Source of the DNA: Blastocladiella emersonii ATCC 22665
Lineage: Eukaryota > Fungi > Blastocladiomycota
NCBI GenBank assembly: GCA_025594325.1
Contig: JANHCV010000011.1
Span: 186,001 to 250,000 of the forward strand
Length of the DNA stretch: 64,000 bases
Direction of reading: 5' to 3'
Shown: piece after piece, positions 1 to 64,000 of the stretch
Layout of the letters: every line of letters begins with the position of its first letter
Numbering within the stretch: the stretch's first letter is position 1
Notes under the pieces: model-generated
Databases searched by the model: none
What the model saw: only the letters and a program-made list of their open reading frames with translations
What the model was told of the DNA's origin: nothing
Made by a program: the position numbers and the translations under genes

Positions 1-549
1 GCTTGAGCGACGGGACGTGGGCGAGCGCAAAGTTCCGCGAGTTGGACGGCGGCGGCGTCGACTGGGCAAGGCAAAGCACCGGGAGACAGGCGACCGCGAC
101 CAGGAGCGCAGACACGACAGAAAAGCGCGACGGCACGTTGGCACGGGCGTGGGGCGACATGTTCATGTTGACGGAGGCGCTGGGCCCAGCAAGGATGGTC
201 GACGAGGATCGGCGTCAAGGTCGGGCGACGAGAGCAGCGTGAAGCGGGCCGCCCACCATGCCGCCGACCGTGCCGCCGTGTCAAGACGCCCTCCAAGGAT
301 GTCCGTGGTTTGCTCAAAGCGGGATCACCCGGGACATCAGCTGCATGGCGAGTGACGGGAGTGAGAGGACCCATGTGGGCGACGCCGGTCCGACCAAGCA
401 GGAAAGAGCGAAGGGCGCGAGGACAAGGGCGGCCACCGACGTCAAGGCCGCTGGCGGGTTTCAGCCTCGCTTGTCGAGCCTGGACAGTTGCGCTCTGTCC
501 GTTCTCTTCGTCGCCCGCCTGGCTTCTGTCTGGCCTGGTAATAAGAACA

Positions 550-1765
550 ATGCAGACCAAGGAGCGGTATGCGGTAGCGGGCCTGGCCCTGCTGGTGCTT
601 GTCGTGCTCATGTTCCGTGCGTAGCCGGCCCATCCGCATCACACACGTCAAAGCTAACACAGGCGCGTTGCAACCTGGTGTAGAGTACTCGGCCCCGGCC
701 GGGACTGCCTCGGCACGCGTGTATCCTGTCCCGCTCAAGGAGAAGGTGCTTAGCGCAACCGCGCGGCCCGACTCGGACGAGCTGCAGCGGTCCAACGCAA
801 CGACTGAGGCGAGTCCTGGCGACCGTATCAGCCATAACATCACGGCCGCGCCGACTCCGCCCCCTCCCCCGCCGGTCGTGCGGTCGCACCCGCTCACGCT
901 CGCTGCAGCTGCCCTCGACGAGTGGGCCGAGGCGCACGCGCGCAACGCGACCGACGCGCAGTGGCCGCTGCCCAAGGTGGTGCACAGCAAGTGGTCGGCG
1001 GGCCGCGCGCTGCCGTCCAAGGCGCAGGCGTGCGTGGACCGGTGGAAGGCCATGAACCCGGGCACGGCGGTGCTGCTGTGGACCGACGCGGACGCGGACG
1101 ATTTCGTGCAGCGGTACCACCCGGCGGTGTGGCCCGTGTACCGCGACGTGCCGCGGGCCATCATGCGCGCCGACCTGTTCCGCGTGCTCGTCGTGTACAC
1201 GTTCGGCGGCGTGTGGGCCGACGTGGACGCGTGCCCGCTCAAGCCGATGCGCGAGTGGCCGGTGCAGCGCGGCGACCAGCTCGTTGTCGGCGTCGAGGCC
1301 GACATGGAGTCGGATACGTGGCCGCAGCACTTTGCGCGCCGGTTCCAGTTCTGCACCTGGACGTTTGCCGCGGCGCCCGCGCACCCGGCCATCGCCAACA
1401 TCCTGCACCTCAGCCTGACGACGATCCTGCGCCGGCGCGTGCCCGGCACCGGTGCCGCGGGCGAGGCGCCGCAGTGGGACCCGCCCGTCACTGACAACGA
1501 CGTGCTCGACCTGACGGGGCCCGGGATCTTCACGGACGGCGTGTTCCCGTACCTCGGGCGGTTCGGCGACACCTCGTTCGCGGCGATGCACTTCATGGAG
1601 GCGCCGCGGCGATTCGGCGACGCCGTGGTGCTCCCGCTGTGGCAGTTCTCGCCCGGCAGCTGGCAGGCGCTCACGAGCCGGCCGTCGTACTCGCGCTCCG
1701 ACGCGGACCCCGACGCCCTCATCAAGCACCTCTTCCTCGGGTCCTGGCGCAACGGTGGGGCCTAA
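550..1765 (+). CDS. Glycosyltransferase family 32 (OCH1/HOC1-like alpha-1,6-mannosyltransferase), type II membrane protein; intron 617-662
   Basis: ATG 550 gives MQTKERYAVAGLALLVLVVLMF (signal anchor). Intron GTGCGT...GCTAAC-ACAG joins it in frame to the 599-1765 ORF. Motifs PKVVHSKW, RADLFRVLVVYTFGGVWADVD (DxD), FCTWTFAAAPAHP, TGPGIFTD, IKHLFLGSW. Confidence 0.9.
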
Positions 1766-2166
1766 AGCCCTCTCTGATCTTCATCCATAGACGTTTTCAT
1801 ACGCCGTCGGCGCGACGCGAGGCCCCGGAAAGTGATGTCAGGTCTCAAGGTTTGGGGCGGAGGGGATAAATGCCAGCTCGCGTCTCGCTCACGTGTGCCC
1901 GTCGCCAAGCTTCGCGCTTGGGCGTTGCTCGCGGCGCCACCACGCCGCGCCCTCCCAGGATTCGGTCGCCGCCCCCTCCCTCTCCCTCTTCGCGCTCACA
2001 ACCAAAGTCTTGCCTTGGGCAACCACGTAGCTTACCTGTCAGCCAGTCTGTCGCCGCGGCCTGATCTCTACCTCTACCAGGCACGCCCGCCGGCGCGATC
2101 CCATGGCGCCGCGCCCACGATAGCTTACGCGCGCGCGCCGCTGCCGCCGCCACCGTCTAGCCAGCC

Positions 2167-3426
2167 ATGAGCACCAACACCGAGAGCCGCCCCGCGTCGC
2201 CGTTCGTCGACCCCGAGAACGGCGCCATCTACGCGTCGGGCCGCAAGCCGACGGACCTGGTGCGCGGGCCCGACGGCGCGCTGCGCAAGCCCGTGGTGAT
2301 CTGGGTCGACGGGTGCTTCGACATGATGCACTACGGGCACGCCAACGCGCTGCGCCAGGCAAAGTCCATGGGCGACCTGCTCGTCGTCGGCGTGCACAGC
2401 GACGCCGAGATCCAGCACCACAAGGGCCCGACGGTCATGCGCGAGGAGGAGCGGTACCAGGCGGTGGCCGCGTGCAAGTGGGTCGACGTGGTGGTCCCGA
2501 ACGCGCCCTACTTCACGCAGCTCGACTGGCTCGACCGCTTCCACTGCGACTTCTGCGTGCACGGCGACGACATCACCACGCTCGCCGACGGCACCGACTG
2601 CTACCAGGAGGTCAAGGACGCCAACCGGTACCGCGAGTGCAAGCGCACCCAGGGCGTCTCCACCACCGAGATGGTCGGCCGCATGCTGCTCATGACCAAG
2701 GACCACCACAAGCGCCGCAGCAGCGTCGCCCAGTCGTCCATCACCCACTTCAAGTCCGAGGAGCTCGAGGGCTTCTCGTCGGGGCCCTCAAAGTCCTCGC
2801 CGCCCTCCACCGTCTCGCACTTCCTCCCGACCTCGCGCCGCATCGTGCAGTTCTCCGAGGGCCGCGAGCCCAAGCCCGGCGACAAGGTCGTCTATGTCGA
2901 CGGCGACTTTGACCTGTTCCACGTCGGCCACATTGAGCTGCTGCGCCGCGCCAAGCAGCGCGGCGACTACGTGCTGGTCGGCGTGCACGAGGACCAGACC
3001 GTCAACGCCGTCAAGGGCAGCAACTTCCCGCTCATGAACCTGCACGAGCGCGTCCTCAGCGTGCTGGCGTGCCGGTACGTCGACGAGGTGGTGATCGGCG
3101 CCCCCTACAAGGTGTCCAAGGAGGTGCTCGAGAAGGTGTACCCGGTCGACGTGGTCATCGCCGCCAAGGTCGGCCCCGACGTGGACGGCACCGACCCGTA
3201 CGCGCTGCCGCGCCAGCTCGGCATCCTGCAGACGGTTGGCGTCCACGCCGGCGCCGGGTCCGACGCCCTCACCACCGACGATATCATCAACCGCATCATC
3301 GAGCAGCGCAAGCAGTACGAGGACCGCCAGGCCCGCAAGCTCGCCAAGGAGAAGGACATCACCGACAACTCCAACACCTACAAGCTCGGCGACACGTACG
3401 CCGCCGACGCCGCTAAGCAGCAGTAA
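2167..3426 (+). CDS. ECT1: Ethanolamine-phosphate cytidylyltransferase, intronless
   Basis: Two tandem cytidylyltransferase domains: WVDGCFDMMHYGHANALRQA and YVDGDFDLFHVGHIELL (both HxGH), plus RTQGVSTT. Confidence 0.96.
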   Translation: MSTNTESRPASPFVDPENGAIYASGRKPTDLVRGPDGALRKPVVIWVDGCFDMMHYGHANALRQAKSMGDLLVVGVHSDAEIQHHKGPTVMREEERYQAVAACKWVDVVVPNAPYFTQLDWLDRFHCDFCVHGDDITTLADGTDCYQEVKDANRYRECKRTQGVSTTEMVGRMLLMTKDHHKRRSSVAQSSITHFKSEELEGFSSGPSKSSPPSTVSHFLPTSRRIVQFSEGREPKPGDKVVYVDGDFDLFHVGHIELLRRAKQRGDYVLVGVHEDQTVNAVKGSNFPLMNLHERVLSVLACRYVDEVVIGAPYKVSKEVLEKVYPVDVVIAAKVGPDVDGTDPYALPRQLGILQTVGVHAGAGSDALTTDDIINRIIEQRKQYEDRQARKLAKEKDITDNSNTYKLGDTYAADAAKQQ

Positions 3427-3732
3427 CCTAGGGCTCCATCGCGGGCTATATTTCCACGTTTACGATACACTTATTCTCTCACCCCTCCCCTGCGCCGTCT
3501 CCACGTTCTGCGCCGCGCGAAGGGGCCCTCGTCCTCTGCAACCGCAAAGGACACCTGCCAGGGACTCGATCAAAACCGGCGAGAGGACCGCACCGCCGCC
3601 ACAGCGGTGGAAACGTGGAAGGGGAAGGACCCTCCCCTTGAACGTCAGCGGTCTGCGCCATACAAAACCCGCCGATGCCCCCGTTCCTCGCTCCCGCTCT
3701 CCATCTCAGTTGCACTGTTTAGCAGGAAACCC

Positions 3733-5001
3733 ATGTCGTCGCAGAATCTCATGCAGTCCACCATGTCCCAGCCCGGCCCGTCCTTGGCGCCCGTGCCCAG
3801 CTACCCGGCCGACGTGGAAGAGCCGGCTTACAAGGTCCGCTTGCCGCCCTCGACCAGACCATCGCACTCTCGGGTCTCTGACCCCTCGTCCATGTCCGTC
3901 CCGTCTCCTTAGCCGCGCCGCCAGATCAGCTACGCCGCCGAGCTCGAGGGTACGCAGCGCCGCGCGCCGCCGCCGCCGTCAGCCCGCGTTGCGCCACCCG
4001 CAGCGCCAGCGCCACGGACGCACGACTAACTCGGAAGGCGGACCGCTTCTGTAGTCAACCAGGCCAAGCACGGCTTCTACGAGAGCATGCTGACCAAGGT
4101 CGGCGAGTTAATTGGCTTCTTTGGCATGATCCCGTGCTGCATCTGCCCCGCGCCCTTCAAGACCGTCGAGCAGGGCCAGGTCGGCCTCGTCTCGCACTTT
4201 GGCAAGTGCCAGCGCATCGTCGACCCGGGACTGCATCAAATCAACCTCATGACCGACGAGATGCGCACCGTCGACATCAAGCTGCAGGTCGTCGACCTCC
4301 CCTCGCAGGTCGTCATGACCCGCGACAATGTGTCCATCACCATCGATAGTGTGCTCTACTTCCGGTATGAGAAGCTCGGCCCACAAACCTAGCAACGAGC
4401 TGAAACTGGCACTCACACTCGCGTTCCTTGCGTAGCGTCGTCGACCCCTACGTCGCCACCTTCCTCGTCCAGAACGTGCGCTCCGCGCTCATCGAGCGTA
4501 CCCAGACCACGCTGCGCCAGATCGCGGGCCTGCGCACGCTGCAGGAGTGCATCGAGCTGCGTGGTACGGGACCATGCTGTATGGTTAGCCGTCAAGAATC
4601 TCACGCTGATTCGCACTGTAGAGGCCATCGCGCACGACATCGAGTCGCTCATCAAGGGTCCGGCCGAGGAGTGGGGCGTCGAGGTCTCGTCGATCCTGAT
4701 CAAGGACATGCAGATGGCGCCGGAGCTCCTCGAGTCGCTGTCGGCCGCCGCCAAGCAGAAGCGGATCGGCGAGTCCAAGGTCATTGCGGCCGAGGCCGAG
4801 GTGCAGGCCGCGCGCCTCATGCGCAACGTCGCAGACCTGCTGTCGTCTGAGGCCGCCATGCAGATCCGCTACCTCGAGGCGATGCAGGCCATGGCCAAGA
4901 CGTCGGGCGCCAAGGTCATCTTCATGCCGTCCAACCCCGAGTCGAGCGCCGCCATGATGCGCAACGTGCAGACGAACGCGGCCGTCGGTGCCGACCTCTA
5001 G
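3733..5001 (+). CDS. Stomatin/Band-7 (SPFH) family protein, copy A; introns 3835-3912, 3950-4054, 4365-4435, 4564-4621
   Basis: Spliced product contains GFYESM, IPCCICP, FKTVEQGQVGLVSHFGK, VMTRDNVSITIDSVLYFR, WGVEVSSILIKD, AAAKQKRIGESKVIAAEAEV, AMQIRYLEAMQAMA. All four introns are GT-AG and keep the frame. Confidence 0.9.
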
Positions 5002-5973
5002 TCTTTGGGGGTTCGAGAGAGCGCGCTATTTTGTTCCCGTTATCGCGCCCTGATCCAAGCTGTACATATACTGGCTGTTTTGCATACGCAATCGAATCTC
5101 ATCGTTGGCGCGGACCCGGCGGTGTCAGCGGGATCAGCGTGTGCCCTCGCGGCAAGAAAGACGCGTCAACCACGAGGGTACTCGTGAAGCAGGCAGGGTT
5201 TGTGAGCGAATCACCGTCCGAGCGGCTTGACTTGGAAATTGTCTCACAGCCCGTGATGTCTCGCACCCTGCCTCGTGGGTGATCGACACGGCCACGGGGG
5301 TCGAAATGAACGTTGTATGCAGCAAGCGACTCGCTCGCCTTGAACCGACTTTCGTTGAATGCACGCGCTTGCCTCCTATAAAGATCGCCCGCCCCTCGGC
5401 CCTCCTTCTCCTGCTCTTCAACCTAGGTCTTATTTCATCCATGTACGCATCTCTTTACGCAACACTCACCAACCTTCATGACTAATGCTCGCGCCCGCCC
5501 GCCCTCCAGAGCCTATCCCAAAAATGATGATGTTCTCCGCCCTCGCCAAGGTCCCCTCGACCGCCCTCCTCCTCTCGGCCCACCAGCAGCTGTCCTCGTC
5601 GTCGTTCGCCACGCTTTCCCTGGCCAGCGAGGACTACCGCTACAAGTCTGAGAACGCCTTCAAGCTGCCGTTCGTGTCCTCGACCGTCGCCTCGGTCAAG
5701 CACGCATTCGGCAAGTTCACGGCCCGCCTGCCTCGCATCGTGACGCGCCCCGGCAAGCGCGGCACGAACAAGTCGAAGCAGGTCGAGCCAGTCGTTTCCA
5801 AGGTCCCTGTTTTGGTCGACCCGTTCGCCGAGCTCGCCGCCCCGGCCCCGTTTGCGGCCTGCGGCGACCTGGGCTCGGACGACACGCTGGTCGTCCCTCA
5901 TCCGAGCCCAGCGGCGGACAAGTCGTCGCCTTGGACTTCGTCGTCACTCTCGCCTCGTCTGGCGTGGGCGGCG
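4351..5973 (+). repeat. Left arm of a ~1,623-bp apparently identical inverted repeat (partner 55251-56873)
   Basis: Positions map as x to 61224-x. Six-frame ORFs across the tract are identical between arms (e.g. 4561-5001 vs 56223-56663, 5031-5282 vs 55942-56193). The nearest mismatches I found are at 4350 and 5974. I did not compare every base. Confidence 0.88.
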
Positions 5974-6235
5974 ATCAAGGCGCGGTTGTCCCGGCGTGCT
6001 GCTGCTGCCACCGTTGCGGGCGTCAAGGTCGTTGTTGATGAGCTCCACGACGAGTTCTTTGGCGACGACGAGCAGCCTGCTGTCATTGATTTCGTTCGTT
6101 TTTGATATTATACACGCGTTGATACCCAACTTCCGCTGTTGCTCGTGTCGTACCTTGGGTGCGTGCGCGTGCGAGACAGGCTGAGAGACGCGTCGCGATA
6201 TCATGTGTGTGGCGCCAACCTGAAACGAACCGCGT
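5250..6235 (+). repeat. ~1-kb dispersed repeat unit, copy A (upstream region with TATA-like CCTATAAAG, orphan ORF, conserved 3' tail)
   Basis: Homologous to ~55000-55975 (-) and ~35930-36900 (-). Shared 5' anchor CCCGTGATGTCTCGCACCCTGCCTCGTGGGTGATCG and 3' anchor resembling GCGAGACAGGCTG.GAGACGCGT...GATATCATGTGTGTGGCGC. Confidence 0.85.
5485..6105 (+). CDS. Orphan 206-aa ORF of the repeated unit, copy A
   Basis: Open ORF downstream of a TATA-like box (CCTATAAAG near 5376), ending IDFVRF as in the other two copies. No recognisable domain. Confidence 0.5.
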   Translation: MLAPARPPEPIPKMMMFSALAKVPSTALLLSAHQQLSSSSFATLSLASEDYRYKSENAFKLPFVSSTVASVKHAFGKFTARLPRIVTRPGKRGTNKSKQVEPVVSKVPVLVDPFAELAAPAPFAACGDLGSDDTLVVPHPSPAADKSSPWTSSSLSPRLAWAAIKARLSRRAAAATVAGVKVVVDELHDEFFGDDEQPAVIDFVRF

Positions 6236-6567
6236 AGTTACGTCGATCGTCGCTACCCCAACTTCAAAGCAAAGGCGATCTCGCTGTTCGCGGACGACGC
6301 TGCCGTCCATCGCGTCTCACGCCTTCATTAGTTGATCAGGCGGTTCGTTCAGTCGCGTATCGCTTATTACATCACCGAGTGTCCTTCTCGGAGCGTATCT
6401 TCGAGCGGGTAGCTGAGCCGAATCACGCGTCGCAAGTCGCGTCGCGCCTTCCTCTGCGTGGCGCAACGTGTCGGCGGAAACCCGGACTCTACGTGCGCTA
6501 CGACCAGATCACCAAACTACTCCTGTCCATCCCAGCCCGCATTCACAGGTCAAGTAGTGAACAAAGT

Positions 6568-8761
6568 CTATTGCGGCCCATATCGTGATCGCGAATTGCG
6601 AGTATTTCGCATCCAGGACGGCGCCGCGCGCGTCAGCGCGCCAGATACCACGACGGGTCCGCGAAGTGCACCGCGCAAGTGTACCGTCGCCGGGTCGAGC
6701 GCGAGCGTGAACGTGGGCAACGAGAACCGCGAGTTGGCGGTGGTCGGCTCGTCGAACAGCTCAAGCGAGCCACGGAGCGTGTGTGGCGGGAGCGCGCGCA
6801 GTGATCGCCGGGCTCGGCCAAAATCCAGCAATGGTGACGGGGTCGTCGACTCGAGAGCGGGCGTCGACTTGGTCGAGTCGACAGCAGAAAGCGCGGGCGC
6901 AGATTTTGGCGAGTCGACAGCAGGAAGCGCCGAAAGTGCGCCGGTTTCGGCGGTCGGTGTGGGCGCGACGGCTCCGTTGGGAACCTTGCCGCCGCCGCCG
7001 AGCGGTACGGCTGGACTCAAACTGGGTGGTGGCTCTGGAGAAAAGCCGAGCGCCTCAAGCAACGTCGGTTCGGAGCTGGGAGGCAACGGAAGCGCGGGTA
7101 CGACAGGCAACTCGATCGCGGAGGCGGCGATTGCAGGCGTTGATGTCGCCGTGCACCCACCTTTACTGGTCGAGTCTTGAGCTGGCAATGGCGGCACCTG
7201 CCGAGCGTCGAGCTGAAGCGCGGCCGATGGCAGCGACACCGCGACCTGAGTCGCTGCAGTCGGCATTTCTGGCGCCGCGGCAAGCGCGACCGCCTGCGAG
7301 GCCAATGAATGAGATGCAGTAGCAAGAAGCTCGGGTGGCGAGATGGCGCGTGCAAGCAGCGGCGGTGGCGGTGCAGGAGGAGATGGCGGAGTTGGCGGTC
7401 GGGGAAGTGAGAGACAATCTGACGCGATTGCAAGCTTGGACGGCGATCGAGAAGCCGAATCGATGGTTTTGGTCGGGCTGGCAAGTGAGCGCACAGAGGT
7501 GGGTGTTGCGAGGGACTGCTGCGACGGTTGAGACTGCGACGGTTGAGACTGCGACTGCGACTGCGACTGCGACTGCGAGTGAGGGCGGGTAGACGACGGT
7601 TGTGGAGACGGCTCGAGGAACTCCGCCTCCAACACGCGGGGCTGATTCGAGAGAAACTCGGGCGACTCGGCGGCCTGCGACGGGAAGAGCTGTGAGAGCG
7701 AGGGCCGGATCGGGCAGCTGAAGAGGTTGGGCGAGCTGCATTGCGTGAGGCTGAGATCGGCGAGCTCCTGCTCTTGGGACTCGGTCAAACCGGGAGCACG
7801 CGCAGGTTCGATTGGAGAACTCGTCGGAATCGGCGAAGGCGGTGGTGAAGACGCGGCGCGAGTGGGAGTGGGTGGGTGCTTAACCGGTGACGGGATCAGC
7901 GCACTAGCCTCGTCCGTCGCCTGAGCGCGCTGGCGCAGAAGCGAGGGGATCGAGACCGTGACGGGGAACCGCGTGGCCCGTGGGCCGCGCTCGGCATTCG
8001 GTTCTGCGGACGGTGATGGTGTGCGAGCAGCCGGTGAAAGTGCACGAGCAGCCGTTGACGGTACACGCGGAGGTAGCGATGGCGCAAGAGCCGTTGGCGA
8101 CGGTGCCCGACCAGCAGCCAATGACGGCACACGAGCGGCTGGAGAAGATGGACGAGCAGCTGACGACGGTACACGCGGGGCTAGTGGTGGCGCAAGCGCG
8201 GCCGGCGATGGTGCTTGAGCTTGAGCAGCAGCCAGTTGTGGCACATGGGCTTCTGGTGAAGGTGCACGAAGAACTGGCTCGAGCGCAGGAATGTCGTTTC
8301 CCAGTGGTGCTACCGGACCGGGAAGCAGCGGGGAGACGTCGAGCGAGATCTGTTCGCGATCCGGCACGAGTTCCGCTGGCGGAGCGGTGCGATCCGGCGA
8401 AAGCGATCGTGAGAGCTTGGACGGCGGCGGTGCAACCGCATCATCTGCAGCAGGATCCTCGTCGTCGGATGAATCCTAGCGGGGGACCGTCGAGAGTGAG
8501 CCTGGGAAGCGAGTTGGCGGCGGTTCCGGTGGCACGCACCGAAACGTCCACGACGATGCGAACGCGTTTCCGCGACTCGGATGCAGGTTTCCTCGACGAG
8601 ATAGAGCAAGAAGAGTCATTTGCCACAAGCTGTGATCGCCAGGCAAGCGCGCCAACGGAAGTCGCGGCCGGGGTGCCCGCCTCGGTCGGCGCCGCGACGA
8701 GGGTGGAGAACTCGCGGATCCTGGACCAGGTCCAGGTGTGCGTCTTCGGGGCGCAGTTCAT
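6568..8761 (-). CDS. Hypothetical Pro/Ser/Ala-rich low-complexity protein; 5' structure unresolved
   Basis: 599-aa open frame 6568-8367 with a 36-aa internal duplication (APSPAALAPPLAPRVPSSAAR / APSPTALAPSLPPRVPSTAAR) and a QSQSQS run. It is closed upstream by TAG 8476-8478. A possible first exon MNCAPKTHTWTW at 8761 is in another frame. Confidence 0.35.
7519..7578. repeat. Short tandem repeats: 15-mer GCGACGGTTGAGACT x2, then (GCGACT)n
   Basis: Read directly; encodes SQSQSQ / QPSQS on the minus strand. Confidence 0.8.
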
Positions 8762-8942
8762 TCGGGTTGCAGCAAGTTACATGAGTTTGCGTAGCGAGCT
8801 CGGGTGAGCGTGATGGAGTGCAGGGAGGGCAAGCGGGACGCGGCCGCTTCGCGACTTTACGACTTCGCCACCGCGGCCAGCCAGTACCGGTGCATGGGAG
8901 GAGAGCAAAATAGTCAATTCAGTGAAGAACAATAGGATCACA

Positions 8943-9687
8943 TCACTTTCCCGAGGGCGGCGACGAGAACTCGAACGAGGCCTTGTTGTGCATGACGAGG
9001 ACGCCGTCGACAAAGTAGAAGGAGTCGGCCTTGGTGGCGTGCGGGTTGGCGAGCATCTCCTTCTTGAGTTTCTTGTCGAGTGCGGGCACCTCGTAGATGC
9101 TCTCCCACGTGTTGACCGAGTTGGGGATGCAGAAGCCGAAGGTGAAGTCGAAGGACTTGATGAGGGTGTCGCCGACATAGTGGCGCTCGATCATGCGGAA
9201 GTTGGTGATGGGCTTGGCGCCGACGGCGAAGACGAGACTAAGGGATACGTGTGTCAGTGCCGGTCGGTTACAGGGTCAGGGTGAGGTGAGAGAGAGCGTA
9301 CGTGGTGCCGACCTCGCGGCAGTCGAGAAAGTCGTGGCCAAAGTCGTAGTGGACGGAACGGAACAGGTTCGGGTCGACGCCGGGCGGCACGTCCATGTCC
9401 TTGAGCGGCACGTAGTCGCTGTGGCTGCCCGGCCGCTTGGTCTCGAAGAAGACGCGGCCCGAGGCCTTGTCCTTGATGCTGAACTCGAGGAACTGGACGG
9501 GCGGGCTCGCGGTGAAGGGGACGAGGAAGTCGGGCGTGGCCTTCTTGAACTTGAGCACGTCGGCGGGCGTGACGGGCCCCGCGGGCAGCGTGTTGGCCGA
9601 TAGCGAGGTGGCGGAGCCGCGGGGCGAGGTGGAGGACGAGCCCTTGGACGGGAGGTTGAAGGGCATCTTGATCAGCGGGAGGGGCAT
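8943..9687 (-). CDS. UNC119: UNC119 (GMP-PDE delta family) myristoyl-binding ciliary chaperone; intron 9238-9301
   Basis: VQFLEFSIKD, then after splicing VGTTLVFAVGAKPITNFRMIERHY, IKSFDFTFGFCIPNSVNTWESIY, ADSFYFVDGVLVMHNKA. Confidence 0.93.
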
Positions 9688-10169
9688 GGTGTGTGCGTGG
9701 GCCGGCGAGGACTCGTGTGCGGTCCAAGAGCGTTGGCGTTGTGAGGTGGAGGTGTCGATGGGCAGGGCGAACCCGTTCGTTCGAGATAAGCGGGGCGAGG
9801 AGGGAGGAGACTGCGCTTCGACGAGGCGGTGCCGGGTGCGGGTCTCGTGGTGCAGCTGAGATACATGCGACGCGGGCCGGTCCGCCGTGGGGTCTCCCGA
9901 GCCCCCTTGCCGATCGAGGACAAGGGGTCGCGCCGGCGGCGGGCGGGTCGGCGGGCGGGGCGGGCGGGCACGGGTCGGCGGGCGGGGCGGGCGGGCACGG
10001 CCCGGCACGGCGAAAGCGCGACGCGGCGCGAAACGCGAGACACGACGCGTCGGCGCGAGGCGTCATGTGACGGGGCGGATCGACGACTTCTTCGCCTCCT
10101 TGCTGCTGCCCGCAACCGTTCCCGCTGCCGCCCCTCGACGCCGAGCACTTCAGTCGGCGCTGCCAGATC

Positions 10170-11654
10170 ATGCAACGGAATGGACCCTACGAACCACGCT
10201 CCGTAACCGCGCCGCCACGCGCCCGCGCCCCGCCCGACGCCGGCCCATCGTCGTCGCTCAGGGGTACCGCCGCCGCCGCTCCTGCACGATCCCACCCGTA
10301 CCGACGCCCCGACTCTACGAAACCGCCATCCACGCTCCCCGGACGCACCATTTCGGCCACCGAAGCCTCGCTGCGGGCTGCGCGCGACCGCCTGCTGTTC
10401 CAGCGAGCCTCGCTGCGCCGCGCGCTCGAGGAGACGCCGCCGCGGCAAGAGGAGGCCCAGCGGACCGCTGACGCCGCGTACAAGGCGCGGATCAACGCGC
10501 TGCGCGACGTGGAAACGGCTGGGACGCGGCTCCAGTCCGCCGTTGCGGCCATGGACCGGGAACGCGCCGCCGTCCACGACGCCCTGTTCCCGCCGCCCGC
10601 TTCCGAGAGCAGCGACAGGCCCGCGCCACCACTGCTCACGGCATCCCCACGCGTCCTGGCCCATCTCGCTGCGACGACCACCAAATCCGTCGAGTCGTGG
10701 CGCGCCCACGCCGAGTCCGCCACCGCGACGTCCGCCGGCCGGATACCCCGCCTCGACCCGCCCGACCTGCACGCCGAGCTGAACCGCATCTCGGCGTCGG
10801 TCGGCGACCACGCCGCAGCGCTCGTCCGCGTGCGCGCCGAGCTCGCGCGACTGCGCGCGTTTCGCGGAGCGCTCGACACTCGACCACCACCCCATTCCGC
10901 CGCACCCCACGGTCTGACGGCGGCCGCTGCGTCCGAGACGGCGTCGATCCTCGACCACCTCGCCGCGCTCGCCCGCGACCACACCGCGCGCGACCGCGTC
11001 CTCGTCCCCGCAGCGCGTCACGTCGCCCAGGAACGCGCCCGCGCGCACCTCCACGTGCACACCGTGCTCGACGAGACGCGGCAGGCCGTCGCGACCAACT
11101 GCGCGGTCCTAGGCGCCGTGTGCAGCATCGCCGAGGCCGAGAAGGGCGCCGCGGCCGCGGTCGAGGCCACGCTGCGCGAGCAGCACGCCCGGCTCGCGGA
11201 CCTCGCCAAGCTGCTCGCCCCGCCTCCGCCGCCACCACCACGATCGAGCGACCTCCTCCTCCGCGCCACCGCGCAGGCCCTCGGCGGATCTACGGCGCCC
11301 GTCCCGTCCGCCCTGTCGACCGCGCTACGGCGGACCGCCGAGCGACACGCGGCGCAGCGGGCCGACGCGACGCAGGCGCGCGATCTCGCGCGCGGGACGA
11401 TTGAGGCGGCGGCACACGCGGTGCAAGCGGGGTCTGCCGTGATCCCGCGCGCGTTCCCGGCCGTTGACGACGAAGAGGCGGACCCGCTGGGGCCGCTGAG
11501 CGCGCTCGCGGCCGAGGTATCGCTCAAGGCGAAACAAGCGGCGCGCGCGGTTCCGCCGGGCGACGCGGACGCGCAGGGCGGCATGGTGCGACACCTGCTG
11601 CGGGTTCTGGAGCAGCGGGCGGGCGGCGCGGGCACGGGCGCGAACGGGCGATGA
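10170..11654 (+). CDS. Hypothetical Ala/Arg-rich, probably coiled-coil protein (494 aa)
   Basis: Long intronless ORF with host-like GC-ending codons and helical heptad-like stretches. No family recognised. Confidence 0.65.
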   Translation: MQRNGPYEPRSVTAPPRARAPPDAGPSSSLRGTAAAAPARSHPYRRPDSTKPPSTLPGRTISATEASLRAARDRLLFQRASLRRALEETPPRQEEAQRTADAAYKARINALRDVETAGTRLQSAVAAMDRERAAVHDALFPPPASESSDRPAPPLLTASPRVLAHLAATTTKSVESWRAHAESATATSAGRIPRLDPPDLHAELNRISASVGDHAAALVRVRAELARLRAFRGALDTRPPPHSAAPHGLTAAAASETASILDHLAALARDHTARDRVLVPAARHVAQERARAHLHVHTVLDETRQAVATNCAVLGAVCSIAEAEKGAAAAVEATLREQHARLADLAKLLAPPPPPPPRSSDLLLRATAQALGGSTAPVPSALSTALRRTAERHAAQRADATQARDLARGTIEAAAHAVQAGSAVIPRAFPAVDDEEADPLGPLSALAAEVSLKAKQAARAVPPGDADAQGGMVRHLLRVLEQRAGGAGTGANGR

Positions 11655-11681
11655 TGATGAGTTGCGTAATTAATTTATTAT

Positions 11682-12941
11682 TCACACCTTGCGGAACGCA
11701 AACGCCATGTACAGTCCGATGGCCTCCCACTCGTCGGGCGACACGCTCGGTTTAGCGGTCGTCAAAACCTTCATGCGGACGAGCAGGTCGCGGAACCGGT
11801 CGGCGTTGCGCTGGAAAAAGGCGTGGAAGTTGGTGCGGTCCATGACCTCGAGCCCGTACTCGCGCGCGAGCTTGGTGAAGGACGGCCAGTGCACGAGGTA
11901 CTCGGGGCAGTCGTCGATGGCGTCGACCAGCTTGAAGTGGTACTCGTGCCCGTACACCGGGTACGTGTCGCGCTGCGCGAAGCGCACGGTGCAGATCGAG
12001 TTGCCGAACTCGAGGCCCTCGGCGGCGCGGAGCTTTTTGCTACGGGTCCGTTCGTGGGGTTAGCGTTTGGTGCGGGGCCAGGGTACGAGAGAGCAGCAGC
12101 GTACACGAGGACGTTGGCGTCGGTGGTGGTGCCGAAAAAGTAGCCGCCGGGGACGAGGCGCGACGAAATGTTCTCGAGCATCTGGCGGACCTGGCGCTCG
12201 GAGCGGAAGGCGTAGTGCATGCAGAACTGCATCGACACTGCGTTGAAACGCACGTCGCGAGGAATGTGTGGTTCGATCGAGTCCTACGCGCAGTCTCGAG
12301 GGTCAGTCAAGCGCACAGACCGCGACGAAGGAAGGGCAACGAACGTTGTAGCAGTCGAGCGTGGTGAATGTAGCATTGAACCGCGCGCCCTTGATCGTCG
12401 AGAACCGCCTCCGGGCCTCCTCGATCGAGACATTCGCGACGTCGAACCCGTACAGCTCGCGAATATTCGCCTGGCGGTACTTTTGCAGGTCGCCGCCCTT
12501 GCCGCACCCCATATCGAGGACCGAGTCGCCGCGGCGCAGGAACTGCTGCATCAGCACGGCCTTGACCCAGTTGTTGAAGCACCGCATCTGGAAGATGGGC
12601 GAGTCCTCGCGCGCCACCACGCTGCCCGCCGGCCGCTCGTTGTAGTGCGCGGCAACCAGCGACGCCATCTGCCGCGCATCGTCGGCGCCCGCCACGTGCG
12701 GGATCTTGCGCGGAACCGAGTCGTCCTCGCGCGGCGGAGACCGGCTGCGCGCGCGCTTGGTGCTCGGGTGCAGCTGCTCCTTGGGTCGGTCGTGCGATGG
12801 AGCCGCTGCGGGTGCCGGCGGCGGCGGCGGGGCGTCACGCCGGCGTGGGCTGCGCTCCGGCTCGGGCCGAGCGGGTGCTGGTGATTTTGGCGATGTGTGC
12901 TCCATGGTTAATTTCGTTGCTGCGTGGAGAAGGGAGGTCAT
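11682..12941 (-). CDS. ABD1: mRNA cap guanine-N7 methyltransferase; introns 12284-12344 and 12040-12104 (alternative start 12905)
   Basis: VAAHYNERP, REDSPIFQMRCFNNWVKAVL, VLDMGCGKGGDLQKY, VSMQFCMHYAF, GGYFFGTTTDA, CPEYLVHW, WEAIGLYMAFAFRK. Confidence 0.95.
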
Positions 12942-13211
12942 AACTGGCGCCGAAGCGAAGGACAGAGCGAAGGACGCGAAAGGGCGGGCAGCAACGCGGC
13001 CACTCGCGGTCGGCTGAACCCACGTGACGCTCGGCCAACAGCGACCTCCGCGCCGTCGCCGCCGTCTCCGCCGGGCCCAGCCGCGCGCACCGTGGCGGAC
13101 CGTGGACGGTGGCGGCGGCGACGGAGGGTAGCCGTGCATGGTGGCGAGGGCGCGCTGGGTGCAACTGGACGGAGCCTCGGCCAACCACGTAGCACACTTG
13201 ATATTCCCGCC

Positions 13212-14189
13212 ATGACGTCCGCCACCACTGCGCCCGCGATCCTGTCGCTGCCGAGCCTGCACAGCCACACGGCGACCGTGGCCGGGAGCGCGCCCGCGCC
13301 GCCCGCGTCGCTGACGGCGCGCGTGTCGCTGGTCGCGGCGCTGTCGATCCTCGACCACTGGGCGCACCGCAACGAGGGCTCGACGCGGGTCGTCGGTGCG
13401 CTGCTCGGCACGCGGTCGGCCGACGGGTCGGTGCTCGACATCACCGACTCGTTCCCGATCGCGCTCGTCGACAACGACACGTCCATCGACGTGAGCTTTG
13501 CCACCACCATGTACCAGCTGCGCCGCCGCACCAACGCCAAGGACCTGGTCCTCGGCTGGTACACGACGGGCGCCGCCCTCGACGAGTCGTCGGCCGGCTT
13601 CCACGAGTGGTTCGAGGAGAACCTCATCTCCACGTCGCACGGCTTCCACCAGGGCGTGCACCTGCTCGTCGACGCCTCGCTCAACGACGACAACATGGCG
13701 CTCCAGGGCTTCATCGGCGTCCCCGTCGCCACCCTGACCGACGGCAAGCAGGGCCGCATGTTCGTCCCGTTCCCCGTCGAGGTCGCCGTTGCCGAGCACG
13801 AGCAGTCGGGCCTCGAGGCCATCGCCTCGGCCGCGCTCCCGTCGTCCGAGAACGTGGCGCCGCTCGTGCCGCGCGTCGGCATCCCGCAGGCGCAGGGCCG
13901 CGTCGCCAAGCTCGACAGCCTGCTCGACGCGTGCATCCACGTCGCGTCCGAGACCCTCGACGAGCTGCGCGACACCAAGCGGCCCCTGTCGGGCCCGCAG
14001 GCCGCTGCCCTCAACCGCCTCGGCCACACGCTCGCCAAGGTCGTCGCTGCCCGCACCCACGCCGCCGACGTGCGCGCCATGGACGCCGAGATCCGCGACC
14101 TCAAGACCATCCTCGAGCTCGCCGCCCAGGCCCGCAAGCAGATGGTCGTCTCTGAGCTCATCATGTACGGCGCCGCCTTCAAGCACTAA
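13212..14189 (+). CDS. EIF3F: Translation initiation factor eIF3 subunit F (non-catalytic MPN domain)
   Basis: SILDHWAHRNEGSTRVVGALLG, DITDSFP, VLGWYTTG. No JAMM metal motif. The N-terminal pattern fits eIF3f better than Rpn8 or CSN6. Confidence 0.8.
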   Translation: MTSATTAPAILSLPSLHSHTATVAGSAPAPPASLTARVSLVAALSILDHWAHRNEGSTRVVGALLGTRSADGSVLDITDSFPIALVDNDTSIDVSFATTMYQLRRRTNAKDLVLGWYTTGAALDESSAGFHEWFEENLISTSHGFHQGVHLLVDASLNDDNMALQGFIGVPVATLTDGKQGRMFVPFPVEVAVAEHEQSGLEAIASAALPSSENVAPLVPRVGIPQAQGRVAKLDSLLDACIHVASETLDELRDTKRPLSGPQAAALNRLGHTLAKVVAARTHAADVRAMDAEIRDLKTILELAAQARKQMVVSELIMYGAAFKH

Positions 14190-14285
14190 GCGTCGTCGTG
14201 TACCTCCCCTTGTTTGTTGTTCCGTTTTGAGTAATCCAATCATTCCTCTTTGCGCAACTTGCTGTACATTTGAACTAGTTCGTTT

Positions 14286-17081
14286 TTACATGGCGAGGAG
14301 ATCCTGCTCAATCTCGTCAAAGATGGACAAGTCGACAACGGGCAACGCGTCCAGCGTCGGCGCCGCTGTGCTCGCTGCCACAGCACTCGCGGCCGCCGGC
14401 GCCCGTTGCACCACCTTGCCGCCCGGCTGCAACGCCGATGCCACCACCGTATCCACGACGAGCCGCGGCTTACTTTTGGGCGTCGTCGCGCCCGGGCCCG
14501 CGCTCGGCGGCTGCGGTGGGCTCAGCGCCGGCGCCAGCACGCCCGCCACGGGCAGCGGCATCGGTAACGGCGGCGGGATCGCCGCGTCCGCGAGGACCAG
14601 GTTCACTGGGATCGGCTCGGGCGTCGTGTCGAGTCGGTCGAGCAGGCCTGTCGCGCCGATCGGCGGTGGGACAGGGGGCGGAACGGCTGACTTGGGCCGC
14701 GTCGTCGCCGTGGACTTGGGCCGCGGGGCCGCAGGAGGCGGAGGTGGCGGGGTCGAGTACTCGGACGGTTCTGGAATGACGACCGCGGTCGCCGACGACG
14801 ATGGGATCGCGGGCGGGAGCGCTGCCGGGAACGCCGCGATCGCGGGCAAGATGGCCACGGGCACGGCGCCGGGCGGCGACGCGCGCGGCCGGCGCGGCGT
14901 CTTGGTCCCGGGCGATGCGTGCGGGCCGCCTGCCATGGACACGCGCGCAACATGGGTTGGTGGCGACGACCCGGTGTCAGGCCGCGCAACAGGCTGCGAG
15001 GCGGGGGAGGTGACGATGGTTGTGATGGGCGCGGCCGGCACGCCGTAGTACGCGGACGGTACGCGCGACGCCCTTGCCTGACTCGCGCCGGGCAGCATCA
15101 TGACGCGCGAGTTGCGGTGGTTGGACGTCTCGTTCGGGTTGTACACGTTGGCGGGGTTGGGCGCGCGCAGCGGCTCGGCGACGACGGGAGCGACCGCCGC
15201 GGGCCGCGGGAGCGAGCCCGCGCTGGCGCCGAACACGCCCTCGTCCGAGTTGTTGCTGCCGCGGCGGCCGAGTGACCGCGTCGACGGCTTCCCGGACCCG
15301 ACGCCGCCGTTCCGCCGGCGGCGCATGATGAACATGCCCGCGGCGAACACGCCGATCAGGAACACGACGCCCGCGGTCGCACCCGCCACGACCCACGACA
15401 GCGACCCGGCGAGCGACGCGGCGGACCGGCCCGCGAGCGTGCCGTCCGACTTGGCCGCGAACCCGGACGTGATATCGGCGCGGCTCGGCGGCGGGATCGT
15501 GATGGGCACGATCGTCGCGGCATCCCCCGCGTTCCCCGCCGACGCCGCGCGGACCAGCCGGTTCGGCGCGGTCCCGACGTCCGTCAGCACGTTAGTCGTC
15601 GACAGGTTACGCAGCGCGGCCGTGATGTCGGCGGGCTTCCACTGCGGGTTGACCTGCAGCAGCTGCGCGACGACACCCGTCACGAACGGCGCCGCTTGCG
15701 ACGTACCGCGGAACACGGCGTACGCGCGCGGCCCGCCGTTCGAAGACGACACGATCCCGTCGCCCGGCGCCCACGCCGTCAGACACGGGCCGAAGTTGGA
15801 GAAGGACGCGCGCGCGTCGTTGGGCGCCGATGCGCCCACCACGATCGCGCCCTCGGAGCCCGCGGGCGAGCCGCTGCACGCGGTCGGGAGGGCGTCGTTG
15901 CCCGCGGCCACGATCACGGCGATCCCGCTCGAAGTCGCGCGTGCGATGGCGTCGTCGATGGAACGCACGCGCTGGTATGTGCCGTTGCTTGATGGCCGCG
16001 GTCCCACTACATTTGCGCGTGAGTTTACGGTCCAATGCGAAGTTCGCGCACAGAGAACGTACGGCTCATGTTAATAACGGCGGGCTTCTTGTGGTTGCGG
16101 ACGATCCAGTCGACGGCCTCGACGACGTCGGCGTTGGACGTGTCCTCGCACCCGAGCACACGGACAGCGTGCAGCGAGGCCTCCTTGGCCACGCCGACGC
16201 CGAGCCCGCCGCAGATGCCCGCAATGTGGGTGCCGTGGCCCGTGCAGTCGCGCTCCGTGAAGTTGACGCCGGGCTTTTTGGCGCCCAGCGCCGACTGCAC
16301 CTCGTACGCGAGCTTGGCGCGGCCCGGCGGCGAGAATTCGGCGTGCTCGGCCACGATGCCGCTGTCGATGATGTAGATGTTGACGCCTGCGGTTCGGGGT
16401 TTGGGAGATCAGTTCCGCCATCACTCCGCGGGTCGCACGGCAGACAAACGTACCCTTTCCCGTCAAATCAAACGCATACTTGTTATCCAACGGAAGCGCG
16501 CGCTGGTCGATGCGGTCGAGCCCCCACAGCGTGGTGGGTACCGTGGCCGTCTGCGGGAGGTCCTGGACCTGCGCCATGGCCATGCGCTGCACCTGCTCGA
16601 CGTACGCGACGCACGGGATCCGCGCGACCTGGTCGACGGGCAGCGTCGGGAACGCCGCCGACGGCGTGTAGTCGACGCGGAACCCGCGCAGCGCCGACTC
16701 GTACGCGAACGTCACGGACGTTGCCAGCGTTGACAGCACCCGCGCCATGCCCTTCGACACGGCGTCCACGTCCGGGCACGCCGCGTCGAGTGCGACTAGG
16801 TACGAGTGCGCGACGGCCGTCGCGGCATCGGGCGCGTGGTAGATGGGCACGGGGGCGGGGTCCGAGTCCGTGGCCAGCTGCGCGCGGGAGCCCGCGCCGG
16901 CGATGCGGGACTGGCTCTGGTCGGCGGCAGACGCGGGAAGCGAGCTCAGCGCGGCCTCGAAGGCGGCGAGATCCACGCTGAGCTTGGGAGCGGCCGTGGC
17001 CGCGCCATGAACGAGGGCCGTGGTGGTGGCCAGGACGACAACAGCCCAGATGGAGACAAGGAAGAGGAGAGTGCGCGGCAT
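14286..17081 (-). CDS. Subtilisin S8A (proteinase K-like) with signal peptide, I9 propeptide, one TM helix and Pro-rich tail; introns 16387-16453 and 16007-16062
   Basis: Signal MPRTLLFLVSIWAVVVLA; WGLDRIDQR; catalytic IYIIDSG, GHGTHIAG, AAGND, GTSQAAP; spliced VINMSLG; TM VVAGATAGVVFLIGVFAAGMFIM followed by RRRR. Confidence 0.92.
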
Positions 17082-17560
17082 GGTGGCCACGCTTCGAGGA
17101 CAGGGATAGGAAGAAGGGAGGTATAGATGACAGCTGGTCTACTCAGCGCGCAACCAGGCGCGCCGTGATGGACGTCAGGGTGGGGGAGGAGGCCCGACGA
17201 CGACGGCGGGATGGGCGAGGAGTCGCCGTGGACGGGGGGACCGGGAGGGATGATGGATGGTGCGAACGAGGACGACGACGCCGGCGAAGAGCGCGGGTCC
17301 CTGCCATACACGGCGGCCCAGCCCCGGGCTCGCGGTCGCAGCTGCGGCCAAGAGGCCGGCGTGGCGCGGGAGGATATATGAAGTGCCGGCGGCCATCATC
17401 GTCAAGCCCGGACAACGGTTTTCGAACTGATTTGATCCGCCATGTGATGTGATCGTGGCGGAGCGCGCACTGCTACCCCCCTCTGCGTCACACGACCCCC
17501 ATGTAACTTGTTCAGCGCGTCGGCTCGCGGCGCGACTTGGTGCACTGCGCTAGACCCTCT

Positions 17561-20194
17561 ATGCTCTCGCGGATTCTGGGATGTAACACGGCCGGGAGGC
17601 TCCATGCGACGGCGGGCCGACCCCTGGTCGCGCGGCTCGCCGTGGGAGAGTGCCCCGTGCGCCGCCGATCTTCGTCCTCATCGCGCGCCCCACCACCTTC
17701 AAGCGACGACGCGTCGCCTGCCCCCAAGTCGGTCCGCTCGTTCCGGGCGCCAAAAGAGCGCGATTGGGACTGGGACAGCCTCAAACCCGCCGAGCCCCCG
17801 CGATCCTCCAAGGAGGACGTAATACCCGCTGCCAGTGTCTTTGCCCATACCCCTTCTACCGAATTTGCCTGGGCGCAGCAGTACAAGCAGTTTGACCGGA
17901 CCTCCTCGCGGGACCACGATCGCGCTCCTCCGCGCAATGGCGGGCACGCTGCCGCCCCCGCCCGCGGCTCGATCGCGCGCAAGCTTGAGCAGGCCGCGAG
18001 CTTCGTGCACGCCAACGCGGCGCTCGACTTCATGCGGTCCGTCCACGCCATCCCGTGGCCGCGGGTTGACCTCGACGACCTCGCCGACCTCGCCGCGCTA
18101 CGCCGCCTGGTCGCGAACGCGGGCCACATCAAGAAGCGGTCGCAGGACGCGCGCGCCGCGTGGTGCAAGGGCGTGACTGAGCTGCTGGTCGGGCTCGGCA
18201 AGGTGCCCAACGTGCGCCGGTTCGCGCTGACGCACCCGCGGCTGATCAACGAGCTGTGCATCGTCGTGGGCTCGCGCAACCTGACGTGCGGGTACTCGGA
18301 ACTCGTCGCGCTGTACAACGCGGCGCAGTGCAGCCCGCGCGCCGCGCTTGGCGTCATGAAGGCGTGTGCGAGCGCCGGCCGCGTCGATGACGTGCTCGTG
18401 CTCGCCGCCACGCCCGGTGTCCCGCCGCTCGCCGCTCTGCAGCACACGGCGGCCGGGTACGCGCACGCTGAGCGGCCCATCGAGCTGAAGCGGCTCGTTG
18501 AGACGGCCGTCGCGCAGCGGTTGCTCGAGCACAAGTGGAGCGACATGCGCGTCAACGCGGCGCTGCTCAAGGCGGCCGAGGCGCAGGGCGGGCCCGTCAA
18601 GCGCCTGCGCCTGCTCGAGCAGATGGTCGCGGTCCAGGTCAAGGAGCGCAAGGAGCACGCCCGGGGCGTTCGGGGCAAGCTGTACCCGATCATCTCGGCA
18701 ACGCACATTGCCGTGACCGTCAACCACCTCGCGGCGCAGGGCCACCCCGACGAGGCGCAGCGCGCGCTCGCGCTGTTCGACGCGCTCGGGATGCCGTGGG
18801 ACCCCGACGCCGTGCACGCGCTGGTCGTGGCGCAGGCCAACGCGGGCGAGCCCGAGGCCGTGATCGCGCTGCTGGGCCCCGTCGGCGAGCGGTTCGCCGG
18901 GTGCACGTCGTACCACTTTGAGACGCTGCTGCACGCACACGACGCGCTCGGCGACATGCACGGCGTGCGCAAGGTGCACGCGCGCGTCATGGCGCTCGCC
19001 GACGAACGACCCGCCAGCGGCGTGCAGGACCGCGCCAAGAACCGGCCCTTCGATCGCGCCTACTTCCACTCGCTCATCCACATCCTCGCGCGCGAGGCGT
19101 CGCCGACGAACCACGCGCCCCTGCACGAGGCCATGGACGTGTTCCGCGACATGGTCAAGCGCGGGATCAAGCCGACGCAGATCCTGCCGTCGGCGCTGTA
19201 CCGGCACGCGGCCGCGGCGGGGAACGAGGCTGTCCAGGACGAGCTCATCCAGTTCCTCGCGGACCCGACGCTGCAGCTGCCGCAGCCTGGCGTCAAGGCC
19301 AAGCTGAGCAGCCCCGCACCGACGACGGACGAGTCGGACCCAGCGCCGCCGCCAATCCTCTCGCCCGAGCTGCTCTTCGTCCGCGACGTGGAGCCGCTCC
19401 TGCGGCGGGGCCCACTCGGCAACATCCCTGGCGCGATCGAGGCGCTCGGCGCGATCATGAGCCAGCACGGGCCCAAGTCGGTGCGGCTGAACCAGTGGTC
19501 GCACATCGTCACGGCCGTGCACCAGGTTCTGGGCGTGCGGTCGCCCGATGCGCTGACCATCACGATGGCGGTACACCGCATGGTCGTTCGCGACCTCGGG
19601 TGGGGCGCGGCCGCCTTTGCCAACGTCGCGTACGTCGGCGCCCTCATCACGGCGCTGTCGCGCATCTCAACTGCCCAAAACGGGTGCGCCGACGCGGTCG
19701 TGGTGGCGCTGGTCCGCCGGTGGGTGTTTGGCGACACGAGCGTCGTGCTCGGCGAGCCGTGGGACCCGCCGCCCGCGCCCGAAGGGGGCGAGGTCACCCG
19801 CACGCCGTGGAACGCGCAGCTCCTGTGCGTGGCCATCGACGCGCTCGGGTTCGCGGGCGCCAAGGCCGAGCTGCTCGAGCTGGTGCAGGTCCTGGTGCGC
19901 AGCAGCGACGGCGCGGGCGCCCCCGCAGGTGCGGCCAGCTACCTCAACACCAACGTGTTCACGAGCCTGGTCGAGGCGGCGATGCGTGTGGGCGACGGCG
20001 AGCTCGCGCTCGACGTGGCGACCAAATACCGCCAGCACGCGGGGGTCCCCGCCGACGCCAAGCTGCTGGCCACACTCAAGTCCATGGCCGGGCTCAAGGT
20101 CGCCGGGACCAACCTGCGCTGGGTCCCCGCCGACCGCCGGTTCACGGCGCTCGCGCACGAGGTCAGGAGGCCGTACAACAAGCGTCCTGCTTAG
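17561..20194 (+). CDS. Pentatricopeptide-repeat-like protein, probably mitochondrial
   Basis: Arg-rich N-terminus MLSRILGCNTAGRLHATAGR. PPR-like helices YHFETLLHAHDALGD, AMDVFRDMVKRGIKPT, NVFTSLVEAAMRVGDGELALDV. Confidence 0.7.
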   Translation: MLSRILGCNTAGRLHATAGRPLVARLAVGECPVRRRSSSSSRAPPPSSDDASPAPKSVRSFRAPKERDWDWDSLKPAEPPRSSKEDVIPAASVFAHTPSTEFAWAQQYKQFDRTSSRDHDRAPPRNGGHAAAPARGSIARKLEQAASFVHANAALDFMRSVHAIPWPRVDLDDLADLAALRRLVANAGHIKKRSQDARAAWCKGVTELLVGLGKVPNVRRFALTHPRLINELCIVVGSRNLTCGYSELVALYNAAQCSPRAALGVMKACASAGRVDDVLVLAATPGVPPLAALQHTAAGYAHAERPIELKRLVETAVAQRLLEHKWSDMRVNAALLKAAEAQGGPVKRLRLLEQMVAVQVKERKEHARGVRGKLYPIISATHIAVTVNHLAAQGHPDEAQRALALFDALGMPWDPDAVHALVVAQANAGEPEAVIALLGPVGERFAGCTSYHFETLLHAHDALGDMHGVRKVHARVMALADERPASGVQDRAKNRPFDRAYFHSLIHILAREASPTNHAPLHEAMDVFRDMVKRGIKPTQILPSALYRHAAAAGNEAVQDELIQFLADPTLQLPQPGVKAKLSSPAPTTDESDPAPPPILSPELLFVRDVEPLLRRGPLGNIPGAIEALGAIMSQHGPKSVRLNQWSHIVTAVHQVLGVRSPDALTITMAVHRMVVRDLGWGAAAFANVAYVGALITALSRISTAQNGCADAVVVALVRRWVFGDTSVVLGEPWDPPPAPEGGEVTRTPWNAQLLCVAIDALGFAGAKAELLELVQVLVRSSDGAGAPAGAASYLNTNVFTSLVEAAMRVGDGELALDVATKYRQHAGVPADAKLLATLKSMAGLKVAGTNLRWVPADRRFTALAHEVRRPYNKRPA

Positions 20195-20360
20195 AATATA
20201 CGTCTCTGTGTACCATCCCTGAGTCAGCGTCAGCCGCTCACGCCGTCATGGCCGTCGCGACTCCCAGCGCGACCGCGGCCGTGGCGGGCCGATGGGTTCC
20301 GGCGTGATCAACAACCCCCTCGGCGCTCTTTCCCCCTCTCCTCGACGCCCTACACTCTAG

Positions 20361-21809
20361 ATGAATACACTCTCTGCAATGCACACCTTGCTGCGCCGCC
20401 CCGCTCTCACCACATCCGCGCGGCGCGCCCTGTCCACCACCTCGCCCGCGCCGCGCGTCGCCATCATCGGCGCGGGCCCCGCGGGCTTCTACACGGCGCA
20501 CCGTCTGCTCAAGGACCACGCGACCGTACACGTCGACGTGTACGAGCGCCTGCCCGCGCCGTACGGCCTGGTGCGGTACGGCGTAGCGCCGGACCACCCG
20601 GAGGTCAAGAACGTGGTGCACAAGTTCGACGAGGTGGCCGCGTCGCCGCACTTCCGGTACCTCGGCAACGTGCGCGTCGGGGACGCGGGCGCCGTCTCGC
20701 TCGCGGACCTCCGCGACCGGTACACGGCCGTCGTCCTGTCGAGCGGCGCGACCGCGGGCGACGCGGCCTTCGGCGTGCCCGGCGAGTCGGACCTCGCGGG
20801 CGTGCACAGCGCGCGCGCGTTCGTCGGGTGGTACAACGGGCACCCGGATTTTGCGGACCTCGCCGTCGATCTCCAGGCCGGCGAGACCGCCGCCGTGTTC
20901 GGCCAGGGCAACGTCGCGCTCGACGTCGCGCGCGTGCTCCTGACGCCCGTCGACGCGCTGCGCAGGACGGATATGGCCGAGCACGCGCTCGCGGCGCTCG
21001 CGGCCTCGAAAATCCGGAACGTCTACGTTGTCGGCCGCCGCGGCCCGCTCCAGGTCGCCTTCACCGCCAAGGAGCTCCGCGAGATGCTCGCGATCCCGGA
21101 CACGCGGTTCCACATGAGCGCGGCGCTGCTCGCGGACCAGCTCAAGGCGCATGCCGCTGAGCTCGCCGCTGACCGCCCGCGGAAGCGGCTCATGGGGATC
21201 CTCGAGAAGGCCGTCGCCTCGGCGCCCGCGAACGCGGCGACCGCCAAGTCGTGGCACCTCGACTTCCTCAAATCGCCAACCCGCTTCCTCGCCTCGCCCA
21301 CGCGCGCGGGCTTCGTCGGCAGCGTCGAAGTCGCCGAGAACACGCTCGTGACCAAGGACGGCCGCACGTCCGCCGTCGCGACGGGCACCACCTCTGCTAT
21401 CCCCGCGTCACTCGTCATCAAGTCGATCGGGTACCGCGCACAGCCCATCGACACGGCGACGCAGCCGTTCGACGCGCGGCGCGGGATCGTGCCGCACGAC
21501 GGCAAGGGTCAGGCCGCGTCCAACCTGTTCGTCGCCGGGTGGCTCAAGAGCGGGCCGACGGGCGTGATCGCCAGCACCATGTGGAACGCGTACGAGACGG
21601 CCGAGTGTGTCCTGCGCGCGCTGCCCGAGCTCGAGACGCCTTCCCCAAAGGAGTTTGACGCGGCGCGGTGGCTCGCGGCGGAGAAAGGCGCCGAGGTCGT
21701 CGGGTGGGCCGGGTGGGAGCGGATCCGCAAGTACGAGACCGAGAAGCTCGGTGGGTCCAAGGTGACGAGCGTGGGCAAGATGCTGGCGCTGGCGCGCGGC
21801 GACGAATGA
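20361..21809 (+). CDS. ARH1: Mitochondrial NADPH:adrenodoxin (ferredoxin) oxidoreductase
   Basis: VAIIGAGPAGFY, YERLPAPYGLVRYGVAPDHPEVKN, FGQGNVALDVAR, GRRGPLQVAFT.KELRE, GWLKSGPTGVI. Confidence 0.95.
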   Translation: MNTLSAMHTLLRRPALTTSARRALSTTSPAPRVAIIGAGPAGFYTAHRLLKDHATVHVDVYERLPAPYGLVRYGVAPDHPEVKNVVHKFDEVAASPHFRYLGNVRVGDAGAVSLADLRDRYTAVVLSSGATAGDAAFGVPGESDLAGVHSARAFVGWYNGHPDFADLAVDLQAGETAAVFGQGNVALDVARVLLTPVDALRRTDMAEHALAALAASKIRNVYVVGRRGPLQVAFTAKELREMLAIPDTRFHMSAALLADQLKAHAAELAADRPRKRLMGILEKAVASAPANAATAKSWHLDFLKSPTRFLASPTRAGFVGSVEVAENTLVTKDGRTSAVATGTTSAIPASLVIKSIGYRAQPIDTATQPFDARRGIVPHDGKGQAASNLFVAGWLKSGPTGVIASTMWNAYETAECVLRALPELETPSPKEFDAARWLAAEKGAEVVGWAGWERIRKYETEKLGGSKVTSVGKMLALARGDE

Positions 21810-21878
21810 GTAGGCGAAGAAAGTAAACGTGTTTCTTTATATGCAAATATGATCAGCTACAAAACTACTAGAATCAAC

Positions 21879-24800
21879 CTACTCCTGGTCCATGGGCTCG
21901 TCCGCGTCAGGCGCCACGCCGTTCCCCGCGTCCTCGTCGGCGGGCGATGGCGGGACCGTGCTGACGTCGGCCTGGACGGCCTTGGGCGCCTTCTCCCACC
22001 CGTTCTCGCTGCCGGGGACGCGGCGCAGCTCGAGCGTCGGGAAGTAGTGCAGGCACAGCTTGACCGAGATGACGCACGGGACGAAATCGAAGCTGACGAG
22101 CTTGACGCGGACGTACGTCCCGTCGGCGATCCCGTCGACCGCCGCCAAAAACGCGTCGAGGTCGGGCGTCGCGCGGTCGTTGATGTGCGTGATGAACATG
22201 GTCGGCGACAGGCCGTACATGGTCGCGGGACTCCCCTCGCGGCGCGCCGCGACGTAGCAGCCCGACGGCAGCCGGCGGATCTGCTGGCGCACCGCGAGGT
22301 GCGGCGCCTGGATCAGGGCGCCGGCCCAGACGACGGCGCGCGCGGTGCCCGTCTCGAGCGGGGTCGGGGACACGGTGACCTGGATCACCTGCTTGTTGCG
22401 GACGACGTCGAGGACGAGCGGCTCGGCCGCGAACGTCGTGAGCCGCGCGACGTCGCGCACGCTCGACACGACGTGGCCGTCGATGGCGAGGACGAGGTCG
22501 AGCTCGCGCAGCACGCCGTCGCACGCGGAGCCGGCGGCGATCCGCTTGACGAGCAGCACGTGCCAGAACTTTTTCGCGTGGATCCGCTCGATCCACGACT
22601 CGGGCACGCCCATGGCGCGCGCCTTGACCAGCAGCACCTGGCTGAACTCGGCGTCGAGCGCGTGCAGGCCGAGCGACGGCAGCGGGTATGTGACGGGGGT
22701 GCCGGCGGTCGTCAGCTCGCGCACCTTGGCCACCACGCGCGACAGCTGCGGGTAGATGTCGGCCATTGGCAGGCCCATGGCGTACTCTACATTCGAGACG
22801 AGTCACTGTCAGCGTCACGTCACCTCAACCGAGAAGAAGCGAACCGTACCCATGTCCTGGCCCGAGTTGTTGTTGTGCTCGCCGAGGAACGTCATCCACA
22901 TGGCGACGACCTTGCCGGACGCGGGGTCGGCGAGGAACCCGGACATGCAGGTGCTGGCGACGGGCGAGTCGAGCGTGATCCCCTCAAAGTTGATGGCGCG
23001 CGCGCGGGGCTCGCCCGACGGCGGGACGACCATGAGCGTGAGGTCCGTGACCGTGGTGGCGACGTGGATGGGCCGCTGGCTGTCGGTCATGGCGAGGAAG
23101 TCGACCTTCTGCCCGGGCACGACGACGGGGGTGTCCGGGTCGATGGGCGCCGAGGTGACGGGCCCCGTGACGAGTTTCGCGTCGTACTGGACGATCGCGT
23201 AGTTCTGGATCGGGTGCACGAAGACGACCTTGGCGGGCACCTCGACCGAGTCCCAGAAGGCGACCTCGAGGATGCACACGTCCTGCGGGATGTGGGCGCG
23301 GGACACGAGGACGAGCCCGAGGTCGGCGTCGACGACGAGGCCGAATCCGGCGCGGCGCGACTTGGGGAACCCGTCGAGGACGAGCGGGAACGAGGCCGAC
23401 ACCTTGACGACGCTGCGCATGAGGCCGGCGACGGGGCCGAGCGAGTACTCGGGCATGACGGCGTTCTGGACCTTGAGCTCCTCGCGCGGCACCGACACGA
23501 CGTTGAGGTCCGTGTAGTCCCAGAGCCCGGTGCGGTCGTTGCGCACGGCCTTGCGGAAGGGCGCCCAGGTCTTGTCCATGGTGACGATCGAGACCGACTT
23601 GACGTGCACGTCAGCGATCGAGTAGAAGGTGACGGGGATCCGGGCGCCGTCGGGGATGCGCTGCAGGATGGCGACCATGTCGTCGAGGTTGGCGACGGGC
23701 TTGGAGTCGATGGCGTCAACGATCAGGCCGTGCGAGTAGCCGACGAACCGGAACGCGCCACCGGCCTGCGCCACGTACACGCCGCGCGCGGGCACGCCGT
23801 AGAAGCGCGCGAGCTGGTAGCTGAGGTTGTTGAACTTGGCGCCGCCGACCTCGACGAACGTGTCGGGCGTGACTGCGTGCAGGTCGGCCACGGGGATGCG
23901 CACCGAGATGGGCGTGCCGCCGCGCTCCACGTCAAACGTCAGCTCGCCGCCAATGTGCTCGTCGAGAAGCGCCTCGAGCGGGACGAACTTGGTGATGATC
24001 TGCCCGTTGCACTTGACCAGGATGTCGCCCTCCTCGAGCTTGCCGTGGGCGACCGAGTCGGGGACCACGCCGTCGACGACCAGCATACCGATCTCGGTCG
24101 AGTCGTGCGCGCGTACCGCGGCCTCGGTCTCGGGGCGCAGGCCGAACCGGCGCGCCTCGTCGTACGGGCGCAGCAGCCAGCGAGTCAGGATAGTGCCGCG
24201 GGGCACGGTCGGGTAGGCGTCCTCGTCGTGGCACTTTTGCAGGAGCTCGAGGGCGCGCACGACGCGGTCGAGCGGGAAGAAGAAGTTGGTGGCTGCCTGT
24301 GTCGCCCCACCAGCCTGCAGGGCGACGGCGTTGCCGCCGAGGTCGATGACGGGTGATCCGCTGGACCCGCCCGAGCTCGAGGACGCGGCCTGGATGTACG
24401 AGGTGTTGAAGTCATTGTAGGTGAGCTCGCCGTAGTCGGGGGTGTTGCGGTCGAGGCGCGAGATGGAGCCGGCGAGGATCGACAGCTTCTCGCCCGCGTC
24501 GTTGCCGCACACGCGGATGTCGAGGCCGACGCGCGCCAGGTCCGGGCGCAGCGGGATCGCGCGCACGGGCATGTACTTGATCTTGGACGGGTCGAACTTG
24601 AGGAAGCCGAAATCGTGGACTGCGAAGGGGGCAAGGCGGGTTAGTTGTCGGATGGGTTAGGGCCGAGCAAGGCGAAGCGTACTCGGATCACGATAGCTAG
24701 ACGAATTCGACGACCAGCAGTCAGTACAGGTCGCGCAACGCGCTGAGAGCGACTGAGAAAAGAACGCACATGGGGATCGCGTCGACCTCCTCGTGGTCGT

Positions 24801-25368
24801 GGCAGATGATGGTGCCGACAAACGGGCCGGGCCCAACGACGTGTCGGTTGGTCAGGATGATGCCGCGCTCGGCGTCGACGATGAAGCCAGTCGCCTGCGA
24901 GATGATGGCGGGCTCCGTGTCGAAGGGCACGGGGCACATGAAGGAGACGGAGACGACCGAGGGCACCGTGTGCTCGATCGTCTTTTGCCAGCGGCGCGCG
25001 AGGGCCGCGTCGTTGAGCTGCTCGGTCGCGGCCGTGTCGGGGAGTGTGCTCACGGCGGAGACGGGCGACCCGAGGACCGGGCTCCCGACGGCCGACGACG
25101 GCGGACCGGTGCGGCGGCGCTTGGCCGACGGCGACAGCGCGTCGGCGGGATCGCGGGCGCGCGTTGGCGAGGTGATGGGCGGGACGGCGGCCATGGTGGT
25201 GCAGTACGAGTGCGTGAATGCGGTCGGTCGGTGGCGGTGGTCGACACGCAGCAGGGGGCCGGCGATCCGTGTAGCGGCAAGAGGGCGGTCGGTCCGCGTC
25301 GCCCGGAAAGTCGATATGTTGCGCAAGAGGGAGATTCGCGTTCTCACCAAGAGCGGCGAGGAGAGCAT
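21879..25368 (-). CDS. NMA111: Nma111/Ynm3 HtrA-type serine protease with PDZ domains; introns 24697-24769, 24620-24682, 22787-22849; second in-frame ATG at 25194
   Basis: [24 protein letters not shown] (His), spliced [17 protein letters not shown] (Asp), GGSSGSPV (Ser), [16 protein letters not shown]-like SAKRRR. Confidence 0.93.
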
Positions 25369-25585
25369 GGCGTGCGGCGGAGACCGAAGCGAGAAAGGCG
25401 CGAGTGACGCGGCCGCGACTTGTCTCGCGGCAAGTGCGACACCCTCACGCGATGTCACGCGACCGAACGCCGACGCGCCTCGTTTCCTCTTCTCTCCTCC
25501 CCCTTTCCCTCTGCCCGCTCGTGCAGCGCAACGTATCGACACCACGCATCGACCACCCGACCCCGACCCGAGGACCTCCACCACT

Positions 25586-26823
25586 ATGCCGACCTGTGTT
25601 CGCAAGGGTGCGTCGCTGGCCCGCGCACGCACTCCACGAGCCCACCATCGCTGACGGCTGGCTCCGCACCGCGCATGCAGGCTGTGGCAAGACGTTCGAC
25701 GAGGCCACCAACGGCCAGGAGGCGTGCTCGTTCCACCCCGGCCCGCCCGTCTTCCACGAGGGGGTACGTGGCCGCCGCCCATCGGCGACACTTGGCAGGC
25801 CCTCACACGGCTTTCTTCAATGTGTAGCTCAAGGGCTGGTCGTGCTGCGCCAAGCGCGTCACCGACTTTGACAGCTTCCTCAAGATTGAGGGCTGTGCGC
25901 TCGGCCCGCACTCGACCGAGGCCGCCGAGCCTGTCGCTGCGCCCGCGCCCGCTGCCGCTGCGGCACCCGCTGCTGAGCCGAAGCCGGCTGCTGCTGCTGC
26001 GCCTGCGCCTGCCGCTGCGGCTCCGAAGCCTGCGACGCCCGCCCCCACTGCTACTTCGTCGTCCTCCGCGGCGCCCACCACCTTCTCAAACGCGGACTCG
26101 CCCGCGCCCGTGAAGCGGAACACGCAGCCCGCGGTCCCCGACCTCCCTGCCGCGGACCCCGCGGGCGCCGTGGTCGCGCCGGGCACGACGTGCCTGCGGC
26201 GCGGGTGCGGCGTCAAGTACGAGTCGGACGCGGTGACACGCGCGACCAAGTGCGTGCACCACCCGGGCGCGCCCATCTTCCACGAGGGGTCCAAGGGCTG
26301 GTCGTGCTGCTCGCGCAAGGTGCTCGAGTTTGATGAGTTTCTCAAGATCAAGGGATGCACCACCGCCGAGCACGTCTTCGTCAAGCCCGCCCCGTCCACG
26401 ACGGCCGCCGCCGAGCAGCAGGCGCAGGCGCCCGCGATCCGCCGCGACTGGTACCAGTCGCGCGAGCAGGTCATTGTCGCGCTGTACGCCAAGAAGGCCG
26501 ACAAGGCCAAGTCGCGCGTCGAGTTTGCCCCGCGCGGCGTGCGTGCCACCCTCGCCATGCCCGACGGCACTACCGCCAGCGTCGAGTTCTCCACGTTCCT
26601 GCCCATCGACCCCGAACGGTCCACCTTCGAGGTCCTCGGCACCAAGGTCGAGGTCATTTTGCACAAGGCCACCAGCATCTCGTGGCCCACCCTAGAGGCC
26701 CAGGACGGCGACGTCCCCGTCTCCATGTGGACCACGTTTGGCGCTACCGGGTCCAAGGTCGGCACCATCGGCGCAAAGGAAATGGACTACGCGGGCGACG
26801 CGCCTATCGGCGCGGCCAACTAG
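25586..26823 (+). CDS. CHORDC1: CHORD-CHORD-CS Hsp90 co-chaperone (CHORDC1/Rar1-like); introns 25608-25680 and 25764-25827
   Basis: Spliced CVRKGCGKTF...[20 protein letters not shown]; second CHORD CLRRGCG...[20 protein letters not shown]; CS domain [17 protein letters not shown]. Confidence 0.93.
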
Positions 26824-27055
26824 CTGATTCGACGGGTCGATGGGTGATGATGATGATGCGTGCGTGGATGTACACAGTTTTGGATTGCTCACTACTGTAC
26901 TGGATGGTCATAACCACGGTCGCCTCAGTACTGGCTCGCGCGCGTCACACTGAGGGACACTGATATCAAGCAATCGGGATGTATTCGCAAGTCTTACGCC
27001 AGCACGACAGCAGCAGCCCACCTCCATGGCCAGGTCAGAGCACCGGGGACCATCG

Positions 27056-27124
27056 GCGCGCGCGACGACGCTTCCGCAGCACTCGCGCGGGCGGCGCGTA
27101 CACTTTTCACGGCGCCCGCGCGAG
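27056..27124 (+). repeat. 69-nt diverged direct repeat with GC hairpin, copy 1
   Basis: 55/69 identity by ungapped manual alignment to 28174-28242. Perfect 12-bp stem CTCGCGCGGGCG (27082-27093) / CGCCCGCGCGAG (27113-27124). Confidence 0.7.
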
Positions 27125-28173
27125 TCCTGCGTGTTTCGACGTCGGACGCGCGATGTTCTCGGGCCCATTCCTGGGCAAACGGTGCAGGATGACCAGGATT
27201 TGAACGCGTAGCAGCATTCCACCGCCGTCGCGACGTTCTTCATGATTCTCACCGCGCCGTCTACGAGTGCCGTTGGCCGATGCTTCTTCGACGAGTCCCA
27301 CACGCGTCTCGAGGTACTGCAGTTGCGCGAACTTGGTTGGCCGGTGGTGGTGGCAGCCCAGGTGGTGCGAGTACCGCGTCCACTGGAACCCGTGCAGCAG
27401 ACCGCAGACGTCGAGCTTTGTTCCATACACCTGCGCGTTAGGTCTGGGTCGAGAACGACCAGGAGTGCTGCCGACCATGCCATGTCGTGGGTACTGTTGC
27501 TCGATGGCGGTGTCAAGGCTGTGCTCTTTGGCAAGTACGGCAAGTGATTAGCGAGCGGAGTGCCGCATGCTGAACACATATACGCTCTGTCGAGCTGGTT
27601 GAGTCGAAGAACCGGCAGCGGCGGTGTGCAATTCGAGCAGTTGAAGTCTCGAGCACGACAATCACCCAGTCACTCGCTTTCAAACTGGCCAGCCGCTGGC
27701 GAAATGCGGGATGTAACCTCGAATCGCCGTCGGCGCCAATCACCGGACAAAACGTCAAGCACGGTGGTTCATTTGCTTTGCATCAAGTGAGAGCAGCGGA
27801 ATAAGTGCGATGGGGGTGCATGAAAGGAGCAGGGTCGCGCTGAAGGCGGTCTGCGCGAGGGGGCGTGGACGTGGGACGTGTCGCTCATCTCGAACACGCG
27901 CCGCTCAACGCACCGATCTCGCAGACCTCGAACGCTCGTCGCATCAACCACCCTTGCTCACGTCGCTCACTCGAAGCATATATGATGGGTTTTCGTTGAC
28001 GGGGACTTGAGCATCATCACGCACGGGGGACAGTTGGGCCCGTCAGCGCAACGCTCAACGTGTAAACTCGGGCTCGTACGCTTCGCAAGGCGATTCTATT
28101 TACTCATCTCGGCACAGCAACACGACCGTGAACCACCGACGACCAACTTGGCCGCGCCAGATCCAGTCCCAAC

Positions 28174-28242
28174 GCGCGAGCGACGTCGTACCAGCAGCAC
28201 CCGCGCGGGCGGCGCACAATTTTTTCACGCCGCCGGCGCGAG
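28174..28242 (+). repeat. 69-nt diverged direct repeat with GC hairpin, copy 2
   Basis: Stem CGCGCGGGCGGCG / CGCCGCCGGCGCG (12 of 13 pairs) around the loop CACAATTTTTTCA. Confidence 0.7.
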
Positions 28243-29012
28243 GGCTGCTCAAACCAGCGTTGCTCGAGCGAAGGCCTTGAGTCCGACGCATTCGGCAAGG
28301 GTGCAGCGTGTCGCCAAGCCGCTCGGCTGTGTTTGAAGTCTGAGGCGTGTGCCAAGCTGTGTCGCTCCACCGCAGTTCAGAGTCGCCGCGATGGAGCTCA
28401 GAACTTGTCGCCCTTGTCGTCCCGAGTGTGTTGTCCAAGAATCACATCAAGCGGTTCCGGCCCGCAGCTCGTCCAGTCGGTGTTCGACTCGATCAAGCGG
28501 GCGGTCTTGACTCTTGAAATCAAAGTGCAAGCGCGTTCGGCGTGCGGTGGAAGGCAGGCGGCGAGTGCGATGCGGGCACGGCGACTCTGCTCGTACTACC
28601 CGGAAACATCTTCGCTACGACTGCAGCAAGGAGTTCAATGTCCAAGCCTTGAAAAATATCCCTTAACGACGCCAAATGTGTGAAACAAGCCGCGGAACTT
28701 GCTGGTGCTTTGACTTTGGTCCACAATCGAGCCTGCGGAGCTCGCGCGAGCCGCGCGGCGCGAATCCCTGGACCCACCGGGCGACGCATGGCCCACGTCT
28801 CAGCAGATTGCATCAAGTCATTTGCGTTGCATGGTGCTGCCGGAGGGTGGGGAGCAGAAGCGTTGAGAGCGTTACCGGTCAAGGCGGGCCGCGCGCGCGG
28901 TGCGCCACCATTGCGCCACACGGCTCGCGTCAACATGACCGATGGCCGCGCGCTGGCGACCATCGACTCTGCCTCTCCCTTCCCCCTCAGGCATCATCCG
29001 ACAACGAAGCTC

Positions 29013-29498
29013 ATGGATTCTACAAGCAGCAGCAACGGCAACCCCGTCGACTCGGGCGCGACCGCCAAGCCGGCGTCGTTCCGGCAGCGCATCGCGCATG
29101 ACCACCCGCAGCTCGTCCCGCTCAAGGTGTGCCAGGAGCGCGCCATGATAGAGGGGTACAAGTCCATGGGGCTCGGTACGCTCACCTTACGGACACGCCG
29201 TGGAGTCCTCGAACTCACACAGCCGCGACCGCGAGCAGCGACGGTCGGGACCTTCCTCATCGCCAAGCTCGCCCGCGTGCAGCCCAACAACGTCATTCTC
29301 GCGTCGGCCGGTACGCTCTCTCGCTCGTTCCTCATCGAAGCCGAGACCCGGCCGCTGACTGTGCGGGTTATAGGCGCGGGCGTGGTGTGCGGGTTCGGCG
29401 CGGCCGCGCTCTACTTTTCGGCGTGCACCGCATCGCTCGCGCACGAGCCGCTGCCGCCAGCAGCACCGGCGGCGTCGGGCCCGCAGGAGACGGCGTGA
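29013..29498 (+). CDS. Small two-TM protein, TMEM141-like; predicted introns 29176-29238 and 29311-29373
   Basis: HDHPQLVPLKVCQERAMIEG matches the HPxL....CQxxA...G pattern I recall from TMEM141, followed by two hydrophobic segments and a late Cys. Both introns are 63-nt GTACGC...AG. Confidence 0.6.
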   Translation: MDSTSSSNGNPVDSGATAKPASFRQRIAHDHPQLVPLKVCQERAMIEGYKSMGLGTLTLRTRRGVLELTQPRPRAATVGTFLIAKLARVQPNNVILASAGTLSRSFLIEAETRPLTVRVIGAGVVCGFGAAALYFSACTASLAHEPLPPAAPAASGPQETA

Positions 29499-29593
29499 TG
29501 TGTGTGTGTGTGAGGGGGGAAAGGGGGAAATGTATACTACATCCATGAACTCGAACCCGTCGCGCGCGCGCACGCTCGACCTTGGACGCCGGC

Positions 29594-29973
29594 TTAGACG
29601 TGCGTCAGCTTCTCGACCGTCTCGTGCTGCAGCTCCTCGATCGACTCGTCGGGCGAGTGGTCGGCCTTGACCGCCTACACACACGCGTGCGGGGGTCAGC
29701 GAGGGTGATCGGCGTGGTGATGCTCCACGACGGCGCGACGCGTACCGCTTCCGAGACACTGGCGGCGCCCTCGACCCAGTGGTCGCCCTGGCTCGACAGC
29801 GCCTCGTCGATGCCGGTGCCGGCCTCGTCCGTCATGTGCGAGCCCGGGTTGCACCCGCCGATCTCGGGGACGCGCGACGTCGTCGGCGACGAGTGCAGCG
29901 CCGCGGCGTGACGTGGCAGCAGCGTGGTGGCCGAGCGGCGCGCGAAGAGCTTGGTGGCGGTGATGGCGAACAT
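29594..29973 (-). CDS. Small protein with mitochondrial presequence (~103 aa); intron 29675-29745
   Basis: [29 protein letters not shown] presequence; spliced [27 protein letters not shown]. Confidence 0.7.
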
Positions 29974-30223
29974 GGTTTGATGCGTTGCGTTGCGTTGCGG
30001 GTGTGCGTGCTCTGTTCGAGGGGAGAGGGGAGCGGGGGGAGAGCGAAGAGCCAGCGTGGCCGAAGCGGCGCGGCCGTGGCTCAGCGCGACGAACGCGTCG
30101 CGTTCCCACACGCGTTGAGCGTGCAGATCGTTCCCGTGCCGCCGTGTCGTCACCCTCTGCGCGAGCGCGAGCGTGCATGTGAATTCTCTGTTATGGTTTC
30201 GCGCCCACCACCCAAAATCGGCA

Positions 30224-31641
30224 CTACTCGCTGTGCTCGGCGGCGCGGCGCGGGTCGGCGAAGGCCGTGTTCCACCGCAGCCGCTGGTTGATGTTGGCCA
30301 CCCAGTCGTCGCCGCCGCCGTCCTCGTGCGTGATGTACGGCACCGGGTCGCCCTGGCCGTGAATCTACACGGCCATCGTCGCGGTGAGACCTCGTGGCGG
30401 TGGCGTCGCGTGCGCTCTCTCCGTACATGGACCACGTCGTGCGACGACGTCAGCGGGCTGACCACCTTGCCGTCGACCGACAGCTCGAGCGACGTGCACC
30501 GCGCGCCGGGCACCTGGCGCAGCGAGATGAGCGCCGAGCTCGGGAACAGCGCCGGGCGGAACGACAGCGACATCGGGCACACGGGCGTCATGAGGATCCC
30601 GGGTACCTCCGGGTGCACGATCGGCCCGCCCGCGGACAGCGAGTACGCCGTCGAGCCCGTCGGCGACGCGATGATGAGGCTACAACGCGTGGGTCAGTTC
30701 ACTTCGCCCATCGCGGCGGACCAATCGGACGTACCCGTCGACGACGGCGCGCGTCAGCACCTGCCCGTTGACGCGGCACTCAATGGACGCGAGCGACGGC
30801 TGCGACGCGCGGTGCAGCAGCACCTCGTTCATGACCTGGAACCGCTTGATGGTCGTCGCCTTGAGCTGCTCCATCAGCTGGTCCGGCGACTTTGGCCGTG
30901 CTGGGCGCACCGCGGGTGGCTCGGCCGCGACCGCGACCGCGTACTCGCGCACCACCTGGCACACGAGCCGGTCACGGTACGAGAGCGACGCGCGGCCGTC
31001 GAAAACGCGTCCGAGCACGTCCTTGTACTCCTCGATCCCTGGCGGGCGCGATCGATCGGGCGTGAGTGAGGGATTCGATATATCAGCGGGTGAGGTGGAG
31101 TAGACGTACGGAACGGCGGCAGGAAGTTGAGGGTGCCCATGGAAAAGGACGCGACGGGCGGAACGTGGCCCTGGAACAGCGTCGAGATGTGCAGCAGCGT
31201 GCCGTCGCCGCCCAGCCCGACGACCAGGTTGAACGACTCGGCCTGCGCCTTGATCTCTACGCGAGCGCCGTGCGTGTCAGATCGGCTTGTCCCAACAACC
31301 GCAAGCCACAATGGACCCTTTGGCGTCATAAGCGAGCACACGGGCGCGAGATCGCGTGCCGACGCCGCGCGGTCGACATCAGCGACGCGCGCGTTGCTCT
31401 CCTCGCGCTGACACGCGAGCGTCGGCTGCGCCGCCGCGGGCCCGTCGCCGTCGCGGTCCTCGCAGATCACGTCGACCGTCGGGTGCTCCTGGCGCAGCCA
31501 CTTGGCCATGTCGACGGCGGCGCGCAGCGCGCGGGCGTCGTACTGCTTGCGGATCAGCAGCACGCGCGGGCGCGACAGCAGCGGCGGGAAGGCGAGTGTC
31601 TTGGGCCTCATTGCGGCGACACTAGGGTTCATCAGATGCAT
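30224..31641 (-). CDS. NAD(H) kinase, POS5-like, multi-exon
   Basis: [83 protein letters not shown]. Basic N-terminal extension. Confidence 0.92.
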
Positions 31642-31886
31642 GGGGCGAGGATGGGGGGAGAAAGGATCGGATGTGGCGAAGCGCAGGGATCAGCCGGGCC
31701 CGCGTGCGTGCGCGACGGTCACGCGTCGCGTCGTCGCGACGCGCCGCGAAAGTGTCTCCCACACCACGCGGCCGGGCGTGCTCCCGTTTCTGCGGTCCCC
31801 GGCGCTTCTTCTGCCCCCCTCACCGCGTCCACCGATTCATGTAACTGCCCTCGAGGACTCTCGCAACTAGCAGCATCGATTCCACC

Positions 31887-32835
31887 ATGGGCGTCTTTGG
31901 CAAAGTATGGCACCCGTCGCGTCCACGGAACCGTCCCCTCGATGCATCTGACGCGTCCCCGATGGCCGTGCGAGTAGAAGAAGAAGAGCGACGACTCGGC
32001 GCCCTCGTCGCCGACCAAGGAGGTCGCCTCGCCCAAGGCCGCGGCGTCGCTCGGCGACACGCCCAAGGCGGACAGCGATGCGCCGCCGCCCGCGCCCAAG
32101 CCCAAGAAGGGCGACCCCGACTACAAGCCGGGCCAGTCGTACACGCCCAAGGTGCGCGAGGGCAAGGAGGCCAAGCCCAAGACGGAGACGTCGGCGTCCG
32201 TGACGATCAAGGCGTCGGCGGCCATGGACTCGCCGCGGACCGGGTCCGTGTCGTCGTCGGGTGCGCTGGGCGAGCCGATGCCCGAGCGGCCGACGACGCG
32301 GTGCTGCTGCCTGTTCCACATGCCGACGTCGATCGTGCTCATGGTCGTGCTGCTGCTCGCCAACGACGTGTGGTTCGCGTGGATCTCCATGAACCAGCGC
32401 AACCAGGCCATCAACCTGTACGAGCAGATGCGCGCGACGTGGAAGGCGCAGGGCGCCATGGCCACGATGCGGCACGCGCAGGAGCTGCGCACGATCCTCG
32501 ACGCCAACGTGGTCGTGGCGCTCGTCGACATGGTGTTCACGCTGGTCGGGCTCGCCGGCGTCGACATGGAGTCGTTCCGCATCTTCCTCGTCTTCACCGT
32601 GTGGAAGGCGATCCAGTTCTGCTACTCGGTCTCCAGCTCGATCGTCACGCTCTACCTCATTCAGTACTTCCGCGGCGAGGCGTCCTCCCAGCGCGCCAAG
32701 GACCTGCTCAACTGGGAGACGGGCATCTCGTTCACGGGCCTAGTCCTCGAGTTCTACTTTTTGATCCTCTTCTGCATCTTCACCCACTACCTGCGCAAGC
32801 TGCGCAACTGGAAGCTCGCCACCTCGCTCAAGTAG
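31887..32835 (+). CDS. Hypothetical ~4-TM membrane protein; intron 31905-31977
   Basis: Exon 1 MGVFGK joins KKKSDD (MG plus polybasic N-terminus). RCCCLFH precedes four hydrophobic helices (LAPTM-like layout). Confidence 0.7.
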
Positions 32836-33154
32836 TGTCGCGCGAGGGGGGAGCGCGTGTGCGCTCGGTCGGGTGGATGGGGTTCGCTACATACACTTGA
32901 CGTTCTTAGCTTGTCCACACCCTAGATTGGTCGAGGAGCCAACTGGCTGGGACGGTGCGAGCATCGCAGCGGCAGTGTCGCACGACGCGTCTCGCATCTC
33001 TCACGCGAGCATCACATGAGCGTTCGGATTGGGAGACGCTGATCGTTTCGAGTGCTCGGCCGTGGCCGCTTCTCCTCCACCATCCACGAAGCTGATGAAA
33101 AATGTCTAGCACCGTGCTTCCAGGTGGGTGCAACATGTATCCCGTTGCACTGAG

Positions 33155-34025
33155 ATGTCCTTCGCGGGACCAGGTCAGGCTGATGGCGAGGTCGCACGGG
33201 TAGAGTCATTTTACGAGCAGTTGCCGAAGCGGTATCGCGCCGGTGAGGCCAAGGTGCGCCGCCCCACTGAGTGGCTGCGAGTGGACGATGGACTCACGCT
33301 GAGCGTGCGTACAGGAGAGCAACAAGGGCTTCAGCAAGACGCTGGTGCAGCAGATCATTGAGCAGCATGAGCCCTTCGTGCAGTCCAAGTACAGCTCGAC
33401 GGGCGCCGTGTCGTCGCTGTCGACGAGCCTGCCGCTCGACAACCTGCCCGAGCAGTTCCGCGCCAAGGGCAAGGACAAGGCGGCCGAGCGCCGCGAGCGC
33501 AAGGAGCTGCGCAAGCGCAAGTACCTGACGTCGCGCGAGCGCCGGAAGCTCAACCTGCTCAGCATCCCGACCGAGTGCCGCAAGTTCGACCTCCTGCTGC
33601 CGCTGCACCAGCTGTGGGAGCAGTACATGGTCGACCTGCGCACGTCCACGGCCGCTAGCGGGGCAGGGCCTAGCGACCAGTTCCTCGCCAAGCTCGTCAA
33701 GGCCGACTTTCACGGCGCTCTCCTCACGGGTACGTGTGCATCTCTCACTGAGAACTCGGCCGCGCTCACGCGACGTTCGGGTGTAGTGGTCCGCGCGACG
33801 TGCCCAACACGCATCGGGATCACGGGCATCGTGGTGCAGGAGACGAGCAACACGTTCAAGGTGGTGACGCGCAGCAACGAGCTCAAGTCGGTGGCCAAGG
33901 AGGGCACCGTCTTCTCGCTCGCCGTCAAGGGCACGCTGTACACGCTGTTCGGCAACCAGATCCGGTACCGGTCGAGCGAGCGCGCCGCGCGCAAGTTCAA
34001 GAGCAAGCCGACCATCGACATGTGA
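33155..34025 (+). CDS. POP4: RNase P/MRP subunit p29; introns 33254-33314 and 33730-33786
   Basis: LLPLHQLWEQYM, LVKADFHGALL, GITGIVVQETSNTFKVVT, K.GTVF, LFGNQIRYRSSERAARKFK. Confidence 0.92.
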
Positions 34026-34459
34026 GCGTGAGCGTGGGCGGCGTGTAATAAAGTTTGGGTGGCGGTCCTTAGTCAGCGTGCGAGACAAGAGGGCAAGAGG
34101 GAGAAGCGGTTGGCCAGCTGGACAAGCGAGCCCATTCGCGAAAAAATCGATCATGCGCGGGCACGTGAGCGGTTCCAGCGAAGTCGATGTGACTCGGCCA
34201 GCCGCCTCGCGGTCGCCCGCCGTCGCTGCGCGCCCCTCATCGCCGGCACAACGCTCCCTCCCTCCTGCCGTCTCGCTCGAAGACAACAACTGCATCCCGG
34301 TGCCGTTCTTGTACGCAGCGCGCCCGCCTACGCCCATGTATCTCGCGCTCGCCGGCTGACGAGACCCGCGCCGCCGCCCCGCTCGTGTATCATCGCATCG
34401 CCACCGCTCCCTCGACGCGCCTCGCTCCGTACCCGACCTCAGCTCACAAGCAACTCAAC

Positions 34460-35205
<746 letters not shown>

Positions 35206-35929
35206 AGATCCGGCCGTCTTGCGGTGGGCTGGGAGTCGTCGAGGGTCGGGGTGATGGTGGTCAACGTAGCCACGGCCGCGTCCGGCCACCCTCCCCGTGT
35301 CCCTTGCGACGTCCACTCCACCGCGACCGGAACGACGTCGAGTCTTGTTCAATAATGCAGTTTTTTGTGTTCGTCAACGTCATGTGTGTCTGTGTGCGAA
35401 AATGTGGAGGGGGAATTGGCGCCGACACAGCAGCACACATAGCCGTGTCAAGCCGCTCAGTCTCGGGCGCCGCCGCCGCCCGCCTCCTCGCCTCTGTCGT
35501 TTTTGTGAGAGATGGGAAGAAGGTATTATACACGTTGAGAACAAGTGAAAGTAAACTGCCGAGGTCTCGTAAGAAGGCGAGAAGGATGCTGCTGAAGGAG
35601 CTGCAAGACCGTGGCCATCTCCGCAAACTTGCCTCGGCTTCGTCGCGACAGTTTCCCTTGCTGTTCTGGCGTCTTCAAACTTTAACTTAAGGTTGCGCAT
35701 CGCCCTTCGAGGCACGCAGATCGGCAGATCATCGTCCGCATCAGAGCCTTCGCCGTCCAACGAGTCCGAGCGGGGAACCGTCGTGAGCGCCCATGTGGAA
35801 TCGGGGTGAGGGTAGGATACACCAAGTCAGGGGGTAAGACCGCGAGCTTTGCGCCAGGTTATAACCTCTCGACATACAATGTCGGTGCAGAATACAGAGT
35901 TGGCGAGCGGGTGAAAGCGGAAGCGGAAG

Positions 35930-36900
35930 CGACGACGCGGTGTGTTTCAGGGTAGGCGCCACACACATGATATCGAGACGCGTCTCTCAGCCTGTCTCGC
36001 AGGCGCACTCACCCAAGGTACGACACGAGCAACAGTGGAAGTTGGGTATCAACGAGTGTATAACATCAAAAACGAACGAAATCAATGGCAGCGGGCTGCT
36101 CGTCGTCGTTGGCAGAGGACTCGTCACGGAGCTCATCGACGACAACCTTGCCGCCCGCAACGGGGGCAGGAGCAGCACGCCGGGACAGTCGCGCCCTGAC
36201 TGCCGCCCACGCCAGACGAGTCGAGAGTGACGACGAAGAGCAGGACGACTTGTCCGCCGCTGGGCTCGGATGAGGGACGACCAGCGTGTCGTCCGAGCCC
36301 AGGTCGCCGCAGGCCGCGAACGGGGCCGGCGCGGCGAGCTCGGCGAACGGGTCGGCCGGGGCGGGCACCGTTGACTGCTTCGACCTGTTCGTGTCGCGCT
36401 TGCCGGGGCGCGGCACGATGCGAGGCAGGCGGGCCGTGAACTTGCTGAGTGCGTGCTTGACCGAGGCGACGGTCGAGGGCACGAGCGGCAGCTTGAACGC
36501 CTTCTCGGGCTTGTAGCACTAGTCCTCGCCAGCCATGGAAAGCGTGGCGAACGACGACGAGGACAGCTGCTGCTCGTGGGCCGAGAGGAGGAGGGCGGTC
36601 GAGGGGACCTTGGCGAGGGCGGAGAACATCATCATTTTTGGGATAGGCTCTGGAGGGCGGGCGGGCGCGAGCATTAGTCATGAAGGTTGGTGAGTGTTGC
36701 GTAAAGAGATGCGTACATGGATGAAAAAGGACCTAGGATGGAGAGCAGGAGAAGGAGGGCCGAGGGGCGGGCGATCTTTATAGGAGACAAGCGCGTGCAT
36801 TCAACGAAAGTCGGTTCAAGTCGAGCATGCATACAACGTTCATTTCCACCCCCGTGGCAGCGGCGATCACCCACGAGGCAGGGTGCGAGACATCACGGGG
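35930..36900 (-). repeat. ~1-kb dispersed repeat unit, copy C
   Basis: Same 5' and 3' anchors as copy A, including the perfect palindrome GAGACGCGTCTC. Not preceded by the stomatin gene. Confidence 0.85.
36066..36674 (-). pseudogene. Orphan ORF copy C with premature stop
   Basis: TAC (Tyr) of copy A is TAG here (36519-36521). The frame is otherwise continuous to IDFVRF. Confidence 0.75.
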
Positions 36901-37659
36901 TCGCGGGACAACCTTGCATCATCTCTTTGACTGCAGACAAGCATCCCTCGAAACTCGTACCCCAGCGCCTCGCTCATACGGATTGCGCCGCGGCACTGCG
37001 AAGAACTTGGTCCATCGATCACGCTTGTCTGCACCCTGACTTGTATTGTTGTTCACCCTGTCCTCGGCAGTAGTTCATAGGCGTGTGCTGCCTACGGCGA
37101 AGCGAGCAAGGTGTGGCGCATCGCGCTCGCGTCGGATCGGCCGCTGCTCCCTTCCCGCGGAGGGTCCTCACCCGCAAGCTCACCTCCGGCTCGAACGGCG
37201 TCGAGTAGCGGTTGTTGATGTCGGGTACGTCGACCGCGTGCACACGTTTGCCGAGATCAGTGCTCGGATCAGCCGATGATTTGGCCTTGGCGTTCCTCGT
37301 GTCACGGATCCAGCAACGCCCATACAATCCAAGCATGTCTTTCCTCACATGAAGACTCTGGAGTGGCAAGAGCTTCTCGCCGGAGCAAGTGGAAGGAGGG
37401 GCTCCGAGGCAGGGACTCACCGATCAAGGGCACCGAATTCGGACCGGTGGGAGTCGTTGGGTGCGCGCGCGAAGCGGTGAGTCCCCGAACGGCGGTTCCC
37501 ACGCGAACGCGTTCCGGCCGCCCGCCGCGCCCGCACGTACAAAACGGCGCCGCGTCCCTGTCCTCCCTCCCCGCGTTGACGTCAGCGCGTGCAACCGATC
37601 CGCCGCCCTGGTAGACTCGCAGCTCTCCGCACACCCTCCTCGACAGGGCGCCCGCCACC

Positions 37660-40600
37660 ATGAAGACTTCCCCCGCTGCCGCTGCACCCGAGCGCCCGCC
37701 GCCGGTCCCGCGCCTCGACGTGGCGGCGTACGCCAAGCAGCTGCTCGGTGCGACGTCGTACGCGGAGCGCGAGGCGCTGCGGCTCAAGCACGTCGGCCAC
37801 GAGAACGCGCTGCGCCAGCTGTTCGCGCAGCACCGCGACTCGGCGCCCGAGCTCGCCGACCCGCACGTCCTGCTCGTCCCGCTGCACGAGCTGCCGCCCG
37901 CCGCGCGCTGCGTGCCCACGGTGTTCGCCGACGAGCGCAAGCTGCCGTCCGTGTTCCCCAACAAGGACAAGCTCGGCGAGGGCAAGATCGCCATTGCCGA
38001 CCGCTCCGAGTTCGCCCTCAACTGGAAGCTGTACACGGCCGGCGCCCTCGACTGCCTCGACTGGAACAACCTGTTTGCCGCCGGCGGCGCCGTCCAGGCC
38101 TGCCTGTCGCACCTCGACCCCAAGCTCACGTACGGCGAGCGCCGCGACCACTTCCTCGACAAGTTCCCGTCGAGCGACGTCGACCTCTTCATCTACGGCC
38201 TCGACGAGGACGCCGCCAAGGAGAAGATGGAGCAGATCTACAACTCGATCATGGACGCGATTCCGTTCGAGGTCGTCGTGATTCGGTACGCTTTCTCGCT
38301 CGTTCGTGTTCCCCTCGAGGCGTCTCGCTGACCAGCACTGCCCCCGACGTAGCACCCCGCTCGCCTGCACCATCGTCTCGCAGTACCCGTACCGCCACGT
38401 CCAGATCGTGCTGCGCCTGTACAAGAGCCCCGCCGAGGTCATCATGGGCTTCGACGTGGACGCGTGCTCGGTCGGCTTCGACGGCACCCGCATCCTCGCC
38501 ACGCCGCGCGGCCACCTCGCCCTGCTCACCCAGACCAACTCGATCGACCTGACGCGCCGCTCGCTGACCTACGAGTCGCGCCTCGCCAAGTACGCGGCCC
38601 GCGGCTTCGAGGTGCGCGTGCCGTCGCTGCGCCGCGACGACGTGGACCCGCAGATCTACGAGCGCTCCTTTGACAAGGTGCGCGGCCTCGCGCGCCTGCT
38701 CCTCTTCGAGGCCATTGGGTCGCAGGAGAACCGCTTCGTCTACAAGGAGCAGCAGCGCGAGCGCAAGGGCCGCCCAGAGCACCCGAACGCCGGCCAGTTC
38801 GAGGCCCGCGCCCACCTCCGCCGCAGCGACCTCAAGGCCAAGGACGCGCTCGCCACGTCCGACTACGCCACGGTCCACCTGCCGTACGGGCCCGGCTACG
38901 ACGCGGCCCGCATCGTGCGCCAGCTCGCCAAGCGCGACCGTACGTGGAACTTCTGCTGCTTTGACCATGGCCGCCGACCACAGCCACTGACCTCCTCCAC
39001 CCACCCCTAAATTCCAGGCCAGCTCTGCAATGACTACGTGATGCGCAAGCGCGGCGTCAAGGTGCACACGCACCCGACCTTTTTCGGCACCATGCAGGAG
39101 GTGCTCGTCGACGCGTGCGGCGAGTGCCCGCCCGCGGGGCCCGAGGACGCCGCCGACCTCGAGGGGTTCGTGCACGGCCCGCTGCGCTTCATCACCGACG
39201 ACCCGGGCCGCCAGTCGATCGGCTCGTTCCACCCGATCACGGACGAGGAGTGGACCGCCGACGCGTACATCACGGCCGAGCGCGAGCCGCTCATCACGGC
39301 GGTCGCGCGCGGCGACGTCCCCGCGGCCCGCGCCATCCTCGACGCGCAGGGCGCCGACTACGACCTCGAGTCCCGCGACTGGGTCGGTCGCACCCCGCTG
39401 CACGTCGCTATCCTCTGCGCCCGTACCGCCATGGTCGAGTTCCTGATCGAGCGCGGCGCTCGCGTCTCGGCCCCGCTGCCCGACGGACGGCTCCCGATCC
39501 ACGTCGCCGCCGAGTACGGGCTCGCTGATATCGCCGAGCTCGTCTGGGCCCGCAACCTCAAGAACCGCGCCGAGCTCGAGGCTCAGGGCAAGGCTGTCGG
39601 CGACCACGACGAGGACGACGACGCCAAGAAGGAGGGCAAGGCCGGGTCCGCGTCTGGCTCGGACGAGGACGGCTCGGACCCTGACGGCTCGGACGCTGAC
39701 GGCTCGGACGCTGACGGCTCGGACGACGGTGACGATGACGATGACGACGAGGAGGAGAACAAGGACGAGTCCATGGACGAGGACGGCGAGCCCAGGCCGA
39801 AAAAGGACAAGAAGAAGAAGAAGGTCGAGCCCGCGCCCAAGGAGAAGGCTGAGGAGGAGGAGCCCGACGTGTTTGGCATCCAGACGCGTTGCTGGGACTA
39901 CGGGCTTGCGCCGATCCACTCCGCGGTGCTGTACGGCCACCTCGACCTCGTGCGCTGGCTGCTCGACCACGGCGCGTCGCCCAACCGCAAGTACAAGATG
40001 GCCGCGCGGTGGTCGCGCAACGAGAACGCGACGCTCGCGCTCGCGCACCTGACGCCCGACCCCGCCGTCGGCATGGCGATCGCCGAGCTGCTCCTCGAGC
40101 GGGGCGCCGAGGTCGACCAGGCCGTCCTCCAGGCCACCATCAACGACCAGGCCAAGGACTTCTTCGTCCGCTACGTCAAGCACTCGGACGACGCCCTCAA
40201 GCAGCTCGACGACCTCGTCCTGGCCGTCATCCGCACCAAGGACGCGGCGCTGCTGCGCGAGGTGATTGCGCTCGGCGCCACGGTCAAGTTCGACGCGGCG
40301 TGGGCGGCCAAGAAGTTCGGCATCTTGCTCGGGCAGGCCGAGGGGCGCCTCGAGATGATGAGCCTGACGGCGCCGCTCATCGAGGCCATTGGCCGCTACG
40401 ACACGCCCAACCCCGAGATTGTGCAGATCCTGCTCGAGGCCGGCGCCGACGTCAATGTGCGGCAGTACCGGTGGGGCGGGTCGGACCTCATGGACGAGGT
40501 GTGCGATATGGTCGTCGAGGCGGGCAACTCGCTCGGGTACTACCTGACCGCGCCGACGGGCGAGGAGCCCGACCGCAAGGCCAACGAGGAGCGCACGCGC

Positions 40601-43357
40601 GCCCTCAAGACGCTGGCGTTGTACGACGACTACGTGCGCGAGCGCCGGTCGCCCGTGTCGACCAAGCCCCGGTCCACGGTGCGCGTCTCGGTCGCCGACT
40701 CGGCCAAGCTGCAGAACGAGTCGCTCGTCCAGTGCCACGAGAAGCTCGTCGCCCTGCGCAAGATCTACGACATGCTCCACAAGGCCGGCGCGCGCCCGTC
40801 GTCGACGCCCAACCCGCTCCACGCCATGCCGACGGTCGAGGAGGCCCTCACGCTCGCCATCGAGCCGCTCGGCCCCGCGCTCCTCGCGCTGCCGACGCCG
40901 CAGGCGCTCGCCCTCGAGCGCGTCAAGAAGCACTCGGCGGCCGCGGCCGCGGCCGAGGCGGGCACGGACACGTCGCGCCTCGACGCCGTCAAGGCCGCGC
41001 GCGAGCTGCGCCGCGAGGCCAAGTACACGCTGCTGACGACGCGCCCCGGCAAGGCGACCGTGATCCCGGACGCCGAACACAAGGAGTACCACGCGCTGTT
41101 CGAGCTCGTGTGGAAGGGCGACGCGGCGCGCGTCGAGCAACACGCCCGCGACAAGCGCGTCCTCGTGACGTGCGCCAACGAGTGGGGCGAGTCGCCGCTC
41201 GCCATTGCCATTGTCCGCCAGCACACGGCCGTCATCGGCGCGCTCATCAAGCTCGCGCGCGAGCAGTACCAGGCCGAGGTCAAGCCCGCCGCGGGCAAGC
41301 CCAAGGTCAAGCTCCTCAACAACTACGACCTCGACTCGGACAAGGGGTCCGACGACGACTCGGGCGACTCGGACGATGGCGGCCACGGCGACGACTTGGA
41401 CGAGGCCGAGGAGAGCGACGAGGACGGCGAGGCCGAGGAGGCGCGGCGCGCGGCCAAGCACGTGCGGCTGACGCACTCGCTGACGGACGTCAAGGAGTTC
41501 CTCACGCGCAACTACGCGTTCCCGTGCATTGCCGAGGACGCGCGGTCGTACGTGCACCCGCTCGAGCACATGGTGCTGACCGGGTGGGTCGACGGGCTGC
41601 GCGCGCTGGTTGCGGCGATCCACGAGGCCGCGGCCGCGGGCGACCTCAAGTACGGGTGGGAGTCGCTCAAGCAGTCGGGCATCGAGTTTGTCGCCGGCGA
41701 CCTCGCCCAGGACCTCGTTTCGGGCCACGTCGGCGACTCGCTCACGGACGCTGCGCGGTTCACGTCGTCGGCGTCGCCCATGGTGCTCGCGCTGCAGCTC
41801 GGCGACATTAACGTGGTGCGCGCGCTCGTCCAGGAGACGCTCGGCGGGTTCCAGATGTGCATCTTCCACCACGTCGACGGCCGGCTCGCCGAGGTCAAGT
41901 CGCGCATGCAGTTCAAGTCCGAGTATGGCGGGCTCAGCGCCGCCAAGCGGTACATGGGCCGTCCCGGCGGGCACCACGGCGGGGCTCGGTTCACGCCGCG
42001 CGCGAAGAAGGTCGAGTTCGACCCCGAGATCTCGTACTGGGCCTTCTTTGCGGCGGCGGCCAAGGAGCCGCGCACGCTCGAGTACCTGGCGTCGCAGCAC
42101 GCGCGCGACGACATTGACGCGTTCGTGGCCAAGTACGCGCCGCGCGGCGACGCGCGCGCCGTCGAGCTGCAGGACGCGGCGGTCCGCGACCGGTTCAAGC
42201 AGCATGCGCTGTTGCTGACGGGCGACTCGCGCGGCGCGGGCAAGTCGACGATCCTGCACTACCTGGTCGAGGCGACGGCGACGGCGCCAATGCTCGACAC
42301 GCTCGCGGCGCTGATCCCGCGCGACCAGTACAAGGCGCTCGTCAACCAGCGCGACGCCAACGGCACCACGCCGCTGTATGCGGCCGTCGCCGTGCACCCG
42401 TCGCGCCGCGCCGTCGGCAAGCTCCTGCAGCAGGGCGCCGACCCGCTCGCCGTGTGCGGCGGCACGCGCCAGTGGACGGCGCTGCACCGCGCGTGCTACC
42501 AGACCGGCACCAAGGCCGGCGTGCTCGCTCGCCCGTTCATCAACCACTGCTCGCTCGCGACCATGGTCAAGCTGCTGTCGGCCAAGTCGTCCGTCTACGG
42601 CCACACGCCGCTCGCGCTCGCCATGCTGCACGGCAACTCGGGCATGGTGCGCGACCTCGTCGAGTACGTGCAGATGCACGCGGCAGCGATCCGCGCGATC
42701 GACGCCGACTTTTCGGTCGTCGTCGCCGACGTGGCCGCCAACTCGCCCGTCCACCACGCGGTCGTCCAGTCCAACGTCGAGGTCCTGCACACGCTCGCGC
42801 TCCTCGCGCCGCCCGCCTCGCACGCGGCGTGGACCGCCGAGAACGCGGACGGCATGACGCCCGCGGCCCACGCCATGCACCAGCTGCGCCACGCGCTCGC
42901 CGAGAACAAGTCGGCCGAGATCGCCGCGTCGATCCGCAGCCCCACCACGCGCGTCGACCGGTACCTCGATCTCGCCGACGAGACGGACGACGACGACGAC
43001 GAGGACGAGGTCGAGGGCGGCGAGGAGGCCAAGCCCACGCCCGAGCACCAAAAGCCGCACAAGCACGACGCGCTGCGCAACGACGCGGTCCAGACGTACC
43101 TCGCCATCAAGGCGCACGGGCTCCTGCGCCGCGACCGGCTCGGCGACCGCGCCCTCGCCCCGCTCACGGCGGCGCGTGGCGTCGCGCGGATGGTCGCGGG
43201 TGTCGTGCGCGACGGCAAGCTCGACGAGCACGCTAAGCTCCGCGAACACGCGGCCGAGCCGTACCGCACGACCGCGACGCCGCGGGTCGAGGTGCTGGGC
43301 GCGGTCAAGGTCGGCAAGATGTTGCGCGCCAAGAAGGCGGCGGCGAAGAAGGCGTGA
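37660..43357 (+). CDS. ~1,850-aa protein: N-terminal nucleotidyltransferase-like domain, acidic linker, many ankyrin repeats; introns 38286-38352 and 38940-39017
   Basis: Exons 626+587+4340 nt = 1851 codons. LFAAGGAV...SDVDLFIYG, GFDVDACSVGFDG, IDLTRRSLTYESRL. Ankyrin motifs GRTPLHVA, GRLPIHVAAEYG, GLAPIHSAVLYGH, GESPLAIA, GTTPLYAA, GHTPLALA, GMTPAAHA. Confidence 0.85.
39670..39726 (+). repeat. In-frame 15-nt tandem repeat GGCTCGGAC(C/G)CTGAC encoding GSD(P/A)D in the acidic linker
   Basis: Three full copies and one partial copy read directly. Confidence 0.8.
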
Positions 43358-43493
43358 GGTTTATGGCATTTTCACGATGATTTATTGCACGTTTGTTTTT
43401 GCTTTCAACGGCCTTGGTTTGGTCAGGGCGGCGGCCATGGTCGCGGTCTAGGTAAGGTGGTGGTCGTGGTCAGCTCACCGTGGCCATGACCAC

Positions 43494-43519
43494 GGCCATG
43501 GCCATGGCCATGGCCATGG
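43494..43519. repeat. Self-complementary hexamer microsatellite (GGCCAT)4; 24-bp perfect palindrome 43496-43519
   Basis: CCATGGCCATGGCCATGGCCATGG equals its own reverse complement. Confidence 0.85.
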
Positions 43520-44023
43520 TCGCGACCCCGACTTCGTTCGTGCTCTTGGCCCCCGCGATCCCGACACAGCTGCTTCACGAAACGCACAGCACAACACAAC
43601 TTGGTAACTGATCCAAGAAAGCGCCGCATCGGGGCGCCCGCTGAATCCATTCCAATCGCTCGACAGACATCGGCATACATCAAGATACGGGGACGGGTGG
43701 GGTGGGGGAGGGAAATGACGGAGAACACACAGAAGGGGAATGACAACAAACAACATCGACGACAGCCACCACGACCAGGCGGACCGGTCCCGCCCCGACA
43801 GCAAAGCGCGGCCGTCGTGGCCAGCAACCCGCTGCTGCTGCTGCTGCGGCGCCCGGGATAGCCCTGGTCGGCGGCTCGGCGGCCCGTAGCCGCTCGCCCT
43901 GGCGAGCCAAGGCGACGGCGGCAATGGCGGTGCGGAGCCGCAGCGCCAACACACGCGCGCGCGCGGACACGGAACCGGAACAGCTCCGTGGGCGAGCGCG
44001 AGCGCGACCGCGGGGGCCGGGGG

Positions 44024-45616
44024 CTACGGCGCGACGTCGGCGCTTTGCGGCGCGCCGTGCGCGTTGTGATAATGATGGAGGTGGTGGTGGTGCGCGTGCG
44101 CAGCAGCAGCAGCGCGCATGCGCTCGACGCGGGCGGTACCGGCATCTGCGGCAGCGGACACGGGGCCACGTGCGGTGGCCGGTCGGGCGTACGGCGATGA
44201 CGCGACAGCGGGTGCGCGGGGTTTCGCCACCGCGGCCGCGGTAGCAGCTGCGCCGGGCCCGCCGACGACGAGTGTGCCCGCAGCGACGGCGGCGGCCGCG
44301 GCGCCGCACCAGTACCGGTGGCCGTGGTTCCACGCGGCGACCTGGCACTCGCGCGAGCAGTAGAATGCGGCGCGGCACCCGGTGCACCGTGCGAACGGGC
44401 GGACCGACGACTCGGTGCGGGCGCACGCGAGGTTGGCGCACGCGCGGTGCAGGGTGCCGGGGGCGGGCGTGTCCGAGAGCTGCGGGTGAGCACCGGCCGC
44501 CGGCGAGGCCGCCTCGGCAACCACGCTGCCGAGCGACTGGACCATGATGGCGGTCGCGAGCTCGCGGATGGGGGCGACGGGGTGCGCGACGAGCGACTGG
44601 ACGAGCGCGAACCCGGACGGCTGCTGCTGCGGCGCACCGCCTGCCGGCTTGGCGGCGGACAGGGCGACGGGGCGGCGCAGGTAGGCGCGGACGGCCGGGT
44701 AGGGCACGAGCGCGGACAGGAGCTGCAGGGTGAGGCGGATGTCCTGGTGCTGCTCGATCTCGAGCGGCGTGGTGCGCGAGTGCGGCGCGGGCGGCGCCGT
44801 GGCCGAGGCCAGGACCGCGGCGCGCGACGGGTCCACGATCGTCACGGGCACCACGTCCATGGGGTCGTCGGGCCGGATGATGGTGACAGTCGGGGCGTCG
44901 CCATTGGTAAAAGAAGGTAAAGGTGATGTAGCGGCGGCGGCGGCGGGGTTCACGGCGGCCAGCGGCGATGGGGCGGGACGTGTCGTCGTCGTCGGCGCGG
45001 GCGCGCGCGGCGGAACTCGAGGTCCGGGCGCCGGCGCGGGGGACGCTGGAGATGCAGCAGCATCGGCGACAGGGCGGGCGACGGGCGCGCCGTGGGCGGC
45101 GGCGGCGGCGGAGGGCGCAGCAGCAACGGACAGCAGCTGCTGGCGGGGCGCGACGGCGGCCGGGTCCGCCCCGCCGGCGGCGCCAGCGCGGCGCGCGTGG
45201 GCGGCAGCGGCATCGGCGACGATCTTGTGTGCGTGTGCCGTGGCCGAGGCGGCGAACGAGGCGACGATGCGGAGAGCGAGCGGGAGGACGCCGAGCTTGG
45301 CGACGGCGAGGCGCTGGTCGTGGGCGCCGTGGACGGCAAACTCGACGAGGGCCTTGAAGGCGGCGATCCAGAGCAGCTTGCGGCGGGTGTCGGTGGGCTG
45401 GGTGCGGTGCAGGATGGCGACGAGCATCTCGAGGCCGCCGTCGGCGAGCATGCGTGCGCGGACCGAGGGCGTGGTGCGGACCAGGGCGGCGAGCGAGATG
45501 CACGTGTGGGTGAGCGGCAGCACCGCGAGCGTGTCGAGGGCGCGCCGGTCATAGGTGGTCGCGGTGATGGTACACGTGGCGCGATTGAGGAGGAGGTCGG
45601 GCACGTCCTTGCGCAT
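44024..45616 (-). CDS. MUB1: MYND zinc-finger protein samB/Mub1
   Basis: N-terminal ITATTYDRRALD...DGGLEMLVAILH matches the samB/Mub1 signature. MYND CANLAC...CTGC...YCSRECQVAAWNHGHRYWC. Confidence 0.85.
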   Translation of the reverse strand: MRKDVPDLLLNRATCTITATTYDRRALDTLAVLPLTHTCISLAALVRTTPSVRARMLADGGLEMLVAILHRTQPTDTRRKLLWIAAFKALVEFAVHGAHDQRLAVAKLGVLPLALRIVASFAASATAHAHKIVADAAAAHARRAGAAGGADPAAVAPRQQLLSVAAAPSAAAAAHGAPVARPVADAAASPASPAPAPGPRVPPRAPAPTTTTRPAPSPLAAVNPAAAAATSPLPSFTNGDAPTVTIIRPDDPMDVVPVTIVDPSRAAVLASATAPPAPHSRTTPLEIEQHQDIRLTLQLLSALVPYPAVRAYLRRPVALSAAKPAGGAPQQQPSGFALVQSLVAHPVAPIRELATAIMVQSLGSVVAEAASPAAGAHPQLSDTPAPGTLHRACANLACARTESSVRPFARCTGCRAAFYCSRECQVAAWNHGHRYWCGAAAAAVAAGTLVVGGPGAAATAAAVAKPRAPAVASSPYARPATARGPVSAAADAGTARVERMRAAAAAHAHHHHLHHYHNAHGAPQSADVAP

Positions 45617-46949
45617 CGTGGTGGCACAGGGGGCAGAGGGGGAGAGAGGGGAGGAGGGTGGGGGAGGAGGGAGGAGGGCGGGGAGGGGAAGGGAGGGATG
45701 GGGTGTTGAAGGAAGAGCGACGCACACGCCAAGGCGAGTGAATCGAATGACAAATGACGAGGTGGAGGTCGAGGGCGAGGGACCCGCCTTCGAGAACGAA
45801 GCGAACAAACGAGGTGACCAGCTCGATCAAGCCCACACGTCACGGCCGGCGGGTCGGAGTGACGCCGTCGCCGCGGAGAGGACCCGTGAGGCGCGCCGCC
45901 CGCTCAGCAGTCCGAGCCGAAATCGGCGTCGTCGCCGCCTTCTTCTTCGTCGCAACCACGGCGGCAGGAATCGGTGCAGCGGCGGAGGGGAGAGGACGAG
46001 GACGAGCAGAAGACGGCGGGGGCACGGGGAGCAAGGGCAGAGAACGGGCGGGCGCGCGGCGCAATGGCAATCGACGACATGCGCGGATTCGGGGGGAGTG
46101 GGGGGGAGGGGCGGGTGGGCGTAGTGCGAGTGGCGGGGGGGTTGGTGTGTGGGTGGCTCGGTCGTCTGGCCGGGGGTCGAATGAGCGCGGTTCCAGATGA
46201 GCGAGGCGGGGTCGGTGGTCGAAGGCGGTTACAGCGGAATGGGTCGGTGTCGAGGGCGGCGAGGAGCGTCGAATGCAGCGAGTGGCGGGCGAGTGCGGCG
46301 TGGTGTGCGTCGCGGTTGTGGTGTGAAGGGGGGTGATATTGGGGCGTGCGGCGGGGAGCGAGGACCGGCTCCGATGGGTGCGCGGCCTGGTCGTGGCGCC
46401 GTGCCCGCACGACGGCCGAGTTGACTCACACCGCCATCCTCGCCCCATTTCGACTTCCACCCCACCTCGCGGTCCTGAGACCCACGGCGTCCGCGTCATC
46501 CTCTCGCCACCGCGTGCAGTCGACCGCGTCCCTGACGGCCGCGTGAGGGGGCGCGTGCCAGCGTGGCGTGGCGACGGTGACACAGCTCGTCGCCGCCGCC
46601 TCACGTCAGCTGCCTATCCTCCTCACTCAGACGACCGAGGCGTCGGGATCGCTCACAGCAGCAGCGTGGTCTTGACGCTTCTCCGAGTGACGCTGTCCGG
46701 CCCAAGGAGCGGGCCGTGAGGCGAGCCGCGGCCGTGGTCCGTCGGCCTTGACTGACCCGTTCGTCGGACCATTGCTCGCGGCGTCCGGGTGAATCGAACG
46801 ATGGGCGGGAGAGAGGACGATGTGGACGTGTGCAATTGTGTGAATCAAAAACTGGACAGTGGGATGAGGATGCGTGTGCGATGGCCACGGACGCGATGCG
46901 TCGCGTCGCGGCCACCTTCTAGCGGAACAAAAACCGACCCGACCGACGC

Positions 46950-49333
46950 TCAGGTACGGTAATGGGACATGGGCACGCCCTGCTCGGACTCGGGCACCGC
47001 GACCGTCGCGGTCCCCGACACGGCGTTGGGCAGCGGCGCCGTCGACCCGGGCAGGAACAGCTCCTCGTCGGCCGTCGCGGGCACAGGGCTGCCGATGATC
47101 GTGGACGTGCGCTTGCTGCCAGTGCCCTGGGCCGCCGCCGCGGGAGCACCGCCAGCGTTGTCCATGGGCGTGGTCGTGACGACCATCGACTGGCGCCACT
47201 CGGCCGCGGTGGTCGTCGGCGACATGGGCGCGGCGGGCGGCGGCGCCGACGCGAGCGGCGCCGACGCGAGCGGCGCACCGAGCGGCTTGTTGTCGTCCTT
47301 GGTCGGCATCCCGAAATGCATCGGGTACGGCGGCGAGCCCATGCCCGAGGTGGCGGCGGCCGCCGTCGCGGCCGCGGGCGCGGCGTACATCGGGCCAGAG
47401 TACATGACCTGGTGCTGCTGCACGTGCTGGTGGAACTGCTCGTACTGGCCCGGCTGCGGCTGCGGCATCATCATGGACGCGCGCGGGTCCGCCGACGATC
47501 CGGGCATGGCACCGCCGTTCGGGGCGCTCGGCATGGGCATCGGGATGATGCCGCCCTGCTGCGCCTGCGCCTGCGCCTGCTGCTGCTGGACGTAGTACTG
47601 CTGCTGCTGGAACTGCTGCTGCTGGCCCTGGCCCTGGAACTGCTGCTGCTGGTTGGGGTCCATGGGCTGCGGCTGCGGCATCGCCATCCCGCCGCCCTGC
47701 ATCGCCGCGGCCTGCTGCTGCTGGTTCGGGTAGTACACGTTCGTGCCGACCTGCGACACGGGCGGCGACGTGGCGTACGCACCGGCGACCGCCGACGCGC
47801 CCGTGCTGTGCATGGGGATCATGGTCGACACGGGCCGCGCCGCGCCCGCGGGCGTTCCAGGAACCGATGCCGCGCCGTTGTTGCCGTCGGTGGTGCTATG
47901 GGTCGGGATCGGCGTGTGGCTGGGCTTGGGCACATCGTTGCCGTTGCGCCGCGTGCGCTTGAGGAACACGAAGCCGGCGGCGAGCAGCGCGGCCACGAGC
48001 ACGCCGAGGACCACAGGGACGGTCGGGAACGAGGAAGAGTCCGACTTGTCGGCGGTCGACGTGTCGCCCGACGAGGGCGCGCCGGTTGCGGACGGGTCGG
48101 TCGGCGACCGCGTGGTGCCGTACCCGTACGCCTGCGCAATGTCGGCCGACGAGGGAGGGTTGAAGGTCACGGTCCACTCAAAGTCGAGGCCAGAGTCCTT
48201 GGGCACGATCTTGAGGATGTGCACGTCGCGCTGGTCCGACGCGTCGTTCTGAGTGTGTGCGGGTCAGTGGTGGGTCGGAGCAGCCGATGATGCGAGCGAA
48301 TGCGTACCACGTTGCCACCGATGAGGAGCAGCTGGTTACCAGCGAGAACCAAGGCCTGCGAAGCGATCGAGCGCGGTCCCTCGGCCGAGTTGGCAATGGA
48401 CGCGGAGACGGCGGGGCCCGAGCGCGACAGGTCAAAGTACTCGATGAGCGGCGGCCCGTCGCCGACGACGATCAGGTAGCGGGCGCCCTTGGGCGACGTG
48501 TAGGCGATCATCTGGTGGGTCTCGCGGCCGGCCGAGAGCGGGTTCGGGTACGCGGACCACGTCGAGCTCGGGATGTTGTACATCCAGACAGCCGTGTCGG
48601 AGCGGTTGTTGACGGCGCCGCCGCTGAAGACGGCCGTGGTGGCGTTGATGCGGGCCATGGCGCCGTTGTAGCGTGCCGAGGGCCCGGCGTTGGCGGCCGT
48701 CACGACACGCAGGTTGCCGTTGGTCCCGACGGCGCGCAGCGTGTTGGTATCGGGCAGGTTCGACACGTCGGGCAGGTACCCGCCGTAGCAGTACATGGAG
48801 TTGTCGGTCTCGGCCGCCGACGTCGCGGGGCCGAACCACTCCTGCACGGGGACCACGGTCGCGGACCGCGCGCACAGGCGGAAGTTGGTGTTGGTCTGGG
48901 CGTCGAGGGTGCGGACCGTGTGCGCCGGCACGTCGTACCGGTACACGTACGGGCTCGGCGTGTACGAGGCGTTGCCGTCGGACGGGCGGCGGTACCAGCC
49001 CGTCGACACCTCAATCGCAAACTCGCCGTCCTTGGTGCCCTTGGCGACCACGGGGATGAGCTGCGACGACGCGCGCGGCAGGCTCGGCAGAAACGTGACG
49101 GGCAGCTTGTCGACCTGGAACGACTGGCTGAGGTCGAGGTACCCCGCCGTGGACGTCGGCACCGTGCCGTTGGACCCGCCGAAGAAATAGAGCCGCTTCA
49201 GGGACGGGATGTAGGCGACGGCCGCGCTCAGCAGCGCCGCGCCCTCGGCCGGCTGCGGCGCCTGCGCGAGCACCGCGAGCAGCGTCACGGCGACCAGGGC
49301 GGCCAGCGGGCCCCGGGCATGGTGATGCTTCAT
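46950..49333 (-). CDS. Type I membrane protein with kelch-like beta-propeller ectodomain and Gln/Pro-rich tail; intron 48249-48307
   Basis: Signal LAALVAVTLLAVLA; kelch-like blades LYFFGGS, MYCYGGY, AVFSGG...VWMYNI...W, LLLIGG; TM VPVVLGVLVAALLAAGFVFL followed by KRTRR. Confidence 0.8.
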
Positions 49334-50627
49334 GGTGTGGTGAATGATGTTTGCAAGGAGAGAGAGAGAGGGAGGGAGCGGACTGCGGTCGAGTGCGGTG
49401 GCGCAGATAGGCGCGGTTCGTTTGCGAGTGCACCGCGCGGTGCGTGATGCAGCCTTGTCGACGATCTAGGCAAGACGACCGGCTGCGAGCTGCGGGGAGC
49501 TGCAGCAGGGACGCAGTCGGCGGAGATGCGAGAAGCGGAGCGCAAAAGGGCGAGAGCGCAAGCTGAAGCAACGATGCCCTCGCGAAGCCGAGCCGAAGCG
49601 AAGCGGAAGTGCGGTCGACCTTTGCGGCCAGCTTTGCGGCGCACGACCGTGGTGAGAAAGCGTGAGTCGAATCCGGGGCACCCTCAGATCCGGTGGCTCG
49701 AGCAGATCTCGGGCCGCGTGGGCCACAGCGTTCAAGGCACGCGTCGCGAAACGTGCTGGCGATGGTCGGCGACGACGACGGTCACGGTCGCCGTCAAACG
49801 CGAGCTGAGATGGACGCGCTCAGCTCGGACGGATGAGAGACACTCGGGCCGTGGATCCGTTGCAGGAAGAGGCGCGCCAGCCAGGCGTGTATTTTGCCTT
49901 GGGGCGCGTCGTGAGGGAGCTGAGCCTCACGAAGCGAAAGCGACCCAAAGGGGCACGTGTGAACGGGTCACGCGGCGCACATGACGTGCGAAAACACTGG
50001 TCCGTGTGGCGTTTTCGCTGGCCCGGCGCGGAGCGTGGCGGTGCAGGGGCCCCTGACAACCGTGTTTGCGTCGGCCTTGTTTACGCACGCCGCCGTTACT
50101 ACGCCCGTCGGCCGACCCGTTGCTACGCACCCCCACCCTCGCGACCGACCTCGCGACCGACATCGTGACCGCGTGGCGAAACGCGTGCATCGCAGCCAGC
50201 GCCCCGAGACGCGTCGCGCCCCTCACCCGTACGTCGCCGTCTGAGGCCTCACCCTCATCATCGTCGCCGACCACCACCACCTTGACGGACCACCACCACC
50301 ATGCATCATCATCGCCCACCCATGCATCGACGACGACACCATGACCCCACCCTCGGCCCTCGATTGGCCCATCGCCGGGCCACCTCGTCGTCATACGCTG
50401 GATCCGCCATGGCCTCCATCGTCCATGTCGATGGCCATCGATGGTGAATGATGATGGTTGCTGTCTCCCTCCTCCCCCTGCCCCTCACCGCCGCCGTCGC
50501 GGGAGACACGTCGCCCAGACCTCCGTGCTCACGCTCCCCGCACGCACGCCGCGGCCCCATTGCTATGCATGCTTGCTGCCGCTCCTGCTAGACTCTCTCG
50601 TCCATCACCATCGCGCAACAACCGACC

Positions 50628-53600
50628 ATGGACGCCGACTACGACGAGTCGCTCTACCATTTTGGCCGCCGGCAGCCGCGCCCGCCCAACCGGCCCGTGC
50701 GCGTCTCGGAGCAGTACCCGAACCCCGAGGACCCCGCCAACCAGCCCACCGTCACCGCCTTCGCCAAGCTCTCGGGCTACGACTGGACCTACTACCTGCA
50801 GAAGACCGAGATCTCCATCGGCCGCTCCTCGTCCGACGGCGCCGCCGCCGCCGAGGACGCCGTCGACCTCGACCTCGGGCCCGCCAAGACCGTGTCGCGC
50901 AGACACGCCGCCATCCTCTACAACCACGAGACCCAGCTGTGGGAGGTGGCCGTCCTCGGCCGTAACGGTATCAAGGTCCGCGGTCGCACTTACAAGCCCA
51001 AGGACGGTAATGTGCCGCTCACGTCCGAGTACGCGTGCTCGTGCGCTGCTGATCCTGCTGTCCGTGAAGCTCACCTCGTTCACCTCGCTTGTCCAGGGAC
51101 CTGATTGAGATTGGCGGCGTCGAGTTCCTCTTCCTGCTGCCCAGCCCCGAAGCCGACTCGGCCGACGAGGCCGACGCCCGCGCCCACCACGACCACCACC
51201 ATGGCGCCGGCTACCTCGGTACCGCTGACCAAAACGCCCTCAACGGCGTCGAGGCCCTCATGCACGGCATCGACGCCGAGGGCGCCGCGCCCGAGCAGCA
51301 GGCCGCCGCCGCGCCCGCGACCAAGTCAAGGACGACCAAGGCCCGCAAGACCGCGTCGGGCACCACCAAAAAGTCGACGGCCAAGCAGCGCCAGCAGCGG
51401 CAGGACCAGCAGCCCGCCGCCGAAAAGCCCGCCACCGCCGCCAAGGCCGCCCCGGGCTCGCGCAAGCGCGCCAAGACCACCGCGGCCGCGAAAGCGCAGG
51501 CCGCCGCCAACGCCCAGGCTGCCGCCAATGCCGCGGCTGCGGTCGCGGCAGCCGCCACGGCGTCGGCCAACCCGTCGCCCGGCATGGACCCCGACACCAT
51601 GGCCGCGCTCGCCCGGCACGACGACCCACTGCACGACTTCAACCTCGACGATCTCGGCGACGAGTTTGGCGAGCTCGGCGCGCTCGACTCGTCGGTCCTC
51701 GGGCCCGCCGCCAACCAGCGCGGGCTGCACCGCGGCAGCACGCCGCCCGTGCTCGACTCGCTCGTGCCCGCGCAGATCCGGTCCGACTTCATGCGGAGGC
51801 GGTCTGTCGACTACAGCATCGACGAGATGAAGGACATCAAGCCGCCGTACTCGTACGCGACGCTCATTGCCGAGGCCATCCACAACTCGCCCATCAAGGC
51901 GCTGTCGCTCGCCGAGATCTACTCGTTCATCGCCGAGCGCTACGCCTACTTCCGCCACGCCACCCACAGCTGGCAGAACTCGGTCCGCCACAACCTCAGC
52001 CTCAACCGCGCCTTCCAGAAGGTGCTCCGCCCACTGCACCTCCAGGGGAAAGGGTGCCTGTGGCGCATCGACCCCGAGCACGCCGACGAGATCACCGACG
52101 AGCCCAAGCGGCCCAAGCGCAAGGCCGCCGAGCTCTACGGCCTCGACGCCGACGGCAACTCGGCCCTCACGGGCCCCGCCAACGCCAGCGTCGACAACAA
52201 CTACTACCACCACCACCCGATGTACCCCGGCCACCCGCATCCCGGACCCTACGGCATGTATGGCGCCTCGCCCTACAACCACCTCGGACCGCCCTACGGA
52301 CCGCCGCCCGGGTTCCCCATGGCTCCGCCCGGCATGATGCTCGACGCCGCCGGGTACATGGGCGCGACCATGCGCGGGCCCGTGCCGCCACCGCAACCCG
52401 CGCCGCCGCCGGGCAGCCTGATCCAGGCCGCGTTCCCGAGCGCGAGTGCGAGCGCTGCTGCTGCCGGTGCCGGGGCCAGTACGGTGCGCAGCGCGGCTCC
52501 GAGCTCGTCATCGGCTAGTGTACCGGCCGTGACCACGGCGACCTCGACCGCCGGCGCTGAGACCAGTACGAGCGCGCCCAACGAGGTCCCCGTGCACGCG
52601 CAGCGCCCAATCCGCAGCTTCTACTCGCTGTACCACACGACGCCCGACCTGACGCTCCTCCCGACGCCCGCCGGCCTCATGCGGTCGCTGCCCAAGATCT
52701 TCAAGGTGCTGCACACGATCGACGCGCTGCCTGGCGGCGACCTCCTCCTCGGCGACTTCTCGGACCGCGACGCGTTCCCGCCCGTGGGCGGCGAGCTCAA
52801 CCTCACCAAGGACCAGGTCAAGCAGAACCAGCTCGCGGCCGCCGCCTCGGCCGCCGACGCGGTGCCCAACGGGCTCGGGTTCCACCCGGTTCACGGCGGC
52901 GATGCCGGCACCAGCATTACTGGACCCATCGGCACGCTCCCGCCGCAGCCCGGCCCGCACGGCCTCGCGTTCCTGCCCGAACCGCACACCGCGGCATCGG
53001 CGGCCGCGTCGCTCGCGAGCCTCGCGTCCGACTCGTCCATGACCGCGCGCGCCAGCCCGATGCTCGGTCCGCGCTCCTCGGGGCCCGCGACGCGGCGGCG
53101 CGTCCACTCGAACACGGGCGGGCTCCGCGGCAGCCCGCTCGTCGGCGGCAGCTCGTACGGGTACTCGTCCAGCACCGCGTCCGCGCCGCCCGCCCCGCTC
53201 ATCACCACCACGCTCTCGGCGTCCAAGCGCGGCGGGCTCGGCGTCATGGCCTTCTCCAGCAGCAGCGGGTCCGCGACCGTCATCGCGTTTGCGTCGGCCG
53301 CTGCATCCGCGGCTGCAGCGGCGAGCGCCGTCGCGACCGAGCCACGCCCGAAACCCACCGGCGACGCGCCGCCCGAGGACCCGCTCGACCTCGCCGCCGC
53401 CGCCACGCCCGACGGGCTCCCCGGCTCGCTCCCCGGCAACACGCTCGGCGGGCTCGGCAACGTCGCGGGCCAGTACGGGATCACGGCGCTCAACCAGTCG
53501 CTCGCCGCGCAGGCCGCCGCCCACGCGGCCGTGCAGCACGCGGTGTCGGCCATGGTCGCGACGGCGGCGGGCGAGAACCTCATGGACGTGGACCCGACCG

Positions 53601-54802
53601 AGATGCCGACCGGCCTCGACGACGCCCGCGCTGCCAGCCCACCACCGCCGCCGCCGCAGCCGCAGCCCGTGTTCGTGCAGTCGGTCCCCGCACGCGCCCC
53701 GCTCCCGCTCGCGGCGCCTATGATGCCGCCGACGGTTGCCCCCGCGGCACCGTTCGTGCCGGTCTCGTCACCCGCGCTACCGCCGGTTCTCGCGACGCCG
53801 GCTGTCTCGACGCCGAGTGTACCGGCTCCCGCAGTGACGATGGTCGCCGCGCCGTCGCCGGCTATCGCCATACCGCCCCCGACAAGTGTGGGCGCGGCCG
53901 AGACCATTTTCGCGCCCAAGTCGCCGGTCGTCGTCGAGAGCTCGCCAGCGGTCGCGCCCGCGCCCGCGCCCGTAGCTGCCTCGAGCGTCGTGGTCTCGAG
54001 CGTCATCGCCTCGAGCGTGATCGCCTCGCAGTCGCCGGCGGTTTCGGCGCCGGCCTACGCCCCGACGACGACGAGCGTTCCCGCCGCCCCCGTTCCTGCT
54101 CCTGTTCCTGCGCCAGTCGCGACGCCCGTGTCTACTTTCACGCCGGCGCCGACCCCAACGCCCGCGCCGGCTCCTGCTACTGCTGCTGCTGTGCCCGCGG
54201 CGGTTCCAGTACTTTCTGCGCCGGCGGTGACGCCGCAGCTGCCTCCTGCGCCTGCTGCACCTGCGCCAGTTGCGACCGCACCCGTCGCCGCCCCGCCGCT
54301 CGCACCCGCCCCACCGGCCCCCGTTCCGGTGCTCCCGACCATGCCCGTGCACCACCCGCACCCAGTGGGCGCCCCGATCCCGCCACCCGTCGCCCCGCAC
54401 TACGCGATGCCCCCGCCGCCGCCACACTACCCGACGGCGTACCCGTCGTTCGCCTCGTTCGCCGCCAAGCCGCCGTCCATGTACCCCGGCGGCCCGCCGC
54501 TCATCTCGGCCATGGCCGGCCCACCGGGCTACCCGAGCGGTCCCTCGCCATTCTTGTACGGCGCGCACCCGGGCATGTACGGCGCCGCGGCCGCGGGCGG
54601 GTACCCCCACCCGGCAGCGGGCGCGTTCGGGCTCGCCGGGTACTACGCGCGCATGATGGCCCAGCAGCAGCAGCAGCAGCAGTACGGCGCGCCGCGACCG
54701 CTCGCAGCGGCGCCGGGCGCCATGCCAGGAGGTGTGCCACCACCGGCACCGACGACTTCTTCGACTACTCAAGCAGCAGCCGCGCCGGGCGCGCAGAAGT
54801 GA
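50628..54802 (+). CDS. FHA plus forkhead transcription factor (Fkh1/Fkh2-like); intron 51029-51096
   Basis: FHA: FAKLSG...ISIGR...VSRRHA...GRNG...DLIEIG. Forkhead: KPPYSYATLI...SLAEIY...WQNSVRHNLSLN.AF.KV...GKGCLWRIDP. Long Ala/Pro-rich tail. Confidence 0.93.
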
Positions 54803-54999
54803 GGCGGGCGAGCGGACTTGGCTCTTCCTTATTTATTACGTCCCTCGCCTGCTCATGACGCGCACCTTGGTGTTCTTGTACAGTTCCAGTTGTTCCATCC
54901 ATACACGCCTAGTCCCTCTTTGTCCTAAACTACGTCTTCGAAGCTGAGCCAGCTCTTGGTTCAACAAGTCATGTATGAGTGAGGAGAGCTCGAAGCGCG

Positions 55000-55975
55000 A
55001 CGACGCGGTGCGTTTCACGTTGCGCCACACACACATGATATCGGAACGCGTCTCGCAGCCTGTCTCGCGGACACGCTCGCACTCATTTAATGCACGATAT
55101 TGGGTATCAACGTGTATAATCTCAAAAACGAACAAAATCAATGACAACGGGCTGGTCGTCTTCACCTAAAAACTCTTCGTTGAGCTCATCGACGACGACG
55201 TTGCCCACAACGGGGGCAGGAACAGCACGCCGGGACAACCGCGCCTTGACCGCCGCCCACGCCAGACGAGGCGAGAGTGACGACGAAGTCCAAGGCGACG
55301 ACTTGTCCGCCGCTGGGCTCGGATGAGGGACGACCAGCGTGTCGTCCGAGCCCAGGTCGCCGCAGGCCGCAAACGGGGCCGGGGCGGCGAGCTCGGCGAA
55401 CGGGTCGACCAAAACAGGGACCTTGGAAACGACTGGCTCGACCTGCTTCGACTTGTTCGTGCCGCGCTTGCCGGGGCGCGTCACGATGCGAGGCAGGCGG
55501 GCCGTGAACTTGCCGAATGCGTGCTTGACCGAGGCGACGGTCGAGGACACGAACGGCAGCTTGAAGGCGTTCTCAGACTTGTAGCGGTAGTCCTCGCTGG
55601 CCAGGGAAAGCGTGGCGAACGACGACGAGGACAGCTGCTGGTGGGCCGAGAGGAGGAGGGCGGTCGAGGGGACCTTGGCGAGGGCGGAGAACATCATCAT
55701 TTTTGGGATAGGCTCTGGAGGGCGGGCGGGCGCGAGCATTAGTCATGAAGGTTGGTGAGTGTTGCGTAAAGAGATGCGTACATGGATGAAATAAGACCTA
55801 GGTTGAAGAGCAGGAGAAGGAGGGCCGAGGGGCGGGCGATCTTTATAGGAGGCAAGCGCGTGCATTCAACGAAAGTCGGTTCAAGGCGAGCGAGTCGCTT
55901 GCTGCATACAACGTTCATTTCGACCCCCGTGGCCGTGTCGATCACCCACGAGGCAGGGTGCGAGACATCACGGGC
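55000..55975 (-). repeat. ~1-kb dispersed repeat unit, copy B
   Basis: Identical to copy A over 55251-55975 and diverged over the ORF C-terminus and 3' tail. Confidence 0.85.
55122..55739 (-). CDS. Orphan 205-aa ORF, copy B
   Basis: Same as copy A except the last ~43 residues; ends VIDFVRF. Confidence 0.5.
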   Translation of the reverse strand: MLAPARPPEPIPKMMMFSALAKVPSTALLLSAHQQLSSSSFATLSLASEDYRYKSENAFKLPFVSSTVASVKHAFGKFTARLPRIVTRPGKRGTNKSKQVEPVVSKVPVLVDPFAELAAPAPFAACGDLGSDDTLVVPHPSPAADKSSPWTSSSLSPRLAWAAVKARLSRRAVPAPVVGNVVVDELNEEFLGEDDQPVVIDFVRF

Positions 55976-56873
55976 TGTGAGACAATTTCCAAGTCAAGCC
56001 GCTCGGACGGTGATTCGCTCACAAACCCTGCCTGCTTCACGAGTACCCTCGTGGTTGACGCGTCTTTCTTGCCGCGAGGGCACACGCTGATCCCGCTGAC
56101 ACCGCCGGGTCCGCGCCAACGATGAGATTCGATTGCGTATGCAAAACAGCCAGTATATGTACAGCTTGGATCAGGGCGCGATAACGGGAACAAAATAGCG
56201 CGCTCTCTCGAACCCCCAAAGACTAGAGGTCGGCACCGACGGCCGCGTTCGTCTGCACGTTGCGCATCATGGCGGCGCTCGACTCGGGGTTGGACGGCAT
56301 GAAGATGACCTTGGCGCCCGACGTCTTGGCCATGGCCTGCATCGCCTCGAGGTAGCGGATCTGCATGGCGGCCTCAGACGACAGCAGGTCTGCGACGTTG
56401 CGCATGAGGCGCGCGGCCTGCACCTCGGCCTCGGCCGCAATGACCTTGGACTCGCCGATCCGCTTCTGCTTGGCGGCGGCCGACAGCGACTCGAGGAGCT
56501 CCGGCGCCATCTGCATGTCCTTGATCAGGATCGACGAGACCTCGACGCCCCACTCCTCGGCCGGACCCTTGATGAGCGACTCGATGTCGTGCGCGATGGC
56601 CTCTACAGTGCGAATCAGCGTGAGATTCTTGACGGCTAACCATACAGCATGGTCCCGTACCACGCAGCTCGATGCACTCCTGCAGCGTGCGCAGGCCCGC
56701 GATCTGGCGCAGCGTGGTCTGGGTACGCTCGATGAGCGCGGAGCGCACGTTCTGGACGAGGAAGGTGGCGACGTAGGGGTCGACGACGCTACGCAAGGAA
56801 CGCGAGTGTGAGTGCCAGTTTCAGCTCGTTGCTAGGTTTGTGGGCCGAGCTTCTCATACCGGAAGTAGAGCAC
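55251..56873 (-). repeat. Right arm of the ~1,623-bp inverted repeat
   Basis: Reverse complement of 4351-5973, including introns and intergenic DNA. Confidence 0.88.
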
Positions 56874-57467
56874 GCTATCGATGGTGATGGACACGTTGTC
56901 GCGGGTCATGACGACCTGCGAGGGAAGGTCTACGACCTGCAGCTTGATGTCGACGGTGCGCATCTCGTCGGTCATGAGGTTGATTTGATGCAGGCCCGGA
57001 TCGACAATGCGCTGGCACTTGCCAAAGTGCGAAACGAGGCCGACTGATTCTTGCTCAACGGTGCGGAAGGGCGTCGGGAACACGGAGCCTGGGATCATGC
57101 CAAAGAAGCCGAGAACCCCGCCGATCATGGACAGCATGCCCTCGTAGCAACCATGATTGGCCTCGTTGACTAGGCGTCGAGTAATTGATCGAAGTTAGGG
57201 CCCGTTTGGTTCCGGGGTGAATCAGGTGGATCAATCGATTTTACACGGTCCGGTGTTCACCCAGCTGAAACGTGGCATTTTCACCCCGTCGTGTTCATCG
57301 CGGCGTTTGGTTCAACCCCCGGGTGAGCTGAATGGAACCCTCGTCGCTGAATCGCCCGTCTGCTCGCCCCCGAAACCTTCAGGCTGTGCTCCCCGGCCTA
57401 TATAAACGCCGTTTTCCTCCAAAGTAACTCGCTCTCTCTCCCCCGTCCTCCCTCAAAGCCGAAAAGA

Positions 57468-58597
57468 ATGGCTCCCCCGTCAAGCAAAAAGCGCGCTGGC
57501 CGTACGGCCATGTCCATCGAGGAGATCGTCAAGAACGTGCCCGAAATCCCGCCGCCGCCCGCCGATAGCGACGAGGATGCAGATGACGACGCTGCTGGGA
57601 GCGACGGCAACGCTGCTGTCACGCCGACCAACCCGCTGCCGCCCGTGACCATCGCCAAGCCAAGCAAGCGCAAGGCCAGTGGCAGCAAGGCCAGCAGCGG
57701 CAAGGCCAGCGGCGGCAAGGCCACCTTCTGCTCCGCGTCGACCAACTTCCTCCTCGACCACTTCTGCAACCTCGCTGACGACGGCGTGCTCGGCGACAGC
57801 AACACGCTCAAGGCCCAGCACCGTGTGTCGATTGCCCAGGCCCTGTCGGACGAGTTCAACATGCAGTTTACGGCGGAGCAGGTCAAGAACCGCGTGACAT
57901 ACGTACGCTTTGTCTTGCGGACACGCGTCAACCGTAGCGCTAACAACGTCAGCGTTCGGCTCCAGCTTCGCACTTGTTTTCGCGCCGTAAAACGGCTTCT
58001 GTCGTACTTGGGCAACGGCTGCACCTGGAATGAGGGTGAGTGCACGGTCGACGTGCCAGAGGAGTTCTGGAACGATCTCTCGGTACGTTTGTTCAATATC
58101 GTTACGCGTCAACTCGCGGCGAGCTAACAGCGCCTGGCCTGCTTCAATTGTAGGCAGAGCTCAAGGAGGAGCTGACTGCGGGCTGCAAGCCCTTCCCGTA
58201 CTACAAGAAGGCCAACATGCTGTGGGGCAGCTCGACCGCCACCGGCGAGTACTCGCACCTCGAGCAGGACGGCAAGGAGTCTGGTGACGTGGAAGGTGTT
58301 GATGGTCAAGACGACGCGGCCCCCGCCAGCAAGCGCAGCCGCACTTCGGACAGCAGCTCGCGTCGCCTCTCGGACTCGGAATTCCTCATGGGCATCAAGG
58401 AGGTGTTCCAGAGCGTCTCAACCGCCGACTCCAAGCCCGTTCTGACCGCCGCACTTGAATGGGTCCAGGACGCGTACAATGACAATGAAGAGTACCAGAT
58501 CGACGTCGCCACCCGCCTGACCGAGGATCAAGCGCTTCGCGTCATGGCCGTGTCCGAATCGAAGCGCAAGCGCGTCCTCGAGTTTTTCATTCAGTAG
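57468..58597 (+). CDS. PIF/Harbinger Myb/SANT-like DNA-binding protein; introns 57903-57965 and 58083-58153
   Basis: FNMQFTAEQVKNRVTY, GNGCTWNE...VPEEFW, spliced CKPFPYYKKANMLWGSSTATG. Lies inside the TIRs. Confidence 0.85.
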
Positions 58598-58910
58598 CTC
58601 TCTCGCACATGTCCCCCTCCCCTCGCGTTGCTTCCTGGCCTTGTTCTCGCCCATTTGTGTCCAATACATCTGGCTTTGTGTCCATCGTATCTTCAATCGT
58701 TACCCTTCGCTCGAAAATGACGCGACTCGTTGAGAAACGCGTGGTTCTCAAAGTGTCTCGCACGTCACGTGATTGATCGACGCGTCTCCACCGATGCGTT
58801 CTGACCTCAGCGACGCGTCAAATCATCTGGAATCGCTTATCTAACGTTATAGTACTTGACAAATCAGTATATTACAGCATGCATGCGGGTACAACAATTA
58901 TTTCGCGCCT

Positions 58911-60228
58911 TCAAAGACGGGTCCCACGAGCGGCCATGACGCGCCTGTACTCGGTCCAAAGAACATTTGCGACGCGGTTCCGAAGCGAGATACCGCGCTG
59001 ACGAGCTCCGTCCAGCGAGGCCTCGAGGACAGCGGCCTCGTCGTCCTCCTCGTTCTCGTCGTCCAGGGGCTCGCGCCCACGTACTGGCGCCTCACGCGCC
59101 GCGTCCCGCGCGCGCCGGAGCTCCGTCTCGGCGTCGCGAAAGAAGGCGTCGCCGCCTTGGTTCCACTTGTTGATCATGTTGTGCAGCGTGCAGAGCGCGT
59201 ACACAAGCTTGACTTGAGTCTTGATTGGGTAGGCCGCGCCAATCGAGAGGACGCGGAACCGCTTCTTGAGCACGCCAAAGATATGCTCAATGGAGTTGCG
59301 GAGCGACGCGTGACGCAGATTGAAAAGCTCTTCGCTGTTCTCAACTCTACGTACGTTGGTGAAGCAGATGAGATGGCGCCAACGTGATGGTCATGGCAGT
59401 GAGAACGTACCCATCCTTGCCGCGGGCAAACTCGCGAAGATGATAGCGGGTACCGCTGAAGGGCACGATGATGGACGTGCGGTTTGCGTAGCCGCCGTCG
59501 GCGAGGTAGAAGCGGCCGGCGGGGATCTTGAACCCACGGGCGAAGGCGTCCGAGAGCACGCGCGAGTCGTGCGCCTTGCCCTCCCACCCTGCGAGAACGT
59601 AGGTGAAGTTCAAGTCAAAGTCGCAGGCAGCGAGGACATTTGAGGAGATGGTCCCCTTGCGGTTTCGGAACGAGTCGTGAAGCTTGGCGGGCACAACAAA
59701 CGGGATGTGCGTTCCGTCAAGCGCGCCGACCGCGTTCTGGAACGGAGCGTATTTCGGGTCGTGGGCGATGCGCTCATGCACGGGCGTAGAATCGGACGGC
59801 TGGACAATGAACTCGGGCATCAGGCGGTACAGAGCGTCGAGCACCTGCTTCAGAACCCTGGACGCGGTCTCGCCAGAGATTTGGAACCGCTCCCTGAGGT
59901 TGCGGTTGGTGCTGCCCTCGCCGGCCATGACAAGAAAAACCATGAAGCGCGCCTCGACGGACAGCTCGCGGCCGTCGGTGAGAAGGCCACGGTCGCGGAA
60001 CAGGCGGCAGATGGCCTTGAAGGTCTCGCGGGGCATACGGGCGATTTCCGAAAAACGCGTTTTGCTGTTGCACGTCAGCAGCTCTTGAACCCACGACTCG
60101 CCAGAAAGCGTGGACGTGCGGATAGGCTCCCACGAGCGGCGCTCGTTGCGCGCAGCGAGACGTCGCAGGAGAGCGAGGGCGGCCGTGAGCATGAGGCCGC
60201 GCAGCTTGCGGTTGTATCCCTTGCCCAT
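58911..60228 (-). CDS. PIF/Harbinger DDE transposase; intron 59347-59410
   Basis: ERFQISGETASR, AVGALDGTHIP (D), NVLAACDFDLNF.YVLAGWEG.AHDSRVL, YLADGGY (D), FNLRHASLRNSIEHIFGVLKKRF (E). No stops after splicing. Confidence 0.95.
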
Positions 60229-61482
60229 GTTGTTTGAGGGCTCGAGAACACGATGCGTGAGGTTAGGTGTTGATTCGTTGCAATAAGTGCGGCTGCAAAG
60301 AGGTGGGAAAGATTTTATTGCGGGGAGGGGGAGGGGCGTTCATCCAGCGGGGCGTTTGGTTCGCACGGCCGCTGAGATGAACGGGGGTGAGGTGAAACGT
60401 GGCAACTTTTTCAGCTGATCCACCTGATCTGAACCAAACGGACCCTTAGTCGCGACGAGCTCAACTTACCAAGCTCGTAGCAGTGTCGCTGTGCGTATCC
60501 TCGAGCTCAGTCGCAAAGTTGACCTGACGGCGCGGCTGCAATACAGATCACAGTCTTATCAGTGGGTCCGCGACACTCTGGTGTGTGTGGCCAAGATTGT
60601 GGACCTTGTAAGCCAGCGCTTCAACGTCAGTCGGCGAGGTGGGCACAGGCACCTCCGAGCGGGTAGGCTGGTTCATGGTAGACTGCATGATGTTTTGCAA
60701 TGACATGGGTTTCAATGTTCGATGGAGAGCAAGAGTGGAGGGCGGGGAGGCGCAAACTTTATACGCGGACCACGTCTCGACCATGACGAGCGCGGAGGGA
60801 TGCATGCCTTGTGGCGGCGCCCGACCTTGCAGCAGCGCGTTTTCAGCAAAGTCCCTGCTCGATCCATCCCCGCCGCTGCCTAAGGGGTGGGGGTTCTTTC
60901 GTTTTTCGAGGCCATGCCCGTGCGCGCGTTCCAGAAAATAGTGCCGTAGCCAGCGTCGGCTGACATCCACGAGCTTGAGGGACCCTCCGTTACTTGGCCA
61001 TGCCTCGCACGGGACGTGACGAGGGTGCTGAATAACCTTGTCACGCGGTCAACTGCACAGGGTAAAGAGTGCTGCTACTCGATGATGCGGGGGATGATCC
61101 GGCGGTATCAGCGTTGACGACGTGGGCGCGACGCGTCTCACATTTCACGCGTGACCTCACCTGCGGGCGTGTCTCGCACGACGCCACGCGGCTGAGCCGA
61201 GGACGCCGAGTTCATTCAAGCCCAGGGGCTTCCTCCGCCGCCAATCAGCCACTTGGCCATGAATACGGCTGCCGACTTGCCGCCGACGCCACAGAATGAA
61301 GCCCATGTCATGCTCGCCGGGTCGGGTCGCCGAGGTCGTTGGACCTCTGACCGTGCTCCACGCTCCCCGAACCTTGCTGCCCCCTCGCTACTTGCAGCAC
61401 CCGACCCGATATGCTGGCCAAGTGCTGCCAGGCCCACTCGCGGCCTCCGGCACCGGCACCGCCAGCGTCCTCGTCGCTGGCC

Positions 61483-64000
61483 ATGCCACCACCGCGACTC
61501 GTATCACCAAATCCTTGCGGGAGCCGCCCAGTGCGCCGTGCGCACTCGCTCGGCTCCCGCCGACTCGCTTCAACAATTTTGCTAAGGGCCTCGCTCGCCC
61601 TCGTCATCGCACTCGCCCTCCTGTTCGGCCACGTCCCTCTCGCCGCCGCGCAAACGCCGTCGCGCTCCTCCGCGCGGCCGGCGACGTCGACGACGCCGTC
61701 GAACGCGATCTTCTACACGGCGGTTCCCGTGCGTCAGTCGCGCGACGCCCAGTACACGCTGGACGTGGGCGTGCAGCTGCCGTTCGGCGGGGCCAACTTC
61801 GATGCGCCCGTGGACGTGTCGTACCGCGTCGCGCGGTACGCGGTGCAGTACGGCATTGAGCGCGCGCTGCGCAAGGGCATGATGCCCAAGACCAACGTGA
61901 CGCTGCACGTCGTCGACACGTACCACTACGGGAACCCGAGCAGCCGGGCCACCATGGCCGCGGACATGCTCATCTCCAAGAACGTCAAGGCCGTGGTCGG
62001 CGACGGCACATCGCCGTCGACCATGAACGCGGCCGGGCTGTACGGCTTCTACGGGATCCCGCTCTGCTCGCCGTTCGCGTCCAACCCGAGCCTCAGCAAC
62101 AAGAACATGTACCCGACGTTTTTCGTACGTCGTGTCGTGTCGTGGCTGAGGGCGCTTGATTGCGGCCATGGCTGACCTCGCCCGGCCACCGTCTAGCGCA
62201 CGCTTCCGAGCATCGAGGTGCTCGCTAAGAGCCTCGTCACGTTCCTCAACAAGATGGACTGGAAGCGCGTCGGCATGTTCTACGACGAGGCCGACCCCGC
62301 GACCCTCATGAGTACGCTTCCTCATCACTTTGACGTACGAGAGCGCCCGACCTCACCACGCCGCACCCTCCAGAGTTCCGCTCGGTCCTGTCGGCCGCCA
62401 ACTCCATGGGCATCGCGACCACGTTCCAGTCGGTGGCCAAGTCGACGTCCTCGCTGTGCGCGCAGATCCAGCGGTCCGACACGCGGATCCTGCTGGCACA
62501 GAGCGACGACTGGGTCGCCGTGTTCCAGGCGCTCGAGACGTGCCAGTTCTTTGACGGCAACCACGTCCTGATCGGGCTTAACAACTTCAACGACACGCTC
62601 GCCGCGTACATGACCAAGTCGCCGTTCGCCGCGCTGTACAAGAACTCGAGCAGCCACATTCTCGAGGCCGACCTGCCGCAGCCGGCCTACGGGTACCTCG
62701 CCGACGAGTTCCTCGAGACGCTGCCCAAGACCGACTTCCCGTTCAAGGACCTCGACATGACGCTCGACGACGTGAAGCTGAACGCGGCCAACGTCGACCT
62801 CGTGATCGGGTGCGCGTACGTGGTCGTGGCCGGGTGGGACAAGCACCGCGTGCACCACACGGAGCACGTCACGCCGGACCTGCTGCCGCTGACCATCAAG
62901 CTCGAGGACTTCAATGCGACCATGATCGAGGGCGTGCCGTTCGAGGTGTCGACGACGGGCGACTGGGTCCCCGAGTACTTCATCATCCGCGGCGTCAGCT
63001 ACCTCAACGCGACCTTCCTCGACTTCACCGACTACGCGCAGATCAGCACCGAGAACTGCTCGCTGTCGCAGGTCGAGCCATGGCGGTTCGCGCAGGCGTC
63101 GATCCCCGTCGACGGGCCGCAGCCGACGCTGGCGAACCCGACGTGGGACCAGCCCGTGAGCATCTTCCTGGCGGTGCTCGCGGGGCTCGACGCGCTGTTC
63201 GTGATCGCCATCACGGCGTGGATGCTGCGCACGCCGCCGCACGACATGCCGCGCGAGAACGTGGCGGTGCTCGGCGCCGGGTGCGTGCTGATGCTGCTGG
63301 TGGTCCCGCTGATGCAGGGAATCCCGACCGCGCTCATCTGCACGGTGCGGCCCATCGCCTTCGACGCCGGGTTCGGCCTCGTGCTCAGCGCCGTGTACAG
63401 CTGGCTGTACCACCGGTACCTCGTCTTCGACACGTCGCGCCCGCTGCGCGGCGCATCGCGCGGCCCGCTGTGGTGGGTCATCTTCACGTGCCTGTCGCTC
63501 ATCGCGTTCAAGCAGTGGGCCGAGGAGATCCGCGACCCCGTCGCCGAGATGGTCGGGAACAACAAGTCCGTGTACTACCGGTGCGTGTCGGCGAACCGGT
63601 TCATCGGCGTGCTGGTCCTCACTATCGGCCTATACGCCGGGCTCATCGTGCACGGGCTGTTCATGGCGGCCAAGCTCCGGTTCGACAGCACAGCGTCGCG
63701 CATGGGCGTGCTGCTCATCAACGCGGTGCTCGTGTCGATCAGCATCCCGATCAGCATCATGCTGGTGGTCCCGCTCGTCGCGCAGCTCCGGTCCCTGTAC
63801 ATGGCCTTCACGTCGCCCATCATCGTGTTCGCGCCGTTCCTGTTCCAGGCGACGCGCGCGCTCGCGTTCCGCGTCCGCCACCGCCGGTGGAAGCTGACGA
63901 CCGCCGAGATCAACCGGTTCTACGGTCCCGGCAGCTCGGCGCGCGGCGGCGGCGGCCTGTTCAGCTCAACGTCCTCCGCCGCCGTCGAACCCATGACCAG
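61483..64000 (+). CDS. Class C-like GPCR (ANF-receptor/Venus-flytrap ectodomain plus 7TM), truncated by the window end; introns 62125-62196 and 62312-62373
   Basis: Signal LALVIALALLFGHVPLAAAQ; VKAVVGDGTS, IPLCSPFASNPSLSNKNMYPTFFRTLPS, MDWKRVGMFY; seven hydrophobic helices from ~63160 to ~63860, with Cys at the top of TM3 (LICTV) and in ECL2 (YYRCVS). Confidence 0.85.

What the first reader, a model, noticed from the sequence alone, without database searches (positions are those of the whole stretch)
37660..39270. Unannotated nucleotidyltransferase head fused to a long ankyrin array: candidate sensor-NTase
Seen: after splicing, the N-terminal ~450 aa carry hhAGGAV (GG at 38083-38088), SDVDLF (DxD at 38176-38184), GFDVDAC and IDLTRRSLT. 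These are followed by a His/Cys-containing block (HTHPTFFGT...DACGECP...PGRQSIGSFHPIT), an acidic linker and two clusters of ankyrin repeats. Established: G[GS]...DxD is the Pol-beta NTase signature, and DLxRRDxT is motif B of class II CCA/poly(A) enzymes, which DLTRRSLT resembles. Inference: a catalytically competent NTase regulated by a repeat scaffold, which could be an RNA-tailing, AMPylating or second-messenger enzyme (architecture analogous to cGLR/OAS-type sensors). From memory such fungal proteins are labelled only 'ankyrin repeat protein'; this needs verification. The GG-to-DxD spacing (~28 aa) is longer than canonical.
Basis: partly seen in the sequence, partly recalled or inferred. 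Interest (0 to 1): 0.7.

Follow-up and report, generated by a model that had tools for sequence, protein, structure and literature searches.

The report
Gad2-family nucleotidyltransferase fused to ankyrin repeats
This three-exon Blastocladiella gene encodes a 1,850-residue protein whose front end is a conserved, probably active nucleotide-transferring enzyme; it is related to CCA-adding/poly(A) enzymes and to the phage anti-defence protein Gad2, is fused to ankyrin repeats, and belongs to a very large, already catalogued but functionally unstudied family of eukaryotes and giant viruses.

Summary
All the motifs are at the stated coordinates. The splice model equals the public protein H9P43_008101 of Blastocladiella emersonii (1,850 aa).

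The core interpretation also holds.
- The AlphaFold models show a Pol-beta core. G142-G143 sits between strand 1 and helix 2, and D173/D175 sit on strand 2.
- G[GS], DxD, Q226, D243 and R277-R278-S279 are 97-100% conserved in 138 homologues.

The domain is not uncatalogued. Precomputed Pfam 38 labels it PF26128 'Gad2'. I confirmed the homology to the validated phage Gad2 family by profile-profile alignment (96.7%, E 4e-10).

The family is large, with 3,757 clusters at 50% identity. It spans fungi, several protist lineages and giant viruses, and often keeps the ~1,800-aa ankyrin architecture. No eukaryotic member has a known substrate.

Verdict: a new member of a known kind, of moderate interest.

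The parts
37660..38285 (+). Exon 1 (residues 1-208 plus 2 nt of R209): N-terminal helices, strand 1, GG loop, insert helix, DxD strand, helix 3, strand 3
   Evidence: identical to P0001; models
38286..38352 (+). Intron 1 (67 nt, GTACGC...TAG, CTGAC branch site)
   Evidence: junction VVVIR|TPLAC matches P0001 and is continuous in homologues
38353..38939 (+). Exon 2 (residues 209-405): rest of the NTase head (Q226, GFD243VD, RRS, RLAKY) and the helical neck-like region
   Evidence: exon 2 alone finds 3,757 representative clusters
38940..39017 (+). Intron 2 (78 nt, GTACGT...CAG, CTGAC branch site)
   Evidence: junction LAKRD|RQLCN matches P0001
39018..43357 (+). Exon 3 (residues 405-1850 plus stop): His/Cys module, PGRQ motif, ankyrin arrays, acidic linkers
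38083..38088 (+). G142-G143, the G[GS] of Pol-beta motif A, between strand 138-141 and helix 143-148
   Evidence: secondary structure; G 99/99; G/S 100/101
38089..38175 (+). 29-residue spacer between GG and DxD. It contains a helix (158-168) with near-invariant R162, is absent from phage Gad2 (11-12-residue spacer), and falls in a gap opposite CCA enzymes
38176..38184 (+). D173-V-D175, the two metal-binding carboxylates of motif A, at the start of strand 174-179
   Evidence: 114/118, 115/120; aligned to DxD of Gad2 and of CCA1
38402..38404 (+). Q226, an invariant Gln on strand 225-228. It is the probable spatial replacement of the third carboxylate
   Evidence: 137/137; the equivalent Q508 is described in a pandoravirus homologue
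38447..38467 (+). GFDVDAC. D243 is invariant and aligns by transitive profile alignment with the Asp of class II motif B (RRD)
   Evidence: 138/138
38543..38608 (+). IDLTRRSLTYESRLAKYAARGF: invariant R277 R278 S279 E283 R285 K288 Y289 R292. The RLAKY..RGF part aligns with LRVxKY..RGY of Gad2 and LRAVRF..LGF of CCA1, just after motif D
39065..39127 (+). H421-x-H423 ... C438-x-x-C441: four conserved ligands, a probable Zn site (inferred)
   Evidence: pLDDT 92-98 in model 2
39203..39241 (+). PGRQSIGSFHPIT: a conserved motif between the His/Cys module and the first ankyrin repeat
39290..39544 (+). Ankyrin cluster 1 (residues 496-580). It packs directly after the enzyme module
39602..39874 (+). Acidic then Lys-rich low-complexity linker (residues ~600-690, GSD(A/P)DGSD repeats); poorly conserved
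39899..39991 (+). Ankyrin repeat that opens cluster 2 (residues 699-729)
   Evidence: Pfam Ank/Ank_3
42359..42667 (+). Ankyrin cluster 3 (residues 1519-1621; ankyrin-like conservation continues to ~1700)
   Evidence: Pfam Ank_2/Ank; conservation

Best explanation
The gene encodes a single-copy 1,850-aa protein. Residues ~110-300 form a Pol-beta-superfamily nucleotidyltransferase head of the class II (CCA-adding/poly(A) polymerase) type, and belong to the Gad2 family (Pfam PF26128). A helical neck-like region follows, then a conserved HxH...CxxC module (probably Zn-binding), then long ankyrin arrays. Shown: the fold, the family membership, and near-invariance of the motif A residues. Inferred: the enzyme is active and uses two-metal chemistry at D173/D175 to transfer an NMP from an NTP to a hydroxyl acceptor. 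Q226 would stand where the third carboxylate usually is. D243 and the R277/R278/R285/K288 cluster would line the nucleotide pocket. The ankyrin scaffold would recruit or position the target or localise the enzyme. The most likely acceptor is an RNA 3' end (template-independent tailing); a protein or small-molecule acceptor is second. It is not the cell's CCA-adding enzyme, which is encoded elsewhere in this genome.
For: Fold. Model 1 has pLDDT ~90 over residues 20-275. Model 2, built from 90 sequences, has mean pLDDT 91.2 and pTM 0.86. Both give helix 115-125, strand 138-141, GG, helix 143-148, strand 174-179 (DxD), helix 183-200 and three further strands.

Family. PF26128 is precomputed on P0001 and on nearly all listed homologues. 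The Atlas names it 'Gad2'. hhalign of the eukaryotic core profile against a 10-member phage Gad2 profile that includes the validated SPbetaL7 Gad2 gives Prob 96.7%, E 3.8e-10, 156 columns. Phage Gad2 against the CCA1 family gives Prob 82.6%, E 9.7e-6. The window protein hits phrog_1614 'nucleotidyltransferase' at E 6e-5, and so does Gad2. There is a weak Pfam Polbeta hit over the DxD.

Conservation of G[GS], DxD, Q226, D243, RRS and R285/K288/Y289 is 97-100%. The N-terminal 100-500 is the best-conserved part of the whole protein. The canonical CCA1 (P0139, PF01743+PF12627) lies on another contig.
Against: There is no biochemical datum for any eukaryotic member, and the mechanism of phage Gad2 itself is still unknown. 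No carboxylate was found at the usual third position (Q226; T210 by alignment). Class II motifs B (RRD) and D (EDxxR) are not conserved. The GG-DxD spacer is 29 aa instead of 9-13. Direct profile comparison with the CCA family is not significant (E 0.09-0.14), so the class II link rests on structure and on the transitive Gad2 bridge. No model coordinates were available, so 3-D clustering of D173, D175, Q226 and D243 was not measured. No tRNA-binding body/tail domain is present, so the RNA acceptor is a guess. No transcript evidence could be obtained.
Confidence: 0.72

Rival explanations
1. Pseudoenzyme. The NTase-like head has lost catalysis and serves as a nucleotide- or RNA-binding module within a large ankyrin scaffold.
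For: There is no third carboxylate at the canonical strand position (Q226 invariant). Motifs B and D of class II enzymes are absent. The GG-DxD spacer is unusually long. NF45/NF90-type inactive NTase folds appear among the weak structural hits.
Against: G[GS] and both Asp of DxD are kept in 97-100% of homologues across fungi, protists and giant viruses, which is typical of active enzymes. According to the literature cited in the preprint read, class II enzymes need only the two motif A carboxylates. The enzyme region is the most conserved part of the protein.
Confidence: 0.12
2. Second-messenger synthase or sensor of the cGAS/OAS/CD-NTase kind: ligand binding to the ankyrin scaffold switches on synthesis of a cyclic or linear oligonucleotide signal.
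For: The family has relatives in virus-host conflict (phage Gad2) and is expanded in giant viruses. CD-NTases, DncV and a cGLR appear in the structure lists.
Confidence: 0.06
3. Protein or small-molecule nucleotidyltransferase (AMPylase-like). The ankyrin repeats bring a protein substrate to the head domain, which nucleotidylates a Ser/Thr/Tyr or a metabolite hydroxyl.
For: Ankyrin repeats are protein-protein interaction modules. No RNA-binding body/tail domain is detected. Antibiotic NTases (LinB, LnuA, ANT) are in the weak structural list. In the Atlas, phage relatives are fused to ADP-ribosyltransferase domains, which typically modify proteins.
Confidence: 0.1

Closest known systems
Phage Gad2 (Gabija anti-defence 2; Bacillus phage SPbetaL7, OQ921347.1 109563-110765) and Pfam PF26128 'Gad2'
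   Same: The same head domain, with colinear motifs: AGG; DxD; an invariant Gln strand (LQMI against VQIV); FD (TFDFT against GFDVD); LRVxKY..RGY against RLAKY..RGF. Profile-profile Prob 96.7%, E 3.8e-10. Both hit phrog_1614 and phrog_4400. PF26128 is precomputed on the window protein.
   Different: Gad2 is a 400-aa phage protein with a canonical 11-12-residue GG-DxD spacer. It has no RRS motif, no HxH/CxxC module and no ankyrin repeats. Its known role, blocking the bacterial Gabija system, has no obvious counterpart in a fungus. Single-sequence comparison is not significant.
Class II tRNA nucleotidyltransferases / bacterial poly(A) polymerase (Pfam PF01743 PolyA_pol; e.g. PDB 3wfo, 3h37, 3aql, 1miv)
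   Different: No PF01743 hit. A 29-aa spacer in motif A. RRD is replaced by GFD. EDxxR is not conserved. There is no body/tail tRNA-binding domain. The genome has a separate bona fide CCA1.
Pandoravirus BTB-nucleotidyltransferase 'cluster 7' (A0A2U7UAG2; preprint 10.1101/2023.12.02.569716) and other giant-virus paralogues
   Same: The same family by structure (BFVD hits to Pandoravirus, Pithovirus, Hokovirus and Fadolivirus, E 1e-9 to 7e-33). The same peculiarities are described: motif A kept, a conserved Gln in place of the third carboxylate, DFD at the motif B position, and two basic residues downstream. The Gln-to-FD spacing is 17 residues in both.
   Different: The viral proteins are fused to BTB, VWFA or ankyrin domains and are often multi-copy. 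The window gene is a cellular, intron-containing, single-copy gene. Some giant-virus MAGs do carry intron-free ORFs that exceed 1,500 aa and run off the fetched locus; they are 37-40% identical over residues 111-490 or 16-500.
TENT5/FAM46 non-canonical poly(A) polymerases
   Different: Higher rmsd (4-6 A), no sequence signal, a different helical domain, and no ankyrin or Zn module.

Membership tests
Pol-beta superfamily nucleotidyltransferase fold | hG[GS] between the first core strand and the following helix | tested here: met
   FAAGG at 139-143; strand 138-141 and helix 143-148 in both models; G142 99/99 and G/S143 100/101
Pol-beta superfamily nucleotidyltransferase fold | [DE]h[DE]h on the second core strand, 9-13 residues after G[GS] | tested here: inconclusive
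   DVDLF lies at the start of strand 174-179 and is 97% conserved. The spacing is 29 residues, not 9-13, because of an inserted helix.
Pol-beta superfamily nucleotidyltransferase fold | Third catalytic carboxylate on a neighbouring strand | tested here: not met
   The strand 225-228 carries invariant Q226. hhalign-based mapping gives T210. Invariant D243 is nearby in sequence, but its 3-D position could not be measured because no coordinates were available.
Pol-beta superfamily nucleotidyltransferase fold | Structural similarity to solved NTases above background | tested here: met
Pfam PF26128 (Gad2) | Match to the family HMM | tested here: met
   PF26128.2 is listed as a precomputed domain of P0001 and of nearly all homologues. 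The name comes from the Atlas. The local Pfam copy lacks the model, so I could not re-run it.
Pfam PF26128 (Gad2) | Demonstrable homology to the experimentally validated Gad2 | tested here: met
   hhalign of the eukaryotic core profile against the phage Gad2 profile: Prob 96.7%, E 3.8e-10, 156 columns, catalytic motifs in register
Pfam PF26128 (Gad2) | Anti-Gabija activity | not testable with these tools
   This is a functional assay in B. subtilis. It is not expected to be the native role in a fungus.
Class II CCA-adding enzyme / poly(A) polymerase (PF01743) | PF01743 HMM match | tested here: not met
   No hit for the exons, P0001 or the homologues. The same search finds the genome's real CCA1 elsewhere.
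Class II CCA-adding enzyme / poly(A) polymerase (PF01743) | Motif B RRD and motif D EDxxR | tested here: not met
   RRD aligns with GFD243. DDPLR of CCA1 aligns with non-conserved positions before R285. The RRS at 277-279 is not at the motif B position.
Class II CCA-adding enzyme / poly(A) polymerase (PF01743) | tRNA/RNA-binding body and tail domains (PF12627) | tested here: not met
   No PF12627 hit. A His/Cys module and ankyrin repeats follow instead.
cGAS/OAS/CD-NTase (Mab21-type) signalling NTases | Specific structural or sequence similarity to the family | tested here: not met
Ankyrin repeat proteins | Ank HMM matches and ankyrin fold | tested here: met

The most novel reading that the evidence does not exclude
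The eukaryotic/giant-virus branch of the Gad2 family is an ancient conflict enzyme. Like phage Gad2 against Gabija, it would act in host-virus (or host-mobile-element) antagonism. It would nucleotidylate an RNA or a protein of an immune or surveillance pathway, or make or consume a nucleotide signal, with the ankyrin array choosing the target. Giant viruses would have captured and multiplied it as a counter-defence tool.
Probability: 0.15. Interest if true: 0.8.

Novelty: new member of a known kind. Interest (0 to 1): 0.42.

Why it matters
A catalytically plausible nucleotidyltransferase is conserved in thousands of protein clusters, and no substrate is known for it. The family occurs in all major fungal phyla. 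It also occurs in Fonticula, labyrinthulids, Blastocystis, diplonemids, a hemimastigote, metamonads and haptophytes. Giant viruses carry it in many copies.

Its only experimentally studied relative, phage Gad2, defeats a bacterial immune system by an unknown enzymatic mechanism. The eukaryotic members, including those in genetically tractable fungi, could therefore help reveal what chemistry this family performs, and Gad2 work could help in the other direction.

For this window, the result turns a 'hypothetical protein' into a specific, testable enzyme annotation. It also corrects the motif assignment. The window gene itself is an ordinary member of the family, and the family is already in Pfam.

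Tried and rejected
- Sequence searches of exon 1, exon 2 and the family profile against PDB sequences found nothing meaningful.
- hhalign of the family against a single CCA1 sequence, and against a CCA1 family profile, was not significant. The low-stringency alignment put GFDVD opposite the GYDLDF strand of CCA1. I dropped that mapping in favour of the significant two-step bridge via phage Gad2.
- tblastn of the domain against 50,697 phage records found no match.
- hmmsearch and hhalign of the family against the single Gad2 sequence were not significant. Significance came only with a 10-member phage profile.
- Searching phi3T for the gad locus was a detour.
- Fold searches with the second, better model were swamped by its ankyrin repeats and say nothing about the enzyme part.
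- No RNA run was listed, so read laying was not used and splicing and expression are unverified by reads.
- A Walker-A-like GAGKST at ~1465 (weak AAA_29 hit, E 0.04) reads as part of an ankyrin-like G-x-T-x-L-H repeat. I rejected it as a P-loop.
- The 1,666-aa antisense ORF at 38249-43249 is a high-GC artefact.
Full report
**1. What is in the window**

The region 37660-43357 (+ strand, ~70% GC) holds one gene of three exons: 37660-38285, 38353-38939 and 39018-43357. The introns are short. Intron 1 is 67 nt (GTACGC...TAG) and intron 2 is 78 nt (GTACGT...CAG). Each has a CTGAC branch site.

The spliced product equals the public protein P0001, 'hypothetical protein H9P43_008101 [Blastocladiella emersonii ATCC 22665]', 1,850 aa. 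This also identifies the organism.

Exon-wise references and the database protein were used throughout. The gene is single-copy in its genome. No RNA run was listed, so the introns rest on splice signals, reading frame and uninterrupted homology across both junctions.

**2. The observation**

- GG at 38083-38088 (G142-G143)
- DxD at 38176-38184 (D173, D175)
- GFDVDAC at 38447-38467
- IDLTRRSLT at 38543-38569
- HTHPTFFGT...DACGECP at 39065-39127
- PGRQSIGSFHPIT at 39203-39241

An acidic linker and ankyrin clusters follow (Pfam Ank families at residues 496-580, 699-729 and 1519-1621). The GG-to-DxD spacer is 29 residues.

The motifs are not chance. Counts in an alignment of 138 homologues:

| Residue | Conserved |
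|---|---|
| G142 | 99/99 |
| G/S143 | 100/101 |
| D173 | 114/118 |
| D175 | 115/120 |
| Q226 | 137/137 |
| R230 | 137/137 |
| D243 | 138/138 |
| D245 | 132/138 |
| N271 | 137/138 |
| R277, R278, S279 | 138/138 each |
| E283 | 137/138 |
| R285, K288, Y289, R292 | 138/138 each |
| H421 | 106/113 |
| H423 | 104/108 |
| C438 | 96/100 |
| C441 | 94/100 |

Among full-length relatives, residues ~100-500 are the best-conserved part. The ankyrin regions are colinear but diverge.

**3. Fold**

Two AlphaFold2 models were made.
- Model 1: residues 1-500, from 15 sequences. pLDDT is ~90 over residues 20-275.
- Model 2: residues 95-600, from 90 sequences. Mean pLDDT is 91.2 and pTM 0.86.

Both give the Pol-beta core: helix 115-125, strand 138-141, G142-G143, helix 143-148, an inserted helix 158-168, strand 174-179 that starts with D173-V-D175, helix 183-200, then strands 206-209, 213-217 and 225-228.

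Structure searches with model 1:
- Foldseek against the PDB returned almost only class II CCA-adding enzymes at the top, then TENT5/FAM46, NF90/NF45, TUT7, CdnE and PAP.

**4. Family**

The local Pfam copy gives only a sub-threshold Polbeta hit over the DxD (E 0.09). The precomputed annotation of the protein database lists PF26128 on P0001 and on almost all homologues. The ESM Atlas labels PF26128 as 'Gad2' (Pfam 38.1), both by language-model features and by structure (TM 0.71/0.81 to an Ascomycota cluster).

Gad2 is the second anti-Gabija protein of SPbeta-like Bacillus phages. It is 400 aa, is predicted by AlphaFold to be a nucleotidyltransferase, and its mechanism is unknown. Reviews from late 2026 add no mechanism.

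I fetched the real Gad2 (OQ921347.1 109563-110765) and nine phage homologues.
- A single-sequence comparison with the eukaryotic family is not significant.
- The profile-profile comparison is: Prob 96.7%, E 3.8e-10 over 156 columns. AAGG aligns with AGG, SDVDLF with NDxDiyF, VQIV with iQlI, GFDVD with sFDFt, and RLAKYAxRGF with LRVxKYxxRGY.
- The phage Gad2 profile in turn matches the eukaryotic CCA1 family (Prob 82.6%, E 9.7e-6, 196 columns).
- Both Gad2 and the window protein hit phrog_1614 ('nucleotidyltransferase') and phrog_4400.

**5. Motif mapping**

Through the Gad2 bridge, the mapping is as follows.
- Motif A of CCA enzymes (GGxVRD...DxD) corresponds to AAGG...SDVD.
- Motif B (RRDxTINA) corresponds to sFDFT of Gad2, and so to GFD243VD of this protein.
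- The LRAVRFASRLGF helix just after motif D corresponds to RLAKYAARGF (R285, K288, Y289, R292).

No carboxylate is found at the third-carboxylate position. Invariant Q226 sits on strand 225-228.

An independent preprint on pandoravirus BTB-NTases reports the same set of features: motif A conserved, Gln at the third-carboxylate site, DFD at motif B, and two conserved Arg downstream that match base-contacting residues of 6qy6. It also recalls that class II enzymes need only the two motif A carboxylates. The Gln-to-FD spacing is 17 residues in both proteins.

These mappings are alignments, not measured distances, because the tools return no coordinates.

**6. Distribution**

Exon 2 alone finds 3,757 representative clusters (50% identity) at E<=1e-3, and 1,564 at E<=1e-10. 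Most of the best hits are 1,500-2,000 aa with the domain at ~210-400, so the architecture is conserved.

Named members come from:
- Blastocladiomycota, Chytridiomycota, Zoopagomycota, Glomeromycota, Ascomycota and Basidiomycota
- Fonticula
- Blastocystis
- Hondaea (labyrinthulid)
- Lacrimia (diplonemid)
- Spironema (hemimastigote)
- Trimastix

. A BTB-fused form occurs in haptophytes. No animal or plant member was seen among the listed hits.

Giant viruses hold many relatives. There are 82 BFVD hits at E<=1e-3, the best being a 1,496-aa Fadolivirus ankyrin protein (E 7e-33), with fusions to ankyrin, BTB and VWFA domains. There are 18 IMG/VR loci, nearly all named giant-virus MAGs. They include AT-rich, intron-free ORFs that exceed 1,500 aa and run off the fetched locus; these are 37-40% identical over residues 111-490 or 16-500.

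**7. What it is not**

The genome has a normal CCA-adding enzyme elsewhere (P0139, 683 aa, PF01743+PF12627). The window protein lacks PF01743, PF12627, RRD and EDxxR. It is therefore not a CCA enzyme or a bacterial-type PAP.

**8. Most likely mechanism**

- Shown: Pol-beta class II-like fold; Gad2-family membership; strict conservation of the motif A residues and of a basic/acidic cluster after them; a conserved HxH...CxxC module; ankyrin arrays.
- Inferred: an active two-metal NMP transferase whose target is chosen by the His/Cys module and the ankyrin scaffold. An RNA 3' end is the most likely acceptor, by analogy with all the close structural neighbours.
- Rivals: pseudoenzyme, protein or small-molecule nucleotidylation, and signal-nucleotide synthase. 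They are scored in the report sections.

**9. Verdict**

It is wrong or unproven on details: the motif B assignment, the cGLR/OAS analogy, the 'sensor' role, and the claim that the domain is uncatalogued.

The gene is an ordinary member of a large family that is catalogued but biochemically unexplored. It is a new member of a known kind, of moderate interest. The interest lies mainly at the family level, in the link between a phage anti-defence enzyme, giant-virus paralogue swarms and a widely conserved eukaryotic protein.

Noticed in passing
window 38249-43249, - strand: A 1,666-aa open frame lies antisense to the gene. It has a low-complexity Arg/Gly/Val-rich translation. At ~70% GC this is the expected stop-free shadow of a long coding region, not a gene.
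   Followed up: partly
window ~39662-39800 (residues ~620-665): An imperfect in-frame repeat GSD(A/P)DGSD runs into a stretch of Asp/Glu and then a Lys-rich stretch (KKDKKKKK). Similar acidic linkers occur at residues ~1170-1215 and ~1745-1765. All are poorly conserved.
   Followed up: no
G000:C18:894886-895386 (L004, - strand ORF 139-2346): The canonical mitochondrial/cytosolic CCA-adding enzyme of this genome (P0139, 683 aa in NCBI). The open frame extends upstream to 735 aa from a GTG, so the annotated start or a presequence may deserve a look.
   Followed up: no
L006-L009 (IMG/VR giant-virus MAG contigs): AT-rich (33-38% GC; measured on L007) giant-virus contigs carry intron-free ORFs that exceed 1,500 aa and run off the fetched locus. 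They have the same NTase + His/Cys + ankyrin-like layout and are 37-40% identical over residues 111-490 or 16-500. The direction of transfer between viruses and eukaryotes is open.
   Followed up: partly
ESM Atlas clusters (rows 2 and 9): There are other fusions of the Gad2-type head. One is BTB_2 + Gad2 in haptophytes and other eukaryotes. Another is a ~940-aa phage protein that combines Gad2 with ADP-ribosyltransferase domains (PF01129/PF03496).
   Followed up: no
P0143: A plant (Artemisia annua) CCA-enzyme fusion protein carries both PF01743 and PF26128 in the precomputed Pfam list. This shows that the two HMMs overlap on genuine CCA enzymes.
   Followed up: no
L025 and phage hits H38-H75: Gad2-like heads occur in 164 phage records (Klebsiella, Streptococcus, Salmonella, Vibrio, Aeromonas, jumbo Erwinia/Serratia phages). 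Most records share only the N-terminal ~196 residues with Gad2, so the C-terminal half of Gad2 is variable.
   Followed up: partly
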